In this document: one piece after another, positions 1-40,451 of the stretch | Numbering within the stretch: the stretch's first letter is position 1 | Layout: every line of letters starts with the position of its first letter | Source of the DNA: Cognaticolwellia sp. | GTDB taxonomy: Bacteria; Myxococcota_A; UBA796; CAJQPC01 | Direction: 5' to 3' | DNA length: 40,451 nucleotides | NCBI GenBank assembly: GCA_047621545.1 | Contig: JBLHMA010000003.1 | Location: 1-40,451 of the forward strand | Program-made: the position numbers and the translations under genes | The notes under the pieces: model-generated | What the model was told of the DNA's origin: nothing | Database searches by the model: none | The model's input: the letters and a program-made list of their open reading frames with translations, nothing else

Positions 1-1
1 C

Positions 2-355
2 TGGGGATTCGGGCTGACGGTCAAGCCTCTGCTGTGGCGTCGCGACGGCAAGGAACTCTATCCCTTGGTGGGATTCGCTCGCGACGACTATGAGTACCTG
101 GAGTGGCGGGTGGACGACGAGGAAAGGGAGAAGGCCGAGGAGTTCATCCTTAGAAGGATGCAGGGTGTTGCGGGGCTGGGACTGCAGCGCTGGTTCACCG
201 ACGATTTGAGCCTCAGCGTAGACATGCAGGTGGTCAGTCTTGCGAGGGTCTTCCAGTTCGACGGCGAGACTCTGGACGACGACGATGAGATCCTGGTCGG
301 TCAGGGGCTGACCGTGGAGCCAAACGCCCGGCTGATGCTCCACCTCTACTGGTAG
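2..355 (+). CDS. Partial (5'-truncated) protein, probable outer-membrane beta-barrel C-terminus
   Basis: Frame is open from base 2 (WGFGLTVKPLLW...). Amphipathic beta-strand pattern (GVAGLGLQRWF, LSLSVDMQ) and terminal aromatic residues (LMLHLYW). Confidence 0.5.
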   Translation, partial: WGFGLTVKPLLWRRDGKELYPLVGFARDDYEYLEWRVDDEEREKAEEFILRRMQGVAGLGLQRWFTDDLSLSVDMQVVSLARVFQFDGETLDDDDEILVGQGLTVEPNARLMLHLYW

Positions 356-389
356 ACAAGCTCAACCCATAGATATGTGGCTACTCTCT

Positions 390-428
390 TTGGGCATAGG
401 TTGGGCATAGGTTGGGCATAGGTTGGGC
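390..428. repeat. 11-bp tandem repeat TTGGGCATAGG x3.5
   Basis: Units at 390, 401 and 412, plus a partial unit at 423, between convergent genes. Confidence 0.9.
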
Positions 429-496
429 GCAGGGAAGGTCACGGATCAGGGCTTCAATCCCCTGTTCGTGTGCTGCTGGATGTCTACTGCTCGGCC

Positions 497-2152
497 CTAT
501 CTAGGCCACTGCTCCAAGAACCGCACGATCCGGTCCCCAAGCGGACCCAGGCGCTCAAAGAGCTCGTGGTCTTCCACATCGGACTGAAGGCGCAGGAAGA
601 AGGCCTCCTCAAGCACCAGACTGTTGCCAACCCGAAGAGCGATGCCCAGGGCTTCCAGAACCTCGGCAAGCTGCTCTCCAGTCAATCCCCCGCGCAGGCG
701 GCGCGAGACCAGCCAGCCCTGCATGCTGCAGAACTCGTCCAGGTGGAACAGCAGATCCTTGAAGCGGCGGCGCTTGATGCGCAGATCCAGGTCGTTGCCC
801 TGCACGCTGACGGAGAGCTCTCCGCCGCTGCGTCGGTGTAGCTGAAGTAGAGCCACCAACATGGCCAAGTGTGGGATGTGGGCCAAGGCACGTTGGCGCA
901 GACTAACCCGATCCGGGATGGCCCGAGAACGGGGTTCACCGGGGGAAAACAGGCCCCCATGCACCAGCTCTCGGCGGTCGACCACCTTGGGCTGTCCACC
1001 CTCGGTTTTGCGACGTTCTTCCAAGATGCGGTTCACGCCGGAGACCCCGCCCACCAGATCCATCAACGTGGGGGGCAACGCGATGAACAGGTCGGTGGTG
1101 TCTACCAGCTCCAGGAAGGGGCCGGTCTGCTCTCCAGGCTCTGGGCCGGGGTCGTCCGCCAAGGGAAAGGCGTCGATTGGACGGCCGAGCAGCACCCGGT
1201 CTAGATCGGTGGCCAGGCGCGCGGGAGTGATCTCGGCACCGAAGATTCGCCTGTCCCAAGAGCCGTAGCGCTGCTGGAGCTTGGCGTACTCCATGGCGGC
1301 GCCCGGGTGTCCCTCGCTGGCTTGGCGCAGGATCGAGAGGTAGTGCCGGTAGCCAGGATCGCTGAGTGCGACGCCGGCAACAGTGTCCGAGAGGTCTCGT
1401 CGCCAGACCGCGCCCCAGCTCACCACCAGACGGTCGCCCACGCGCCAGCCGTCGCCGCGGCGCACGGCCATCTCCACGTAGGAGCCAACTGGACAGTCCT
1501 CGCCGCCGTGCCAGTCCAGGATGGCTCGGATGTGCCAGAGGGAGAGCTCGCCATGGTCGATCAGGGCCCGCAGGACCACTCGGTAGGCTTCGGGACTGTG
1601 GTCGCTGCCACCGCTGAGCTGGATGCGTGCCGGGCGCTTGCGTGGCCGACCCAGGCCCAGGTCAAAGCTGAGTTGGTGGCCAGGGCGCTGGTTCTTGGGG
1701 GTGGGATAGCGCATGGCGGGCTCCAACAGGGCACGTACCGAGGTCGCGCGGCGCCTGGCCGTGCTGGGGGCCATGTCGGGGACCGAGGCCTGGATGAACT
1801 GCGCGATCCCGGCGGACTGGGGGAGTTCGGTCCGGCCATCCATCAGCTGAACCACGAAGGGGTTCTGCCAGACGGCGCGGGCATAGACGCGCCCACGGTC
1901 CTTGCCGGCGAAGGCGTACTCAGTGCCCAAACGCGTCAGTGCGGGCGAGAGCGTCTTCTCGTCCGTTGCCAAGAGATTGAGCCAATCCCCGGCCTGGGTG
2001 TAGTAGTTCACCGTGCGGACCTCGCAGTCCAGCAGCATGGCCAGGGTGCGGTTGTCGCGCACGCCGCGGGCAACCAGCTCCACCAAACGGGTGAGCAAAC
2101 GCACGTTGTTGGCGTTGGGAATCAGAGTCTGACGGGGAGGCCGGGCGCTCAT
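497..2152 (-). CDS. Hypothetical protein with N-terminal winged-helix (DUF7226-like) domain and possibly further wHTH units
   Basis: 551-aa ORF. IPNANN..LL..L, RTVNYY.QA.DWL.LL, LTRLG and STARRRATSV resemble the wHTH domain seen in restriction-associated proteins (recalled similarity, not searched). Confidence 0.6.
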   Translation of the reverse strand: MSARPPRQTLIPNANNVRLLTRLVELVARGVRDNRTLAMLLDCEVRTVNYYTQAGDWLNLLATDEKTLSPALTRLGTEYAFAGKDRGRVYARAVWQNPFVVQLMDGRTELPQSAGIAQFIQASVPDMAPSTARRRATSVRALLEPAMRYPTPKNQRPGHQLSFDLGLGRPRKRPARIQLSGGSDHSPEAYRVVLRALIDHGELSLWHIRAILDWHGGEDCPVGSYVEMAVRRGDGWRVGDRLVVSWGAVWRRDLSDTVAGVALSDPGYRHYLSILRQASEGHPGAAMEYAKLQQRYGSWDRRIFGAEITPARLATDLDRVLLGRPIDAFPLADDPGPEPGEQTGPFLELVDTTDLFIALPPTLMDLVGGVSGVNRILEERRKTEGGQPKVVDRRELVHGGLFSPGEPRSRAIPDRVSLRQRALAHIPHLAMLVALLQLHRRSGGELSVSVQGNDLDLRIKRRRFKDLLFHLDEFCSMQGWLVSRRLRGGLTGEQLAEVLEALGIALRVGNSLVLEEAFFLRLQSDVEDHELFERLGPLGDRIVRFLEQWPR

Positions 2153-2275
2153 GGTGAGAGTCTATCCAGGTTGCGAACTTGATGCCTTAAGGGAAGGTTT
2201 CCCTTGACATGACAAGAGTCTAACCCTAATGTCGGCCGACCCAGGGGGCCAGATCCCTTTGCGGCGGAGGATGCT

Positions 2276-3307
2276 GTGAGCCAACCGGCAAGCCGACTGG
2301 CGCGACGAATCGAGCAGGAACGCAGCGTTGGACAAGCGCGTCGCGACCTGTCCTTCGACGCGGATCAGCACTACATCGAGGCCGCTCTGCGCGGTCGCAC
2401 TGCCCGTCGGGTTCGCGCCCACCTGCGCCGCCTGGAGCCGGTCGTCATCATGACGCCGCGCTGGTCCAACCCCCAGACTTTTCTGGAGGAAATCGCCTTG
2501 GATCTGGCGGTCGGCGAGCCGGCTGTTGGTTGCCGCACGGTCTCCTTCCGTCCTCTGAAGGGCCGCCGCGCGCCCGAGGCCTGGAGCTTCATTCTTTCGG
2601 TTCTGGGCCAGCTGCGTAGCCGCCGGAGTCAGGGCAACAGTCCGGTCATCGTCGCAGACGGACGTGGATTCCGCTCCGCCGCGCTCGACAGCCTGCTCCG
2701 CGCACAGGACGAGACCGACCACAACCTGGCTCTGCTGGGTCACGGCGCTGAGTACCTTCCCATCGAGGTCATTGAGGATCTGGGCGAGGTTTGGGCTACC
2801 TACGTACAGCGCATCCCCCGTGGACGCCGCACCACTATGTTGCTCGCCGGGAGTGTGGATGCCCGCATGGCCTTGGAGACCGGTCACAAGGTCCAGCTGG
2901 CTGACTATGGTGAGGCCGAGGCTGCTGCAGCCATCATCGGCCGCGTGGGGCCGGCTTCTCGGGTTCATCTGGAGACTGCCGCACGCTTCTCCGGTGGCAT
3001 TCCCGCCGTTGTCGAGGCCCTTGGACGTGGCGCCCAGTCACAGGGCTCCATGCCCCGTAGCCGTGCTGGCCTGGTCCGCACCTTGGGTCCCTTGGGCGAA
3101 GAGATGCGCATGGCGGTCGACATCGTAAAGGCCGACTCCGACTTGGCTGAGCGACTGCAGCAGCTCTTGCGCGGTGAGCCCCTGATCGAGGTACCCCAGG
3201 TCGACAAACCTTTGATGCTCGCTGGACTCCTTCGGCGCGTGCGTTTGCCTGGTGAGAACCGCGTCATGTTGAGAGCTCCAGCCATTGGCGAGGTCGGCGG
3301 AAGCTGA
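2276..3307 (+). CDS. Hypothetical protein, probable catalytically inactive STAND-like P-loop NTPase
   Basis: 343-aa ORF, GTG start after GGAGG. Degenerate Walker A (VVIMTPRWSNPQTFL), degenerate Walker B (LALLGHGAEYL) and a GxP motif (SGGIP). Confidence 0.5.
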   Translation: MSQPASRLARRIEQERSVGQARRDLSFDADQHYIEAALRGRTARRVRAHLRRLEPVVIMTPRWSNPQTFLEEIALDLAVGEPAVGCRTVSFRPLKGRRAPEAWSFILSVLGQLRSRRSQGNSPVIVADGRGFRSAALDSLLRAQDETDHNLALLGHGAEYLPIEVIEDLGEVWATYVQRIPRGRRTTMLLAGSVDARMALETGHKVQLADYGEAEAAAAIIGRVGPASRVHLETAARFSGGIPAVVEALGRGAQSQGSMPRSRAGLVRTLGPLGEEMRMAVDIVKADSDLAERLQQLLRGEPLIEVPQVDKPLMLAGLLRRVRLPGENRVMLRAPAIGEVGGS

Positions 3308-3349
3308 GGAGCGGTGTTCTGTAGAGGGGGCTGATGGTCCCAGAGCACA

Positions 3350-3380
3350 AACGGCGCCCAAAGGGCGCCGTTGCTTGTTT
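3350..3380. terminator. Likely bidirectional intrinsic terminator
   Basis: AACGGCGCCC-AAA-GGGCGCCGTT hairpin with a T-rich flank, between convergent genes. Confidence 0.75.
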
Positions 3381-3394
3381 TCAGGTCGGAGAGC

Positions 3395-3871
3395 TCAGCC
3401 CTTCCCGCCCTGAACCTCGATGGTGCCTTCGTTCCCGTCGTAATCCTTGATGACGAAGCGGAAGCGCCAGTCGGTCGCGGACGAGCAGGTCAGTCCGTAG
3501 GATGCGCCCGGAAAGCTTCCCGTACAGGTTCCGCCCTCGGGGTCGCAGGCAACTACACCAGCTTGGTCCACCATGTTGCCGTCGCGCAGCCACTCGATGT
3601 GGTGCTGGTCGTCAACGTCTTCCTCGCTGAACAGATTGCGTGGGACATCCTCGGTCCCTTGCGGGTCATCAAACTTCACTTGGAAGTTCCAGAGGTCCAC
3701 GGTGCCTTCCCCATCAGGGTGCTCCAAGCACAGGGCGCTGGGATCGCTGAGGGTTGGGGACTGTCCGTCGTCCACAACCTCTTCACCCGTGTCGCTGTCT
3801 ACGACCTCGTCGTCGCCCTTGCAGGCGGTCAAGGACAGGGCTCCAAGCAGAATGCAGAGGTGAATGCGCAT
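3395..3871 (-). CDS. Acidic, Cys-containing lipoprotein of unknown function
   Basis: ATG at 3871 after GGAGA. Signal peptide MRIHLCILLGALSLTA-C with lipobox. Confidence 0.75.
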   Translation of the reverse strand: MRIHLCILLGALSLTACKGDDEVVDSDTGEEVVDDGQSPTLSDPSALCLEHPDGEGTVDLWNFQVKFDDPQGTEDVPRNLFSEEDVDDQHHIEWLRDGNMVDQAGVVACDPEGGTCTGSFPGASYGLTCSSATDWRFRFVIKDYDGNEGTIEVQGGKG

Positions 3872-3959
3872 TGCGTCTCCTAATTCGGAGTGCAGCTTAC
3901 CCCATCTTGAGGCAGGGGAGAAGGCATGGCTTGGCGTTGCAAGTCGATAGCCCCCGCAG

Positions 3960-3991
3960 TGTATATTCAAATGTACATATGTAAATATACA
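3960..3991. promoter_or_regulatory. AT-rich palindromic site, candidate enhancer for a sigma-54 activator
   Basis: Inverted repeat TGTATATT (3960-67) / AATATACA (3984-91) enclosing the palindrome TACATATGTA (3974-83), about 170-200 bp upstream of the predicted +1 at 4159. Confidence 0.4.
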
Positions 3992-4131
3992 TGCACACTA
4001 TGTTGTCAATAAGTAAAAACAGGGACTTAAGATAGTAGTCCGCCAATAATCAGCTGGTATTGTGGACAGAGTACCAAAACTGAGTTCCCAGCTATACACT
4101 TCTAAGTGGCTGAAATCAGGTAGTTCAAAAG

Positions 4132-4148
4132 TTGGCACGGTCAATGCA
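4132..4148 (+). promoter_or_regulatory. Sigma-54 (-24/-12) promoter
   Basis: TTGGCACGGTCAATGCA versus consensus YTGGCACGRNNNTTGCW (one mismatch), with exact GG-N10-GC spacing. IHF-like AATCAGgtagTTC at 4114-4126. Confidence 0.75.
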
Positions 4149-4158
4149 TATGTATTCT

Positions 4159-5670
4159 CCGACACCCGGTTCGCTGGGGTCGGCCGAGAGAAACGCTCGA
4201 ATACGTTCTTTGACGTTGACATTGCTGATTGTAGACGACCTGCTGCACTGCTCCTGCCGGAGCGACCGAGAAATCGGATGTGCAGCGCTTCTGTACGCCC
4301 TCACTTGATGGGGTAGCGGAACAGAGGGACAGGGCGCTTGGGATACCTGGTAATCACCGGGAAGAACGAGGAGCCAGTCGAGCGGAGCGCAGAACCAATT
4401 CGTTGGGAAAGCAAGCTGGCTTAGGACCACCCCTCGGGGCGGAAACCACGGCGCAATCAGTGTCCAAAAGCCCATGGAAGAATCGATCTGAAGGTACCTG
4501 GAAACGGGCGCTGGAGGAAACGGACTCTCCCAGAGGAGTAAAAGCCCTGAAGCTGAGGCGCAGTTCTTTCGAGAATTGCGAGCGTTGACCGTCCGCGGTC
4601 AGCGGAAAAAACAGCAAGAGGGAACGGTAGCTGCGGAGACGTGGTTGCAGCTTCTGGAGAGGGAAAGTCTTTGAAGGGTCATGCGCTACGAGGAGCACTC
4701 CCACACCGTTTTCGGACGGACTAAGAGCGAGCAAAACGGAAGCGAACCTTATGACCGGCAGCAGGATGCAACAAGCCTGCAGCTCAGATGCGGAGAAAAG
4801 CGTCGAGGAGCAGAGAAAGCTCAGGACGTACCAAGTTCACTCTGGCAAGAGTTGAAACAACAGCATGAAGAGACTTTGCGATGGCATTTATTTGCTGGAG
4901 CAGAGGATGAGCGAGTGGAGACACAAGCTCGGGGAACTGATGGCGACGAGGCCAGAAGCTCATTCAACCCAAAGCATGCTGGAGAGGACGCATCGCGAAG
5001 CAAGAGCAATCTTGAGTCGCAGAGAGTCGATGAATTGGATTCAGAGAACAAGGTGGCTGCGCAGCTTGCAAGAGTTGAGGCGCACCCTGGAGAAGAATCA
5101 CAGAATTCGGCACTGACGAGTATGTCGGTGGAGAGGCGGAAAAGCCCTGGAGAGAAGGAGACGGCGAAGCAGCCCGGCAGGTGAGGCTTCATAGAGAAAT
5201 TGAGACGGACAGCGGACTGCTTGCAGCCCGATGAAACCGAGCAAGGACTTGCTGGCTCAGGTACGAGAAGGAGTCTCTGAAGGAGGCGCCAAAGGACAAT
5301 AGGCGGCATCGTCGCAAGACGAAGCAGGCAGTGTGTGAGAAACCTTGAAGGTCCCATCGAAACAGCACGCTCAAACGGCGGAGCCGGTGAAGGCCAAGAA
5401 GGGACGCGAGAAAGGCCAACGACTCGCAGCACACGGTCAGTCAATCAGCAGCAATGTTGGTTTGCCACCTGAAGGTTCAGGCAACCCCACGAGAGGCGAG
5501 CAGAGGCAACTCTGAGAGCTTTAAGTACCCGAATTCTCTGACAGGAACTCCCACGGGCTGGGTGTCACCCTCCATTCCCTTGCGGGGGAAGACGAGGAAC
5601 TCTACAGATGCGAAAGCGAATGTAGAAAAAGAAGAGCCCCGAAGCCGGAAACGGCCTCGGGGCTTTTCTG
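4159..5670 (+). ncRNA. Candidate ~1.5-kb highly structured non-coding RNA of unrecognised family
   Basis: No credible ORF. Sigma-54 promoter at the 5' end and terminator at the 3' end. Many tetraloop hairpins (UUCG, UCCG, UGCG, GAAA, GCAA), G-U pairs consistent with the + strand, and long-range pairing 4216-4246 with 5426-5460. Confidence 0.62.
5631..5670 (+). terminator. Intrinsic terminator closing the candidate RNA
   Basis: GAAGAGCCCCGA-A-GCCG-GAAA-CGGC-C-TCGGGGCTTTTC hairpin ending in TTTTCT, with an A-run upstream. Confidence 0.7.
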
Positions 5671-5705
5671 CGTCTGCAGTTTTTGCTTGGCGGATCGGTT
5701 CCGGT

Positions 5706-5804
5706 GGGACAGTCAAGCCGCGCTGGGGACAGTCAAGCCGCGCTGGGGACAGTCAAGCCGCGCTGGGGACAGTCAAGCCGCGCTGGGGACAGTCAAGCCG
5801 CGCT
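5706..5804. repeat. 20-bp tandem repeat GGGACAGTCAAGCCGCGCTG x5
   Basis: Units at 5706, 5726, 5746, 5766 and 5786 (last one lacks the final base). Confidence 0.95.
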
Positions 5805-6010
5805 ACGACAGTCGAGGCAAGCTCGGTACGGCAGTCGATTCAAGCCCCATACGGCAATCGAGGCAAGCTCGCTGCACAAGCCCGGTGCGGCAGTCGGGTC
5901 AAGCCCGATACGGCAGTCGGGTCAAGCCCGATACGGCTGTCGGGTCAAGCCCGATACGGCAGTCGGGTCAAGCCCGATACGGCTGTCGATCCAAGGCCGC
6001 TGTGGCAGTC
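5805..6010. repeat. 23-bp tandem repeat CGGCWGTCGGGTCAAGCCCGATA, 4 near-perfect copies plus degenerate flanks
   Basis: Units at 5888, 5911, 5934 and 5957, each with an internal TCGGG-TCAAG-CCCGA hairpin. Degenerate copies on both sides. Confidence 0.9.
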
Positions 6011-6122
6011 AAGTCTCGCTGCGTTAGTCGAAGCCAAGATCTCCAAGCCAGCGCAGCTGGACGAGTCGGGCGGCAAGGCGAAGGCCTTGCATAGATGCCG
6101 CAGCTAAATGCGAAGCACCAAG

Positions 6123-6257
6123 GGCCGCTCAGCTCAAGAGGCCGCTCAGCTCAAGAGGCCGCTCAGCTCAAGAGGCCGCTCAGCTCAAGAGGCCGCTCAG
6201 CTCAAGAGGCCGCTCAGCTCAAGAGGCCGCTCAGCTCACGAAGGCCGGTCAGCTCAC
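6123..6257. repeat. 17-bp tandem repeat GGCCGCTCAGCTCAAGA x~7-8
   Basis: Units at 6123, 6140, 6157, 6174, 6191, 6208 and 6225, plus a variant at 6243 overlapping the E1 stop codon. Confidence 0.95.
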
Positions 6258-8417
6258 AAAGAAGCGGGGTGGGACCCAGCTCCAGGACTTGGTGCTGCCA
6301 GCGACCTTGATCTTCATGACCTGCCCCGCGGCTGCGACGATGTCGTCCTTGGTCAGGACCGTCGCAGCCTCCAGCTTGAGGGACTGAGCGATGCCTGGGA
6401 TGTTCTTCTGGCCCAGCGCCAGGCTCGGCAGTCCGGGGAAGCGCTCTACGAGCTGGCCCTGGATGCTGCGCACGAAACCAGCAAATGAGCGGTCCTCGGC
6501 AGCGACCAGCAAGCGGCCGGTCTTCTCGACGCTCTCGGTGATCAGGTCTAGATCTGGCGGGACCAAGGTGCGCAGGTCGATGACCTCGACCGAGAGACCC
6601 TGCTTCTCCAGCTCTTCGGCAGCAGCGATGCTGGTCCACACGGCGCGACCCCAGCTGACCAGAGTTACGTCCTGTCCTTCCTTCCGAATCACACCCTTCC
6701 CGAAGGGAACTCTGACGTTGCGGGGCAGGTCGGGGATCTCGCCACGCATGATGCGCTTCTTGAGCTTGGTGATGCCGTCGGTGTCCGTTGGCTCGCCGGG
6801 AAAGGCGGGGCCCAGGGTCTGGCGGTACATCCACTTGGGCTCGAGCATGATGACGGGCCCGTCATACTCGGATGCGGCCATGATCAGGCCGTAGACATCC
6901 CAGGAGGTGCTCGGCATGGCGATGACCAAACCAGGGATGGGCGTGAAGTAGCCGTCCAGGGACATGGAGTGGTAGACCGCGCCGCCGCCAAAGGGGTCCG
7001 TGGGCATGCGCAGGATCATGCGGCAGGTGCTGTTGCCGTTGCTGGTCCAGTACAGGTTGCCCAGGTGAACCAACCAGTGGAAGGCGTTCAGGCTGTAGTC
7101 GCCGAACTGAATCTCAGGCAGGGCGTGTACCCCTTCGTGCAGGCCGGCGCCCATGCTGCAGCCCACAATGAGGGGCTCATTCAGGGGCGCGTCGGTGACC
7201 CGGTCTGGGTACTTGTTCTTCAGGCCGGCGGTGGCCTGCATCACGCCGCCCAGCTTGCCGACGTCCTGACCCAGGATCATGCCGCCCTTGGTCTCCAGGA
7301 TGTGGTCCAGAGCGGAGCGGATTGCGCCGCCGTAGCTGACGTTGGTGGTGCCAGGCTGGGCAGCGGGCTCCTGAACATCTGGAAATGGTGCGTAGATGTT
7401 CTCCATGACGGAGTCATCGGGGGGATCCGGCTCAGCGCGCACTTCGTCGAAGATGGCCTTGACCTCCTCGTCTTGGCGACCCATCACGTTGCCCAGCTCA
7501 TGATGGGCAAAGAAGTCGCGGCCCTGGCCTTCGACGCGGCGCATGATGTCCTGCTCTTCGAGCACGCCGCGCTTCACAAGCTCGGCGCCGAAGCTGATCA
7601 GGGGGTCGTCTTGGCCCAGGTCGAAGGTCATGTCGGCGGCGGAGCTGTGGCCGTTGAAGCGGGGCAGGTTGACCACGTGCATGAACGCAGGCTTCTGCTG
7701 CTCCCGTACGTACTTGGCGCAGGCCAAGGTGGTCTCGTATGTGTCGAAGAAGTCGCTGCCGTCGCAGGTGAAGAACTTCACCCCGAATCCTTCTGCGTAC
7801 TTCTCGAAGCTCTTGATTCCGCGACCCTCTTCGGGGGTCGTGGAGATGGCCACTTCGTTGTCGGTGATCATCACGATCGTTGGGAGCTGCCAGACGCTGA
7901 TGGCGTTCATCGTGTCGTGCAGGTCGCCCTCCGCCGAGGTGCCGTCGCCGATGATACCCAGGGACATGCAGTCCTTGCGTCCCTGGCTGCGGTTGCCCAA
8001 TGCCCAGCCTGCGGCCTTGCCCAGCTGCATGCCCACGGGGGACTGCACGGGCAGGATGCCGTAGTCGCGGATGTCCAGGTGGTAGACCATCTGGCGACCG
8101 CGGGACATGGGGTCTGTGTCCTTGGAGAACTGCTGGCGCAGCATGTTCCGAGTGAAATCCTTGTTGCCGTGCAGGGTCAGCCACATGCTCACCAGGGCGC
8201 CTGATCGGTAGTGAGGAACCACGGCGAACTGATCGAGCTTGGCGACCTTGGAGATCGCCAGGGCGGTGGCAGTGCCGTGCACTTCCTCGCCTGGACCCCA
8301 GATGGCGAACTTGACCTCGCCCCGGCTGGCCAATCGCACGATGTGCTCTTCGGTAGAACGGGATCGAACTCCGATCTCATAGGCCAGGCGCAGATCGTCA
8401 GCGGTCAGCTCGGACAT
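6249..8417 (-). CDS. 2-oxoacid (probably branched-chain) dehydrogenase E1, fused alpha+beta subunits
   Basis: ThDP-binding GDGTSAEGD...N motif, GHSSAD-like loop, beta-subunit motifs GQDVG, DAPLNE, EIQFGDY and EVIDLRTLVP. Confidence 0.9.
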   Translation of the reverse strand: MSELTADDLRLAYEIGVRSRSTEEHIVRLASRGEVKFAIWGPGEEVHGTATALAISKVAKLDQFAVVPHYRSGALVSMWLTLHGNKDFTRNMLRQQFSKDTDPMSRGRQMVYHLDIRDYGILPVQSPVGMQLGKAAGWALGNRSQGRKDCMSLGIIGDGTSAEGDLHDTMNAISVWQLPTIVMITDNEVAISTTPEEGRGIKSFEKYAEGFGVKFFTCDGSDFFDTYETTLACAKYVREQQKPAFMHVVNLPRFNGHSSAADMTFDLGQDDPLISFGAELVKRGVLEEQDIMRRVEGQGRDFFAHHELGNVMGRQDEEVKAIFDEVRAEPDPPDDSVMENIYAPFPDVQEPAAQPGTTNVSYGGAIRSALDHILETKGGMILGQDVGKLGGVMQATAGLKNKYPDRVTDAPLNEPLIVGCSMGAGLHEGVHALPEIQFGDYSLNAFHWLVHLGNLYWTSNGNSTCRMILRMPTDPFGGGAVYHSMSLDGYFTPIPGLVIAMPSTSWDVYGLIMAASEYDGPVIMLEPKWMYRQTLGPAFPGEPTDTDGITKLKKRIMRGEIPDLPRNVRVPFGKGVIRKEGQDVTLVSWGRAVWTSIAAAEELEKQGLSVEVIDLRTLVPPDLDLITESVEKTGRLLVAAEDRSFAGFVRSIQGQLVERFPGLPSLALGQKNIPGIAQSLKLEAATVLTKDDIVAAAGQVMKIKVAGSTKSWSWVPPRFFVS

Positions 8418-8474
8418 CGGTCCTCCAACAAAGGAAACATCGGGACGCCCACCTAACGCGGCGCGCGATGGGGT

Positions 8475-9704
8475 TCAGATGACCATGGCCTCGGCGGAGC
8501 CAAAGTCGCGGTCGATCTTGAACGGGGCCAGGTCTGCTTTTTCCCCCAAGACACTGACATGGTCGATGGATTCCCCTGCTTCGGCCAGTGCAAGTCCCAC
8601 CTGCGCGGAGAAGGGACCGAACATGGCGCCGTGGCCGGAGAAGCCCACCATTCGGATCAGATTCTGGGTCTTTGGGTCAAAGTCCATGAAGGGATTGTGG
8701 TCCGGGGTGGTGCCGTAGAAGCCCGCTGTGGTGGCGGAGATCCCAGCGAACTCACCGACTGGCGGCAGGGCCTGGGCTAGGGCCATCCAGGTCTCGAATG
8801 GACGAGAGTCGGCGTCGTTCTTGTGGAAGTAGGCAGGCTCAATGCTGTCCTGATCTTCGTATACGAAATCGGCGCTCACATCGGGGGCGTGGTGCTTCCA
8901 GCCGGTCATCAGAGAGCCGGCGTTCTCAGGGCGGCAGTAGGCGCCTGAGGGGGAGATGATCAGCGGCATGTTGAGCAGGGTCTCGGAGCTCATGGACTCG
9001 CCGCGCTCGATAAACCAGAGGTAGCGCTTGAGAGCCTGGACGGGCAAGTGGTCGGCGCCCAGGATGTCTCCTACACGGCGACTCCAGGCGTTTGTGCAGT
9101 CCAGGAAGACGTCGGCCTTGAGGACAACGCCCTTGCCGGTTGTGACGCTGACCAAGCGCTCTCCAACCCGCTCGGACTGGACCAAGGGGCTGCCCTGGAG
9201 CAGGGTGCCACCCAGAGCGCGAAAGGCGGCGGCGGCTTCGCCATAGACCACGTCCGGTCGAAGAAATCCGTCGCTTGGACACCAGGTGGCGCCGGCGATC
9301 TCCTCGGGGTCGACGTAGGAGAAGCGCTCCACGGTCTGTTGGGGGCTGAGCGCTTGGACCTCGGCAAGTCCCCAGCTCTGCTGGTCTTTGACGCGCTTTT
9401 GGGCAGCTCTCCAGGCCGCTTCGCCTTGAACCAAGAAGAGGTAGCCGTTCTGCTCGATGGGCTGGCCGTCTTGGCCCATGCTCTGGTGCCAGTGCTTGTA
9501 AAAATCTACTGAATAGCGCATGCCAAGCACGCTCTCGCGGGTGGAGAACTGCTGGCGAATGCCGGCGGCGGTGCGGGAGCTGGATCCAGCGCCGATGTGC
9601 TGGGCCTCGATCAGGGTCACCTTCCAGCCTGCCCGCAGCAGCGCACAGCCCGTCAGGGTGCCTGTGATGCCGCCTCCGATCACGACTGCGCTGCGATCCG
9701 CCAT
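8475..9704 (-). CDS. FAD-dependent oxidoreductase, DAO / sarcosine oxidase beta family
   Basis: VIGGGITG, GSSSRTAAGIRQQFS, TPDHNP and GFSGHG motifs. Confidence 0.85.
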   Translation of the reverse strand: MADRSAVVIGGGITGTLTGCALLRAGWKVTLIEAQHIGAGSSSRTAAGIRQQFSTRESVLGMRYSVDFYKHWHQSMGQDGQPIEQNGYLFLVQGEAAWRAAQKRVKDQQSWGLAEVQALSPQQTVERFSYVDPEEIAGATWCPSDGFLRPDVVYGEAAAAFRALGGTLLQGSPLVQSERVGERLVSVTTGKGVVLKADVFLDCTNAWSRRVGDILGADHLPVQALKRYLWFIERGESMSSETLLNMPLIISPSGAYCRPENAGSLMTGWKHHAPDVSADFVYEDQDSIEPAYFHKNDADSRPFETWMALAQALPPVGEFAGISATTAGFYGTTPDHNPFMDFDPKTQNLIRMVGFSGHGAMFGPFSAQVGLALAEAGESIDHVSVLGEKADLAPFKIDRDFGSAEAMVI

Positions 9705-9817
9705 CCACGACTCCTGCCTTTGCCGGCTTAGTCAACCACGGCGCAGGGAATGCGGCTTGGGGCCGGGGGGTGGTAGCTTTGTGTTCCCCTGTAGGGGACC
9801 TGACCCCGGAGCCGTCC

Positions 9818-10393
9818 ATGTCCTTGCTTCTCGCCGCCATCACAATGGCTTTTGCCGCTCCTGCTGGTTGGGAGTTGTTCGACTCCCAGAGTGGCTGCGA
9901 GTACTACCGCTCTCCGAAGACCGAGAGTGGCTACCCCACCTTGCGTGCGGAGTGTGTTTGGGACGATGTGACCCCGGCCACCCTGGATACGATCCTGACG
10001 GACTTGGGTGGACACAACAAGGTGCACAGCTCCATCGCCGAGGCCACCGTGGTCTCGACGGACAGCACCGGCTCCGTGGTCTACCAGCGGCATGTCGCCA
10101 GCGGGATCTCGGACCGGGAGGCCAACCTGCTCTACACCCGCGCCGTCTCCGGCGACACCATCACCCACGCCTGGGACATGACCGCCGCTCAGCCGACCCC
10201 CAAGGACGGCAACGTCGTGCCTGGAAAGGACAAAGGCAAGTGGGAGCTGAGCCCCTCCGGCAGCGGCGCCAAGGTGATCTACGAGCTGCACTACGAGCCC
10301 AGCGGCAGCGTTCCTGGCTTTGTTGTGCGCGCCTTCCAGACCAGCGGTTTTGTGCTGTTGACCCAGGAGCTGCACAAGGCGGGTCAGGGATAG
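9818..10393 (+). CDS. Secreted START/SRPBCC-domain lipid-binding protein
   Basis: Signal peptide, then START-like motifs (ISDRE, GKWEL, YEPSGSVPGFVV). Confidence 0.65.
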   Translation: MSLLLAAITMAFAAPAGWELFDSQSGCEYYRSPKTESGYPTLRAECVWDDVTPATLDTILTDLGGHNKVHSSIAEATVVSTDSTGSVVYQRHVASGISDREANLLYTRAVSGDTITHAWDMTAAQPTPKDGNVVPGKDKGKWELSPSGSGAKVIYELHYEPSGSVPGFVVRAFQTSGFVLLTQELHKAGQG

Positions 10394-10491
10394 GTCTGGC
10401 GTTTGCTTGCTTGAGAGTCGCTTGCCGAAGATGACGGCGCCAAGGATGGGCGGGACGTCAAGCTTCTGGGTGGACTTGCGTCGCCTCGCGG

Positions 10492-10538
10492 TTGCCAACC
10501 TGTCAGGTGACAGGTAGACTGCCTGTCAGGTGACAGGT
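10492..10538 (+). promoter_or_regulatory. Sigma-70 promoter with two palindromic TetR operators
   Basis: TTGCCA (10492-97), 17 bp, TAGACT (10515-20). Palindrome CCTGTCA-GG-TGACAGG at 10499-10514 and 10522-10537. Confidence 0.8.
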
Positions 10539-10552
10539 AGAGGAGCGACCTT

Positions 10553-11113
10553 GTGAGCGAGCGTAAGCAACAGATCCTTCAAGAGGGCGTGAATCTCATT
10601 GCGACGCAGGGCTACAGTGCCTTCAGCATGCGTGCTGTGGCCCGGGCCAGCGGGTTGACCTTGGGCGCGCTTCAGTACCACTTCCGTACCCAAGAGGACC
10701 TGCTGCGTGCTCTGGCGGCCCACATCTCGGAGACCTACCGCACGGCCTTTGACGCTCAGGGAGAAGCCCCCAGCCTGAAGGGAGTCGTGGCTTTTGTGCT
10801 CGAAGACGCGCCCGGGGAAGACTTGCAGGCCGCCCGGCTCTTTCCGCAGCTCTGGGCCATGGCGCTGGTTGAACCGATCATGGAAGAGCTGCTGGACGCT
10901 CTCTACCAAGAGTACGTCGACCTGCTGGAGGGACTCTTGAGAGAGCGTGGTGCCCAAGCCCCACGGGCCGAGGCGCTGGCCATCATGGGGCTTCTCGAGG
11001 GGCAGACGCTCTTCGTTGGTCGCGGGCGCCGGTGGGAGGAGAGCGGGCCGGCCGTACTTGAAGCCGTCCACGCCCTCATTGACGCCCGCTATGGCGATGG
11101 GAGCTCCTCGTGA
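10553..11113 (+). CDS. TetR/AcrR family transcriptional regulator
   Basis: N-terminal HTH FSMRAVARASGLTLGALQYHFRTQEDL. Confidence 0.9.
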   Translation: MSERKQQILQEGVNLIATQGYSAFSMRAVARASGLTLGALQYHFRTQEDLLRALAAHISETYRTAFDAQGEAPSLKGVVAFVLEDAPGEDLQAARLFPQLWAMALVEPIMEELLDALYQEYVDLLEGLLRERGAQAPRAEALAIMGLLEGQTLFVGRGRRWEESGPAVLEAVHALIDARYGDGSSS

Positions 11114-11736
11114 CCCTGTTGCTCGCGGGTCTCGCTTTGGCGCAGGCAGTGTCTCCTCAGGCAGTGTCTCCTCAGGCAGTGTCTCCGCAGGCAGTGTCTC
11201 CTCAGGCAGTGTCTCCTCAGGCAGTGTCTCCGCAGGCAGTGTCTCCGCAGGCAGTGTCTCCGGAGCCACCTCAGCAGTGGATGGCGCTTGGGTTGACCTT
11301 GCCGTCTCTGAGTCACCCCGGTCTGGTCCTGGGTGGTCGGCGGGAAGTCGGCGCCGCTTGGCAGTTGGGTCTGGACCTCGCCGGCTGGGTCAATCCATCG
11401 GACTCCCTGCATGGGCAGCTCACCCCCCAACTGGGCGCGGTTTGGCAGCGGCCAAGCGGTCTGCGAATCGTCGGATCTATAGGCTTGGGCCTGGGTGTGG
11501 AGCGGCGGATCACCGGTCACATGCTCGACCTGGCCGATGGCAGCTCCCAACGGTCGTGGGAGAGCCAAGTGTGGGCAGTGCCCCAGATTTCTACGCAGCT
11601 GTCTTGGCGGCATGAGCGCCAGTTCCCCTTGTTTCTTGGCTTCACCCTTGGTCAGCAGCTTGCGCAGGAAAGCAACGGAGGAACAGTGCTAACAGTCAAT
11701 TTTGGCGTCCTGCTTTCACGGAGGGAGAGCCCATGA
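11110..11736 (+). CDS. Secreted protein with (QAVSP)8 linker and probable small beta-barrel
   Basis: GTGA overlap with tetR, signal peptide, amphipathic beta-strands, translational coupling to the next gene. Confidence 0.6.
   Translation: MTLLLAGLALAQAVSPQAVSPQAVSPQAVSPQAVSPQAVSPQAVSPQAVSPEPPQQWMALGLTLPSLSHPGLVLGGRREVGAAWQLGLDLAGWVNPSDSLHGQLTPQLGAVWQRPSGLRIVGSIGLGLGVERRITGHMLDLADGSSQRSWESQVWAVPQISTQLSWRHERQFPLFLGFTLGQQLAQESNGGTVLTVNFGVLLSRRESP
11143..11262 (+). repeat. In-frame 15-bp tandem repeat CAGGCAGTGTCTCCK x8
   Basis: Eight consecutive units encoding QAVSP. Confidence 0.95.
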
Positions 11737-12917
11737 GGCGTCGGAACTTTCTGAAGGGTGCGGCGGGCGCTGGTCTGGTGTCTTTGCTGCCCACGGTGGG
11801 CTGCGCCTCGTCGGGCACCTGGTGGGACTTGCCGGTGAACTTCCAGGGCCGTGTTGTGGTCATCGGAGCCGGGGCCGCTGGCTTGGCCGCTGGGTACCTG
11901 CTGGACCGCTACGGCATCGACTACACCATCCTGGAAGCCAGCCCTCGGTGGGGTGGTCGCGTTCAACGCGTGGATGACTTTGTGGATGTGCCGATCGACC
12001 TGGGCGCAGAGTGGATCCACGACCATCCCAGCGTTCTGGCCCAGCTCATCGATGACAGCTCCGTGAGCGCGAACATCGATGTGGTTCGCTACGCCCCGCA
12101 GACCTCGGCGATCTGGAATGGCTCACGCCTCCAATCCTTCAACGGCAGCCGGCACGTCTACGGCGAGTACAAGTTCAAGCGCACAACCTGGCATTCCTTC
12201 TTGGAGGACTGGATTCTTCCTGCCTCGGCCGACAAGCTTCAGCTCAATACGCCGGTGGTCGCCATCGACTCCTCCGGGAGCGGCGTCACAGTGCACTTGG
12301 CAGACGGGAGCACGGAGGAGGCGGACCGGGTGATTCTGGCGGTGCCGCTGAAAATCCTGCAGCAGGGCCTCATAGCCTTTACGCCGGCGCTCCCCGAGTG
12401 GAAACAGCAGGCCATCGATGGAAGGGAAGTCGTCGACGGGCTCAAGGTCTTCTTGGAGATGGAGTCCAGATTCTACCCCGACCTGACCATGATGAGCCCT
12501 CTTCGTGAGGGTGGGGCAGATCACTTGGCCATGGACGGGGTCTTCCGCAAAGGGTCCGCTCAGAATCTGTTGAGCCTGTTCTGTGTGGGGCAGCAGGCCG
12601 CTCAGTATGTGGGCTTGGAGGACGAGGCGGTCGTGGAGCGTCTCCTCCAGCACCTGGATGCTGCCTTTGACGGTGCGGCCTCGCGGAACCTGCTCAAGGC
12701 TCGCGTACAGAACTGGAGCCAGGAGCCGTGGATTCAGGGCGCGTACGTCTACGGCCTGGATGCGGTGAGAGGCATCGACGAGCTGGCGGCCAGTGTCGAC
12801 GACCGAATCTACTGGGCTGGGGGCGCCTTTGATCGGGATAATATCGTGGCCGTCCATGGGGCGATGAACAGCGGCTACACGGCGGTCGCAGAGCTGCTCG
12901 GCACGCCCAACGTTTAG
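11733..12917 (+). CDS. Tat-exported flavin monoamine oxidase family protein, probable lipoprotein
   Basis: RRRNFLK Tat motif, VG-C lipobox-like sequence, VIGAGAAG, GGRV, DLGAEWIH, W..EPWIQGAY and VHGAMNSG. Confidence 0.85.
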   Translation: MRRRNFLKGAAGAGLVSLLPTVGCASSGTWWDLPVNFQGRVVVIGAGAAGLAAGYLLDRYGIDYTILEASPRWGGRVQRVDDFVDVPIDLGAEWIHDHPSVLAQLIDDSSVSANIDVVRYAPQTSAIWNGSRLQSFNGSRHVYGEYKFKRTTWHSFLEDWILPASADKLQLNTPVVAIDSSGSGVTVHLADGSTEEADRVILAVPLKILQQGLIAFTPALPEWKQQAIDGREVVDGLKVFLEMESRFYPDLTMMSPLREGGADHLAMDGVFRKGSAQNLLSLFCVGQQAAQYVGLEDEAVVERLLQHLDAAFDGAASRNLLKARVQNWSQEPWIQGAYVYGLDAVRGIDELAASVDDRIYWAGGAFDRDNIVAVHGAMNSGYTAVAELLGTPNV

Positions 12918-12920
12918 CGC

Positions 12921-13877
12921 TCAGCGGGCAATGATTTGGCCGTTGGGACCTTGTACCCAGAGTCCGTGGGGTGCTCTTAGAGCGATGCCGCCGACCCAGC
13001 GTGTGTAGGGAAGGTGTGCAAAGGCGGGCTCGCCGGCCAGGACGGCTTGGCCCGTTTGGCTCATCGACAGGCGGGAGCTCTCTTGCTGGAAGACGCGCCA
13101 GGGAAGCTCTCGATCTACGAGGGGGCCCAGCGCACGTAGGTGGGCCAAGAGCTCATAGGGACGTGGCGGCTCGAACATGCTGGCCTGCACGATGCACTGC
13201 GCGATCAGCTCCGCGACGCGCATGTCAGGTTGAAGCTGCTTTAGAATGCGGCGCTCCCAGTCGCAGAGCCCGTCGGTGTGGCTGGGAAAGCGCTCGGACA
13301 GGATCTGTGCTGCGCGCTTGATGTGGGGGAGTTTGGCCTCGAGCAGGAGCAGATTTAGCAGGGTTGGATCTGGCGCCGAAAGAGCCGCCCACAGACGGTC
13401 CACTTCTTCGAGCTCTTGATCCTCTACCTCCTCCCAAGAAGCATCCAAGGCGAAGTCACGGTTTGACCGGGTCTCTGCAAGCCGGCCACCCGCGAGCAGA
13501 TCCAGTCGGATGCGTTGCAGCGTGTGGGTGACCCCAGGATTCTCGCTGCGGTGAAGTGCGCGCATCCAGCCAAAACACAGGCAATCGTGCAGGTCTCGTC
13601 CGAACCCCAAGCGCAGGGTGCAGGGGAGTGTGGTGCACTCAATGTGTTCTTGCACAAAGCCGATCGGCTGGTCGCCCTCGCCCTCGGGGAACGGCTCTCC
13701 GTCCAGGCCGGAGATCTCCTGCATTAGGATGTGGCTCTGCTCCAAAAGCGACCCACTACTCAGTCGGCCTAAGTTCAGAAAGCCGTCGAGAAAAGTGACC
13801 TTTGCAGGTCTGACAGCGTGGTTTAGGCTGCCCGATCCAGACGCTGTACTCGCCACATACAGCAGCTCACTCTTCAA
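12921..13877 (-). CDS. Hypothetical protein, DUF1835-like
   Basis: Probable TTG start at 13877 overlapping the upstream gene. N-terminal LYVA...SGSL...D.LNLGRL and C-terminal RWVGGIAL resemble DUF1835 proteins. Start uncertain. Confidence 0.45.
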   Translation of the reverse strand: MKSELLYVASTASGSGSLNHAVRPAKVTFLDGFLNLGRLSSGSLLEQSHILMQEISGLDGEPFPEGEGDQPIGFVQEHIECTTLPCTLRLGFGRDLHDCLCFGWMRALHRSENPGVTHTLQRIRLDLLAGGRLAETRSNRDFALDASWEEVEDQELEEVDRLWAALSAPDPTLLNLLLLEAKLPHIKRAAQILSERFPSHTDGLCDWERRILKQLQPDMRVAELIAQCIVQASMFEPPRPYELLAHLRALGPLVDRELPWRVFQQESSRLSMSQTGQAVLAGEPAFAHLPYTRWVGGIALRAPHGLWVQGPNGQIIAR

Positions 13878-14499
13878 CCGGCAGCGCCTCGTCCTTGAGC
13901 ACATCGATGCCTACGCCTACGATCTGCGCGAGCTCCTGGGCCTTCTTCTTGAAGTTGAGCTCCTTGGAGTCCTCGTAGACCAAGCGGCGGCCGTCCTTGA
14001 GCACGAGCAGGATGGCCGAGCACACGGCGTCGCCCTGGACCTCGGCCTGGTACTGCACCCCTTCCACGTCCCGGAACTTGATCTCCAGCTGCTCAGGCTC
14101 CTCGGAGTCAGGCCCGTGGATGTCGATCTTGATGATGCTGCGGCCCGCGGCCAGCTGCGTGTAGGCGGTGTAGCCCTCGGCGCAGATGGTCAGCTCCTTT
14201 TGGGGAGCAGCGATGGTGAATGCCGCCGGCAAGCTGATGTTCTGCCCGTCCGGGTTGGCCACGATCACCGTGTGCGCCCCTGCCTGAAGCGAGGGCACGG
14301 TTCCTTCCAGCAAGGTCGGTCCCAGACGCGTGACCGCGAGATCCTGACCGCCCATCGTAGCGGTGGCCCCTTCCTGAAAGTCCGCACCGACCAGCTTGAC
14401 GGTTTCTCCTGGCTTTCCCGTTGTTGGGTCCACCACGCTGAGGGTGGGGGGAGCCTGGGTGCACGCAATCAGGTTCAGGGTGGCGATTAGGGACAGCAT
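13867..14499 (-). CDS. IPT/TIG-domain lipoprotein
   Basis: Lipobox LIAC. PTLSVVDPTTGKPGETVKLVGADF...VANPDG is an IPT/TIG pattern. Confidence 0.75.
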   Translation of the reverse strand: MLSLIATLNLIACTQAPPTLSVVDPTTGKPGETVKLVGADFQEGATATMGGQDLAVTRLGPTLLEGTVPSLQAGAHTVIVANPDGQNISLPAAFTIAAPQKELTICAEGYTAYTQLAAGRSIIKIDIHGPDSEEPEQLEIKFRDVEGVQYQAEVQGDAVCSAILLVLKDGRRLVYEDSKELNFKKKAQELAQIVGVGIDVLKDEALPVEE

Positions 14500-14539
14500 G
14501 GGACCTCCGAGGCCGGAGGATACCGAATAGAGGGTTTAG

Positions 14540-16210
14540 ATGAACTACAAGCTCCCCGACGCTCCCAATTTCCCTGGCCGCGGTGTCCCTCACAATGGCC
14601 CTGTGGTCCTCTGCATCCTCGACGGCGTGGGCCTGGGCCTGCGGGACGGTGGCGACGCTGTCTATCAAGCCCACACGCCGACCTTGGACCGGCTGTTCGC
14701 TGGCGCGATGTTCACTCAGCTCAAGGCCCACGGAACCGCAGTCGGCCTGCCCTCGGATGGGGACATGGGCAACTCAGAGGTGGGCCACAACGCCCTTGGG
14801 GCCGGCAGAATCATCGCCCAAGGGGCCAAGCTCGTCGCAGCCGCCTTCAAAAACGCCTCGGCCTTTGGGGAGACCTGGGAGTGGCTGACCCAGAGCGGCA
14901 CCCTGCATCTCTTGGGCCTGCTCTCCGACGGCGGCGTGCACAGCCACATCGACCACCTGCTGCGCATCCTGAAGCAGGCCGATTCGCAGGGCATCGAGCG
15001 CGTTCGCATCCACATCCTCAGCGATGGTCGGGACGTGGGTGCCCGCAGTGTCTTGGGCTACATCCGGACTCTGGAAGCGGCGCTGAGCGGGATAAACGGG
15101 CGGGAGACGCTGGTGGGAGAGCCGGGGCGGGACTACCGCATCGCCAGTGGCGGTGGCCGGATGAACCTCACCATGGACCGCTACGAGGCGGACTGGTCGA
15201 TGGTTCAGCGCGGCTGGAACACCCATGTTTTGGGGGAGGGCCGTCGCTTTGAGAGCGCCACCCAGGCCGTGGAGGCCCTCTACGCCGAGGATGCCCAGGT
15301 CAACGACCAGTACTTGCCCGCTTTTGTCATTGAAGAAGGCGGCCAAGGAGGGGTAGAGCCCATCGGTGTCGTGCAGGAAGGAGACGGCATGCTCCTCTTC
15401 AACTTCCGAGGGGACAGGGCTCTGGAGTTCTCCTCCACCGCCCAAGGCCAGGACACCCCGGTGGATCGCGGCGGCGCCCCCAGCTTTCGCTTCGCCGGGA
15501 TCATGCAGTACGACGGGGACCTGAAGATCCCGGCCCGCTACCTGGTCGAGCCCCCCGCCATCGATGCGACCGTGGGCCACTATCTGGCTGCAAACGGCCG
15601 CCGCAGCTTTGTGGTCTCCGAGACCCAGAAGTTCGGCCATGTGACCTTCTTCTTCAACGGAAACCGCAGCGGGATGCTGGACTCTTCGCTGGAGGAGTAC
15701 GTCGAGATTCCATCGGACGTGATTCCCTTCGAGCAGGCCCCCGCCATGAAAGCGCAGGAGATCACCCAGGCGGCCATTGCGGCCATCTCTTCGGGGACCT
15801 GGGACCACGTGCGGCTGAACATCGCCAACGGCGACATGGTGGGCCACAGCGGCGATCTGGCGGCGACCATCACCGCGATGGAGGTCGTCGATGCTTGCGT
15901 GGCTGATCTGGAAGCCGCGGTGGTCCGGGCTGGCGGGGTGCTCTTGGTGACCGCCGACCACGGCAACGCCGACGATATGTGGATGCGGGACAAGCAGGAC
16001 CAACCCAAGAAAGAGCGGGGCAGCATCCTGCCCAAGACCAGCCACACGCTGGCTCCCGTTCCCTTCGCAGTGGTGGACCCCCAGGCCCGCTGGGAGCTCT
16101 CCGAGACCCCCAATCCGGGCTTGGCCAACATCTCAGCCACCCTGCTGCTCCTGTGTGGCCTGACGCCCCCTATCGACTACCTCCCCTCCTTGCTCCAGGT
16201 TCGCCCATGA
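14540..16210 (+). CDS. gpmI: 2,3-bisphosphoglycerate-independent phosphoglycerate mutase
   Basis: [50 protein letters not shown] and TADHGN. Confidence 0.97.
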
Positions 16211-17214
16211 TTGTCGATCTGCGCTCTGACACCGTCACCCGCCCCACCCCAGAGATGCTCCAAGCCATGTTCACGGCCGATGTCGGCGATGACGTGCTGG
16301 GAGACGACCCCAACTGCAATGCTCTGGAGGCCGAAGCGGCTGCGCTGACCGGCAAGGAGGCGGCCCTGTTCACGCCTTCGGGGACCATGGCCAACCAGAT
16401 CGCCATTCGCTGTTGGACCCAGCCCGGGGACGAGATCATCCTGGAGTCGGATGCCCACCCCTACCACTACGAGGCAGGCGGGGCGGCGGTCATCAGCGGG
16501 GTGCAGACCCGCCTGGTGCAGGGGGAGCGTGGTCTGTTGGACCCGGAGACCCTCTTCGCTGCGATCCGGCCCTACAACATTCACTTTGCCCAGGCTGCTC
16601 TGGTCTTGGTAGAGAACACGGCCAACCGAGGCGGTGGCACCGTCTACCCACTCTCGGTGCTCGAGCGCATCGGAGAAGGGTGCCGCGAGCGAGGCCTGCG
16701 GGTCCACATGGACGGTGCTCGGGTCATGAACGCCGTGGTCGCCAGCGGCAAGAGCTTGGCCGAGATTGTGGCTCCTGTGGACAGCGTCTCCATCTGCCTG
16801 AGCAAGGGCCTGGGCGCCCCAGTGGGCAGCATCCTGGCAGGCCCGGAAGACATGATCTTCCGGGCCCGCAAGGTGCGCAAGATGCTGGGCGGCGGCATGC
16901 GGCAGGCGGGTTTCATCGCGGCCGCTGGCCGCTACGCTCTGGTCCACCACGTTGAACGCTTGGCCGAGGATCACCGCCGCGCCCAGGAGCTGGCTGCTGG
17001 GCTGAACGCCCTGGGTTTAGGCACGCGGCCAGTGGAGACCAACATGGTCTATGTGCAGATTCCCAACGCCGAGGCTGCTGCTGAGCGACTCAACGCTGCG
17101 GGGGTGCTGTGTTTTGCCCTGAGCGATGACGCGATTCGTTTGGTCACCCACCTGGATGTGGACGACGCGGGCATCGCGCGGGCGGTTCAGGTCTTCGAAG
17201 GAATCGTGGGCTGA
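16207..17214 (+). CDS. ltaE: Low-specificity L-threonine aldolase
   Basis: ATGA overlap with gpm[35 protein letters not shown] and GGGMRQAG. Confidence 0.95.
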
Positions 17215-17241
17215 GCTTCCCAAAAGCGGAACTCACAGAGC

Positions 17242-17282
17242 AAAGAACCCCCGTCGGCAGTGCCGACGGGGGTTCTTTTTTG
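17242..17282. terminator. Bidirectional intrinsic terminator
   Basis: AAAGAACCCCCGTCGGCA-G-TGCCGACGGGGGTTCTTT followed by a T-run, between convergent genes. Confidence 0.9.
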
Positions 17283-17295
17283 GTCTCGCTGAGAC

Positions 17296-18846
17296 TCAGT
17301 CGCAGTTGGCCTTGCCAGCGTAGCTGACCTTGACCACATCGCCGCCTTCGGGAATGTCCTTCTCGAAGACCACCGTGTTTGCGGCCTCGTCGTAGTACCA
17401 GCCGCTGGTGATCTCTACGTCGTTTACGAGCACGACGAGGGTGCTCTCAACCGGGGTGGCCTGCAGCTCATAGGTGTCCACTGAAATGGAAGCCTTGGCC
17501 AGAGCGCTCATGTAGCTGGACCAGGAGCTGGCACAGATGCTGAGGAACTCACCACCGGTGTAGTTCACAGCGTCGTAGTAGCCGGTGCCGGGGTCTGCGC
17601 TGCCGCATCCACCTGGGTAGTCCCCGACGATGGCGGAGAGCTTGACCAGGGACGCGGAGCCCTTCGCGGCCTGAATCCGGTTGACGTAGTTGCTCCAGGA
17701 GCCGCTGCTCTGCTCGGGCTCGTCGCTGACCATGATGATGTGCAAGAGCGCACCGTCACGCATGAAGTTGGCGTTGCAGCCGCTGCTGCCCTTGGCGGCT
17801 TCTTCGGTGGCCAGGGCGGCTGGGGTGAGCAGCGCCTCGGTCAAGTAAGAGCCGGTGCCCTGCTTGACGGCCGTGGAGAACTTGCTCTCGTAGCCGGAAG
17901 TGGTGGACTTGAGGATGCCGGCGCTGTTGTTCTTGCAGCCGTCATCGCCGCCGACCACGATCACGTGCCAGTCGTTGGTGTAGGTGTCCAGGTTCTGGAT
18001 GAAGTAGCTGAAGTTGTTGGCCAGGCGGGCCTGGTCGTCGTCCATCGAGCAGGAGTTGTCCACCAGGAACATGATGTCGGTGGGTGGATCGAAGGGTACG
18101 GTCCACTTGTCCTTGTACTCGGCGGTGAACTTCCCTTCGCCCTCTGCGATGCCAATCAGGCTTGCGCGGGGACCGGTGTTGTTGACCACGAACTCGCCGG
18201 TGTAGGCGGACTCTTCGTTGGGGTCGAAGTAGATGCTCAGCTCGGTGCTGTCGCCTGGAGCCAAGGTCATGGGCAGGGACAGACTGTGGCTTAGGCCAAA
18301 GTCGGTCGTGCCAAAGTCATCGATGCTGGTGATGTCCAGGCTGTCGGTGCCGACGTTGGTCAGGCTTAGGTTGGCCTGCTGCTCGCAGCCTACGTAGGTC
18401 TTGCCGAAGTCGTAGGGGTTTGGGTTGATCTCCAGCTCGGGGACCAGGCCGCCGCCCAGCAGATCGACCGTGGCCTTGGGGACCATCTCGTCGTTGCTCG
18501 AGATGATGGCCAAGGTCTCTTGCTCTACGCCGAAGGGCGTGAACTCCACCTGAATGGCCTCGGACGCGCCAGCGGGCAGCACGAACTCAAGGTCGTCATT
18601 CAGGATGGTGAAGCCATCGTTTCCTGCGCCGAGCTCAATCCCAGACACCAGCAGCTCGCCGCCTCCGACGTTGGTGACCTCGAACTCCATCACGGAGAAG
18701 TCGCCGCGTACCAGCTCGCCGAAGTTCAGGACCTCGGGGGCCACTGCAATCTGAGGGTCGCCGGCTCCGTAGCCGTCCGTCTCAGGGTTCAGCTCGTACT
18801 CATTGCAAGCTGTGAGCCCTGCAAGCAGGGTCAAGGCGGTAATCAT
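17296..18846 (-). CDS. Lipoprotein with two choice-of-anchor-D/ASH Ig-like domains and a vWA domain
   Basis: Lipobox LTAC. Two LNFG/YDFG...TNVG Ig repeats. MIDAS motif DIMFLVDNSCSM and VSDEPEQS. Confidence 0.8.
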   Translation of the reverse strand: MITALTLLAGLTACNEYELNPETDGYGAGDPQIAVAPEVLNFGELVRGDFSVMEFEVTNVGGGELLVSGIELGAGNDGFTILNDDLEFVLPAGASEAIQVEFTPFGVEQETLAIISSNDEMVPKATVDLLGGGLVPELEINPNPYDFGKTYVGCEQQANLSLTNVGTDSLDITSIDDFGTTDFGLSHSLSLPMTLAPGDSTELSIYFDPNEESAYTGEFVVNNTGPRASLIGIAEGEGKFTAEYKDKWTVPFDPPTDIMFLVDNSCSMDDDQARLANNFSYFIQNLDTYTNDWHVIVVGGDDGCKNNSAGILKSTTSGYESKFSTAVKQGTGSYLTEALLTPAALATEEAAKGSSGCNANFMRDGALLHIIMVSDEPEQSSGSWSNYVNRIQAAKGSASLVKLSAIVGDYPGGCGSADPGTGYYDAVNYTGGEFLSICASSWSSYMSALAKASISVDTYELQATPVESTLVVLVNDVEITSGWYYDEAANTVVFEKDIPEGGDVVKVSYAGKANCD

Positions 18847-18891
18847 TCTGAGAGCCTCCGGAGCGCTGGTGCGCTCGATACGCGGTTACCA

Positions 18892-18907
18892 AGCAAAAAC
18901 CATGCCG
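18892..18907 (-). promoter_or_regulatory. Sigma-54 (-24/-12) promoter of the vWA lipoprotein gene
   Basis: Minus strand CGGCATGGTTTTTGCT with GG-N10-GC. Predicted +1 near 18881, upstream of a GGAGG RBS and the ATG at 18846. Confidence 0.6.
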
Positions 18908-19124
18908 GTTCTGGTGTCAAGAGGATCTCTACGGGATGTGACGGTCTTGTGCATAGGCTCTGGCTCACCGGGTTTGTGATCTGCGACAAAGATCTCCCAG
19001 GGTTCCGCTGGAGTGGGGCGCGAACACCCCACTCTCTTCCTGTCGCGTCCCTACGACTGACAGCCGAGGCTGTCAGCTTTCGTCGACCCGCTTCACGGGC
19101 TCCGGCGGGTCACGCGGCTCCGGC

Positions 19125-19168
19125 TCAGAGAACAACGGGGGTGAGGTGTGAACACCTCACCCCCGTTG
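19125..19168 (-). terminator. Intrinsic terminator after mdh
   Basis: Perfect inverted repeat CAACGGGGGTGAGGTGT / ACACCTCACCCCCGTTG, followed by TTCTCT on the minus strand. Confidence 0.75.
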
Positions 19169-19190
19169 GGTGTCACCAAAGGGTGCTGAC

Positions 19191-20171
19191 TTAGCCGAGC
19201 AGCTCGGTCACAGCAGCGCGCTCGCCCATCAGGTCGTCAGCGGACGCCTGGATCTTGGCCTGGGCCCAGTCGCTGTGCTCAATGTTGCTCACCGGAGTGA
19301 CCTTGCGATCCTTTACGGTGCAGGGAACCGAGTAGACGATGTCTGCTGGGATGCCGTAGTTGCTGCCGTCGCTGTACAGGCCGATCGAGGCGATCTCACC
19401 AGGGGCGGTGCCGTTCCACAAGGTGCTCATGTGGTCCACAGCTGCGGAGGCTGCGGAGGCTGCGGAGCTGGCGCCGCGGGCCTTGATGATGGCGCCGCCG
19501 CGGGTAGGAACGGTGTCCAGGAAGTGGCCCTCGAACCAGTCCTGGTCGATCTGCTCGGTGGCCAGTTTTCCGTTGACGCGGGCGTGGACAAAGTCGGGGT
19601 ACATGGTGGCGGAGTGGTTGCCGTAGATGGCCATGTTGCTGACTTTGCCGGGGGTCACGCCCAGCTTGCTGGCGATCTGGCTCTTGGCGCGGTTCTCATC
19701 CAGGCGGGTCATGGCGTGGATGCGGTCCTTGGGCAGGTCACCCGCGTTGTGCAGGGCGATCAGGGCGTTGGTGTTGGCAGGGTTGCCGACCACCAGGGCC
19801 TGCAGGTCGCTGGCGGCCTTTTGCAGAGCCTTGCCCTGGCCCACGAAGATTGGACCGTTGGCAGCGACCAGGTCAGCGCGGACCATGCCGGGACCGCGGG
19901 GGCGGGCGCCGACCAAGAATGCGTGGTTCACACCGTCAAAGGCCACATCGGCGCTGTCGGTGATCTCGATGCCGTGCACCAAGGGGAAAGCGCCGTCCAT
20001 CAGCTCCATGACCACGCCTTCCAGGGCCTTCATTCCGGGAGGAATCTCAAGCAACTGGAGGATGATGGGCTGGTCCAGGCCGTAGCAGGAGCCACAGGCC
20101 AGACGGAAGAGCAGGGCGTAGCCGATGTTGCCAGCGGCGCCGGTGATGGCAACCTTGATGGGAGCGTTCAT
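19191..20171 (-). CDS. mdh: Malate dehydrogenase
   Basis: [39 protein letters not shown] and GNHS. ATG at 20171 after GGAGA. Confidence 0.97.
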
Positions 20172-20251
20172 TTGGGTCTCCAAGAATGGGGAAGTAAAGG
20201 TAGAGCGGGTCTAACCCGGCAAGGAGCCGGGAGGCCCCTCTCAATGCGGTG

Positions 20252-20923
20252 TCAGATTCCGAGGAATTGGATCGCCAGCCCGCTTGCCAAGATGGCGAAA
20301 CCGGCCGCGAGGTTGCCGTAGCGCTCCACGGACTTGAGGGGCGCGAGGCGCAGCCCCATGGTGCCGATGGTGGCCATGACGAGCATGGAGCCGATCGTGC
20401 TCACGGAGAAGAGGCCGGCGACCTGGGCCACAAGCCACCAGTCTTGCTCAAATGCAGGCACCATGAGCACTGGAATCAGGGGCTCGCAGGGGCCCAACGC
20501 AAAGACGATGAACAGGCTCCAGAAGCTCACGGAGCCGGCCTTTTGGCCATCGCTCAGATCGTGGCTGTGCCCGTGTTCGGCGTTCTTGTGAAGGCGCCGG
20601 GCAGACCAAGCCATGTAGCCCAGCCCAAAGAGGATCAATCCCCAGGCGGCCATGGAGCCACGCACGGACTCGATCCACTCCATCATCCCCAAGGCCGTTC
20701 CCAGGGCAATTCCGATAAAGCCCAGGCCGATACTGCCGATCACGTGACCGGCGCCGCAAGCAGCGGTGATCCCGAGCACCTTGCCCAGAGACCACTTTCT
20801 GGCCCGTCCCAGGACGATGAAGGGCAGGTAGTGATCGACACCGACCACCGTGTGGAGCACTGCAACGGAGAGCGCCGCGGCCAACAACGGCGCACGGGCG
20901 GGATCCAGGAGAGCCATGGTCAT
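20252..20923 (-). CDS. Nickel permease (UreH/SodT-like) associated with NiSOD
   Basis: Multi-TM protein with LHT..G.DH, a His-rich loop (HGHSH) and LGPCEPLIP, downstream of sodN-sodX. Confidence 0.75.
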   Translation of the reverse strand: MTMALLDPARAPLLAAALSVAVLHTVVGVDHYLPFIVLGRARKWSLGKVLGITAACGAGHVIGSIGLGFIGIALGTALGMMEWIESVRGSMAAWGLILFGLGYMAWSARRLHKNAEHGHSHDLSDGQKAGSVSFWSLFIVFALGPCEPLIPVLMVPAFEQDWWLVAQVAGLFSVSTIGSMLVMATIGTMGLRLAPLKSVERYGNLAAGFAILASGLAIQFLGI

Positions 20924-20933
20924 CGCAGGCCGC

Positions 20934-21278
20934 TCATAGGAAGGTGCACACCACGCGGCCGATCAGCCGCTCGTTGGGGAAGGGGCCCAGGCTGCGGCTG
21001 TCGCTGCTCTGGGTGGGGTTGTCTCCGAGCAGGATCCAACCGCCGGGGACTTGGTGGCTGACCCGCTTGATCAGCAGAAAGCCGGGCCGCTCAGGATGCT
21101 CGGCGACCGCTAGATCACCGGGCTGTGGCACGCGCCGCCACGCTTCCATCAGGACCGTCTGGCCAGCCTGCAGTGTGGGCTCCATAGAGGAGCCCTGAAC
21201 CCGCACGCGTTTCAGGCGCCGCAGGAGCCAAAACACAAGATGCCGACCCTTGCGAGCCGGCACCTTGGGGTGGTTCAC
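20934..21278 (-). CDS. sodX: Nickel-type superoxide dismutase maturation protease
   Basis: S26 peptidase motifs V.G.SM.PTL, IKRV and GDN...S.DSR..G, adjacent to sodN. Confidence 0.9.
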
Positions 21279-21291
21279 CGGGGAACCTGAC

Positions 21292-21765
21292 TCAGCTGGC
21301 GGTGTACCAGGCGATGTCGCGGTTCTTGGTCTTCCAGAAGAGCTCGTGGATCTGCTTGACGTAGCTCATCACGTTCTCGGAGTGGTGCAGGCTGCACTCG
21401 ACCTTGGCGTAGGAGATCTCCTTGGTGGCCTTCCAGATGAGGTCATGGATCTCAGGATGCGCTTCGAGGTGGTGTGGCTTGAAGTAGTCGGTCCAGAGGA
21501 TGAGGATCTCCTTCTTGGCGACGGTGGCCTGCTCTTCCTTGATGGCGACGAAGCGGGCGAAGGTGTTGTGGTACTTGACCACGGCGGCCTTGTCGCTGTG
21601 GTCGGGAACTTCCAGGGCCAGCAGCTTCTTGGTCATGGAGAGCACAGCCTCGGCTGCGATGCGCGCGCTGGCGGGGTCGTAGACACCACAGGGGCCATCG
21701 CAGTGGGCGTGGACGGTGGTGGCGGGCAGGGCCTGGTCGAGGCGACGCATGATGCGGTTCAGCAT
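21292..21765 (-). CDS. sodN: Nickel superoxide dismutase precursor
   Basis: Ni-hook [12 protein letters not shown] after a leader peptide, and LWTDYFK. Confidence 0.97.
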
Positions 21766-21864
21766 GGGGGTACTCCGTGTACGTGGGTGCTTGGGCGCGC
21801 ATCCCCTATCGGTCGCGTCCGCCCTGTCAAGGCACCGGTTAGGGAGCCGGACCCGGAGGCTTGC

Positions 21865-22629
21865 ATGCTGAAACTCGGCGAGTTGGAACTGTCAGAGCGT
21901 CTGATCCTTGGTACGGGCAAGTACCCCAGCTTTCCGGTGATGCAGGCCTGCCATCAGGCCGGCGAGACCCAGCTGGTCACTCTGGCGATCCGGAGGGTGG
22001 ACCTAAACGCTGGTGAAGGGGAGTCCATCCTGGACTTCATCGACCGGGAGAAGATCCACCTCCTGCCCAACACCGCGGGTTGCTACACCGCAGAGGAGGC
22101 CATCGTCACGGCCCGTTTGGCACGGGAGCTCCTGGGCACCCCCTTGCTCAAACTCGAAGTCATCGGCTGTCCCCGCACCCTCTTCCCGGACCCCGAAGGC
22201 ACCCTCGAAGCGGCCCGTGTCCTGGTCAAAGAGGGCTTTGTGGTGCTCCCATACGTGCAGGCGGATCCAGTCCTGTGCCAGCGCCTGGAGCAGCTTGGCT
22301 GTGCGGCGGTCATGCCCTTGGCGTCTCCAATCGGGTCTGGACTTGGGGTCCGCAACCCAGAGAACCTGCGCATCATTCGCGAGCTGGTGGACTGCCCGAT
22401 GATCGTGGACGCTGGGATTGGAACAGCGTCGGATGCCGCCATCGCCATGGAGCTTGGGGCGGATGCCGTGCTGCTCAACACTGCCGTGGCCGCGGCTGGG
22501 AATCCCGTCGCAATGGCACAGGCCTTCAAGCTGGCCGTACGTGCGGGGTACCTGGCAGCTGGGGCAGGTCGCATTCCTCGAAAGCTCTATGCCTCGGCGA
22601 GCTCTCCGGAAGATGGGTTGATCCGCTGA
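21865..22629 (+). CDS. thiG: Thiazole synthase
   Basis: [35 protein letters not shown] and [13 protein letters not shown] at 21865 after GGAGG. Confidence 0.96.
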
Positions 22630-23213
22630 GCGATCCTGGGCCAGCGCCACGCCTGTTGGTCTTGAGTCGGGGGGAGCTGGATCCGCTGTTGGCCGTCGTC
22701 TCGGTCGGCTCCCTGGATGTCTTGATCCGGGAGCCTGACTTGGATCCCCCCACAGTCGAGGTCTGGCTGTCCGCGCTTCAGGCCGCCGGCGCCCGGGTGC
22801 GCCTTCACCTGAAAACTCCGGGCGCAGAAGTCCTGGCCCGGCGGCATGGGATTGCGGTTCATCTGGCCTCGCATGTGGAGGCGGCGCCGAAGGGGCTGCG
22901 TTTCTCCCAGTCCTGTCACAGCGTGGCCCAGGCGCGGGGAGCCTTTGAGCGGGGAGCCGAGTTCGTCTTTCTCTCGCCTGCTTTCAGACCGCACTCCAAA
23001 CCGCTGGATAAACGGGAGACTTGGGGCGTGGAGCGCTTGGCCAAAGCTCAGGAGGAGTTGGGACCGGTGCTGGCTCTGGGGGGGATTACGCCGGAGCGGG
23101 CGATGGCCCTGCGCGAGGAGGGGGTGCATGGGGTGGCGGTGCTGGGTGGGATTTGGCAGGCGTCGGATTCCGTGGAGCGGGTACGGAGCCTGCTTGCCGC
23201 TACCAGTCGTTGA
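22626..23213 (+). CDS. Thiamine phosphate synthase / TenI family protein
   Basis: VHL, SCHS, FLSP.F...SK, ALGGITP and GVAVLGGI. Follows thiG. Start uncertain (CTG 22626 or TTG 22656). Confidence 0.75.
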
Positions 23214-23369
23214 TGTCCCGGTCCCAAGGCAGGGACACCTCGCCGGTGTAGTCCACGGTCTCGCCCGCACCGCCGGTCGCCGACCCTGTCGCCGCCGAGA
23301 TGCTGCCCAAGGTCTAGGGTCTCTTCGAGGTCCTTCCAGCCCGCATGGACAAGGGCGAGGCGCCCAGCC

Positions 23370-23429
23370 AAGATCTCCTACGACAACATGGCCAACGCCA
23401 TCGGCGCCTTTGAGCGCGGTCTGGTGAGT
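23370..23429 (+). pseudogene. Tiny remnant resembling a di-haem cytochrome c peroxidase segment
   Basis: KISYDNMANAIGAFERGLVS resembles the conserved ITFDNxAxAIxAFERTL helix. No CxxCH or full ORF around it. Confidence 0.4.
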
Positions 23430-23566
23430 GGGGCTGACACGCCGAGCGCTGACTCGAGCGGATGTGGCTGCCGCTTGGCGACTATACGTGTTTCGGCCTT
23501 GGTCGTCGGGCGCGACAGCGGAGTCCAGGATCGCGCCTCGCGTGGATTGCCGTGGTTTAATGGCGC

Positions 23567-24649
23567 ATGCTCAGCCTGTTTGTCCCCCTCGTCCTGCTCC
23601 TGCCAACCGCCCAAGCCTCGGCCTCCGACCGCAACGCGGTCAAGGCGGAGAAGGCCTTCGGGAAGGACAACTACGACAAGGCGCTCAAGAAGTGTTCCAA
23701 GGCACTGGATCAGGACGCCAGCAACAGTCGTGCCGCCGCTGTGTGCGGCACGGTTTTGTATTTGTGGGGCGCCTCCGGTGGGGACCGAGAGCTGGCCCAG
23801 GCTGGCAGCGACCTGCTGGACGGCGTTGCTTTCGCAAGCCCGGACCAGCCCTTTCTGCAGCTCTACCGGCAGGTGAAAGGCGCGGCCCTGATCAAGGCCC
23901 CCAACTTCCCTTGTGGGGAGGCTGAGAGCCAAGCGTGGGAGCAGGCGGAGCAGGCCTTTATGCGCCAGGACATGATCGGTGCCCGAAAGCAGTACCAGGT
24001 CGCCGCCAAGGGCTGTGAGAACCCGACGCTGTGGACCTACTACGGCGACACCTACTTTGCCGAGCAGGACTACGAGCAGGCCTTCTTGGCCTATGAGCAT
24101 GCCCTAGAGATCGACCCATACCACTGGCCGGCCCTGCGTTTCATCGGCGATGGCCACGTCAGGCAAGGGGACCAAGAGACGGGCTATGGCTGGGTGGCCA
24201 GGGCGCTGGCGGCCAATCCGGTCTACGAGTATGGCTGGATCTACCTGGAGGATTCTCTGGATCCCAGGGTCAAACAGGTCCGTGGCCTCAGCCTGCCGCC
24301 AATCACAGCGGGCAGCATCGTTGTGGAAGCCGGCGGTCTTCCACCTTTCACCGCCGACGTGCGCATGATCTACCAGATCGGCATGCAGGATGCCGCTGGC
24401 CAGGGGAGCTCGCACGAGCGCAGGCTCAACGCGCTTGAGATGAGCCTGTCGTTTGTTGAGGAGAACGGAAAGCTGGAGGATCCCGGGATGACGCTCTGGG
24501 CCCTGCTGGCCGAGGCCCGAGACGCCGGCCACTTCGAAGAAGCGGTGTTCATCCTGCTCCTCAACGAAGACATGGTGCCCGCATTCATGGACTACCGTGA
24601 AGGGCATATGGACAGTTTGGCGGCGTACGTGGTGAGTCTGCTGGACTAG
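23567..24649 (+). CDS. Secreted tetratricopeptide-repeat protein
   Basis: Signal peptide (..PTAQA) and TPR patterns (YYGDTYF...YEQA..AYEHALEIDP). Confidence 0.8.
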   Translation: MLSLFVPLVLLLPTAQASASDRNAVKAEKAFGKDNYDKALKKCSKALDQDASNSRAAAVCGTVLYLWGASGGDRELAQAGSDLLDGVAFASPDQPFLQLYRQVKGAALIKAPNFPCGEAESQAWEQAEQAFMRQDMIGARKQYQVAAKGCENPTLWTYYGDTYFAEQDYEQAFLAYEHALEIDPYHWPALRFIGDGHVRQGDQETGYGWVARALAANPVYEYGWIYLEDSLDPRVKQVRGLSLPPITAGSIVVEAGGLPPFTADVRMIYQIGMQDAAGQGSSHERRLNALEMSLSFVEENGKLEDPGMTLWALLAEARDAGHFEEAVFILLLNEDMVPAFMDYREGHMDSLAAYVVSLLD

Positions 24650-24659
24650 TCAGCCTCTC

Positions 24660-26138
24660 TCACCACCCGCCTCGAATCACCCCTTTCTGCACCTTGCCCA
24701 TCGCGTTCCGCGGCAAGGCTTGAACAGCACGCAGCGCCTTCGGACACTTAAACCCGGCCAGCTGCTCTCGCGCCCACACCACAAGATCTTCTGGGTCCGC
24801 TTCCCCTACGAAGAGCCCCACGACCTGCTCCCCCCACTCGGCATGAGGCACGCCGACGATGGCCACTTCCTGCACGCCGGGGTGCTCCAATAGAACCGTC
24901 TCGACTTCCCGCGGGTAGACGTTCAGGCCCCCGGAAATGACCATGTCACCGGCTCGTCCGACGATGGAAAAATAGCCATCTTTGCTGACTTTCCCCAAGT
25001 CGCCGGTGTGCATCCAGCCATCGCCGATGGCCGCTTGGGTCTGCTCGGGCAAGCCCAGGTAGCCCAGCATCACGCTGTCCCCAGCGATGCGGATCTCGCC
25101 GATCTGCTCGGGGCCCAAGTCCGCGCCGGTCTTTAGGTCGGTGATCTTGGCTCGGACGCCAGGGAGCGGCTGCCCGACGGTGCCAGCGCGGCGCTCTCCG
25201 TCGAAGGGGTTGGAGATCACAATACCGACCTCGGACATGCCGTAGCGTTCCAAGATGCGCAGCCCAGTCCGCTGCTCAAAGGCGGCGTGCACAGGGGCTG
25301 GCAGGGGCGCAGATCCACTCGTAAACAACCGCATGGTGCTCAGATCCGGCCGTAGATCGGACTGCAACAGGCGGTGGTGGAAGGTGGGCACGCCCATAAA
25401 GACGCTGACCCCGTGCTTTGGGATGGCCTGCCAGACGGCGTCGGCGTTGAACTTGGGCAGCCAGAGGGTCTGGGCTCCGGCCCAGAGAGCGACGAGCTGG
25501 GCGACGACCAAGCCGTGTACGTGGAAGAGAGGAAGGGCATGGAGTTGAACGTCATTGGGTGCCCAAGCCCAGGCCTGGTGCAGCGCTTCAATGCTGGCCC
25601 TTAGGTTTCCATGCGAGGACAGCGCGCCCTTGGGCCGACCTGTGGTGCCGCTGGTGTAGAGGAGCAGAGCGGGGGTATCGGCCGGCTGATCGGGGGAGGG
25701 GGTCTTGGCCGGTGGCGCGTACTGCAGGGACAGGGCCAGGGTGCCGGCGGGCTCCATTGGGCAGGGTGGGTCCTCTCTCAGGGCCTGGAAGCTCTCCTGG
25801 AGTACGACCGCGCGTTTGGCACCGGAGTCTTGCAGGGCGAAGCGCAGCTCTCGTGGGGTGTAGGCCGGGTTGAGAGGCAGCACCACCATGCCCTCGCTCA
25901 GGGCGGCCAGGGTCAGACTGAGCAGGGCGGGGTGCCTGGGCAGCTGCAGGGCCAGGGTGTCGCCTGGGCCCAGATCCCTCTGCTTGAGCCAGCCTCTGGC
26001 CTGGTCGATCTGCGTAGCGAGATCGGCGTAGCTCCAAGCCTGTGGGACCGGCAGGAGAGCCTGGGTCCAGTCGCCGATCCAAGCCAGGGCGGGCGCCTGT
26101 GGATCCCAGCGGGCGCGCATGGCGTTGACCAAGCTCAC
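24660..26138 (-). CDS. Acyl-CoA synthetase, malonyl-CoA synthetase (MatB)-like
   Basis: YTSGTTGRPKG, HALPLFHVHGL, ERYGMSE, TGDLG and PRNAMGKVQK. GTG at 26138 overlaps the upstream stop. Confidence 0.85.
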   Translation of the reverse strand: MSLVNAMRARWDPQAPALAWIGDWTQALLPVPQAWSYADLATQIDQARGWLKQRDLGPGDTLALQLPRHPALLSLTLAALSEGMVVLPLNPAYTPRELRFALQDSGAKRAVVLQESFQALREDPPCPMEPAGTLALSLQYAPPAKTPSPDQPADTPALLLYTSGTTGRPKGALSSHGNLRASIEALHQAWAWAPNDVQLHALPLFHVHGLVVAQLVALWAGAQTLWLPKFNADAVWQAIPKHGVSVFMGVPTFHHRLLQSDLRPDLSTMRLFTSGSAPLPAPVHAAFEQRTGLRILERYGMSEVGIVISNPFDGERRAGTVGQPLPGVRAKITDLKTGADLGPEQIGEIRIAGDSVMLGYLGLPEQTQAAIGDGWMHTGDLGKVSKDGYFSIVGRAGDMVISGGLNVYPREVETVLLEHPGVQEVAIVGVPHAEWGEQVVGLFVGEADPEDLVVWAREQLAGFKCPKALRAVQALPRNAMGKVQKGVIRGGW

Positions 26139-27205
26139 TGTCCACCCTCCTGCTGCTGCAGGGTCCCGTCGACCACCCAGCTCTGCAGCCGAGCGTAGCG
26201 GGCCGGGGCCACTTCTTCTTTCTTGGCGTCCAACACGTTGGTGGACCAGCGGGTGGGCTGGATGCGCACCAACGGCAGGCCCGTGGCGGACATCAGGCGC
26301 ATGTGCTCTCGGTTCAGGGCGACCAAGAAGTCTCGCACGCTGTCTTCGGGGCCGGCCATCACGACGAGGCTCCACTGATGGCCCTTCCGCAGGCCTTCAA
26401 AGTGGCCGATACGCAGATAGTCCCCGGCTGCCCGTCCGCAGAGCTCCAGGCACAGCTTCATGAAGTGCTCGGGTTCCGCGGCGCCCTCGAACTCCCAGAT
26501 GGCGCCCTCGGGAAGATCAAAGTCTGGGTTGGGCTCTTTTGGGCTGGCTGCGGGCGCCATTTGGGTGGCCACGAGCGCTGCTTGGGTGGCCACGAGCGCT
26601 GCTTGGGTGGCCACGAGCGCTGCCTGATTGGCCACGGGCGCTGCTGGGTTGGCCAGGGTCGCTTCTTGAGCGGGCACTTGGGGAGTCTCTCCCTCTTGCC
26701 CCTCGGCTGGATCCTCCACAGCCAAAGCCAGCTCCCTTTCCACGCCTGCGGCCGGCGCCGCCGGGGCCTCGGTTCGCGCAGTGTCGAGCTGCGCCCGCAG
26801 CAGGGAAACCGCCGCCGCATCGATGGCGCGGTTGGCGCGAAAGCGGGTCAGCTCCTCGCGCAACGCGATGACCCGTTCCAGGCTCATGTCGGACTCTATG
26901 CGGGCCTGTTTGGTCTGGGTCTCGGCTCGTGCAGCGTGGGTCTGGGCAAGATCTCGCTGCGCCTCCGCCTCGAGCTGCCGGGCTTCTGCGGCCTGCGCCC
27001 GGGCTTGGGCTTGGGCTTGGGCTTCTTGGGCAGCCAAGAGCTCGGTCTGCTCCACGGGTCGTACAGCCTGAAGTTCCGCCCTTAGGGCGCGCAGGTGGCC
27101 TCGAAGCTGGCGGGCCTCCTCTCGGGCCCGGTCGCGCTCACCGGTACATAGGCTCAGCGCGCGGCGCGCTTCTTGGAGCTGGAGCTTGTTGAGGTCCTCG
27201 GACAT
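26135..27205 (-). CDS. Hypothetical coiled-coil protein with low-complexity linker and small C-terminal domain
   Basis: 356-aa ORF with an A/E/Q/R-rich N-terminus, coupled to the ligase gene. Confidence 0.6.
   Translation of the reverse strand: MSEDLNKLQLQEARRALSLCTGERDRAREEARQLRGHLRALRAELQAVRPVEQTELLAAQEAQAQAQARAQAAEARQLEAEAQRDLAQTHAARAETQTKQARIESDMSLERVIALREELTRFRANRAIDAAAVSLLRAQLDTARTEAPAAPAAGVERELALAVEDPAEGQEGETPQVPAQEATLANPAAPVANQAALVATQAALVATQAALVATQMAPAASPKEPNPDFDLPEGAIWEFEGAAEPEHFMKLCLELCGRAAGDYLRIGHFEGLRKGHQWSLVVMAGPEDSVRDFLVALNREHMRLMSATGLPLVRIQPTRWSTNVLDAKKEEVAPARYARLQSWVVDGTLQQQEGGQ
26561..26644 (-). repeat. In-frame 21-bp tandem repeat (AALVATQ) x3 plus one degenerate copy
   Basis: TTGGGTGGCCACGAGCGCTGC at 26561, 26582 and 26603. 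Confidence 0.9.
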
Positions 27206-27268
27206 GCACGCAGTCTACGCTGGTAGAGCGTTGGGTTCACGGCTGGGGGAGTAGATTCCCCCAAACGC

Positions 27269-27311
27269 AGAACGCGCCTAAGCGGTGGTTTGGCCCGCTT
27301 AGGCGCGTTCT
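27269..27311. terminator. 17-bp inverted repeat downstream of the transporter gene (terminator or REP-like)
   Basis: AGAACGCGCCTAAGCGG ... CCGCTTAGGCGCGTTCT. U-tract is weak. Confidence 0.5.
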
Positions 27312-27349
27312 TCAGGACCGTCTTGAGCCTCTCGGCCAAGAGCAAAAAC

Positions 27350-29056
27350 CTAGGACAGGTCGCGGCCTTGGATCCACTTGCCGTAAACGGCGATGAGGAT
27401 GGCGCTGATCACGCCGATGACACCCATGATGTCCCAGACCATCGAGACGCTGTGTGAGGCGTAGAGCTCGGCGGTAATGGGGTTGGCGGTCGCGTTGAAT
27501 AGGGTCTCGAGGTGGAGGCCAGCAGTCGCCAACAGGTCTGTTGCGACCTGCTCGTCCAGGCCAGCAGCAGCGATGTCCTTTGGAGAGGCATCGTGCAGCT
27601 GCCAGGGAGTGATTCCAGCAGAGCTGAGCTTAGAGGCAGCTTCGCTAGTCACCCCGGGTAGCTCCGTGAGTGCCAAGTCTCCGATGCGGCTGTGCACCAA
27701 GGTGTCAAAGGCCGCGCCCTCGGGGATGGCTTCGATGGCGGCCTGGGTCATGCCATCGGTGCCCATGACCTCGCGGGAGAACTTCTCCTTGGAGGCGTAG
27801 TAGCCGTAAAGCTCGGGGCCCAACTTGCCTTCCAAGGTCCAGCCAATCGCTAGGGGAATCTGAGAGAAGCCCAGGTACATCGCCTTCTTGGAAGGAGGGG
27901 CGATGTTGCCGATGAACTCGCCCGTCTTGGGGGAAGACAGCATCTCGCCGATGCTGAAGAAGGCAATACCGCCCAAGCACATCCAGCCAGTGGTGGTGTG
28001 ACCGATCATGAAGATCGCGCCGGTGGCAGCCAGGGCGCCGATGACCATGGAGGTGGTCGGGCGCACCATTCCGCTTAGCCAACCAAAGAAGAAGCAGCTC
28101 AGCATGATCAGCATCGCGTTGACGTTGAGCATGCCTTCCGGCTGGATCTGGGTGCCGTACTGGTTGGTGACGATGAAGAAGTTCACGATGGCGTTGTCGG
28201 AGCCGCCCTCGCCGAACAGGCTGGTGACGATATCGCCGGTCCAGACCCACTCTTCAATGTAGATGGGCAACACGTCAAAGAGCGCGTTGAACATGAACCA
28301 AAAGCCCGAGAGCAGCAGCAGAAAGGTCCAGAGGTGGGGCTTGGAGAGCTCCTTGAGGCTGTCTGTGAAGAGGTTCTCCTCAGTGCCTTCGGCCTTGTTC
28401 TTGGCAATCTCGGCTTCGCGCTCGGCCTTTCCGGGCTCTTTGTACATGAGCAAGAAGATGAAGTTGAAGGCGATGATTCCAGCGCAGGACAGGAAGACCC
28501 ACTTCCAGTCCATCTTGCGCATGTAGCCAGCCAGCAGCGGGCCCATGAAACCGCCGATGTTGACGGTCTGGTAGAAGATTCCCCAGGCGACGGAGGAGTT
28601 TTCAGGCCTGGTCGCTTTGACCAGGGTGCCCTGGATACCGGGCTTGAAGACCGCGGTACCGATGGCCAGCAGGATGGCACCGGCAAAGAAGCCGCCGTAG
28701 CTGGCGAATGCGAACATCACCAGGTAGCCCAGGATCTTGATGACCGTGGACGCCGCGATGGTCTTCTTGTAGCCCCAGCGGTCCGAGATTCCGCCAGTAA
28801 ACACCGGCAGGATGGACTGCACCAGAGCCCAGATGAAGAGCAGGTTGCCGTACTGGGACATGTTGATGCCCAGGCCGCCCTTGGACACGGGGTCCTTGGC
28901 GTAGAGCCCGACCACGGCCTTGACGCCGTAGAAGGCCAGGCGCTCGACCATCTCCATGCCGCCTACGATCCAGAAAACGTAGGAGAGGGAACCAATGGCC
29001 GCGAACAGCCCTAGCTGCTTGACCTGTTCCTGAGAATTGTTCGTCTCGGTCGCCAC
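27350..29056 (-). CDS. MFS transporter, POT/peptide family, with a large inserted loop
   Basis: EMVERLAFYG (ExxERxxxYG), G.ISDRWG, FKPGI and FYQTVNIG. GTG at 29056 after GGAG. Confidence 0.88.
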   Translation of the reverse strand: MATETNNSQEQVKQLGLFAAIGSLSYVFWIVGGMEMVERLAFYGVKAVVGLYAKDPVSKGGLGINMSQYGNLLFIWALVQSILPVFTGGISDRWGYKKTIAASTVIKILGYLVMFAFASYGGFFAGAILLAIGTAVFKPGIQGTLVKATRPENSSVAWGIFYQTVNIGGFMGPLLAGYMRKMDWKWVFLSCAGIIAFNFIFLLMYKEPGKAEREAEIAKNKAEGTEENLFTDSLKELSKPHLWTFLLLLSGFWFMFNALFDVLPIYIEEWVWTGDIVTSLFGEGGSDNAIVNFFIVTNQYGTQIQPEGMLNVNAMLIMLSCFFFGWLSGMVRPTTSMVIGALAATGAIFMIGHTTTGWMCLGGIAFFSIGEMLSSPKTGEFIGNIAPPSKKAMYLGFSQIPLAIGWTLEGKLGPELYGYYASKEKFSREVMGTDGMTQAAIEAIPEGAAFDTLVHSRIGDLALTELPGVTSEAASKLSSAGITPWQLHDASPKDIAAAGLDEQVATDLLATAGLHLETLFNATANPITAELYASHSVSMVWDIMGVIGVISAILIAVYGKWIQGRDLS

Positions 29057-29242
29057 GGGCGCTCCAGTCTGTAGGCCAAAAGGCGGCAGACGGTAGCGCA
29101 AAGTCTCGCTGGTGTCGATGTATAGCGAGCGGCGGCCTCTGCTCGATGTCCTTCCGCTTGCCACGGCCGTGTCTGCAGGGCGGTGCAGCGATTCCACCTT
29201 GGGGAGCGCCGCTTGTGCTCGGCGCTGCGCTATCATCTGGCC

Positions 29243-30544
29243 TTGGCACCCGCTCGCTCGCCCCTGAGAACGTCCCTGCTCAGCTTGGTTCTGGTGGTTC
29301 TCCTTGCTGTCCTGGCCCTCCGCTCCGATGGCCAGCGGCTGCGCGCGTGGGTCTCCGGACCGGTGGACCCGGTGCGCCCGACGGTCGTGTTGATCGTGCT
29401 GGACACCTTCCGCGCCGACTGGCCCTCGGTGTGCGGTGGCCCCGTTCCGACGCCCACCTTGGAGGAACTCGCGGCTCGCCAACAAGGCCATTTCAGCTGC
29501 AACGCGGTCACCCCTGGGGCGTGGACGCTACCCAGCCACGCCAGCTACTTTACTGGAAAGCCTGTCCTGGAGCACGGGGCCCACAGCGCGAGCGGACACG
29601 GAGCAACCTTCTGGCCCCCCGCGGTGCCCTTGGATGGGCGGCACGCCACCTTGGCGGAGGAGTATGGGGCCTTGGGCTACCAGAGCGTCTCGCTTTCGGG
29701 CAACCCCTTGCTCGCAGAGGCGACGGGCCTAAACCGTGGTTTTGAGAAAAGCTTTGCGCCCGAGGCCTTCTTTTTGGAGGGGCAGGACTGGCTCGCGAGG
29801 CTCGACGGCATTCTCTTGGCTCTTGACCCCGAGCGCCCGCTCTTTTTGGTGCTCAACCTGAGCGACGCGCACTCGCCTTGGGAGGCCATACCAGCTGGGC
29901 AGAGCTGGATTTCGCCGCTCCCTGCCCCCACCCAGCGCTGGGAGGGCTTCTACCCTGGACCCGGTGAGACCGATGTGCTGGAGGACTACGCTATGAGCTA
30001 CCAGTGGGGCATGCACCGGGCCGACCGTAGCTTGGGGCAGGCCTTGAAGCGTCTCGAAGCGAGCGGCTGGTACCTGCCGGGCCGAGACCGTCTCGCGTTG
30101 ACCACCGACCACGGTGAGGTCTTCGGCGAAGAAGGCTTCTTGGGGCACACCGGGTCCTTGCTGCAGTCCAACGTGGGAGGGCTGCTCTACGTTGAGGGAG
30201 TGGACATTCCGAACCTGCCCGATCCGGTGTCTGCCATGGAGGTGCACCCCCTGCTGCAACACGGCGCGCTCGGCGGACTCCCGGTGGAGTCGATCGCGAT
30301 GCCCGCGCAGCACCTGACCCGCGTCTCGGACGGTGCCGTGGGGCACGAGGTCTGGTTGGGACACTGGGAGGGGGGCGGCCGGTGGATCTGGCGAGATGGG
30401 GAAGTCAGCTTGAACGGCCGGACAGTGGACGAGAGAGGTCCCCTGAAGCCCTTGATCACCAGTTTCCAAGCCTACGCGCCAAACACGGAGATGGACGGCC
30501 CGGCCTTGGAGGCCATGCTGAAGGCCGCTGGTTACTTGGAGTAG
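29243..30544 (+). CDS. Membrane-anchored sulfatase-like hydrolase/transferase (alkaline phosphatase superfamily)
   Basis: VVLIVLDTFRAD, WTLPSHASYFTG, DAHSPW and TTDHGE..GE.G..GH, after an N-terminal TM helix. Start uncertain. Confidence 0.8.
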   Translation: MAPARSPLRTSLLSLVLVVLLAVLALRSDGQRLRAWVSGPVDPVRPTVVLIVLDTFRADWPSVCGGPVPTPTLEELAARQQGHFSCNAVTPGAWTLPSHASYFTGKPVLEHGAHSASGHGATFWPPAVPLDGRHATLAEEYGALGYQSVSLSGNPLLAEATGLNRGFEKSFAPEAFFLEGQDWLARLDGILLALDPERPLFLVLNLSDAHSPWEAIPAGQSWISPLPAPTQRWEGFYPGPGETDVLEDYAMSYQWGMHRADRSLGQALKRLEASGWYLPGRDRLALTTDHGEVFGEEGFLGHTGSLLQSNVGGLLYVEGVDIPNLPDPVSAMEVHPLLQHGALGGLPVESIAMPAQHLTRVSDGAVGHEVWLGHWEGGGRWIWRDGEVSLNGRTVDERGPLKPLITSFQAYAPNTEMDGPALEAMLKAAGYLE

Positions 30545-30669
30545 GGTTCCACTACCTGATTTCAATGGTTTAGCTGGTATAAACTGGCCCTGGACGTCTC
30601 CTGTCGGCTCCGCGGGGGTACAGTACCCGAGCGTTGTGAACCGTCAGGAGACGTCCTGCGGCTAGATGC

Positions 30670-31397
30670 GTGCGGGATCTGGTCTCTTGGGGCTTGGTGC
30701 GCCAGGTGGTCGTACGCGGGGAGCGCAAGCAGTTCTTCGTGGCCGAGAAGGAGCCCTGGAAGGTCTTCGTGACCATCCTTCGGGAGCACCGCGAGATTGA
30801 CCCGGCCGTGGACACCTTGGGCAGCGCGCTGGCTTTTGCCGGGCCTTGGAGTCCGGCGCCCATTGCAGCGTCCGCAGGTCTTGCAGCCATTGGGTTGTGC
30901 TGCGGACACAGCGTCGGGCTCCATCGCCTGCTCATCCACGGGTCCTTTCAAGCGCCCGCTTGGCTCGAGCGAGGTCTGGTTTGGCTCGCCGTCCTGTGCG
31001 GTCTGGGCGGCCCCCTCTCGCTGCTTCGGCACCATGAAGTGCGGGACTGGGCGCAGCGCAAGCCGCAATCCCACCCTTGGTTTGGCCACGCCATGCCTTT
31101 TGCCCAGGACCTGTGGTGGCAGCTGGTGGGCCACGTCTCCTTAAAGAAGGCTCCGAAGATTCAGGTGGAGGCCTGGATACAGCAAGACCCCTTCTACCGC
31201 TGGTTGGAGCGCTACTGGCTGCTCCAGCAGCTGCCCCTGGCGCTGTTGGCCTACGCCTTTGGCGGTCTGGAGTGGCTGCTCTGGATGGTTCCCGCATGGG
31301 TTTTGGGTGGCAGGTGGATGCTGGCTGGCTGTTCATCCGAGGGCTGATGGCGCTCGGCTTGGCAGAGGAGGTGCGTTTGCCGGGCAAAGGCGCTTGA
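30670..31397 (+). pseudogene. Degraded GbsR/MarR-regulator fragment fused to an internally deleted acyl-CoA desaturase
   Basis: RDLVSWGLV...GERKQFFVAEKEPW is a GbsR-like wHTH C-half, joined to desaturase GHSVGLHRLLIH...HEVRDWAQ. The desaturase C-terminus (WQVDAGWLFIRGL.ALGLA) is in another frame and the third His box is missing. Confidence 0.7.
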
Positions 31398-31420
31398 GAG
31401 CCAAGCAGCCTGGGCCCGAT

Positions 31421-32980
31421 TTACTGCTGAACCTGCACAACCCCAGCGATGTTCTCCGGGCCAATGCTGATCACCAGGCTCCCCGTCGCCCCCTTGGGCA
31501 GCGTGTCATTGGCCAGGATCTCCAGGCCACCCAGGCGCCGAACCGTGTCGATGTTCATCACGCTCTTCAGGGCCGGGTTGCCGATCACACGGAGGGTGCC
31601 GCCGACTTGAACGAGCCCATCCAGACCTCGTAGGGAGATCATGCGCTCGTTGTCCTGAATGGTCACCCCTTGGTCCACCCACGCCAGGTGTTCCAGGCCA
31701 GCCAGGTTGCTCAGCTTCTTGTTCCCAATCACCTTGAGAGAGCCCACCCGGACCAAGCCCTCCAAGCCGATGTCGATCAAGGTCGGATTGGCCGAAATCT
31801 CGAGCCGCTCGACAAAGAGCAGCTTCTTCGCTCCGCCCGCACTGAGCAGGGCGGCGTTGTCCTGAAGCACCAAGGCGCCCACGCGGGTCAAGCTGGAGAG
31901 TCCACTCAGGTTGCGCAGGCTGTTCTCGCCTTGAATCCTTAGCTCTCCGTCCACCCGGGTCAGCTGCTCAGCGCCCATCAACGAGCTCAGGCCGTTGTCC
32001 CGAAGGAGTACGCCGCCGCTCACGCTCACCAGTGACCCCAGGCCGGCCAAGCTGACCACCCGAGGATTGCCCATCATCACCCACTCGCCCCCTACGGCGA
32101 CCAGCTTGTCCAGTCCGCGAAGGGTGCGAAGTCCACGGTTGTCCTGGAGTACCAGGGTGCCGGTGCTCTGCAGTGCGCCAAGTCCCGCGAGCTCCCCCAG
32201 GCTGGGATTGTCGGTGATGTAGAGCCCATCTGGCAGCGCGGAGATCCCATCCACCCCGGCCAGGCTCAGTAGGCTGGTGTTGCCGCTCACCTGCAGTCCG
32301 GTCGCGCTGTGAACGCCCCCCAGACCGGCCAGGGACAGCAAGGCCCCGTTCCCTTCGATGTCGATCTGCTTGAGCGCAGGTACCTGATCCAAACCGCTCA
32401 GGCTCCGCAGGGCGTCGTTGTCCACCACCCGCAGGTTGCCGCCGACACTCTTGAGTCCGCTCAGGCCGCTCAGGTCGCTCACCGCACTGAGGCGCACCAG
32501 CTCCAGGTTTCCGCTCACCGATTCCAAGCAGCTCAGCGTGCTCAGGTCCTGCACCCCCAGCCCCACCAAGCGCAGATCCCCCTTGACCGCGTTGTAGTCC
32601 AGGGCCCAGGTCTCCATCGCCTCGGTGCTCGAAAACACCAGATCGCCGACGAAGGGTCCGAGCTGGGCGCAGGGATCGTCCTCCTCAAGGCCTGGGTCCC
32701 CAGAGTCCAGAAATCCTGTGTCTCCGGAGTCCAGAAATCCCGTGTCCCCGCTGTCGAGGCCAGTCTCCCCAGAGTCCAAAAACCCCGTGTCCCCACTGTC
32801 GGAACCACTGTCCTGGGGGCCGGTGTCAGAACCACTGTCCTGGGGGCCGGTGTCCGGAGGACCGCTGTCTTTCAGCAACCCGCTGTCCAAGATCTCTTCA
32901 ATCACCCCTTCCTGCGCCAGCGCCGCTCCGGTAGCGGTCGCCACCATCAACAGTCCCAGCGCCAAGAAGCGGTTCTTCAT
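31421..32980 (-). CDS. Secreted receptor-L-domain/LRR-like repeat protein with DSG/DTG acidic linker
   Basis: Signal peptide. Repeats of L..L.GL..L..VGG.L.I..N. DSGDTGFL and DTGPQDSGS repeats. Confidence 0.8.
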   Translation of the reverse strand: MKNRFLALGLLMVATATGAALAQEGVIEEILDSGLLKDSGPPDTGPQDSGSDTGPQDSGSDSGDTGFLDSGETGLDSGDTGFLDSGDTGFLDSGDPGLEEDDPCAQLGPFVGDLVFSSTEAMETWALDYNAVKGDLRLVGLGVQDLSTLSCLESVSGNLELVRLSAVSDLSGLSGLKSVGGNLRVVDNDALRSLSGLDQVPALKQIDIEGNGALLSLAGLGGVHSATGLQVSGNTSLLSLAGVDGISALPDGLYITDNPSLGELAGLGALQSTGTLVLQDNRGLRTLRGLDKLVAVGGEWVMMGNPRVVSLAGLGSLVSVSGGVLLRDNGLSSLMGAEQLTRVDGELRIQGENSLRNLSGLSSLTRVGALVLQDNAALLSAGGAKKLLFVERLEISANPTLIDIGLEGLVRVGSLKVIGNKKLSNLAGLEHLAWVDQGVTIQDNERMISLRGLDGLVQVGGTLRVIGNPALKSVMNIDTVRRLGGLEILANDTLPKGATGSLVISIGPENIAGVVQVQQ

Positions 32981-33603
32981 GCTGGGTTCAGCCGCAGAAT
33001 GTCCAGGTGGGAGGACAGCTCGACAGGCAGAGGCGCACGCACGGGATCACTCCCAGCGATGCTCAGAGCGGCGGCGTGTAGCCAGAGGCGCTCGGGCGCG
33101 CTTGGGTCCTTGATTCCCAGGTTCCGGCGGTAGCGGGCATCGCCCACGATGGGGTGCCGGATGCCGTGCAGGTGCACGCGCAGCTGATGCTTTCGCCCAG
33201 TCTGGGGAGTCAGCTCCAGCAAGCTCACGCAACCTCCTTCCACGTTGTAGACACCCATCAAACGCACTTGGGTGACCGCATCCTTGCCATCGATCTTCTC
33301 TTCGATCTTCCCGATGGGCCGTACACGTCCGTATACGAGCGCTAGGTAGGTCTTCTTGCAATGGCCGGCTTCAAAAGAAGACGCGACGCGGCTGCGCGCG
33401 TTCCGGCGGCCCACCACCAGAATGCCCGAGGTCGGCTTGTCCAAGCGGTGCGCCGGGCGCATGCCGTTGAGCAGCTTGCCCTGGGTGTCCAGCCAAGTCA
33501 CGACGTCGATACCGCCCTCGGCCGTGGGATGGGTGTTCCAGCCGGCGGGCTTGTAGAGCCAAGCCAGGCCGTCGCGATGGGTAATCAGGCGGGGGGTTTC
33601 CAT
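32977..33603 (-). CDS. RluA-family RNA pseudouridine synthase
   Basis: KPAG, HRLDKPTSG, KTYLALV, TGRKHQLRVH, HPIVGD..Y and LHA. Confidence 0.92.
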   Translation of the reverse strand: METPRLITHRDGLAWLYKPAGWNTHPTAEGGIDVVTWLDTQGKLLNGMRPAHRLDKPTSGILVVGRRNARSRVASSFEAGHCKKTYLALVYGRVRPIGKIEEKIDGKDAVTQVRLMGVYNVEGGCVSLLELTPQTGRKHQLRVHLHGIRHPIVGDARYRRNLGIKDPSAPERLWLHAAALSIAGSDPVRAPLPVELSSHLDILRLNPA

Positions 33604-33654
33604 TGGGCGTCCCTATCTCTCAACAGGGGTGCCCGCTGGTCAAAGGTGCGCAGC

Positions 33655-34617
33655 TCATTGATCCCAAGGTGGATTTGGGTCATTGCAGTGGTCTTCCGGG
33701 TCCCAGTAGTCTGGGAAGAGCCAAGTATTACAGCCCCAGCAGCGCACATCGCCTTCGGTCGTCACCCCGCAGGTGTGCCAGAGGTTGGCGTCGATGGAGA
33801 CGAAAGTCTCGTCCTCGGGAACATCGAGCTGCCAGCGGTAGGGCTCCTCGCCGTCGGGGTCTATGGCCCCCCAGCAGTGGACCTTGCCGTCGGGATCCAG
33901 GGCGCAGCCGTGGTAGGAGCCAAAGGCCAGATCGATGATCTCGATGTCGGTGGGGATATCGCCTTCGCCAAGTGAGTTTCTTCCCCACCAGCGCCAGCTA
34001 CCGTCCTGGGCTCGTGCTGCGAAGCCCATTGTCCCAGCCCGCAAGTCGGTGAATACGCCCGTAGGTGCAGAGCTTCCTGTCCCGTTTTTGCCCCAGCAGT
34101 GAATCGTCCCCGTAGCGTCCAGTCCACAGAGCGATGAGCTGTGTGCTCCGACAATAGAGCTTGGGATAACACCGGACCCAGCTGGGATTTCACCGTCCGG
34201 CTCCATTGACCAACACGTCGAAGAGCCTGAGGCGTCGACGGCGCAAGCACCCCACAGGTCTGCATACAACTCTTCAAACTCTCCGCTAGGTTCATCGGCG
34301 ATGATGTCACTGCTGGGATTGCCCCAGCAATGGACCTTCTTTTTCTCGGTGAGTCCACAAGCGGCATAGCCGCCCGCGAGTACTTTCGTGAAGACGCCTT
34401 CTGTGTCCATCTCATTGGCGATCTCGCGTGCCTCGGCGCGCTCGTAGTCCTCGCACCAAACGTGGCCCTTGGTGCTCAGAAGACAGTTGAAGCTGCCTCC
34501 CGCGATGACTCGGGCAGTCGTCTCCGCCGGACTCACATCCTCAACCTCAGAGCAGCCCAAGCCACCCCAGAGAATCAGGGCGGCGAACCCAAACAGCGCT
34601 GGGGTGGCCCGAGTCAT
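33655..34617 (-). CDS. RCC1/BLIP-II-like repeat lipoprotein (paralog A)
   Basis: ATG at 34617 overlaps the upstream stop. LG-C lipobox and repeated CGL....VHCWG motifs. Confidence 0.75.
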   Translation of the reverse strand: MTRATPALFGFAALILWGGLGCSEVEDVSPAETTARVIAGGSFNCLLSTKGHVWCEDYERAEAREIANEMDTEGVFTKVLAGGYAACGLTEKKKVHCWGNPSSDIIADEPSGEFEELYADLWGACAVDASGSSTCWSMEPDGEIPAGSGVIPSSIVGAHSSSLCGLDATGTIHCWGKNGTGSSAPTGVFTDLRAGTMGFAARAQDGSWRWWGRNSLGEGDIPTDIEIIDLAFGSYHGCALDPDGKVHCWGAIDPDGEEPYRWQLDVPEDETFVSIDANLWHTCGVTTEGDVRCWGCNTWLFPDYWDPEDHCNDPNPPWDQ

Positions 34618-35522
34618 TGATCCCAAGGGGGAACGGGGTCGTTGCAGTGGTCTTCCGGGTCCCAGTAGTCTGGGAAGCGCCAGGTATTACAGCCCCAGCA
34701 ACGCACATCGCCTTCCGTGGTCACCCCGCAGGTGTGCCAGAGGTTGGCGTCGATGGAGACGAAAGTCTCGTCTTGGGGCACGTCGAGCTGCCAGCGGTAG
34801 GGCTCCTCGCCGTGGTCTATGGCCCCCCAACAGTGGACCTTGCCGTTGGGGTCCAGGGCGCAGCCATGATAGATACCGAAGGTCAAGTCTTCGACCTCCA
34901 ACTCGTTGGGGATGTCTCCCACGCCAAACTGGTTGAAGCCCCAGTAGACCCAGCGTCCGGAGTCCGTCCGCCCGGCGAATCCGAGGGGGGCGTCGACGAG
35001 TTCTACGAAGGTCCCTGATGGTGGAGGGCCCATGTCGCTCAGCCCGGCACCCCAACAGTGGACCTGCCCTTCAAGGTCCAGACCGCACAGCGTCGTGTCT
35101 GCGCCAACGATCGTGTTCGGCAAGATGCCTTGTCCCTTCGGGAGTTCGCCGCCCGCCTGCATCGACCAACAGGTGGAAGCTTCGTCAGGGTGGATCACGC
35201 ATGCGCCCCACCGGTCTGCGTAGAGTGCTTCCACGGTGCCGGCAGGCACACTGGTGACAAGTTCACTGCTGGGATTTCCCCAGCAGTGGACCGTGTTGTC
35301 GGCAGTCAGTCCGCAAGCTGCGTACGCACCAGCCAAGACCTCCTTGAACACGGTCTCGGTGTCCATCTGGTTCGCGATCTCTCGCGCCTCAGCGCGCTCG
35401 TAGTCCTCGCACCAGACCTTGCCCTTGGTGCTTAGGAGACAGTTGAAGCTGCCTCCTGCGATGACCCTCTCGGTTTGTTCCTTCTGGCCACAACCGGCCA
35501 TAGTGAGAGCGAGAATCAACAT
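34614..35522 (-). CDS. RCC1/BLIP-II-like repeat lipoprotein (paralog B)
   Basis: ATG at 35522 in a TAATG overlap (GTG at 35558 is an alternative). MAG-C lipobox and VHCWG repeats. Confidence 0.75.
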   Translation of the reverse strand: MLILALTMAGCGQKEQTERVIAGGSFNCLLSTKGKVWCEDYERAEAREIANQMDTETVFKEVLAGAYAACGLTADNTVHCWGNPSSELVTSVPAGTVEALYADRWGACVIHPDEASTCWSMQAGGELPKGQGILPNTIVGADTTLCGLDLEGQVHCWGAGLSDMGPPPSGTFVELVDAPLGFAGRTDSGRWVYWGFNQFGVGDIPNELEVEDLTFGIYHGCALDPNGKVHCWGAIDHGEEPYRWQLDVPQDETFVSIDANLWHTCGVTTEGDVRCWGCNTWRFPDYWDPEDHCNDPVPPWDQ

Positions 35523-36803
35523 TACTGCACCGGGAAGGTGTAGGTTCCGGCGGTGCACACGTTCAGCCCTTCGAAGCTCAACTCTTCGATGGTCGCCGTC
35601 ATCGCAGTTGGAGTTGTGGAGGTGATCTTGACCTCGATCTCCAGCTCACCCCTTCTGTGGGTGAAGCGTTCCCCTCCAGCTACTGGGACGAGCGGGCTGC
35701 CAATCTTCTCGCTCGGAGCTCCGTAGGGCTCAAGGGTGATTCGGTTGGGGCTGCTGTGCTTGCGCAGGACCAACTCTTGGTCCACGCCACACCCGATGGC
35801 GTCAAGGTCCACCACGTAGCCAGTGGGTTTGGTGATCACGTCGGCTGGCCCGCCGCAAGTCCACCACATATCGACCTCGAATGCGGCCGCGTCGGCCACA
35901 TCCATGTCGCTGACTCCGAAGATCGGGAACCCATCAATCACCCCAGTAGTATAGGTGTTTGTTCCCTCGGCGATACCGAAGGTGCTGCTCGCCGCTGAGA
36001 CCAACTGATCGGCGTCATCGTAGGCCAGTCTTTGGCCGGATTTGACCACGTACAAACTGTAGCCTTCGTCGTCAGGAAGGTCGACTCGGGTCACCCAAGA
36101 CTGGCGATGGGGGGTGCCCGTGCCGCTCGTCATCACAGGCAAAAGGCGCATGTGCTTGTCGCCGTCGTTGTCGCTGTCTCCCCAACTGAGTGGAAGCAGC
36201 TTGAAGGTGCCGTTTCCGCTGGTGCAGGCCGAGGCCGAGGTCTTCTTGCGCTCCGAGCCGTCGTCGGTCGGCAGCTCCAGTCGGATGTTGTCGTAGGCGT
36301 CGCAGGCAATGGTTGCTTCAGGAATGATCTCAACAGCATAGGTGCCATCACAGCTGTTCGCGCAGGTCCCCGAGCCGGGGGAAGCCCCGCCGGTGCTCTC
36401 ACACTCAAGAAAATTGTAAGTCTCCCCGCCCGCGGAAACGCCGCCGGGGGCAGAGGTCCAGGTCTCGTCCGCAGCGAGTGCAGCGTTTCCCGGCGTACGG
36501 AAATCTGTCGCGGCTGGAGAGCAGAAACCGCCAACCTTTCTGGCCTTTACCGAAGAATTGCCGGGCATGCGCGAGCCGTCAATCCCGGCAACTTGATAGC
36601 TGGATGGCCGGTCGGAGAAGTTGACCGAATCCGTTGACTCGGTGTAGCAGTTGCCGTCGGTCAGCGTCAGCGCTGGCAAGGGATTGTGGAATTCGCTGGG
36701 CTCGTTCCATTCGTCCCCGGTGTCGTCGACCGGCGATTCATCCTTGTTGCACCCGACAAGCAGAATCAGAGAGAGAGAGAGAGAGAGAGAGAATCTTCGT
36801 CAT
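35522..36803 (-). pseudogene. Cys-rich lipoprotein gene frameshifted at a (CT)12 tract (candidate phase-variable gene, OFF state)
   Basis: RBS and ATG at 36803 give MTKILSLSLSLSDSACRVQQG*. The other frame continues LILLVG-CNKDES... into the 385-aa ORF. Confidence 0.75.
36768..36792. repeat. Dinucleotide microsatellite (AG)12 / (CT)12
   Basis: Perfect tract starting 12 nt into the gene on the minus strand. Confidence 0.97.
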
Positions 36804-36901
36804 GTTGTCCCCTTGTTTTTAACGTCCCAAACGCAGCCACTCAGCCGCGCCCCACACGAACAATGTCGCATCTCCAGGAACTTGTCCACCAAAAACTGGC
36901 T

Positions 36902-39772
36902 TCACCCAAACAATCCCACCAAGTCCTCTTTCGAGATCCGCTCCACCCAGTCCGCCTCACCACTCAGCGCCGCCTCCGCCAGCGCCCGCTTGGCCTCCTG
37001 AAGCGCCACGATGCCCTCCTCCACCGTGTTCTCGGAGACCAGCTTCACGCTAAAGACCGGCTTGGTCTGACCAATACGGTGGGCGCGGTCGGTGGCTTGG
37101 TCCTCCACTGCTGGGTTCCACCAGGGGTCGGTGTGGAAGACGTAGTCGGCGGCGGTCAGGTTCAGGCCGGTTCCGCCGGCTTTGAGTGAGATCAAGAACA
37201 CGGGCGGACCGTCCTCGCTCTGGAAGCTGTCCACCTGAGCTTGTCGGTCGCGGGTGCTGCCGTCCAAGCGACAGAAGGGGATCTCCAGCAGAACGAGCGC
37301 CTCCTGAATCAAGTCCAAGAACCCGGTCCACTGGGAGAAGACCAGGGCCTTGGAGCCGTTGTCGATGACCTCGGTCAGTTTGTCGATCAACAGATCCAGC
37401 TTGCCCGATTCATCCGGTCTATCGCCGGGAAGTAGGCGGGGATGACAGGCCGCCTGCCGCATTCTGAGCAGCAGCTCCAGCACTTCCAGAGCCCGACCCG
37501 AGCCCATCATGTTGGCGACCTCTGCCCGGCCGGCTGCTGCGACGGTCTGGTAGATCTCGCGCTGCTTTGGGGTCAATGGACAGGGCAGAATCACATCTGT
37601 ACGAGACGGCAGGTCGGTGGCTACCTGGGACTTGTGACGGCGCAGCACAAAGGGCGCGATCTTGGCCCGCAGGCGCTTGGCAGCCCGACGGTCTCCGGAC
37701 TCAACAGCCCGAGCTGTGTAGCGCTGAAAGTCCTTTCGGCCACCCAAGAGCCCGGGGGTCGAGAAGTTCAGCTGACTCCACAGCTCGTCGAGTCGGTTCT
37801 CGATGGGCGTTCCGGTCAGGCTCCAGCGGTGCTTGGCGTTGAGTGCAAAGGCGGCCTGGGCAGTCTGGGATTCGGGATTCTTGATGGCTTGGGCCTCGTC
37901 CAGAATCGCCAGGGTCCAGCGTGCATCGGAGATCTTTGGATCCAGGCGCATCAAGGCGTAGGAGGTGATGATCAAGTCCGCATTGGGGTCCAGCTTGCGG
38001 TTGCTGCCATGGAAGACGCAGGTCTTCAGCACAGGCACAAACTTGTTGGCCTCGCGCTGCCAGTTCTGGAGGATGGACGTGGGGGCTACAACCAAGGCTT
38101 TGCCCCCTTGATCCTGTAGAACGGTCGTCAGAGCGGTGAGCGCCTGCAGAGTCTTCCCCAGGCCCATGTCATCGGCCAGAATGCCGCCCATCTCGGCCTG
38201 GGCCAGAAAGCCCAACCAGCGAACGCCCAGCTCTTGGTAGGGCCGCAAGGTGGCCTGCAATCCCTTGGGCAGTCGCGCAGGGGGGAGCCCGTCAAAGTCC
38301 TCCAGTAGGGGCTTGAGCTTGGCCAATCCCAGGGGCGGTGGCGCGTTCAGAGCTTCGGCCAGCTTGGCGGCTGCAAAGGTCGCGTGGGCCGGCAGCTTGT
38401 CGGTCTTGCCCTTGGCCGCGACCAGGTCCGCGATCAGCTCTCCGTGGGCTTCGAGCAGCTCTCTTGGGAGAGGAGCGAACCCTCCACCGGTCAGTGGCAC
38501 CAGGCTCTTGCCCGCTCTCCACGCTGCGACCATCGGCCCCAGATCCGCCTCCGAGGTCAGCCTCTCCCCATCAAAGTCCAGACGCACAGGCTCCCGGCGC
38601 ACCTCGAACTTCTTGGCGCTGCCACGCACCTGGCCATCAAAGGCGCCCAGCCGGTCCCGCACAAAGCGGATGGCGTCCTCCTCGTTCAGTGTGACCTCGC
38701 GGCCCAATGGAAGCTGCATTCTCTCCACCTGGGAGATCAGCTGGCGCTCGGCGGCCCGGTCTCGCAGGGGAATGGTCCCGTCCTTCAATATCTGCAGCTC
38801 CCCGCGCTCCACACGGGCCACGGGTGGGTCTCCGTAGACGATGTCCACCCGGGCCTTCAGGGCGGTCTTAGTCGGGGTCAGGCTCAGGGTCAGGCGGGGC
38901 TTGGAGCGCTCGGCGCTGGGCAGTCGGGAGGTGGTGACCTTGATGCGCAGGCGGCCCTCAAAGCTGGGCAGGATCTCCCCGACCAGGTGGGCGGCTTGGT
39001 CTGGGCTGAAGACCATGCCCTGGGCCAAGTTCCGTCGCTCGTGGGGGGCCAAGCCGCCCTGTGAGTAGGGACGCAGAGCGCCAGACTTGTCCAAGACCAC
39101 CCCGTCTTTGAATCCACGGGCAACCGCTTTGTCTCGGTGCAAGCTTAGCTTAAAGCCGCGGCCCTCGTCCCGGACCTGAAGCACGGGGGTCAGGGGCTCG
39201 GTGCTGGGCTGCACTTGCACGTCTTCGACAAACACCGGGCTCTTGTCAGTGGCCCACGCCTCCAGCATGCGCACCCAGCCCGCTCTTGGCAGGCGGGTCG
39301 ATCCCAGAGAGAGCACTTGGTCGGCGATGCGGTCCGCGGATGTAGGCCGCAGGGCCCCGTGCTTGGCCAAGCGTCCGTTGATGGGGGTCCGCTGGCCGCC
39401 TTGGGCCCGAAAACGCTGCAGGTTCAGCCAGCCGGCGTCGTCCGCGGTGATGCGGTACTCGATGACCGGTACGCCAGCGGGCTTGGGGAGCAGAGACCCG
39501 GTGCCTTGGCTGTCTCGAACGGCCAGAACGCAGGCGACCACGTGACCACAGCCTTGGTCAAAGCCGCAGTCGCAGGCCCACTCAACGTCCTGCGGGTAGA
39601 GGTAGACCTCCAGGGGCTCGGAGCGGTTGGCGGAGCTCACCCACAGGAAGATCTCGTCGTCGTCGTGGCTGCGGCCTTGCACCACGCCAGCCCGGTGCAA
39701 GCGAATGCCAGCGTCCCAGACGCGCTCGGAGACTTTGGCGCGCAAGGTCTTGAATAGGGGAGTCAGATCCAT
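36902..39772 (-). CDS. SWIM zinc-finger SNF2-family helicase/ATPase
   Basis: CDC....GCGH SWIM motif, LADDMGLGKT, DEAQ, TGTPIEN, SLKAGGTGLNL and QATDRAHRIGQ. Confidence 0.93.
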   Translation of the reverse strand: MDLTPLFKTLRAKVSERVWDAGIRLHRAGVVQGRSHDDDEIFLWVSSANRSEPLEVYLYPQDVEWACDCGFDQGCGHVVACVLAVRDSQGTGSLLPKPAGVPVIEYRITADDAGWLNLQRFRAQGGQRTPINGRLAKHGALRPTSADRIADQVLSLGSTRLPRAGWVRMLEAWATDKSPVFVEDVQVQPSTEPLTPVLQVRDEGRGFKLSLHRDKAVARGFKDGVVLDKSGALRPYSQGGLAPHERRNLAQGMVFSPDQAAHLVGEILPSFEGRLRIKVTTSRLPSAERSKPRLTLSLTPTKTALKARVDIVYGDPPVARVERGELQILKDGTIPLRDRAAERQLISQVERMQLPLGREVTLNEEDAIRFVRDRLGAFDGQVRGSAKKFEVRREPVRLDFDGERLTSEADLGPMVAAWRAGKSLVPLTGGGFAPLPRELLEAHGELIADLVAAKGKTDKLPAHATFAAAKLAEALNAPPPLGLAKLKPLLEDFDGLPPARLPKGLQATLRPYQELGVRWLGFLAQAEMGGILADDMGLGKTLQALTALTTVLQDQGGKALVVAPTSILQNWQREANKFVPVLKTCVFHGSNRKLDPNADLIITSYALMRLDPKISDARWTLAILDEAQAIKNPESQTAQAAFALNAKHRWSLTGTPIENRLDELWSQLNFSTPGLLGGRKDFQRYTARAVESGDRRAAKRLRAKIAPFVLRRHKSQVATDLPSRTDVILPCPLTPKQREIYQTVAAAGRAEVANMMGSGRALEVLELLLRMRQAACHPRLLPGDRPDESGKLDLLIDKLTEVIDNGSKALVFSQWTGFLDLIQEALVLLEIPFCRLDGSTRDRQAQVDSFQSEDGPPVFLISLKAGGTGLNLTAADYVFHTDPWWNPAVEDQATDRAHRIGQTKPVFSVKLVSENTVEEGIVALQEAKRALAEAALSGEADWVERISKEDLVGLFG

Positions 39773-39835
39773 GCGCCCGGCTAACCGGGTCCGACCGTTC
39801 AGGGCGAGAGGCGGAACCCGTCAGTCTGGCCCGGG

Positions 39836-40450
39836 TCAGCGAATCCGTGCCGCGTGTGGGGTACCGGAGGAGCCCAGCTTGAACGCAACCGAGCTCTCCA
39901 GGTCGGGACCCAATTCAGCGACCCCGTAGACCGTCAGGGTGCTGCCGGACCATGTGGCCAGCTCGTCCTGTCCGTCATCGTTCAGGTCAATGCCAAAGGC
40001 GTGCACGGCGCCAGGAATGCTGCCCTCCCACCAAGGGGTCTCAACGTCCACCAAGACCTTGTCCACGACGCGGTAGATGCGTACGTCGGATCCGGCCAGC
40101 TGGACAATGTCATCGTAGCCGTCGCCGTTCATGTCGCCGACCGCGTAGGTGCCCACTTCCCCAAGCGAGGTCTCTGTGCCCACCTTGTCGTCCACGGAAA
40201 AACCAGCGACCACCAAGGGATAGACCAAGAACCGGCCCCCAGTGGTGTTAAACAGACCGATGTCGTCCTTGCCGTCGCCGTCAAAATCGCCGGCCACGAC
40301 AGGGCGCTTGGTGGACACGTTGGTGTCGGGCTCAAAGTCCGCGACGGTCGTCCAGGTTCCTTCACCGTTGTTGATAAAGATGCTGGCTTTGTCCCCGTCG
40401 TCGGGCAGCTGCCAGATGTCGTCGCGGGCGTCGCCATCAAAGTCGGCCAA
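39836..40450 (-). CDS. FG-GAP/VCBS repeat protein, C-terminal part (start lies outside the window)
   Basis: Repeated DFDGD..DD, DMNGDGYDD and DLNDDGQDE calcium-blade motifs. Confidence 0.8.
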   Translation of the reverse strand: MADFDGDARDDIWQLPDDGDKASIFINNGEGTWTTVADFEPDTNVSTKRPVVAGDFDGDGKDDIGLFNTTGGRFLVYPLVVAGFSVDDKVGTETSLGEVGTYAVGDMNGDGYDDIVQLAGSDVRIYRVVDKVLVDVETPWWEGSIPGAVHAFGIDLNDDGQDELATWSGSTLTVYGVAELGPDLESSVAFKLGSSGTPHAARIR

Positions 40451-40451
40451 G

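Follow-up and report, generated by a model that had tools for sequence, protein, structure and literature searches.

RNA polymerase containing sigma-54 requires an enhancer-binding protein for transcription, bound upstream and often with an IHF site in between, and genes under its control hence respond to a signal. Two of the noncoding RNAs transcribed in this way are CrcZ, a sigma-54-dependent Hfq/Crc sponge of about 400 nt that carries repeated A-rich motifs, and Pxr, a sigma-54-dependent developmental regulator that is an sRNA of about 100 nt with three stem-loops. Among the large structured bacterial RNAs, OLE, GOLLD and ROOL are about 0.6–0.8 kb long, as compared to about 1.0–1.9 kb for the RNA described here; to our knowledge, very few bacterial RNAs other than rRNA combine such a size with a conserved tertiary-scale architecture. 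OLE, GOLLD and ROOL form RNA-only homo-oligomers (PMC12286853). For rRNA operons, the concept of a leader–trailer helix is set out in PMC10250234.

Here we describe a locus within a 40,451-base stretch of DNA, hereafter called the window. Our analysis indicates, with a probability of roughly 80%, that a promoter in this locus drives a free-standing gene whose product is a large and highly structured noncoding RNA, a member of a new family in Myxococcota.

RESULTS

A conserved sigma-54 promoter

A first-pass annotation of the window had described a sigma-54 promoter facing a region with no gene, accompanied by an IHF-like site, an AT-rich palindrome and a hairpin at the predicted transcription start. 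All four sequence features were located as claimed, and the promoter assignment was confirmed. The plus-strand sequence TTGGCACGGTCAATGCA at 4132–4148 is a near-consensus sigma-54 promoter. The element itself, TGGCACGGTCAATGCA (4133–4148, plus strand), contains TGGCACG at −24 and TGCA at −12 with a GG-to-GC spacing of ten bases, and its sole departure from TGGCAC-N5-TTGCW is an A replacing the first T of TTGC. The predicted start of transcription on the plus strand, twelve bases past the C of the −12 GC, is 4159 (±3). A search of the window with TGGCAC-N6-TGCW gave a single exact match, the 4132–4148 site. TGGCACG-N5-TGCW was found once compared to 0.09 expected, with at least one match in 9 of 100 shuffles; when one mismatch was permitted, 7 matches were found in the window compared to 7.76 expected, which is not above chance. 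The promoter site by itself is only suggestive, and its significance derives from its conservation.

Copies of the RNA in related genomes were located by means of a covariance model built on an internal block, i.e. independently of the promoter. A composite signature consisting of the −24/−12 element and a boxA-like sequence, GTTCTTTGACGT, was present upstream of 28 of the 32 copies having enough upstream DNA. The same signature was found 0 times on the opposite strand and 0 times in 37,096 nt of downstream DNA. Thus, homologous regions share the −24/−12 element at their upstream end, which was one of the checks proposed in the first-pass annotation. The signature was missing from the copies in G051, G060 and G206 and from copy G070b, the last of which carries a variant of the element and would be a 29th copy. 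The genome contains rpoN, for which PF04552 matched the ends of two contigs (94 and 71.5 bits), and 26 matches to the enhancer-binding protein family PF00158, 17 of which scored above 170 bits. No enhancer-binding protein gene was found near the RNA gene.

Sequences farther upstream gave a mixed picture. The AT-rich palindrome, a candidate enhancer (UAS), occupies 3960–3991, with arms at 3960–3972 and 3979–3991 that are 13 nt each and 85% complementary. It is poorly kept even in the same-genus genomes G001 and G003, and other genera have a different upstream motif in its place. An enhancer role for the palindrome is therefore unsupported by conservation, and no conserved enhancer site was found among the aligned upstream regions. 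The IHF-like site AATCAGGTAGTTC (4114–4126) has one mismatch to the IHF consensus WATCARNNNNTTR. The site is present as described, but the match is no better than chance, as 17 such one-mismatch sites were found in the window compared to 13.9 expected. It lies within an upstream block, TAAGTGG-CTGAAATCAG (4103–4126, plus strand); of 11 aligned copies, which represent several genera, 10 retain this block. The stretch 4103–4119 is conserved within the family, several genera of which share the block in the form TAAGTG..CTGAAATCA(C/G).

Extent of the transcript

On the basis of RNA contigs, conservation, structure and U-poor composition, the noncoding RNA gene extends from 4159 to about 5668 on the plus strand (about 1,510 nt). 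Parts of this stretch were present in 20 marine and sediment metatranscriptome runs from 10 studies. Contigs from four of these runs (four studies) covered only 4161–5605 (bins 4149–5646), with zero contig cover on 3400–4148 and 5647–6600; the RNA is thus present in environmental RNA libraries from which the flanking genes are absent. One 1,437-nt contig from run X4 spans 4172–5605. The leftmost contigs start at 4161, 4172 and 4183, and an adapter-joined fragment end was found at 4174, in keeping with the start near 4159 that had been proposed from the promoter, although the ends of contigs hint at a start only weakly. The right ends (5532, 5553, 5554 and 5605) do not define the 3′ end. Metatranscriptome contigs reveal neither true ends nor strand nor processing. 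Depth was uneven in run X1, and several contigs were short; neither depth nor the uncovered flanks give a ranking of expression. Taken together, promoter conservation and the metatranscriptome contigs support the earlier proposal of a noncoding transcript driven by the sigma-54 promoter.

An intrinsic terminator is predicted at 5635–5669 on the plus strand, where a 13-pair GC-rich hairpin is followed by TTTTCT. The hairpin also scored on the minus strand, i.e. it is bidirectional, and hairpins were seen at the equivalent 3′ position in other members of the family.

The RNA is noncoding

The two flanking genes, both on the minus strand, leave a gap from 3872 to 6248 that contains stop codons in all frames. 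Odd tandem-repeat arrays adjoin the RNA gene in the window. A decayed or unusual protein-coding gene, or an mRNA leader, might be suspected here because ORFs of 100–170 codons occur on both strands and the antisense strand is A-poor and therefore has few stop codons. However, none of the seven ORFs tested in the gap matched a Pfam family, and no ORF was conserved in position among 16 homologues, even in copies that are 89–90% identical, nor was any kept in frame. Natural strain variants represented in the metatranscriptome contigs differ by 1-nt indels in the RNA. In addition, conservation is explained by base-pair covariation rather than by codon periodicity, and the unit ends at a conserved terminator beyond which the next gene is convergent with the RNA gene. 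We consider the coding and mRNA-leader readings scarcely credible, and the earlier statement that the region has no gene holds. The RNA itself is U-poor and purine-rich.

An rRNA-like 5′ leader

The hairpin at the predicted 5′ end, H1 (CCGAC-A-CCCGG-TTCG-CTGGG-GTCGG; 4159–4183, plus strand), folds at −15.8 kcal/mol within the first 34 nt. A comparable tetraloop-capped hairpin is found at the 5′ end of at least 13 of 16 members. H1 is boxB-like by position; it covaries, and it is mutually exclusive with the terminal helix P1 described below. H1 is followed by a conserved second hairpin, H2 (CCGAGAG-AAA-CGCUCGG; 4184–4200, plus strand), whose helix 4184–4189:4195–4200 is paired in 82% of cells, with double changes at 2 pairs. 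The boxA-like sequence lies past H1 and H2 at 4205–4216 on the plus strand (+47 to +58) and is a candidate loading site for NusB/NusE. Within it, TCTTTGACGT is invariant in all 16 aligned members, while some members read GGTCTTTGACGT for the element. The arrangement of hairpins followed by boxA is also conserved among members.

This arrangement is shared with rRNA operon leaders, in which a hairpin precedes boxA. The source genome has no assembled 16S, and the comparison was made with the rrn leaders of other genomes of the same order; GGTCTTTGAAAT follows a hairpin in four of five 16S rrn leaders, giving the same core, UCUUUGA. NusB genes were identified in all five genomes searched. From sequence, the boxA-like element is a candidate signal for rrn-type antitermination. 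A simple rRNA-operon leader was rejected, as no rRNA is located downstream in any locus. The promoter also differs from that of an rRNA operon, i.e. a sigma-54 promoter rather than a growth-rate-controlled sigma-70 rrn promoter, and no rRNA model matches the body of the RNA.

A covarying multi-domain fold

The homologue alignment yielded a structure model of 145 pairs in 29 helices. In this model 89.1% of cells are paired, compared to 75.6% in shuffled alignments (0 of 500 shuffles reached 89.1%) and 38–42% in slid controls. Likewise, 93 of the 145 pairs changed on both sides, compared to 55 in shuffled and 30–43 in slid controls; since pairs were counted on the very alignment that yielded the structure, the gap to the slid controls is inflated. 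The helices contain 199 G·U cells compared to 64 A·C cells, which supports the strand assignment. UUCG-type tetraloops are enriched, with 26 occurrences of CTTCGG compared to 6.8 expected.

The two ends of the RNA are predicted to be joined by the terminal helix P1, in which GACACCCGG (4161–4169, plus strand) pairs with CTGGGTGTC (5558–5566, plus strand). P1 consists of nine pairs plus a weaker 7-pair extension and bridges 1.4 kb; 96.5% of its cells are paired, five pairs have compensatory changes, and the helix covaries in at least six sequence versions. The 3′ strand lies within a conserved GGRTGYCAHC motif; 14 of 16 copies have a GC-rich hairpin immediately after this motif, and in most of the 14 a T-rich tail comes next.

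Between these ends the RNA body contains three large domains. Domain I (4470–4679, plus strand) is closed by internal-loop module 1 (GCCC-AUG-GAAGA / UCUUU-GAA-GGGU) and contains helices 4470–4473:4676–4679, 4477–4481:4668–4672 and 4525–4536:4651–4661, the last having 11 bp with double changes at 8 pairs. Domain II (4747–5136, plus strand) is closed by module 2 (CCUU-AUG-ACCGG / CCGGU-GGA-GAGG) through helices 4747–4750:5133–5136 and 4754–4759:5124–5129. Domain III (5144–5546, plus strand) is closed by module 3, with helices 5144–5147:5543–5546 and 5151–5155:5535–5539, and contains module 4 (5273–5278:5492–5497). All three domains are therefore closed by the same kind of 3 × 3 internal-loop module, with a fourth copy inside domain III. 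The most conserved core is block D (4733–4843, plus strand), which contains two hairpins with conserved loops and was the source of the covariance model, R1. Eleven of its 14 pairs have compensatory changes, and 98% of cells are paired, compared to 78% in shuffled and 30–41% in slid controls. With a size above 500 nt, covarying helices and no conserved ORF, the RNA belongs among the large ornate structured RNAs, a class defined by manner of working that implies no homologous family.

The fold also bears on whether the functional product is the intact RNA. The 1.5-kb transcript might instead be the precursor from which several small RNAs are cleaved, with boxA and the end helix serving processing as in rRNA operons. 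The layout does resemble an rrn leader followed by a leader–trailer helix (PMC10250234), and the uneven depth of run X1 and the several short contigs are consistent with cleavage. However, covarying helices that bridge 200–400 nt, together with P1 over 1.4 kb, indicate selection on an intact fold. P1 is also short for an RNase III site, even when its extension is included. The single 1,437-nt contig points to an uncut RNA, although contigs cannot show processing either way. We consider the precursor interpretation improbable.

Distribution and genomic context

Covariance model R1 identified block D in 75 of 151 genomes of the order, representing 38 of 67 genera. The carriers are uncultured, mostly marine Myxococcota, and have 1–3 copies per genome in this survey. 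Within one family, both RNA-positive genera (g1, g5, g6, g7 and g9) and RNA-negative genera (g3 and g4) occur. RNA length ranges from 953 to about 1,900 nt in relatives, and sequence identity is 89–90% within the genus, with blocks of 68–83% in other genera. Two closed genomes, G070 and G098, carry the RNA, in 3 and 2 copies respectively. Block-D matches outside the order have no boxA, and a sigma-54-like site was seen in 3 of 7; the full architecture is not demonstrable for these matches.

The variable copy number (1 to 4), with copies at contig ends in one assembly, a neighbourhood that is not conserved and the tandem-repeat arrays next to the gene in the window would fit an RNA of a mobile element or prophage that spread by horizontal transfer, as for GOLLD and HEARO. 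However, when the unannotated flanking ORFs of 21 loci (17 genomes) were clustered, no cluster extended beyond four genomes and no neighbour was conserved. The clusters that do exist reflect synteny among close relatives, e.g. of the flanking dehydrogenase gene, and sequence similarity tracks relatedness. A mobile origin is very improbable.

Comparison with known RNAs

None of the 4,227 models of Rfam 15, which include rRNA, RNase P, tmRNA, group II introns, OLE, GOLLD, ROOL, CrcZ and CsrB, matched the window or nine homologous loci at the gathering score. When E-values up to 10 were allowed for 3850–6300, only three chance-level matches were obtained, all to eukaryotic families. No description of the RNA was found in the literature; the main texts of the discovery papers do not mention it, although their supplements could list it.

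The first-pass annotation had likened the putative RNA to CrcZ and Pxr. The likeness stands insofar as this is a sigma-54 noncoding RNA, but it proved too modest for a 1.5-kb multi-domain RNA with neither CrcZ-type A-rich motifs nor a matching Rfam family. Pxr belongs to the same phylum and also has a sigma-54 promoter before a noncoding RNA; it gave no Rfam match at E-values up to 10, a comparison that covers Pxr if it is in release 15. CrcZ and CrcY of Pseudomonas are likewise sigma-54-dependent noncoding RNAs from stand-alone genes with an intrinsic terminator. However, the RNA described here is far larger and tightly folded, and the CrcZ-type motif AANAANAA occurs 0 times in the source RNA and 3 times across 16 members, compared to 6.6 ± 2.7 expected. 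Hfq ARN repeats and Shine–Dalgarno-like GGAGG were not enriched in these 16 members.

These comparisons are relevant to a possible role as a protein sponge like CrcZ (Hfq/Crc), CsrB/RsmZ (CsrA) or 6S RNA, in which purine-rich sites would titrate a global regulator whenever the sigma-54 activator is on. The precedent of sigma-54-dependent CrcZ, the purine-rich composition, the presence of several copies in some genomes, a feature shared with CsrB/RsmZ, and the four copies of one internal-loop module, which could be repeated binding sites, are all compatible with this role. GGA is also modestly enriched in the 16 members, with 859 occurrences compared to 735 ± 17 (17% above shuffles). In contrast to CsrB/RsmZ, the GGA motifs are not displayed in conserved hairpin loops; the GGA of the best-conserved hairpin sits in the stem and is not conserved. 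CsrA (PF02599) was found in none of five genomes searched, one of which is closed. Moreover, the known sponges are small RNAs of loose structure, in contrast to the 29 covarying helices and closed multi-domain fold found here. We conclude that a sponge function is unlikely.

DISCUSSION

The evidence favours a sigma-54-driven, stand-alone gene whose product is a large folded RNA. In the mechanism we propose, sigma-54 RNA polymerase would recognise TGGCACG-N4-ATGCA and initiate at about 4159. An enhancer-binding protein would be needed for this step, as for other sigma-54 promoters, such that transcription probably answers a signal. At its 5′ end the transcript carries two hairpins and a boxA-like sequence resembling that in rRNA leaders from related genomes. 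By analogy with established antitermination, boxA may load NusB/NusE, which would allow an untranslated 1.5-kb transcript to escape Rho. The RNA body folds into the three module-closed domains, the fourth module being within domain III. Bases +3 to +11 pair with nucleotides that immediately precede the intrinsic terminator, joining both ends; the 5′ end may be held until its 3′ partner emerges, as proposed for rRNA leader–trailer helices.

The parallel with rRNA operons extends to the great length of the untranslated transcript and to base pairing between its 5′ leader and its 3′ end region, although the details differ. E. coli boxC is downstream of boxA, whereas the strand that pairs with the 3′ segment is upstream of boxA in this RNA. 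In addition, the end helix contains 9 pairs plus the weaker extension, whereas more than 17 bp are reported to be critical in the case of 16S.

OLE, GOLLD and ROOL resemble this RNA in being very large, in having many covarying helices and abundant GNRA/UUCG-capped hairpins, and in their patchy, lineage-restricted distribution. They differ in host phylum, and their Rfam models do not match the RNA. A defined sigma-54 promoter and boxA also distinguish the present RNA from all three.

As judged from the sequence comparisons, the RNA appears to represent a new class among very large bacterial RNAs, one that is controlled by sigma-54 and made in an rRNA-like manner. A more far-reaching interpretation, which we put at somewhat short of even odds, is that it constitutes a giant RNA class of 1.0–1.9 kb with three modular domains and a hybrid expression system not reported before, combining a signal-gated sigma-54 promoter, boxA antitermination and an end-to-end helix. 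Such an RNA would be expressed well above the flanking genes and would form the core of an RNA-only or RNA–protein particle. As for function, we would tentatively place the RNA among scaffold or assembly RNAs; a base-pairing regulator or a sponge of the CrcZ/CsrB type seems less likely. This scaffold, we suggest as a guess, may join with itself and/or with multiple copies of a single protein to build a large particle.

This family adds to the large bacterial RNAs a member that exceeds OLE, GOLLD and ROOL in size and is carried by half of its order's sampled genomes. Its sigma-54 promoter provides a genetic handle through rpoN and activator proteins, and the closed carrier genomes G070 and G098 would open the way to direct experiments if the strains were cultured. 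The rRNA-like boxA and closing helix also offer a way to ask whether Nus-assisted folding extends beyond rRNA.

A conserved sigma-54 promoter upstream of the RNA gene

The putative sigma-54 promoter TTGGCACGGTCAATGCA (4132-4148, + strand) lies in an intergenic region of about 2.4 kb, with one minus-strand gene ending at 3871 and the next starting at 6249. It is the sole exact match to TGGCAC-N6-TGCW in the 40,451-base window, and TGGCACG-N5-TGCW occurs once versus 0.09 expected, with at least one occurrence in 9 of 100 shuffles. When one mismatch was allowed, the motif count in the window was at chance level (7 versus 7.76 expected), such that the site on its own is only suggestive.

Promoter conservation was assessed with a covariance model (R1) built solely from block D (4733-4843), the best-conserved internal block of the RNA, so that the promoter played no part in locating copies. 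This search yielded 37 RNA copies with flanking DNA, of which 32 had at least 1,300 nt of upstream sequence or a hit. A composite signature consisting of TGGCAC-N5/6-YGC followed on the same strand 45-170 nt further on by [CTG]TTTGAC was found in 28 of the 32, while it was absent from the opposite strand of these regions and from 37,096 nt of downstream control sequence. One of the four copies lacking the composite has the variant TGGCGC...TCGCA. These results strongly support a conserved -24/-12 element upstream of the homologous regions.

The first-pass annotation had also described a hairpin, a palindrome and an IHF-like site. The hairpin CCGAC-A-CCCGG-TTCG-CTGGG-GTCGG is present at 4159-4183 (+ strand), starting twelve bases past the -12 GC. 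The palindrome is likewise present at 3960-3991, with 13-nt arms (3960-3972 and 3979-3991) that are 85% complementary. A sigma-70-like match (TTTACA-16-TACACT) on the minus strand at 3958-3985 lies within this AT-rich palindrome and faces the gene at 3395-3871; the palindrome may belong to this divergent minus-strand gene and not to the sigma-54 promoter. The IHF-like site at 4114-4126 differs by one mismatch from the consensus WATCARNNNNTTR; such matches occur in the window at chance frequency (17 versus 13.9 expected). Alignment of upstream regions identified TTCCCAA and GGATCYCAA, about 20 bp apart and about 100-130 bp 5' of the -24 element, as a pair conserved in genera other than that of the window (genomes G011, G015, G018 and G009); these motifs are a candidate for the true activator site. 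RpoN is encoded in the window's genome, its gene being split over two contig ends (C159 and C285). In the same genome the sigma-54 activator domain is matched 26 times, in 17 cases with a score above 170 bits; none of these matches falls within the window.

The promoter probably drives a noncoding transcript

The + strand is rich in purines between 4160 and about 5630, where the GC content is about 0.55 compared to about 0.63 in the flanks, and stops occur in all three frames. Pfam returned no family for the seven ORFs tested in the gap on both strands. Even three copies with 89-90% identity have their longest ORFs in different places and frames, and natural variants in RNA libraries carry 1-nt indels at 4303, 4310, 4443, 4852, 5020 and 5482. 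We conclude that the stretch downstream of the promoter is noncoding, and the earlier proposal of a sigma-54 promoter that faces a region without a coding gene is confirmed.

Between 22% and 51% of the sampled words of 4100-5700 were present in each of twenty metatranscriptome runs, which came from ten studies of marine sediment and marine water. When four runs, each from a different study, were mapped on 3400-6600, the bins from 4149 to 5646 were all covered in three or more of them, and the bins outside this interval had no cover in any, which provides a silent-flank control against DNA carry-over. The longest contig (1,437 nt) spans 4172-5605. The leftmost contigs start at 4161, 4172 and 4183, with an adapter-joined fragment end at 4174, and right ends fall at 5532, 5553, 5554 and 5605; as assembled contigs, these give presence and rough extent rather than true ends, strand or level. 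Block 4742-4784 was also found in contigs with unlike flanks, which we take to be RNAs of relatives. A transcript of about 1.5 kb confined to 4159-5668 is strongly supported.

A 13-pair GC-rich hairpin (5635-5664, + strand) followed by TTTTCT forms a predicted intrinsic terminator, the conservation of which is strongly supported. The hairpin, with a T-run on either side, also reads as a minus-strand terminator and may thus serve the convergent dehydrogenase operon as well. The gene at 6249-8417 (minus strand) encodes a 722-aa fusion of the E1 alpha and beta parts of a 2-oxoacid dehydrogenase (domains E1_dh, Transket_pyr and Transketolase_C); its synteny with the RNA gene is limited to close relatives. 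Directly 3' of the terminator, 5706-6256 holds three perfect or near-perfect tandem arrays, with units of 20 nt (4.9 copies, 100% matches), 23 nt (4.9 copies) and 17 nt (8.1 copies). RNA contigs are absent over the arrays; same-genus alignments run to about 5685 and resume at about 6253, leaving the arrays unaligned.

The RNA has a conserved fold and an rRNA-like boxA

Across members the RNA contains 32-41% G, 17-29% A, 23-33% C and 10-16% U. CTTCGG is enriched (26 versus 6.8 ± 2.6), as are GGAAAC and GGCAAC, which points to many tetraloop-capped hairpins. In block D, 11 of 14 predicted pairs show compensatory double changes, and 98% of cells are paired compared to 78% in shuffled alignments (reached by 0 of 500) and 30-41% with slid partners. 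An RNAalifold consensus of 16 full-length members comprises 145 pairs in 29 helices. Pairing was found in 89.1% of 2,240 cells compared to 75.6% in shuffles (0 of 500) and 38-42% with slid partners, and 93 pairs change on both sides compared to 55 and 30-43, respectively; the structure is favoured over slid versions because it was derived from the alignment on which it was counted. G.U cells outnumber A.C cells (199 versus 64), indicating that the + strand is the RNA.

The terminal helix pairs 4161-4169 (GACACCCGG) with 5558-5566, just ahead of the terminator region; 96.5% of the cells in its nine pairs are paired and five pairs show double changes. Its strands change together across genera, as seen in six versions (5'/3'): GACACCCGG/CYGGGTGTC, GACATCCG/CGGATGTC, GGCACCCG/CGGGTGCC, GGCACCGG/CCGGTGCC, GACGCCGG/CCGGCGTC and GTCACCCG/CGGGTGAC. 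The local 5' hairpin, which folds in at least 13 of the 16 members, and the terminal helix are mutually exclusive and probably represent successive states. Three inner domains (4470-4679, 4747-5136 and 5144-5546, + strand) are each closed by the same module, in which CCCC-ANG-purine helix on one strand faces pyrimidine helix-GRA-GGGG on its partner. The module recurs once more, pairing 5273-5278 with 5492-5497. Members range from 953 to about 1,900 nt in length through inserted hairpins. The data strongly support a conserved fold of several domains whose two ends are joined by the terminal helix.

A boxA-like element, GTTCTTTGACGT (4205-4216, + strand), lies 47 nt into the transcript past two hairpins, with the variant GGTCTTTGACGT in some members. 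GGTCTTTGAAAT directly follows a hairpin in four of five 16S leaders from three genomes of the same order, and NusB was found in all five genomes searched. Conservation of this rrn-like boxA is strongly supported. By analogy, the element may load Nus factors. PMC10250234 describes boxA as necessary and sufficient for formation of the rRNA antitermination complex, and discusses a proposal that the complex holds the leader for pairing with the trailer.

Distribution and copy number

Of 41 related genomes searched at the DNA level, 10 contain the region, the window's own among them. Two same-genus genomes are 89-90% identical over about 1.6 kb, a third carries two copies with collinear blocks at 68-83%, and other genera have shorter blocks in common. 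In the alignment the parts follow one another in a fixed order: a conserved block upstream, AAAGTTGGCACG-N5-TGCA, 12 bases, two successive hairpins, the invariant TCTTTGACGT, a U-poor body that contains conserved blocks, the motif GGRTGYCAHC, and finally a hairpin rich in GC with a T-rich tail. Scanning one genome from each of 185,579 species with the 5' pattern gave 20 loci. Seventeen represent this element, all from metagenome-assembled genomes titled mostly Myxococcota, Deltaproteobacteria or Proteobacteria, with four enterobacterial names; the other three, from other phyla and lacking the purine-rich body, were rejected as chance matches.

Within the order, R1 matched 75 of 151 genomes (6 of 7 families, 38 of 67 genera), mostly with E below 1e-10 and with one to three copies per genome. 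Some are in tandem on one strand, 1.6-3.6 kb apart (G098:C1, 2186438 and 2188343; G113:C416, 2394 and 3974; G031:C29, 353 and 3949). One assembly, G023, contains four copies (L029, L032, L038 and L040) whose 5' ends are almost the same; three of the four sit at contig ends. Because the RNA gene acts as a repeat that breaks assemblies, draft genomes probably carry more copies than were counted. In locus L008 (G008:C55) the promoter, both hairpins and boxA are missing, and GC-rich sequence of coding-like character takes the place of the 5' part. This copy is either truncated or misassembled. ORF clustering around 21 loci from 17 genomes gave no cluster common to more than four genomes; those common to several reflect local synteny, and there is no conserved protein partner nearby.

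Relationship to known RNAs and possible function

No Rfam 15 model matched anywhere in the window at gathering score, and a search of 3850-6300 at E up to 10 returned only three chance-level matches to eukaryotic families; neither the RNA stretch nor the nine homologous loci searched match a known RNA family. A CrcZ-type sponge was rejected, as AANAANAA is absent from the RNA and, across 16 members, occurs 3 times versus 6.6 expected; nor is there enrichment of ARN repeats or GGAGG. A CsrA sponge is unlikely; CsrA was not found in five of five genomes, one of them closed, and GGA exceeds shuffles by just 17%. The closest known systems are the rRNA leader with its leader-trailer system in biogenesis, CrcZ and Pxr in promoter logic, and the large ornate RNAs OLE, GOLLD and ROOL in kind, the last three of which form RNA-only complexes (PMC12286853). 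The RNA belongs to none of these. Our literature search found no paper on it, and the main texts of the RNA-discovery papers examined lacked the taxon and element terms; we rate it a new class of RNA.

Sigma-54 initiation requires an enhancer-binding ATPase, so transcription of this gene would answer a signal. BoxA would recruit NusB/NusE, allowing the untranslated RNA to escape Rho, and the paired ends and terminator hairpin would shield the product, which fits its prominence in RNA libraries. The repeated closing module, multi-copy genes, rRNA-like biogenesis and ornate fold make a scaffold or self-assembling particle our first choice, at a probability of roughly one in three. Our second choice, that the RNA titrates a protein, seems unlikely, and the third, that it is a processed precursor, quite improbable. 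The product behind this promoter holds considerably greater interest than a small regulatory RNA would.

Across the phylum, R1 matched 20 of 151 evenly sampled genomes, nine of them outside the order. Nine loci outside the order were examined. Upstream sequence of at least 2,100 nt was available for seven, of which three have a sigma-54-like site where a shorter purine-rich stretch begins and none has a boxA. Block D occurs there in purine-rich stretches of about 400-900 nt (L114 in G206; L108-L110 in G231, G272 and G281), some of these short stretches sitting behind sigma-54-like sites without boxA. The family also includes a minimal 953-nt version (L098, genome G050) in which the end helix and boxA are retained along with block D and the three closing modules; it would help to delimit the core and would suit structural studies. 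The 1.5-kb RNA may represent a branch that expanded within a broader class of smaller RNAs.

Follow-up and report, generated by a model that had tools for sequence, protein, structure and literature searches.

Genomic context and coding status of the RNA locus

The window analyzed in this study is the whole 40,451-base stretch of DNA, to which all positions refer. Two separate opposite-strand genes, encoding an E1 dehydrogenase and an FAD oxidoreductase, flank a region of about 1.5 kb (positions ~4160 to 5670, plus strand) that is almost certainly a gene in its own right, encoding a structured non-coding RNA from a new family. The RNA has a length of ~1,450-1,510 nt, with a predicted start at ~4158-4161 and an end defined by the terminator (Table 1). 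The region was proposed as a 1.5-kb structured non-coding RNA from the bare sequence (hereafter the sequence-only reading), and both this observation and its interpretation as an independently transcribed large RNA are supported by the non-coding character, the promoter and terminator, the covariation and the RNA contigs described below. The proposed limits match the conservation among genomes of the same genus, which extends from ~4125 to ~5690, and the sequence is conserved blockwise from end to end. The GC dip and the A/G skew noted in that reading were also recovered. The GC content is 0.51-0.58 over 4001-5600 versus 0.62-0.70 in the flanks (400-nt windows), the AT skew is +0.31 to +0.37, the GC skew is +0.11 to +0.25, and purines constitute 60.6% of the plus strand. 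The RNA is present as a single copy in its own genome, and the locus is syntenic within the genus, as the upstream lipoprotein-like gene is also found in genome G003. Tandem repeats are located downstream at 5706-6256, outside the RNA; they are unique in the genome and not conserved in relatives.

The longest stop-to-stop frames are 169 aa on the plus strand (4675-5184) and 207 aa on the minus strand (4821-5444), and neither is conserved. Coding sequence, whether an intact protein gene, a decayed pseudogene or an mRNA specifying small peptides, might be read from the purine-rich strand, the 167-aa ATG frame at 4681-5184 and the AUG-containing word AACCCCAUGAAGG kept in the 5' domain of many members, but the probability of any of these is very low. 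The 167-aa frame has no match in a Pfam search and is interrupted in relatives by 1-nt indels at ~4853 and ~5021, and all 13 indel events relative to two genomes of the genus are 1-2 nt in size. The 271 substitutions in this region relative to two same-genus genomes (124 and 147) display no 3-base periodicity (p = 0.46 and 0.58). The word AACCCCAUGAAGG is missing from the RNA copy of the window, and the frame of the next conserved word past the conserved AUG, CGGACAGAC, differs between members. Conservation is governed by base pairing and not by codons. A coding gene or pseudogene was rejected on these grounds, in agreement with the initial observation that no credible ORF is present.

Table 1. 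Features of the RNA locus (positions in the window).
Feature	Position	Strand	Remarks
AT-rich upstream region with inverted repeats	3940..4132	+	GC 0.49-0.51; last ~10 nt conserved in the genus
Sigma-54 promoter TGGCACGGTCAATGCA	4133..4148	+	-24 element TGGCAC (GG at 4134-4135), -12 element TGCA (GC at 4146-4147)
RNA gene	4160..5670	+	conservation limits; RNA-library contigs on 4161-5605; coding signal absent
Closing helix, 5' strand	4161..4173	+	predicted to pair with 5554-5566; 13 bp in the genus consensus fold
UCUUUGACGU word of the 5' domain	4207..4216	+	UCUUUGA and the next G invariant
Conserved core domain	4725..4833	+	model R1
Core long-range helix, 5' segment	4747..4760	+	predicted to pair with 5123-5136; 12 bp in the genus consensus fold
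Core stem A	4761-4765/4776-4780	+	closes loop AUGCAACAAG
Core stem C	4800-4804/4825-4829	+	encloses stem B
Core stem B	4808-4811/4819-4822	+	loop AGAGAAA
Conserved word GAGUGGA	4913..4919	+	in 23 of 28 members, versus 1 of 28 on the reverse strand
Core long-range helix, 3' partner	5123..5136	+	inside block CGGUGGAGAGGCG
Hairpin GCGAG/CUCGC	5406..5427	+	closes conserved loop AAAGGCCAACGA; 5 bp, two of them with double changes within the genus
Conserved 3' block CUCUGACAGGAAC...CACGGG	5536..5566	+	25-member alignment; ends with the 3' strand of the closing helix (5554-5566)
Terminator hairpin	5628..5672	+	arms 5628-5647/5652-5670, 19 bp, GAAA loop, then a short U run

Promoter and upstream region

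Apart from the sigma-54 promoter that was proposed to bound the RNA, the 40,451 bases of the window contain no match to TGGCAC-N5-WTGCW. Chance would give 0.13 matches, and at least one is seen in 12 of 100 shuffles. The promoter is conserved in relatives. The predicted start of the RNA lies ~12 nt past this promoter, the first base covered by an RNA contig being 4161. In 25 full-length members the motif precedes the core by 420-951 nt, and in two more by ~1,320-1,430 nt. Its distance to the invariant word UCUUUGACGU is fixed at ~77-80 nt in most members, with an inserted hairpin between them in a few. Among 54 non-redundant units the motif is present in 33; of the other 21, 12 had less than 1 kb of upstream sequence and nine had no promoter match despite at least 1,174 nt of it.

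The genome contains rpoN as well as activator genes, at least 17 of them strong. No activator gene was found on this contig or adjoining the RNA in the loci examined. The AT-rich region upstream of the promoter is a candidate site for an activator or a bending protein. A total of ten perfect TGGGAA-N6-TTCCCA palindromes were found in five genomes, eight of them upstream of RNA copies in three other families, at a position corresponding to this region; none was found upstream of the copy in this window. Since this 18-bp palindrome lies almost exclusively upstream of RNA copies in those families, its placement suggests a dedicated activator. The RNA would appear to be the sole target of a sigma-54 activator.

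Transcription of the locus

Contigs assembled from RNA libraries of four metatranscriptome runs, each from a different study, align to 4161-5605 at 90-100% identity. The longest is 1,437 nt, with 1,433 nt fitting 4172-5605. Others are 691 and 577 nt, and the smallest run (X2, 62 million letters) contributed pieces of 124-375 nt. In total, 19 RNA runs from nine studies of marine and sediment libraries contain 23-51% of the words of the RNA, 15 of them counted by word content alone and four by alignment. Transcription of the locus is therefore supported by contigs of four studies, which carry no information on strand, exact ends or level. The depth together with the small run size hints at abundance, without being a measure of it. 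The 3' end is uncertain, because the aligned contigs stop at 5532-5605, before the terminator. In the flanking bins 2500-4107 and 5716-8500, the four runs gave only a stray piece of 33 nt, and this missing cover was not counted as evidence.

Conserved core and long-range helices

A covariance model, R1, was built on the 109-nt core and scores 112 bits at the copy in the window. In the core, 12 of 14 pairs are changed on both sides, and 98.1% of the cells pair versus 32-48% in slid controls, values reached by none of 500 shuffles, with the alignment used for these counts leaning towards structure as it was fitted to the model. Near-invariant unpaired nucleotides are found in the loop AUG(C/A)AACAAG, in a GAG/GAG internal loop, where the inner G-G changes to A-A, and in the loop NGAGAAA.

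The core is also joined to a block ~370 nt downstream by a long-range helix. This helix covaries throughout the family, with the pairings AUCGG/CCGAU, GUCGG/CCGAC, GUCGU/ACGAC and ACUGG/CAGU, and CCUC/GAGG versus CCCC/GGGG. An alignment-free test was anchored on the GGAG(G/A)GG block and comprised 22 distinct pairs, rows lacking this anchor 100-300 nt from the loop, including the copy of the window itself, being excluded. At least 4 bp could be formed in 16 of the 22 cognate pairs versus 39% of non-cognate ones (p = 7e-5).

A second long-range helix closes the whole molecule. Its two strands covary across the family as GACACCCGG/CUGGGUGUC, GACGCCGGGG/UCCCGGCGUC, GGCGGCGGGAGAG/CUUUCUCGUCGCC and GACAUCCGGGC/GCUCGGAUGUC. 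In an alignment-free comparison of 18 members, the cognate runs have a mean of 9.2 bp versus 6.6 bp for non-cognate runs (p = 1.7e-6). The sequence-only reading drew the 5' end as a local hairpin with a UUCG loop (4159-4183), which competes with the better-supported helix 4161-4173/5554-5566. This local stem gave no cognate signal (5.0 versus 5.0 bp, p = 0.38, 22 members), whereas the competing helix gave one. The local stem was thus rejected, and the terminal hairpin is probably replaced by a helix joining the 5' and 3' ends.

Other structural elements

The genus consensus fold comprises 468 pairs, 130 of them with double changes. Most of the capped stems first drawn from the sequence recur in it, including 4559-4580 (UUCG), 4584-4603, 5309-5322 (GCAA), 5501-5514 (GCAA), the three-way junction at 4241-4287, and the stems 5575-5590 and 5603-5622. 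Another proposed stem, 4706-4719, differs in position, as the consensus fold pairs 4706-4714 with 4732-4739. The assignment to the plus strand stands as well, as the covarying helices keep their G-U pairs and both the promoter and the 5' domain show their conservation on this strand. In 32 aligned 5' domains the columns T84-A90 and G92 are invariant, and TCTTTGA is present in 21 of 28 members versus none of the 28 reverse complements. The word GAGUGGA is usually found 150-235 nt past the core start.

Towards the 3' end, the hairpin block at 5406-5427 is conserved in the 25-member alignment, its stem being GCAGG/CCUGC or GUGGC/GCCAC in other families, and a second GAAGGCCA is located at 5389-5396. 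The terminator, read at first as a GAAA-capped stem at 5631-5668, has seven pairs changed on both sides among five same-genus copies, and other members possess equivalent terminator hairpins with U runs. It was listed by the consensus scan on the minus strand only, because just four U follow the hairpin on the plus strand.

Among the variable hairpins, UUCG and GNRA caps are frequent, and CUUCG, UUCGG and GCAAC are over-represented 2.3-3.3 times. The folding energy was compared with that of shuffled sequences, as recommended in the sequence-only reading. It is lower on the plus strand, though modestly (z = -0.16 to -4.36, weakest in the middle of the RNA at -0.2 to -1.7), versus ~0 on the minus strand and in the flanking genes. 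Because of this modest difference, the proof of structure is the covariation and not the energy. The word GAAGG occurs 7.2 times per RNA. It is only 2-fold enriched and is about half paired in the genus fold, which does not suffice to establish a repeated, single-stranded binding motif. A repeated GAA/GGA 3x3 internal loop (UGAAG opposite UGGAG) was also considered as a protein site and rejected, as one occurs in the genus fold at 4487-4520 and its letters are not kept in the two G002 copies.

Distribution of the RNA family

Screening with model R1 shows that 76 of 151 genomes of the same order carry the RNA, with one to three copies each, and some copies in these genomes are arranged in tandem, 1.6-3.6 kb apart. 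Two of the carriers, G070 and G098, are near-complete assemblies of 1-2 contigs. In a phylum-wide sample the core is present in 23 of 151 genomes; 131 of those sampled belong to other orders and classes, and 12 of these carry it. Distant members retain the same helices through compensating changes. A pattern scan of public genomes gave 46 loci, 39 of which were confirmed by the core model. All 39 come from metagenome bins, most of them labelled Myxococcota, Deltaproteobacteria or Proteobacteria and the remainder bearing other, mainly Enterobacteria-type, labels. Full-length members are ~1.1-1.6 kb long, and two appear to be ~2 kb. No recurring neighbour protein family was found across 34 loci of up to 8 kb, the largest protein cluster coming from four closely related loci. 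The RNA was found in many uncultured marine Myxococcota. Half of the genomes sampled from one uncultured order carry it, it extends to other classes of the phylum, and it could serve as a marker for this poorly known marine group. Intergenic "gaps" in Myxococcota metagenome bins can evidently hide genes of the size of 16S rRNA.

Comparison with known RNA classes

Large, intricately folded bacterial RNAs without a known job are rare. OLE, GOLLD, ROOL and raiA each opened new biology or a new RNA architecture, and the present RNA has about twice their length. In Rfam 15 (4,227 models, including OLE, GOLLD, ROOL, raiA, HEARO, group I and II introns, RNase P, tmRNA, 6S, SRP, CsrB/Rsm, Qrr and GlmY/Z), no match was obtained at gathering thresholds for the whole window, in keeping with the unknown family assumed from the start. 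A permissive scan of 3900-6300 (E up to 10) returned three matches, with E = 2-9.5 and 13-17 bits, to eukaryotic snoRNA and lncRNA models. ARAGORN detected no tRNA or tmRNA in the window. A pattern of the core had no match in 2.9 million viral contigs, although it recovers 22 of 37 known members. Full-text searching of the literature, with supplementary files lying outside its reach, returned no description of such an RNA. The family is, with the same near certainty as its being a real structured non-coding RNA, a new one. A group II intron was rejected based on the lack of an Rfam intron match, of a long frame, and of a split gene, the flanks being two separate genes. A mobile or phage element was rejected based on the single genomic copy, the genus synteny and the empty viral scan.

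The RNA resembles OLE as a large, highly structured and well-conserved bacterial non-coding RNA with its own transcription unit and an unresolved biochemical function. However, it is more than twice as long, belongs to Myxococcota instead of Bacillota, is preceded by a sigma-54 promoter, and does not match the OLE model. OLE adjoins oapA, whereas no conserved partner gene adjoins the present RNA in the 34 loci. With GOLLD and ROOL it shares a giant, ornate fold revealed by comparative genomics, many capped hairpins, long-range helices and the lack of a known protein partner. GOLLD (~800 nt) and ROOL (~580 nt) are both shorter, in line with the early remark that this RNA exceeds OLE, ROOL and GOLLD, and both are often found beside tRNAs in prophages. 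In contrast, the present RNA has neither an Rfam nor a viral-contig match, and its neighbours are ordinary metabolic genes in a window without tRNA.

In its control, the RNA resembles sigma-54-dependent regulatory RNAs with dedicated activators, namely Qrr with LuxO, GlmY and GlmZ with GlrR, and Pxr of Myxococcus. In both cases the RNA gene stands alone and is preceded by a sigma-54 promoter, genomes contain paralogous copies, and palindromes of the activator type occur almost only ahead of the RNA genes, for the present RNA in other families. Those RNAs measure ~100-200 nt and work through Hfq-assisted base pairing or the mimicry of a sibling RNA. The present one is about ten times larger, has a conserved complex fold, is not matched by their Rfam models and has no adjoining activator gene. 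CsrB and RsmZ are likewise purine-rich, non-coding and multi-copy, with a recurring short G/A-rich word (here GAAGG), but the recurring words are partly paired in the present RNA, and its size and long-range architecture are unlike those of sponge RNAs. CsrA (PF02599) was found in none of four genomes of the genus (completeness 75-95%) and in none of 46 genomes of family f3, 30 of which carry the RNA. A CsrA-type sponge was rejected, since CsrA was not found in many carriers of the RNA.

Proposed mechanism and alternatives

The best explanation, to which we assign a probability of roughly 60%, is a sigma-54-driven, untranslated, closed multi-domain RNA of ~1.45-1.5 kb that is controlled by a dedicated activator and acts in trans by its folded shape. 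Synthesis runs from the position set by the sigma-54 promoter to the predicted end at the terminator hairpin. The transcript adopts a closed multi-domain fold, its 5' and 3' ends tied together by one helix and its strongly conserved central junction (4725-4833) clamped by another long-range helix. Control by a dedicated enhancer-binding activator would make one signalling pathway act mainly or solely through this RNA. LuxO-Qrr and GlrR-GlmY/GlmZ have the same arrangement, with an RNA as the output of the activator. The RNA would serve in trans, most likely as a platform that binds or sequesters at least one protein, rather than as a message or a simple antisense RNA.

For the action itself, a signal-induced protein scaffold or decoy is our best guess, and a tentative one. 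The conserved architecture exceeds the needs of known decoy RNAs, and a ribozyme or a self-assembling RNA would fit equally well. A bolder version, slightly more doubtful still, holds that the RNA is a machine under sigma-54 and activator control whose central junction has its own biochemical role, for example in catalysis, in binding a ligand or metal, or in self-assembly into a particle, instead of mere protein titration; it would be the founding member of the largest class of structured bacterial non-coding RNA except for rRNA, widespread in marine Myxococcota. The defined promoter, the activator site and the 109-nt conserved core offer experimental handles, and the RNA is a target for cryo-EM.

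Alternatively, the function could reside in the architecture itself, with the RNA folding and multimerising on its own into a defined particle, as seen by cryo-EM for OLE, ROOL and GOLLD. We consider this unlikely. It would agree with the large, ornate and closed fold and with the lack of a conserved protein gene beside the RNA. Against it, viral-contig matches are absent, whereas ROOL and GOLLD are often prophage-linked, and tight regulation through one dedicated activator is found more typically among regulatory RNAs. Homo-oligomers of GOLLD, ROOL and OLE are reported in PMC12286853. In the present RNA, the self-complementary GGCC in the single-stranded word at 5389-5396 and in the conserved hairpin loop at 5410-5421 could form loop-loop contacts. 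These words are invariant, so covariation cannot show a contact, whether within or between molecules.

A large ribozyme, processing itself or acting on another substrate, is improbable. The size and the long-range helices are comparable with those of large ribozymes, and the central junction contains near-invariant unpaired nucleotides. However, Rfam ribozyme models are unmatched even at E up to 10, no clue to a substrate was found, and the aligned contigs have no joints or internal ends, one of them spanning 1,433 nt uncut.

Less probable again is the cleavage of a precursor into several small regulatory RNAs. The many stable capped hairpins between one promoter and one terminator and the short contigs of run X2 would be compatible with it, but such short pieces are expected from the low coverage of that run, and the longer contigs were recovered in the others. 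Moreover, the helix joining the ends and the covarying long-range helices argue for one folded unit.

A stand-alone non-coding gene

The stretch at ~4160-5670 is a stand-alone, sigma-54-type non-coding gene with a predicted promoter, and its RNA adopts a single closed fold of several domains with a highly conserved junction at the centre. The 1.5-kb stretch sits in a 2.4-kb gap between two minus-strand genes, and the region conserved in same-genus genomes extends from ~4125 to ~5690. Its GC content is 0.51-0.58, against 0.62-0.70 in the surroundings, the plus strand contains 60.6% purine, and no stop-to-stop frame exceeds 169 aa (+) or 207 aa (-). The sequence-only reading had described this composition, the lack of a credible ORF, a sigma-54 match and a closing GAAA hairpin, all of which were confirmed.

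Two same-genus genomes possess the stretch with identities of 91% and 89%. No codon phase is favoured by the 124 and 147 substitutions (p = 0.46 and 0.58). None of the 13 indel events exceeds 2 nt, and two of them fall within a 167-aa ATG frame, which has no Pfam match. The absence of codon periodicity bears out the earlier claim of no credible ORF, and a coding gene was rejected on these grounds, with next to no probability left to it.

Coordinates of features in the window and of weak second core matches in relatives
Feature	Position	Strand	Remark
Lipoprotein-like frame	starts ~3872	-	bounds the gap with the RNA gene
AT-rich inverted repeats	3940-4060		upstream of promoter
Sigma-54 consensus match	4133-4148		TGGCACGGTCAATGCA
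Closing helix	4161-4173 / 5554-5566		first 9-13 nt of transcript / directly before terminator
Purine internal loop	4487-4520		CUGAAGG opposite CUGGAGG
167-aa frame	4681-5184	+	ATG frame
Core	4725-4833	+	109 nt
Core long-range helix	4747-4760 / 5123-5136		core 5' part / block CGGUGGAGAGGCG
GAAA-capped long hairpin	5628-5670	+	predicted terminator, marks end of RNA stretch
Tandem-repeat arrays	5706-6256		between terminator and E1 gene end
E1-dehydrogenase/transketolase-type gene, 722 aa	6249-8417	-	other bound of gap, ends at 6249
FAD-dependent oxidoreductase	8475-9704		next after E1 gene
Weak second core matches	L033:1751-1876(-), L046:1712-1793(-), L120:1344-1473(-)		R1

Core and overall fold

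The core was represented by a covariance model, R1. In an alignment of 40 matches fitted to this model, double-sided changes are seen at 12 of 14 pairs and standard pairs fill 98.1% of cells; controls with slid partners gave 32-48%, and 0 of 500 shuffles reached the observed values. G-U pairs in the core helices assign the RNA to the plus strand. The pair closing the 8-nt core loop UGCAAYAN covaries, alternating among A-G, G-A and Watson-Crick, and non-canonical covariation is also seen in the GAG/GAG internal loop, where the inner G-G is swapped for A-A.

The genus consensus fold of the whole RNA, based on an alignment of five related genus sequences, has 468 pairs with double changes in 130. 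Most of the capped stems proposed earlier were recovered in it, whereas the proposed local 5' hairpin gave no signal when cognate and non-cognate partners were compared (p = 0.38). This hairpin and the closing helix compete for the same 5' nucleotides and may be alternatives, e.g. during transcription. An alignment of 3' halves from 25 members reveals about ten conserved blocks from the core to the terminator, and the 5' domain contains an invariant UCUUUGA, within a word read as UCUUUGACGU. UUCG- and GCAA-type loop words are over-represented 2.3-3.3 times, and purine makes up 53-63% of all 25 full-length members. Folding energy alone is unimpressive (z from -0.2 to -4.4 on the plus strand and about 0 on the minus strand).

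Both long-range helices, the most telling part of the fold, were tested independently of alignment by comparing cognate with non-cognate partners, with p values that overstate because kin are not independent. Strands of the closing helix co-vary between families, and its mean duplex is 9.2 bp for cognate versus 6.6 bp for non-cognate partners (Mann-Whitney p = 1.7e-6, n = 18 distinct members, three of them with poorly anchored tails). The partner block of the core helix follows the loop at a distance of 140-280 nt in other members; it covaries as AUCGG/CCGAU, GUCGG/CCGAC and GUCGU/ACGAC, and as CCUC/GAGG versus CCCC/GGGG, and a helix of at least 4 bp forms in 16 of 22 cognate pairs versus 39% of non-cognate ones (p = 7e-5).

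In some members the main core is preceded, at ~100-150 nt, by a second, weak R1 match (13.6-27 bits). The word GAAC(C/A)CCAUG is repeated in the 5' domain, middle and core, with a related AACCCCA.GAGAGG downstream; these repeats suggest a possible internal duplication of a module. In the 3x3 purine internal loop, U-G and G-U form the closing pairs; enrichment of UGAAG and UGGAG across the family is about 2-fold for each, and the letters of the loop differ in the two copies of one relative (G002).

Promoter and regulation

The predicted promoter, already recognized from sequence alone, is the only sigma-54 consensus match in the 40-kb window, with a chance expectation of 0.13. Besides rpoN, the genome, which is 75% complete, encodes 17 or more strong activator ATPases, none of them on this contig. 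Of 54 non-redundant units, 33 have a sigma-54 motif upstream of the core; among the remaining 21, the upstream sequence was shorter than 1 kb in 12 and ran to at least 1,174 nt with no match in nine. Invariance of the GGCAC and TGC letters is circular, since they were chosen by regular expression; the distance from promoter to the invariant UCUUUGA, usually 77-80 nt with an inserted hairpin in a few members, is not, because the word is independent of that expression. Promoter and core are 420-951 nt apart in the 25 full-length members and ~1,320-1,430 nt apart in two members from another genus, from which lengths of roughly 1.1-1.6 kb and about 2 kb, respectively, are estimated.

In members of three other families the upstream region holds the 18-bp palindrome TGGGAA-N6-TTCCCA once or twice, at distances of ~90 and 190 nt. 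Genome-wide, five such genomes contain 10 perfect sites, eight of them upstream of RNA copies (one copy cut by a contig end), which points to a dedicated enhancer-binding activator in these families. Of the remaining two, one is inside a gene and one is intergenic. The intergenic site (L107, G115:C106:6567-6584), with no RNA copy or sigma-54 motif nearby, is possibly a further target of this activator. The palindrome was not found upstream of the window's copy; here nested inverted repeats TGTATATT...AATATACA around ATGTACAT, unlike TGGGAA-N6-TTCCCA, may serve this genus as the site for the activator or for IHF.

Distribution of the family

By BLAST against 61 relatives, full-length copies were found within the genus, with two in one genome, and in more distant genera similarity appears as islands, the best being the core. 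In a sample of 151 genomes from the order, R1 matches 76, the window's own among them, and it matches 32 of the 61 high-quality genomes; carriers have one to three copies, some in tandem at 1.6-3.6 kb spacing. A phylum-wide sample gave 23 of 151 genomes, and 12 of 131 outside the order, other classes included. Eight far loci that were examined retain the loop GGAUGAAACAAGCC and all three helices of the core, the helices with compensating changes, and at least two of these loci have TGGCAC-N5-CTGCA ~500-600 nt upstream.

An exact-pattern scan over genomes of 185,579 species returned 46 loci, 39 of which R1 confirms; the same core pattern had no match in 2.9 million viral contigs. All 39 are in metagenome bins, as are all named carriers, mostly labelled Myxococcota, Deltaproteobacteria or Proteobacteria; the others have different labels, chiefly 'Enterobacteriaceae'-type in some third-party records. 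The seven unconfirmed loci belong to unrelated phyla, approximately the number expected by chance. Third-party-annotated bins named 'uncultured Enterobacteriaceae', 'Klebsiella' or 'Enterobacterales' (L051, L055, L066, L069, L081, L085, L095) contain the RNA, which is GC-rich and of Myxococcota type, and these labels look wrong.

Presence as RNA

Between 23% and 51% of the stretch's 31-mers are listed for 19 metatranscriptome runs, which come from nine studies of marine water and marine sediment; for one DNA run, perhaps from the source sample, the figure is 86%. Contigs of four RNA runs (four studies), placed on 2500-8500, map to 4161-5605 with 90-100% identity; strand, exact ends and level are not readable from contigs. 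A 1,437-nt contig fits 4172-5605, a 691-nt contig begins at 4161, and contigs of 577 and 569 nt lie within the stretch; no joints were reported in the four runs. The contigs end at 5532-5605, before the terminator hairpin, so that the 3' end may be either the terminator or a processed end. Loose ends occur at 4741-4782, where other contigs share only the core and then differ (depths 4-43), indicating further family members in the same libraries. Runs of only 19-62 million letters contain a quarter to half of the stretch's words, which hints at high abundance, run sizes being no measure of level.

Identity and proposed action

No Rfam 15 family matches the RNA, no tRNA or tmRNA is present in the window, and no description of such an RNA was found in the open full-text literature, covered at abstract level. 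It far exceeds OLE (about 600 nt, with which an abstract agrees), ROOL (about 580 nt) and GOLLD (about 800 nt) in length, and on this basis we regard it as a new class of RNA. Among 34 loci, no protein family is repeatedly found next to it. CsrA was found in 45 of the order's 151 genomes, in none of four from this genus and in none of 46 from one family (f3) of which 30 carry the RNA; a CsrA sponge is thus ruled out.

With its paralogous copies and private activator site, the RNA family is reminiscent of LuxO-Qrr and GlrR-GlmY/Z, modules in which a signalling pathway has an RNA as its only output. By analogy a dedicated activator with sigma-54 would drive the RNA as such an output. Its size and its conserved shape point to a mode of action based on the fold, and we give a protein-binding scaffold or decoy a probability of roughly one in three. 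An assembly of RNA only is doubtful, a ribozyme improbable, and a precursor of small RNAs very improbable; some of the probability goes to none of these readings.

Neighbouring sequence

The three arrays of short repeats downstream of the RNA have units of 20 bp (x 4.9, perfect), 23/46 bp (x about 5) and 17 bp (x 8.1). The 20-bp unit has no other occurrence in the genome, and relatives are without these arrays: in G003 the sole repeat is one of 28 bp x 2.2, and in G001 there is none. The 722-aa protein combines an E1 dehydrogenase alpha-type domain with transketolase pyrimidine-binding and C-terminal domains, as in a fused alpha/beta E1.

Follow-up and report, generated by a model that had tools for sequence, protein, structure and literature searches.

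We know of few large, highly structured bacterial RNAs besides ribosomal RNA. Those described include OLE, GOLLD, ROOL and raiA, which occur mainly in Bacillota or in phage-related contexts, the last three having sizes within roughly 200-800 nt. Another design is that of 6S RNA, RNase P RNA, SRP RNA and the Y RNAs, in which pairing between the two end portions closes the molecule into a single domain; 6S RNA, at ~180-200 nt, consists of a closing stem and a central bubble resembling an open promoter. The 16S and 23S rRNAs are spanned by stalks for RNase III, an enzyme that prefers roughly 20 bp. Known sigma-54-dependent regulatory RNAs (Qrr1-4, GlmY, YrlA/B of the rtc operon and Pxr of Myxococcus, the last with a promoter of the sigma-54 type) are ~100-200 nt long and work through base-pairing or by binding proteins. 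OLE is reported at ~600 nt. In recent cryo-EM work, GOLLD, ROOL and OLE are reported to form homo-oligomeric RNA assemblies (PMC12286853).

The locus described here lies in a window of 40,451 nt (positions 1 to 40,451 of contig JBLHMA010000003.1), the whole stretch of DNA that was analyzed. It is highly probable that positions ~4159-5670 of the forward strand encode one highly structured non-coding RNA of ~1.5 kb with a sigma-54 promoter and an intrinsic terminator, that the helix 4161-4173/5554-5566 closes this molecule, and that a different long-range helix proposed earlier is an accident of the strain's sequence. The RNA belongs to a Myxococcota family of ~1.0-2.7 kb RNAs that is apparently new to the literature: literature searches, together with term look-ups in the body of PMC11109978 and PMC8632094, whose supplements could list candidate motifs, gave no description of such an RNA. 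At gathering score, Rfam 15 gave no match across the whole window and none in 8 diverse loci of the family, the models for OLE, GOLLD, ROOL, HEARO, raiA, 6S, RNase P, tmRNA, SRP and CsrB/Rsm among them, and at E values up to 10 the interval 3800-6200 returned only three chance-level matches to eukaryotic families (E 2-9.5). ARAGORN found no tRNA or tmRNA. The RNA resembles OLE, GOLLD, ROOL and raiA in being long, conserved, non-coding and built of many helices, with invariant stretches between covarying stems, and in forming a gene by itself, with a terminator of its own and no known function. It differs from them in lacking any match to their Rfam models, in its sigma-54 promoter, in its occurrence in Myxococcota, and in being longer and far more variable in length (~1.0-2.7 kb).

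The extent of the RNA gene (~1,510 nt) is supported by end-to-end conservation in relatives and by contig coverage. Two genomes of the same genus conserve it from end to end at 89-90%, and in other genera it persists as colinear islands. Many of its helices covary in alignments of relatives, and the G-U pairs of the conserved helices are consistent with the forward strand only. Single-base insertions and deletions are common among relatives, and of 14 of them only 2 keep the 167-aa ORF (4681-5184) intact; the comparison revealed no conserved ORF in the region, and the tested ORFs inside it have no Pfam match. Since no reading frame is conserved, a coding function is rejected, and the retention of helices through compensatory changes in its absence marks the product as a structured non-coding RNA. 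The conserved region ends in an intrinsic terminator (5631-5670, forward strand), whose GC-rich hairpin and adjoining U tract are evident both in the sequence and in the RNAalifold consensus; most homologues end in an equivalent hairpin and T run with differing stem sequences. The proposal of the earlier note that the region folds as one molecule is thus borne out by a discrete ~1.5-kb transcript with a promoter, a terminator and covarying helices.

Upstream, TGGCACGGTCAATGCA at 4133-4148 fits the -24/-12 form GG-N10-GC within TGGCAC-N5-TTGCW, and the sigma-54-type promoter itself (4133-4147, forward strand) reads TGGCAC-N5-ATGC, with GG at 4134-35 and GC at 4146-47 in the spacing GG-N10-GC. 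The motif keeps a constant distance to the 5' hairpin of the RNA in further alignments of family members and in 28 aligned rows, a count that includes duplicates and whose rows were picked by a pattern that itself required the sigma-54 motif. The window's genome carries a sigma-54 gene, detected as PF04552 above cut-off on two contig ends. A metatranscriptome contig starts at 4161, which fits a transcription start 12-14 nt after the promoter GC. An AT-rich inverted repeat, TGTATATT-N16-AATATACA (3960-3991, no strand assigned), lies 142-173 bp upstream of the -24 box and, judged from its sequence, might bind an enhancer-binding protein. Relative G003 has AT-rich palindromes upstream too, but their sequence differs from that in the window. 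Of 21 elements, 7 have an exact palindrome GGAA-N6-TTCC at ~57 or 170-180 bp before the -24 box, as against none of the 21 downstream controls; the window's clade has other palindromes, such as that at 3960-3991. With Qrr1-4, GlmY, YrlA/B and Pxr this locus shares an RNA gene behind a sigma-54 promoter, and therefore a probable dependence on an enhancer-binding protein and a signal, as well as the presence of several paralogous copies per genome. It departs from them in its length of 1.0-2.7 kb, its dozens of conserved helices and the absence of an Rfam family.

The most conserved part of the molecule is a core module at 4740-4835 (forward strand), which includes a hairpin with the loop GGAUGCAACAAGCC and from which covariance model R1 was made. 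Among 35 sequences of this module, 10 of the 14 predicted pairs stay paired through changes on both sides. Matches to R1 occur in 76 of 151 genomes from the order and in 27 of 151 genomes sampled across the phylum, with 1-3 copies of the RNA per genome, some in tandem, in varied neighborhoods; the order also includes a complete 9.4-Mb genome with a member of the family. Alignments also show a nearly invariant motif, GUUCUUUGACGU, at 4205-4216 (forward strand), which in many members lies inside the palindrome UUUGACGUCAAA. No pairing partner was accepted for GUUCUUUGACGU, the best partners falling at inconsistent places, and a loop-loop contact that would join UGCAAC in the core loop to GUUGCA (4644-4649) was rejected as not conserved on inspection by eye. 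No family-wide conserved neighbor gene emerged from 59 ORFs at 17 loci, an 18th locus having yielded none. A fused E1 dehydrogenase stands beside a copy of the RNA in the window and in relatives G002a and G003, and as a fragment in G057, and a DUF7226 protein lies near a copy in the window and in G011; both recurrences are read as shared ancestry, not as a sign of a partner.

The molecule is closed by a terminal helix, H53, in which the 5' arm at 4161-4173 pairs with the 3' arm at 5554-5566, both on the forward strand. The earlier note had placed a long-range closing helix at 4216-4246/5426-5460, so that the existence of such a helix holds and its coordinates do not. No other long-range duplex in the RNA is as stable as H53, whose predicted pairing probability (p) is 0.999 in the full-length window RNA and 1.00, 0.80 and 0.74 in three relatives. 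The longest cognate helix of 15 clade representatives averages 9.80 bp, as opposed to 7.19 +/- 0.30 bp with partners swapped, and whether scored by length or by energy, the observed value is matched by none of 20,000 derangements; two elements, L029 and L030, with a mis-called terminator or promoter, are left out of the end-pairing tests. The arms covary across clades, for example as GACACCCGG/CUGGGUGUC, GACAUCCG/CGGAUGUC, GGCACCUG/CAGGUGCC and GUCACCCGA/UCGGGUGAC, and the helix is also present in the complete 9.4-Mb genome. It measures 13 bp in the window and 18-19 bp in the 2.6-kb members; in 5 of 24 elements, whose transcription starts were guessed from the promoter, the cognate helix is shorter than 8 bp. 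In most other clades, 0-10 nt separate the end of the 3' arm from the terminator hairpin.

The 5' arm of H53 is also the 5' arm of a local hairpin, P1 (4159-4183, forward strand), with 86.7% of cells paired in alignment A1. Folding of truncated and full-length RNA predicts that the one replaces the other: P1 has a probability of 0.85 in RNA truncated at 5400 and of 0.00 in the full-length molecule. The suggestion of the earlier note that early local pairs are replaced once the 3' part is made thus finds a predicted counterpart here, in the passage from P1 to H53. In the nascent RNA, the 5' arm would fold first as P1; on emergence of the distal arm, the longer and better-matched H53 would displace it, and both ends of the RNA would then be locked in a helix beside the terminator hairpin. 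Such end-locking would stabilize the RNA and would agree with its abundance.

P1 covaries too, and covariation alone is compatible with either helix in the cell. It could accordingly be argued that H53 does not form there at all, that P1 persists while 5554-5566 folds locally or binds a protein, and that the distal covariation is a copying of the 3' arm of P1. The consistent pairing of P1 in the alignment and its high probability in truncated RNA favor this explanation, as does the capacity of the distal region to make small local hairpins (5560-5563/5567-5570). It is nonetheless unlikely, as the distal segment offers a longer and cleaner match than P1, in which the A bulged out of P1 is paired, and as H53 in several clades runs through the P1 loop in 11-19 contiguous bp, a hairpin loop having no other reason to match a distant segment. 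The probabilities of 0.74-1.00 in four sequences and the conserved position beside the terminator likewise speak for H53.

With H53 as the closing helix, the RNA resembles 6S RNA, RNase P RNA, SRP RNA and the Y RNAs in the pairing of its first and last parts, and it appears abundant, as stable terminal-stem RNAs are. Unlike in those RNAs, its 5' arm can also form a local hairpin, and the stem may arise by rearrangement. The closing stem is the sole feature held in common with 6S RNA, which is some eight times shorter; identity with 6S RNA is ruled out by the length of ~1,510 nt and by the lack of a match to the Rfam 6S model. The RNase III stalks of 16S and 23S rRNA offer another parallel in that H53 spans ~1.4 kb, about the length of 16S rRNA, and the earlier note had considered a processing stalk of this kind. 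In most members of the family, however, the 5' arm of H53 starts 0-2 nt from where transcription is predicted to begin, which would leave no 5' leader to cut away, and the 13 bp of the window's helix fall below the ~20 bp of such stalks, which only the longest members approach.

The helix originally proposed pairs a 5' arm at 4216-4246 with a 3' arm at 5426-5460, both on the forward strand, the latter being the more variable. These two strings, the segment 4454-4464 put forward as an alternative partner and the local pair 4242-48 with 4280-86 all lie exactly where the earlier note located them, and the complementarity of the two arms is real, RNAduplex giving -33.1 kcal/mol. When the RNA of the window strain (4161-5672) is folded alone by partition function, the main pairs have probabilities of 0.83-0.96, with means of 0.92 for 4218-4227/5449-5458, 0.95 for 4234-4236/5440-5442 and 0.96 for 4237-4240/5435-5438; the pairs 4229-4231/5446-5448 reach ~0.67-0.68 and the outer GCUGC/GCAGC part (4242-4246/5426-5430) only ~0.10. 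Treated as a pre-chosen pair, the arms are exceptional, as shuffling the 3' arm gives -12.9 +/- 3.4 kcal/mol and none of 2000 shuffles reaches -33.1. Among all possible duplexes, they are not. Of the 18,145 pairs of 35-nt windows in the real RNA, 7 score -33 or better, the best (-38.5) being a different duplex at 4160/5532, and each of 7 dinucleotide shuffles of the whole RNA contains 5-34 such pairs, with minima of -35.6 to -41.6, so that every shuffle holds long-range duplexes of equal or greater stability.

Nor is this complementarity conserved, so that both outcomes named in the earlier note as refuting the helix have been observed. Across 14 close relatives, 13 of the 25 pairs depart from the window sequence only by unpaired cells and one changes on both sides, the pair 4238/5437 passing from AU to GC in two sequences. 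Pairing at A4219-U5457 is kept in 2 of the 14 sequences and at C4240-G5435 in 5. Taken together with P1, the helix has a covariation score of 0.037, compared with 0.039 in shuffled alignments, and 323 of 500 shuffles score at least as high. It is absent from the RNAalifold consensus, and its probability is 0.00 in relatives G003, G001 and G002a. Equivalent segments from 8 other family members, found with text-pattern anchors that missed many members in the 3' modules and were used only for the 9 sequences of this test, pair no better with their true partners (-20.34 kcal/mol) than with swapped ones (-20.75 +/- 1.5), and 11,496 of 20,000 derangements do as well.

Each arm of this helix is instead part of conserved local structure, namely the pairings 4223-4237/4449-4462 and 4241-4248/4280-4287 and the hairpins 5406-5410/5423-5427 and 5443-5462. 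The two local pairings had been regarded in the earlier note as competitors of the long-range helix, and the alignment and RNAalifold show them to be the conserved structure. The first joins 4223-4237 to 4449-4462 (forward strand) with 13 bp in the RNAalifold consensus, from which L074 was excluded on account of an unrelated 3' tail. Its core of 8 pairs (4225-4232/4453-4460) is paired in all 14 sequences; three of these pairs change on one side and stay paired (UA to UG, UG to CG), and there is no double compensation. The predicted probability of this core is ~0 in the window's own fold, in truncated RNA too, and 0.00, 0.87 and 0.02 in relatives. The second, between 4241-4248 and 4280-4287 (forward strand), is likewise in the consensus and includes two pairs that change on both sides, for example GC, GU and UA at 4245/4283. 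Toward the 3' end, a hairpin with the conserved loop AAAGGCCAACGA (5406-5427, forward strand), the 3' arm of which overlaps the start of the proposed 3' arm, has 100% of cells paired and two compensatory pairs (GC to AU, AU to GC), and its stem covaries in the wider family as well. The core of the same proposed arm makes a GCAA-tetraloop hairpin (5443-5462, forward strand), whose pair 5448/5457 is G-U, G-C or A-U across sequences, with probabilities of 0.90, 0.78 and 0.98 in three relatives and 0.03 in the window strain. As a set, these competing helices have 96.0% of cells paired (reached by 0 of 500 shuffles), 7 pairs that change on both sides (2 of 500) and a covariation score of 0.152 as opposed to 0.100 in shuffles (0 of 500), controls that related sequences devoid of any structure can also exceed.

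The proposed helix is thus most likely an accident of this strain's sequence. Its defense would be that it is real, functional and lineage-specific, acting either as an acquired inner closing helix or as a switch state that alternates with the 4449-4462 and 4280-4287 pairings; it fits within H53 as a properly nested helix, and U5457 and G5435, which complete it, are the window's own variants, points that join its stability, its high probability in the full-length fold of the window strain and its rank among 3'-arm shuffles. Set against the equally stable duplexes of every whole-RNA shuffle, its vanishing probability in three relatives, the loss of pairs across close relatives that include contigs 95-96% identical to the window and the need to displace four helices that are conserved or covarying, this explanation is very unlikely.

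Environmental RNA data are consistent with the boundaries of the gene. Of the 20 listed runs in which the stretch occurs, 19 are RNA libraries, from 10 studies, and the contigs of four of these metatranscriptomic runs (four studies) cover 4161-5605 with a depth of 0 over the flanks 3268-4071 and 5680-7000. This coverage was computed from assembled contigs and speaks to strand, exact ends and abundance only indirectly. Five contigs of transcript length from metagenome collections span 4165-5623, and the RNA is apparently highly expressed. Several RNA-assembly contigs end at 5532-5558, shortly ahead of the 3' arm of H53; such contig ends are too weak for a processing site to be called there. That the region is a decayed protein gene, the long leader of a neighboring gene or a mobile element, as ORFs of 100-167 aa on both strands and 1-3 copies per genome in varied neighborhoods might suggest, is scarcely credible given that no ORF is conserved or, where tested, matches Pfam, that single-base indels are frequent, that the region has its own promoter and terminator, that the downstream gene lies on the opposite strand, that the flanks are silent in the RNA runs and that neither a transposase or reverse transcriptase nor terminal repeats turned up.

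As to function, the RNA recalls CsrB and RsmY/Z in its purine richness (A+G 61%), in a short repeated motif (UGAAGG, present 6 times compared with 1.0 +/- 1.0 in shuffles) and in its multiple and tandem copies. It differs in being far larger and in that UGAAGG pairs within conserved RNAalifold helices and not in hairpin loops. Neither GGA nor Shine-Dalgarno-like motifs are enriched in the window RNA above its composition, which leaves readings as a ribosome sponge or a CsrA sponge without support. The best guess is a stable protein scaffold or a protein-titrating RNA that would be switched on by an enhancer-binding protein. A broader and tentative proposal is that the family forms a new class of ~1.0-2.7 kb structured RNAs, sigma-54-activated, widespread in Myxococcota and prominent in marine and sediment metatranscriptomes, in which re-pairing of the 5' hairpin with the pre-terminator segment would act as a 'transcript finished' switch, such that only complete molecules would be closed and end-protected, and then serve as scaffold, protein trap or catalyst.

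For scans of this type, the locus carries a caution, in that a long-range helix of ~20 bp with a probability above 0.9 from one sequence proved wrong. The family shows clear signs of expression in environmental RNA data, and its member in the complete 9.4-Mb genome would make knock-outs, end mapping and structure probing feasible if that organism is culturable. In Myxococcota, a phylum noted for social behavior and predation, the family would add a class of 1.0-2.7 kb RNAs with their own signal-dependent promoter, to our knowledge the largest class of structured non-coding RNA in bacteria after the rRNAs.

The main finding in this part of the window is the RNA itself, a structured non-coding RNA of about 1.5 kb (approximately 4159-5670, forward strand), rather than the long-range helix between 4216-4246 and 5426-5460 that an earlier note proposed from the sequence alone. 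That the region folds as one molecule, as the note held, is borne out by a promoter, a terminator and covarying helices. Across 4000-5700, the G+C content is 0.54-0.59 versus about 0.64, long ORFs are few and the forward strand is rich in purines. No conserved ORF was found in the RNA region, where a 167-aa frame (4681-5184) is intact in 2 of 14 relatives and single-base insertions and deletions are common among relatives. A sigma-54 promoter motif with GG-N10-GC spacing, TGGCACGGTCAATGCA, is located at 4133-4148 on the forward strand; it recurs upstream of nearly all members with enough sequence, at a fixed distance to the 5′ hairpin, and sigma-54 is encoded in the same genome. An intrinsic terminator occupies 5631-5670 on the forward strand, and a strong hairpin with a T run forms the end of every well-defined member, the family elements ranging from 988 to 2,705 nt. 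In the core module (4740-4835), 10 of the 14 predicted pairs are maintained through two-sided changes among 35 sequences. Promoter and terminator place the RNA on the forward strand, as do G-U pairs within conserved helices.

Assembled contigs show the RNA in RNA libraries with its flanks silent, while its strand, exact ends and level lie beyond their reach. Metatranscriptomes account for 19 of the 20 listed sequencing runs holding the stretch, drawn from 10 marine studies, of water and of sediment. When the contigs of four runs from four studies (assemblies, not raw reads) were mapped to 3000-7000, they covered 4161-5605, and depth was 0 in the bins 3000-4071 and 5680-7000, except for one stray 33-nt match. 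A 1,437-nt contig matches 4172-5605, bar its final few bases, and another starts at 4161; five contigs of a metagenome collection (1,363-1,464 nt, spanning 4165-5623) match the RNA across essentially their full length. Several contigs of RNA libraries, drawn from different studies, have their ends at 5532, 5538, 5545, 5553, 5554 and 5558, at the 3′ arm of the terminal helix or shortly before it, and others reach 5597-5623; the stops may be due to the assembly or to a 3′ processing site.

The terminal helix, 4161-4173/5554-5566, is the strongest long-range duplex in the RNA and pairs the first transcript nucleotides with a site that precedes the terminator hairpin by about 65 nt. Its arms, GACACCCGG/CUGGGUGUC in the genus of the window, co-vary across clades (GACAUCCG/CGGAUGUC, GGCACCUG/CAGGUGCC, GUCACCCGA/UCGGGUGAC and GGCACCGG/CCGGUGCC), the 3′ arm ends 0-10 nt upstream of the terminator in most clades, and members of 2.6 kb carry 18-19 contiguous pairs. 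With one representative from each of 15 clades, the longest helix with the RNA's own partner averages 9.80 bp, compared to 7.19 ± 0.30 bp with swapped partners, and the energies are −27.45 and −22.76 ± 0.84 kcal/mol, respectively, neither value being matched in 20,000 derangements. The helix is shorter than 8 bp in 5 of 24 elements. Folding predicts it with probability 0.999 in the window strain and 1.00, 0.80 and 0.74 in three relatives. A full member in a complete 9.4-Mb genome from the order also has this promoter type, the 5′ motif and end segments that match. As the note had it, the RNA is closed by a long-range helix, but with different partners.

A local 5′ hairpin (4159-4183), 86.7% paired in an alignment of 14 close relatives, uses the same 5′ arm as the terminal helix. 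In folding, its probability is 0.85 in RNA truncated at 5400 versus 0.00 in the full RNA, where the terminal helix replaces it. The distal match is also the better one, as it pairs an A that is bulged in the hairpin and passes through the hairpin's loop in several clades. Because the hairpin is lost from the full-length fold and the distal match is better, a hand-over during or after transcription is likely, judging from folding and covariation: early local 5′ pairing would be replaced by the terminal helix once the 3′ part is made. The note's idea of early pairs later displaced is thus kept in outline, with other partners than those it named.

The helix 4216-4246/5426-5460 is itself most likely a chance or strain-private feature. 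The quoted strings are all present where the note placed them, and the duplex of the two arms reaches −33.1 kcal/mol, an energy attained by none of 2000 shuffles of the 3′ arm alone (−12.9 ± 3.4). Partition-function folding of the whole RNA of the window strain gives pair probabilities of 0.83-0.94 for 4218-4227/5449-5458, about 0.67-0.68 for 4229-4231/5446-5448 and 0.94-0.96 for 4234-4240/5435-5442, with the outer GCUGC/GCAGC pairs at only about 0.10. This pair of arms is one choice among all pairs of 35-nt windows separated by 150 nt or more, of which 7 of 18,145 in the real RNA lie at −33 or better, the best (−38.5) being a different duplex. In seven dinucleotide shuffles of the RNA, the number of such pairs is 5-34 per shuffle and the lowest energies are −35.6 to −41.6. 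The complementarity is thus real, yet its like is expected by chance at this size and composition, and the proposed helix is no better than shuffled sequence provides.

Conservation through compensatory changes also fails for this helix. Among its 25 pairs in the 14 relatives, 8 are invariant, 3 show one-sided and 1 two-sided change, and 13 depart only by unpaired cells; A4219-U5457 pairs in 2 sequences, C4240-G5435 in 5, and all pairs form in the window strain only. Tested together with the 5′ hairpin, it scores 0.037 for covariation versus 0.039 in shuffles (323 of 500 at or above the observed value). It is missing from the RNAalifold consensus of 13 rows and has probability 0.00 in each of the folded homologous RNAs of the relatives G003, G001 and G002a. 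The segments that follow the UCUUUGACGU motif and the GGCCAACGAC hairpin were also compared in 8 other family members: own partners pair at −20.34 kcal/mol, no better than swapped ones (−20.75 ± 1.5), and 11,496 of 20,000 derangements are as good.

The RNAalifold consensus instead holds local helices on the forward strand at 4223-4237/4449-4462 (13 bp), 4241-4248/4280-4287, 5406-5410/5423-5427 and 5443-5450/5455-5462, with a GCAA tetraloop on the last of these. The first two correspond to pairings that the note had cast as alternatives. A joint test of five competing helices (4161-4169/5558-5566, 4225-4232/4453-4460, 4242-4248/4280-4286, 5406-5410/5423-5427 and 5446-5450/5455-5459) found 96.0% of cells paired (0 of 500 shuffles as high), two-sided change at 7 pairs (2 of 500) and a covariation score of 0.152 versus 0.100 (0 of 500). 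Helix 4225-4232/4453-4460 shows one-sided changes only, with single-sequence probabilities of about 0 in the window, 0.00 in G003, 0.87 in G001 and 0.02 in G002a, and the GCAA hairpin has a probability of 0.03 in the window strain versus 0.78-0.98 in relatives.

Several smaller motifs accompany the family. UGAAGG occurs six times in the window RNA (4488-4494, 4671-4676, 5276-5282, 5351-5356, 5387-5392 and 5470-5476) versus 1.0 ± 1.0 in shuffles, and its positions are conserved across the family. On visual inspection, it faces CCCAAGG-like strands, in helices broken by a 3×3 purine loop with AAG across from GAA, and these may form a repeated protein-binding or tertiary module. The conserved hairpin loop 4764-4777 reads GGA...AAGCC in some sequences and GGG...AGACC or AAACC in others. 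Columns 27 and 36 of a second alignment swap A/G and G/A together, a pattern suggestive of a tertiary contact or a non-Watson-Crick A-G pair. A nearly invariant 5′ motif (4205-4216) belongs, in many members (including loci L032, L040, L048, L063 and L014), to a 12-nt palindrome without mismatches, UUUGACGUCAAA, which has decayed to UUUGACGUUGAC in the genus of the window; such a palindrome, in an unpaired stretch, could serve RNA-RNA dimerisation, or it could be a DNA site. A 14-bp palindrome, GGAA-N6-TTCC, often TGGGAAAT..ATTTCCCA, stands upstream of the sigma-54 promoter at two preferred distances, about 57 bp (L045, L054, L058 and L061) or about 170-180 bp (L050, L051, L059 and L061) from the −24 box. 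Exact copies occur in 7 of 21 elements versus 0 of 21 downstream controls, degenerate copies in further clades and none in the window's clade; it looks like a site for a dedicated enhancer-binding protein. Directly 3′ of the terminator, 5706-6256 holds three tandem-repeat arrays (20-nt × 4.9, 100% identical; 23-nt × 4.9; 17-nt × 8.1), with which the post-terminator sequences of G003, G001 and G002 fail to align.

Homologues are 89-90% identical end to end within the genus and persist as colinear conserved islands in other genera; scanning for a pattern in the loop of highest conservation found 35 loci in MAGs, mostly labelled Myxococcota or Deltaproteobacteria, and homologues also lie on 11 contigs of the metagenome collection. 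A covariance model built on the core module has hits in 76 of 151 genomes from the order, spread over 39 of 67 genera and 6 of 7 families; each such genome carries 1-3 copies, in tandem in some. In a phylum-wide sample of 151 genomes, 27 are hit (E up to 1e-5), other classes included, with no match in several families among those searched. Tandem copies lie 1.6-3.6 kb apart (G098 contig C1, 2186440 and 2188345; G031 contig C29, 355 and 3951; G113 contig C416, 2401 and 3981). Neighbouring genes vary among members, and no protein partner is readable from their gene context. The window's copy is flanked on the reverse strand by a protein with a weak DUF7226 match (497-2152) and a fused E1 dehydrogenase (E1_dh, Transket_pyr and Transketolase_C; 6249-8417); the latter recurs beside the RNA in some relatives only, and both families are also neighbours of the RNA in some other genera, so one RNA copy is partly syntenic.

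Neither the window nor 8 diverse members gave a match in Rfam, and literature searches with main-text look-ups found no published description of such an RNA. It resembles stable RNAs that pair both ends in how it works, large ornate RNAs of unknown function in appearance and small sigma-54-dependent RNAs in promoter class, and belongs to none of the three. The favoured, putative role is that of a stable protein-binding scaffold or titrating RNA, switched on by an enhancer-binding protein.
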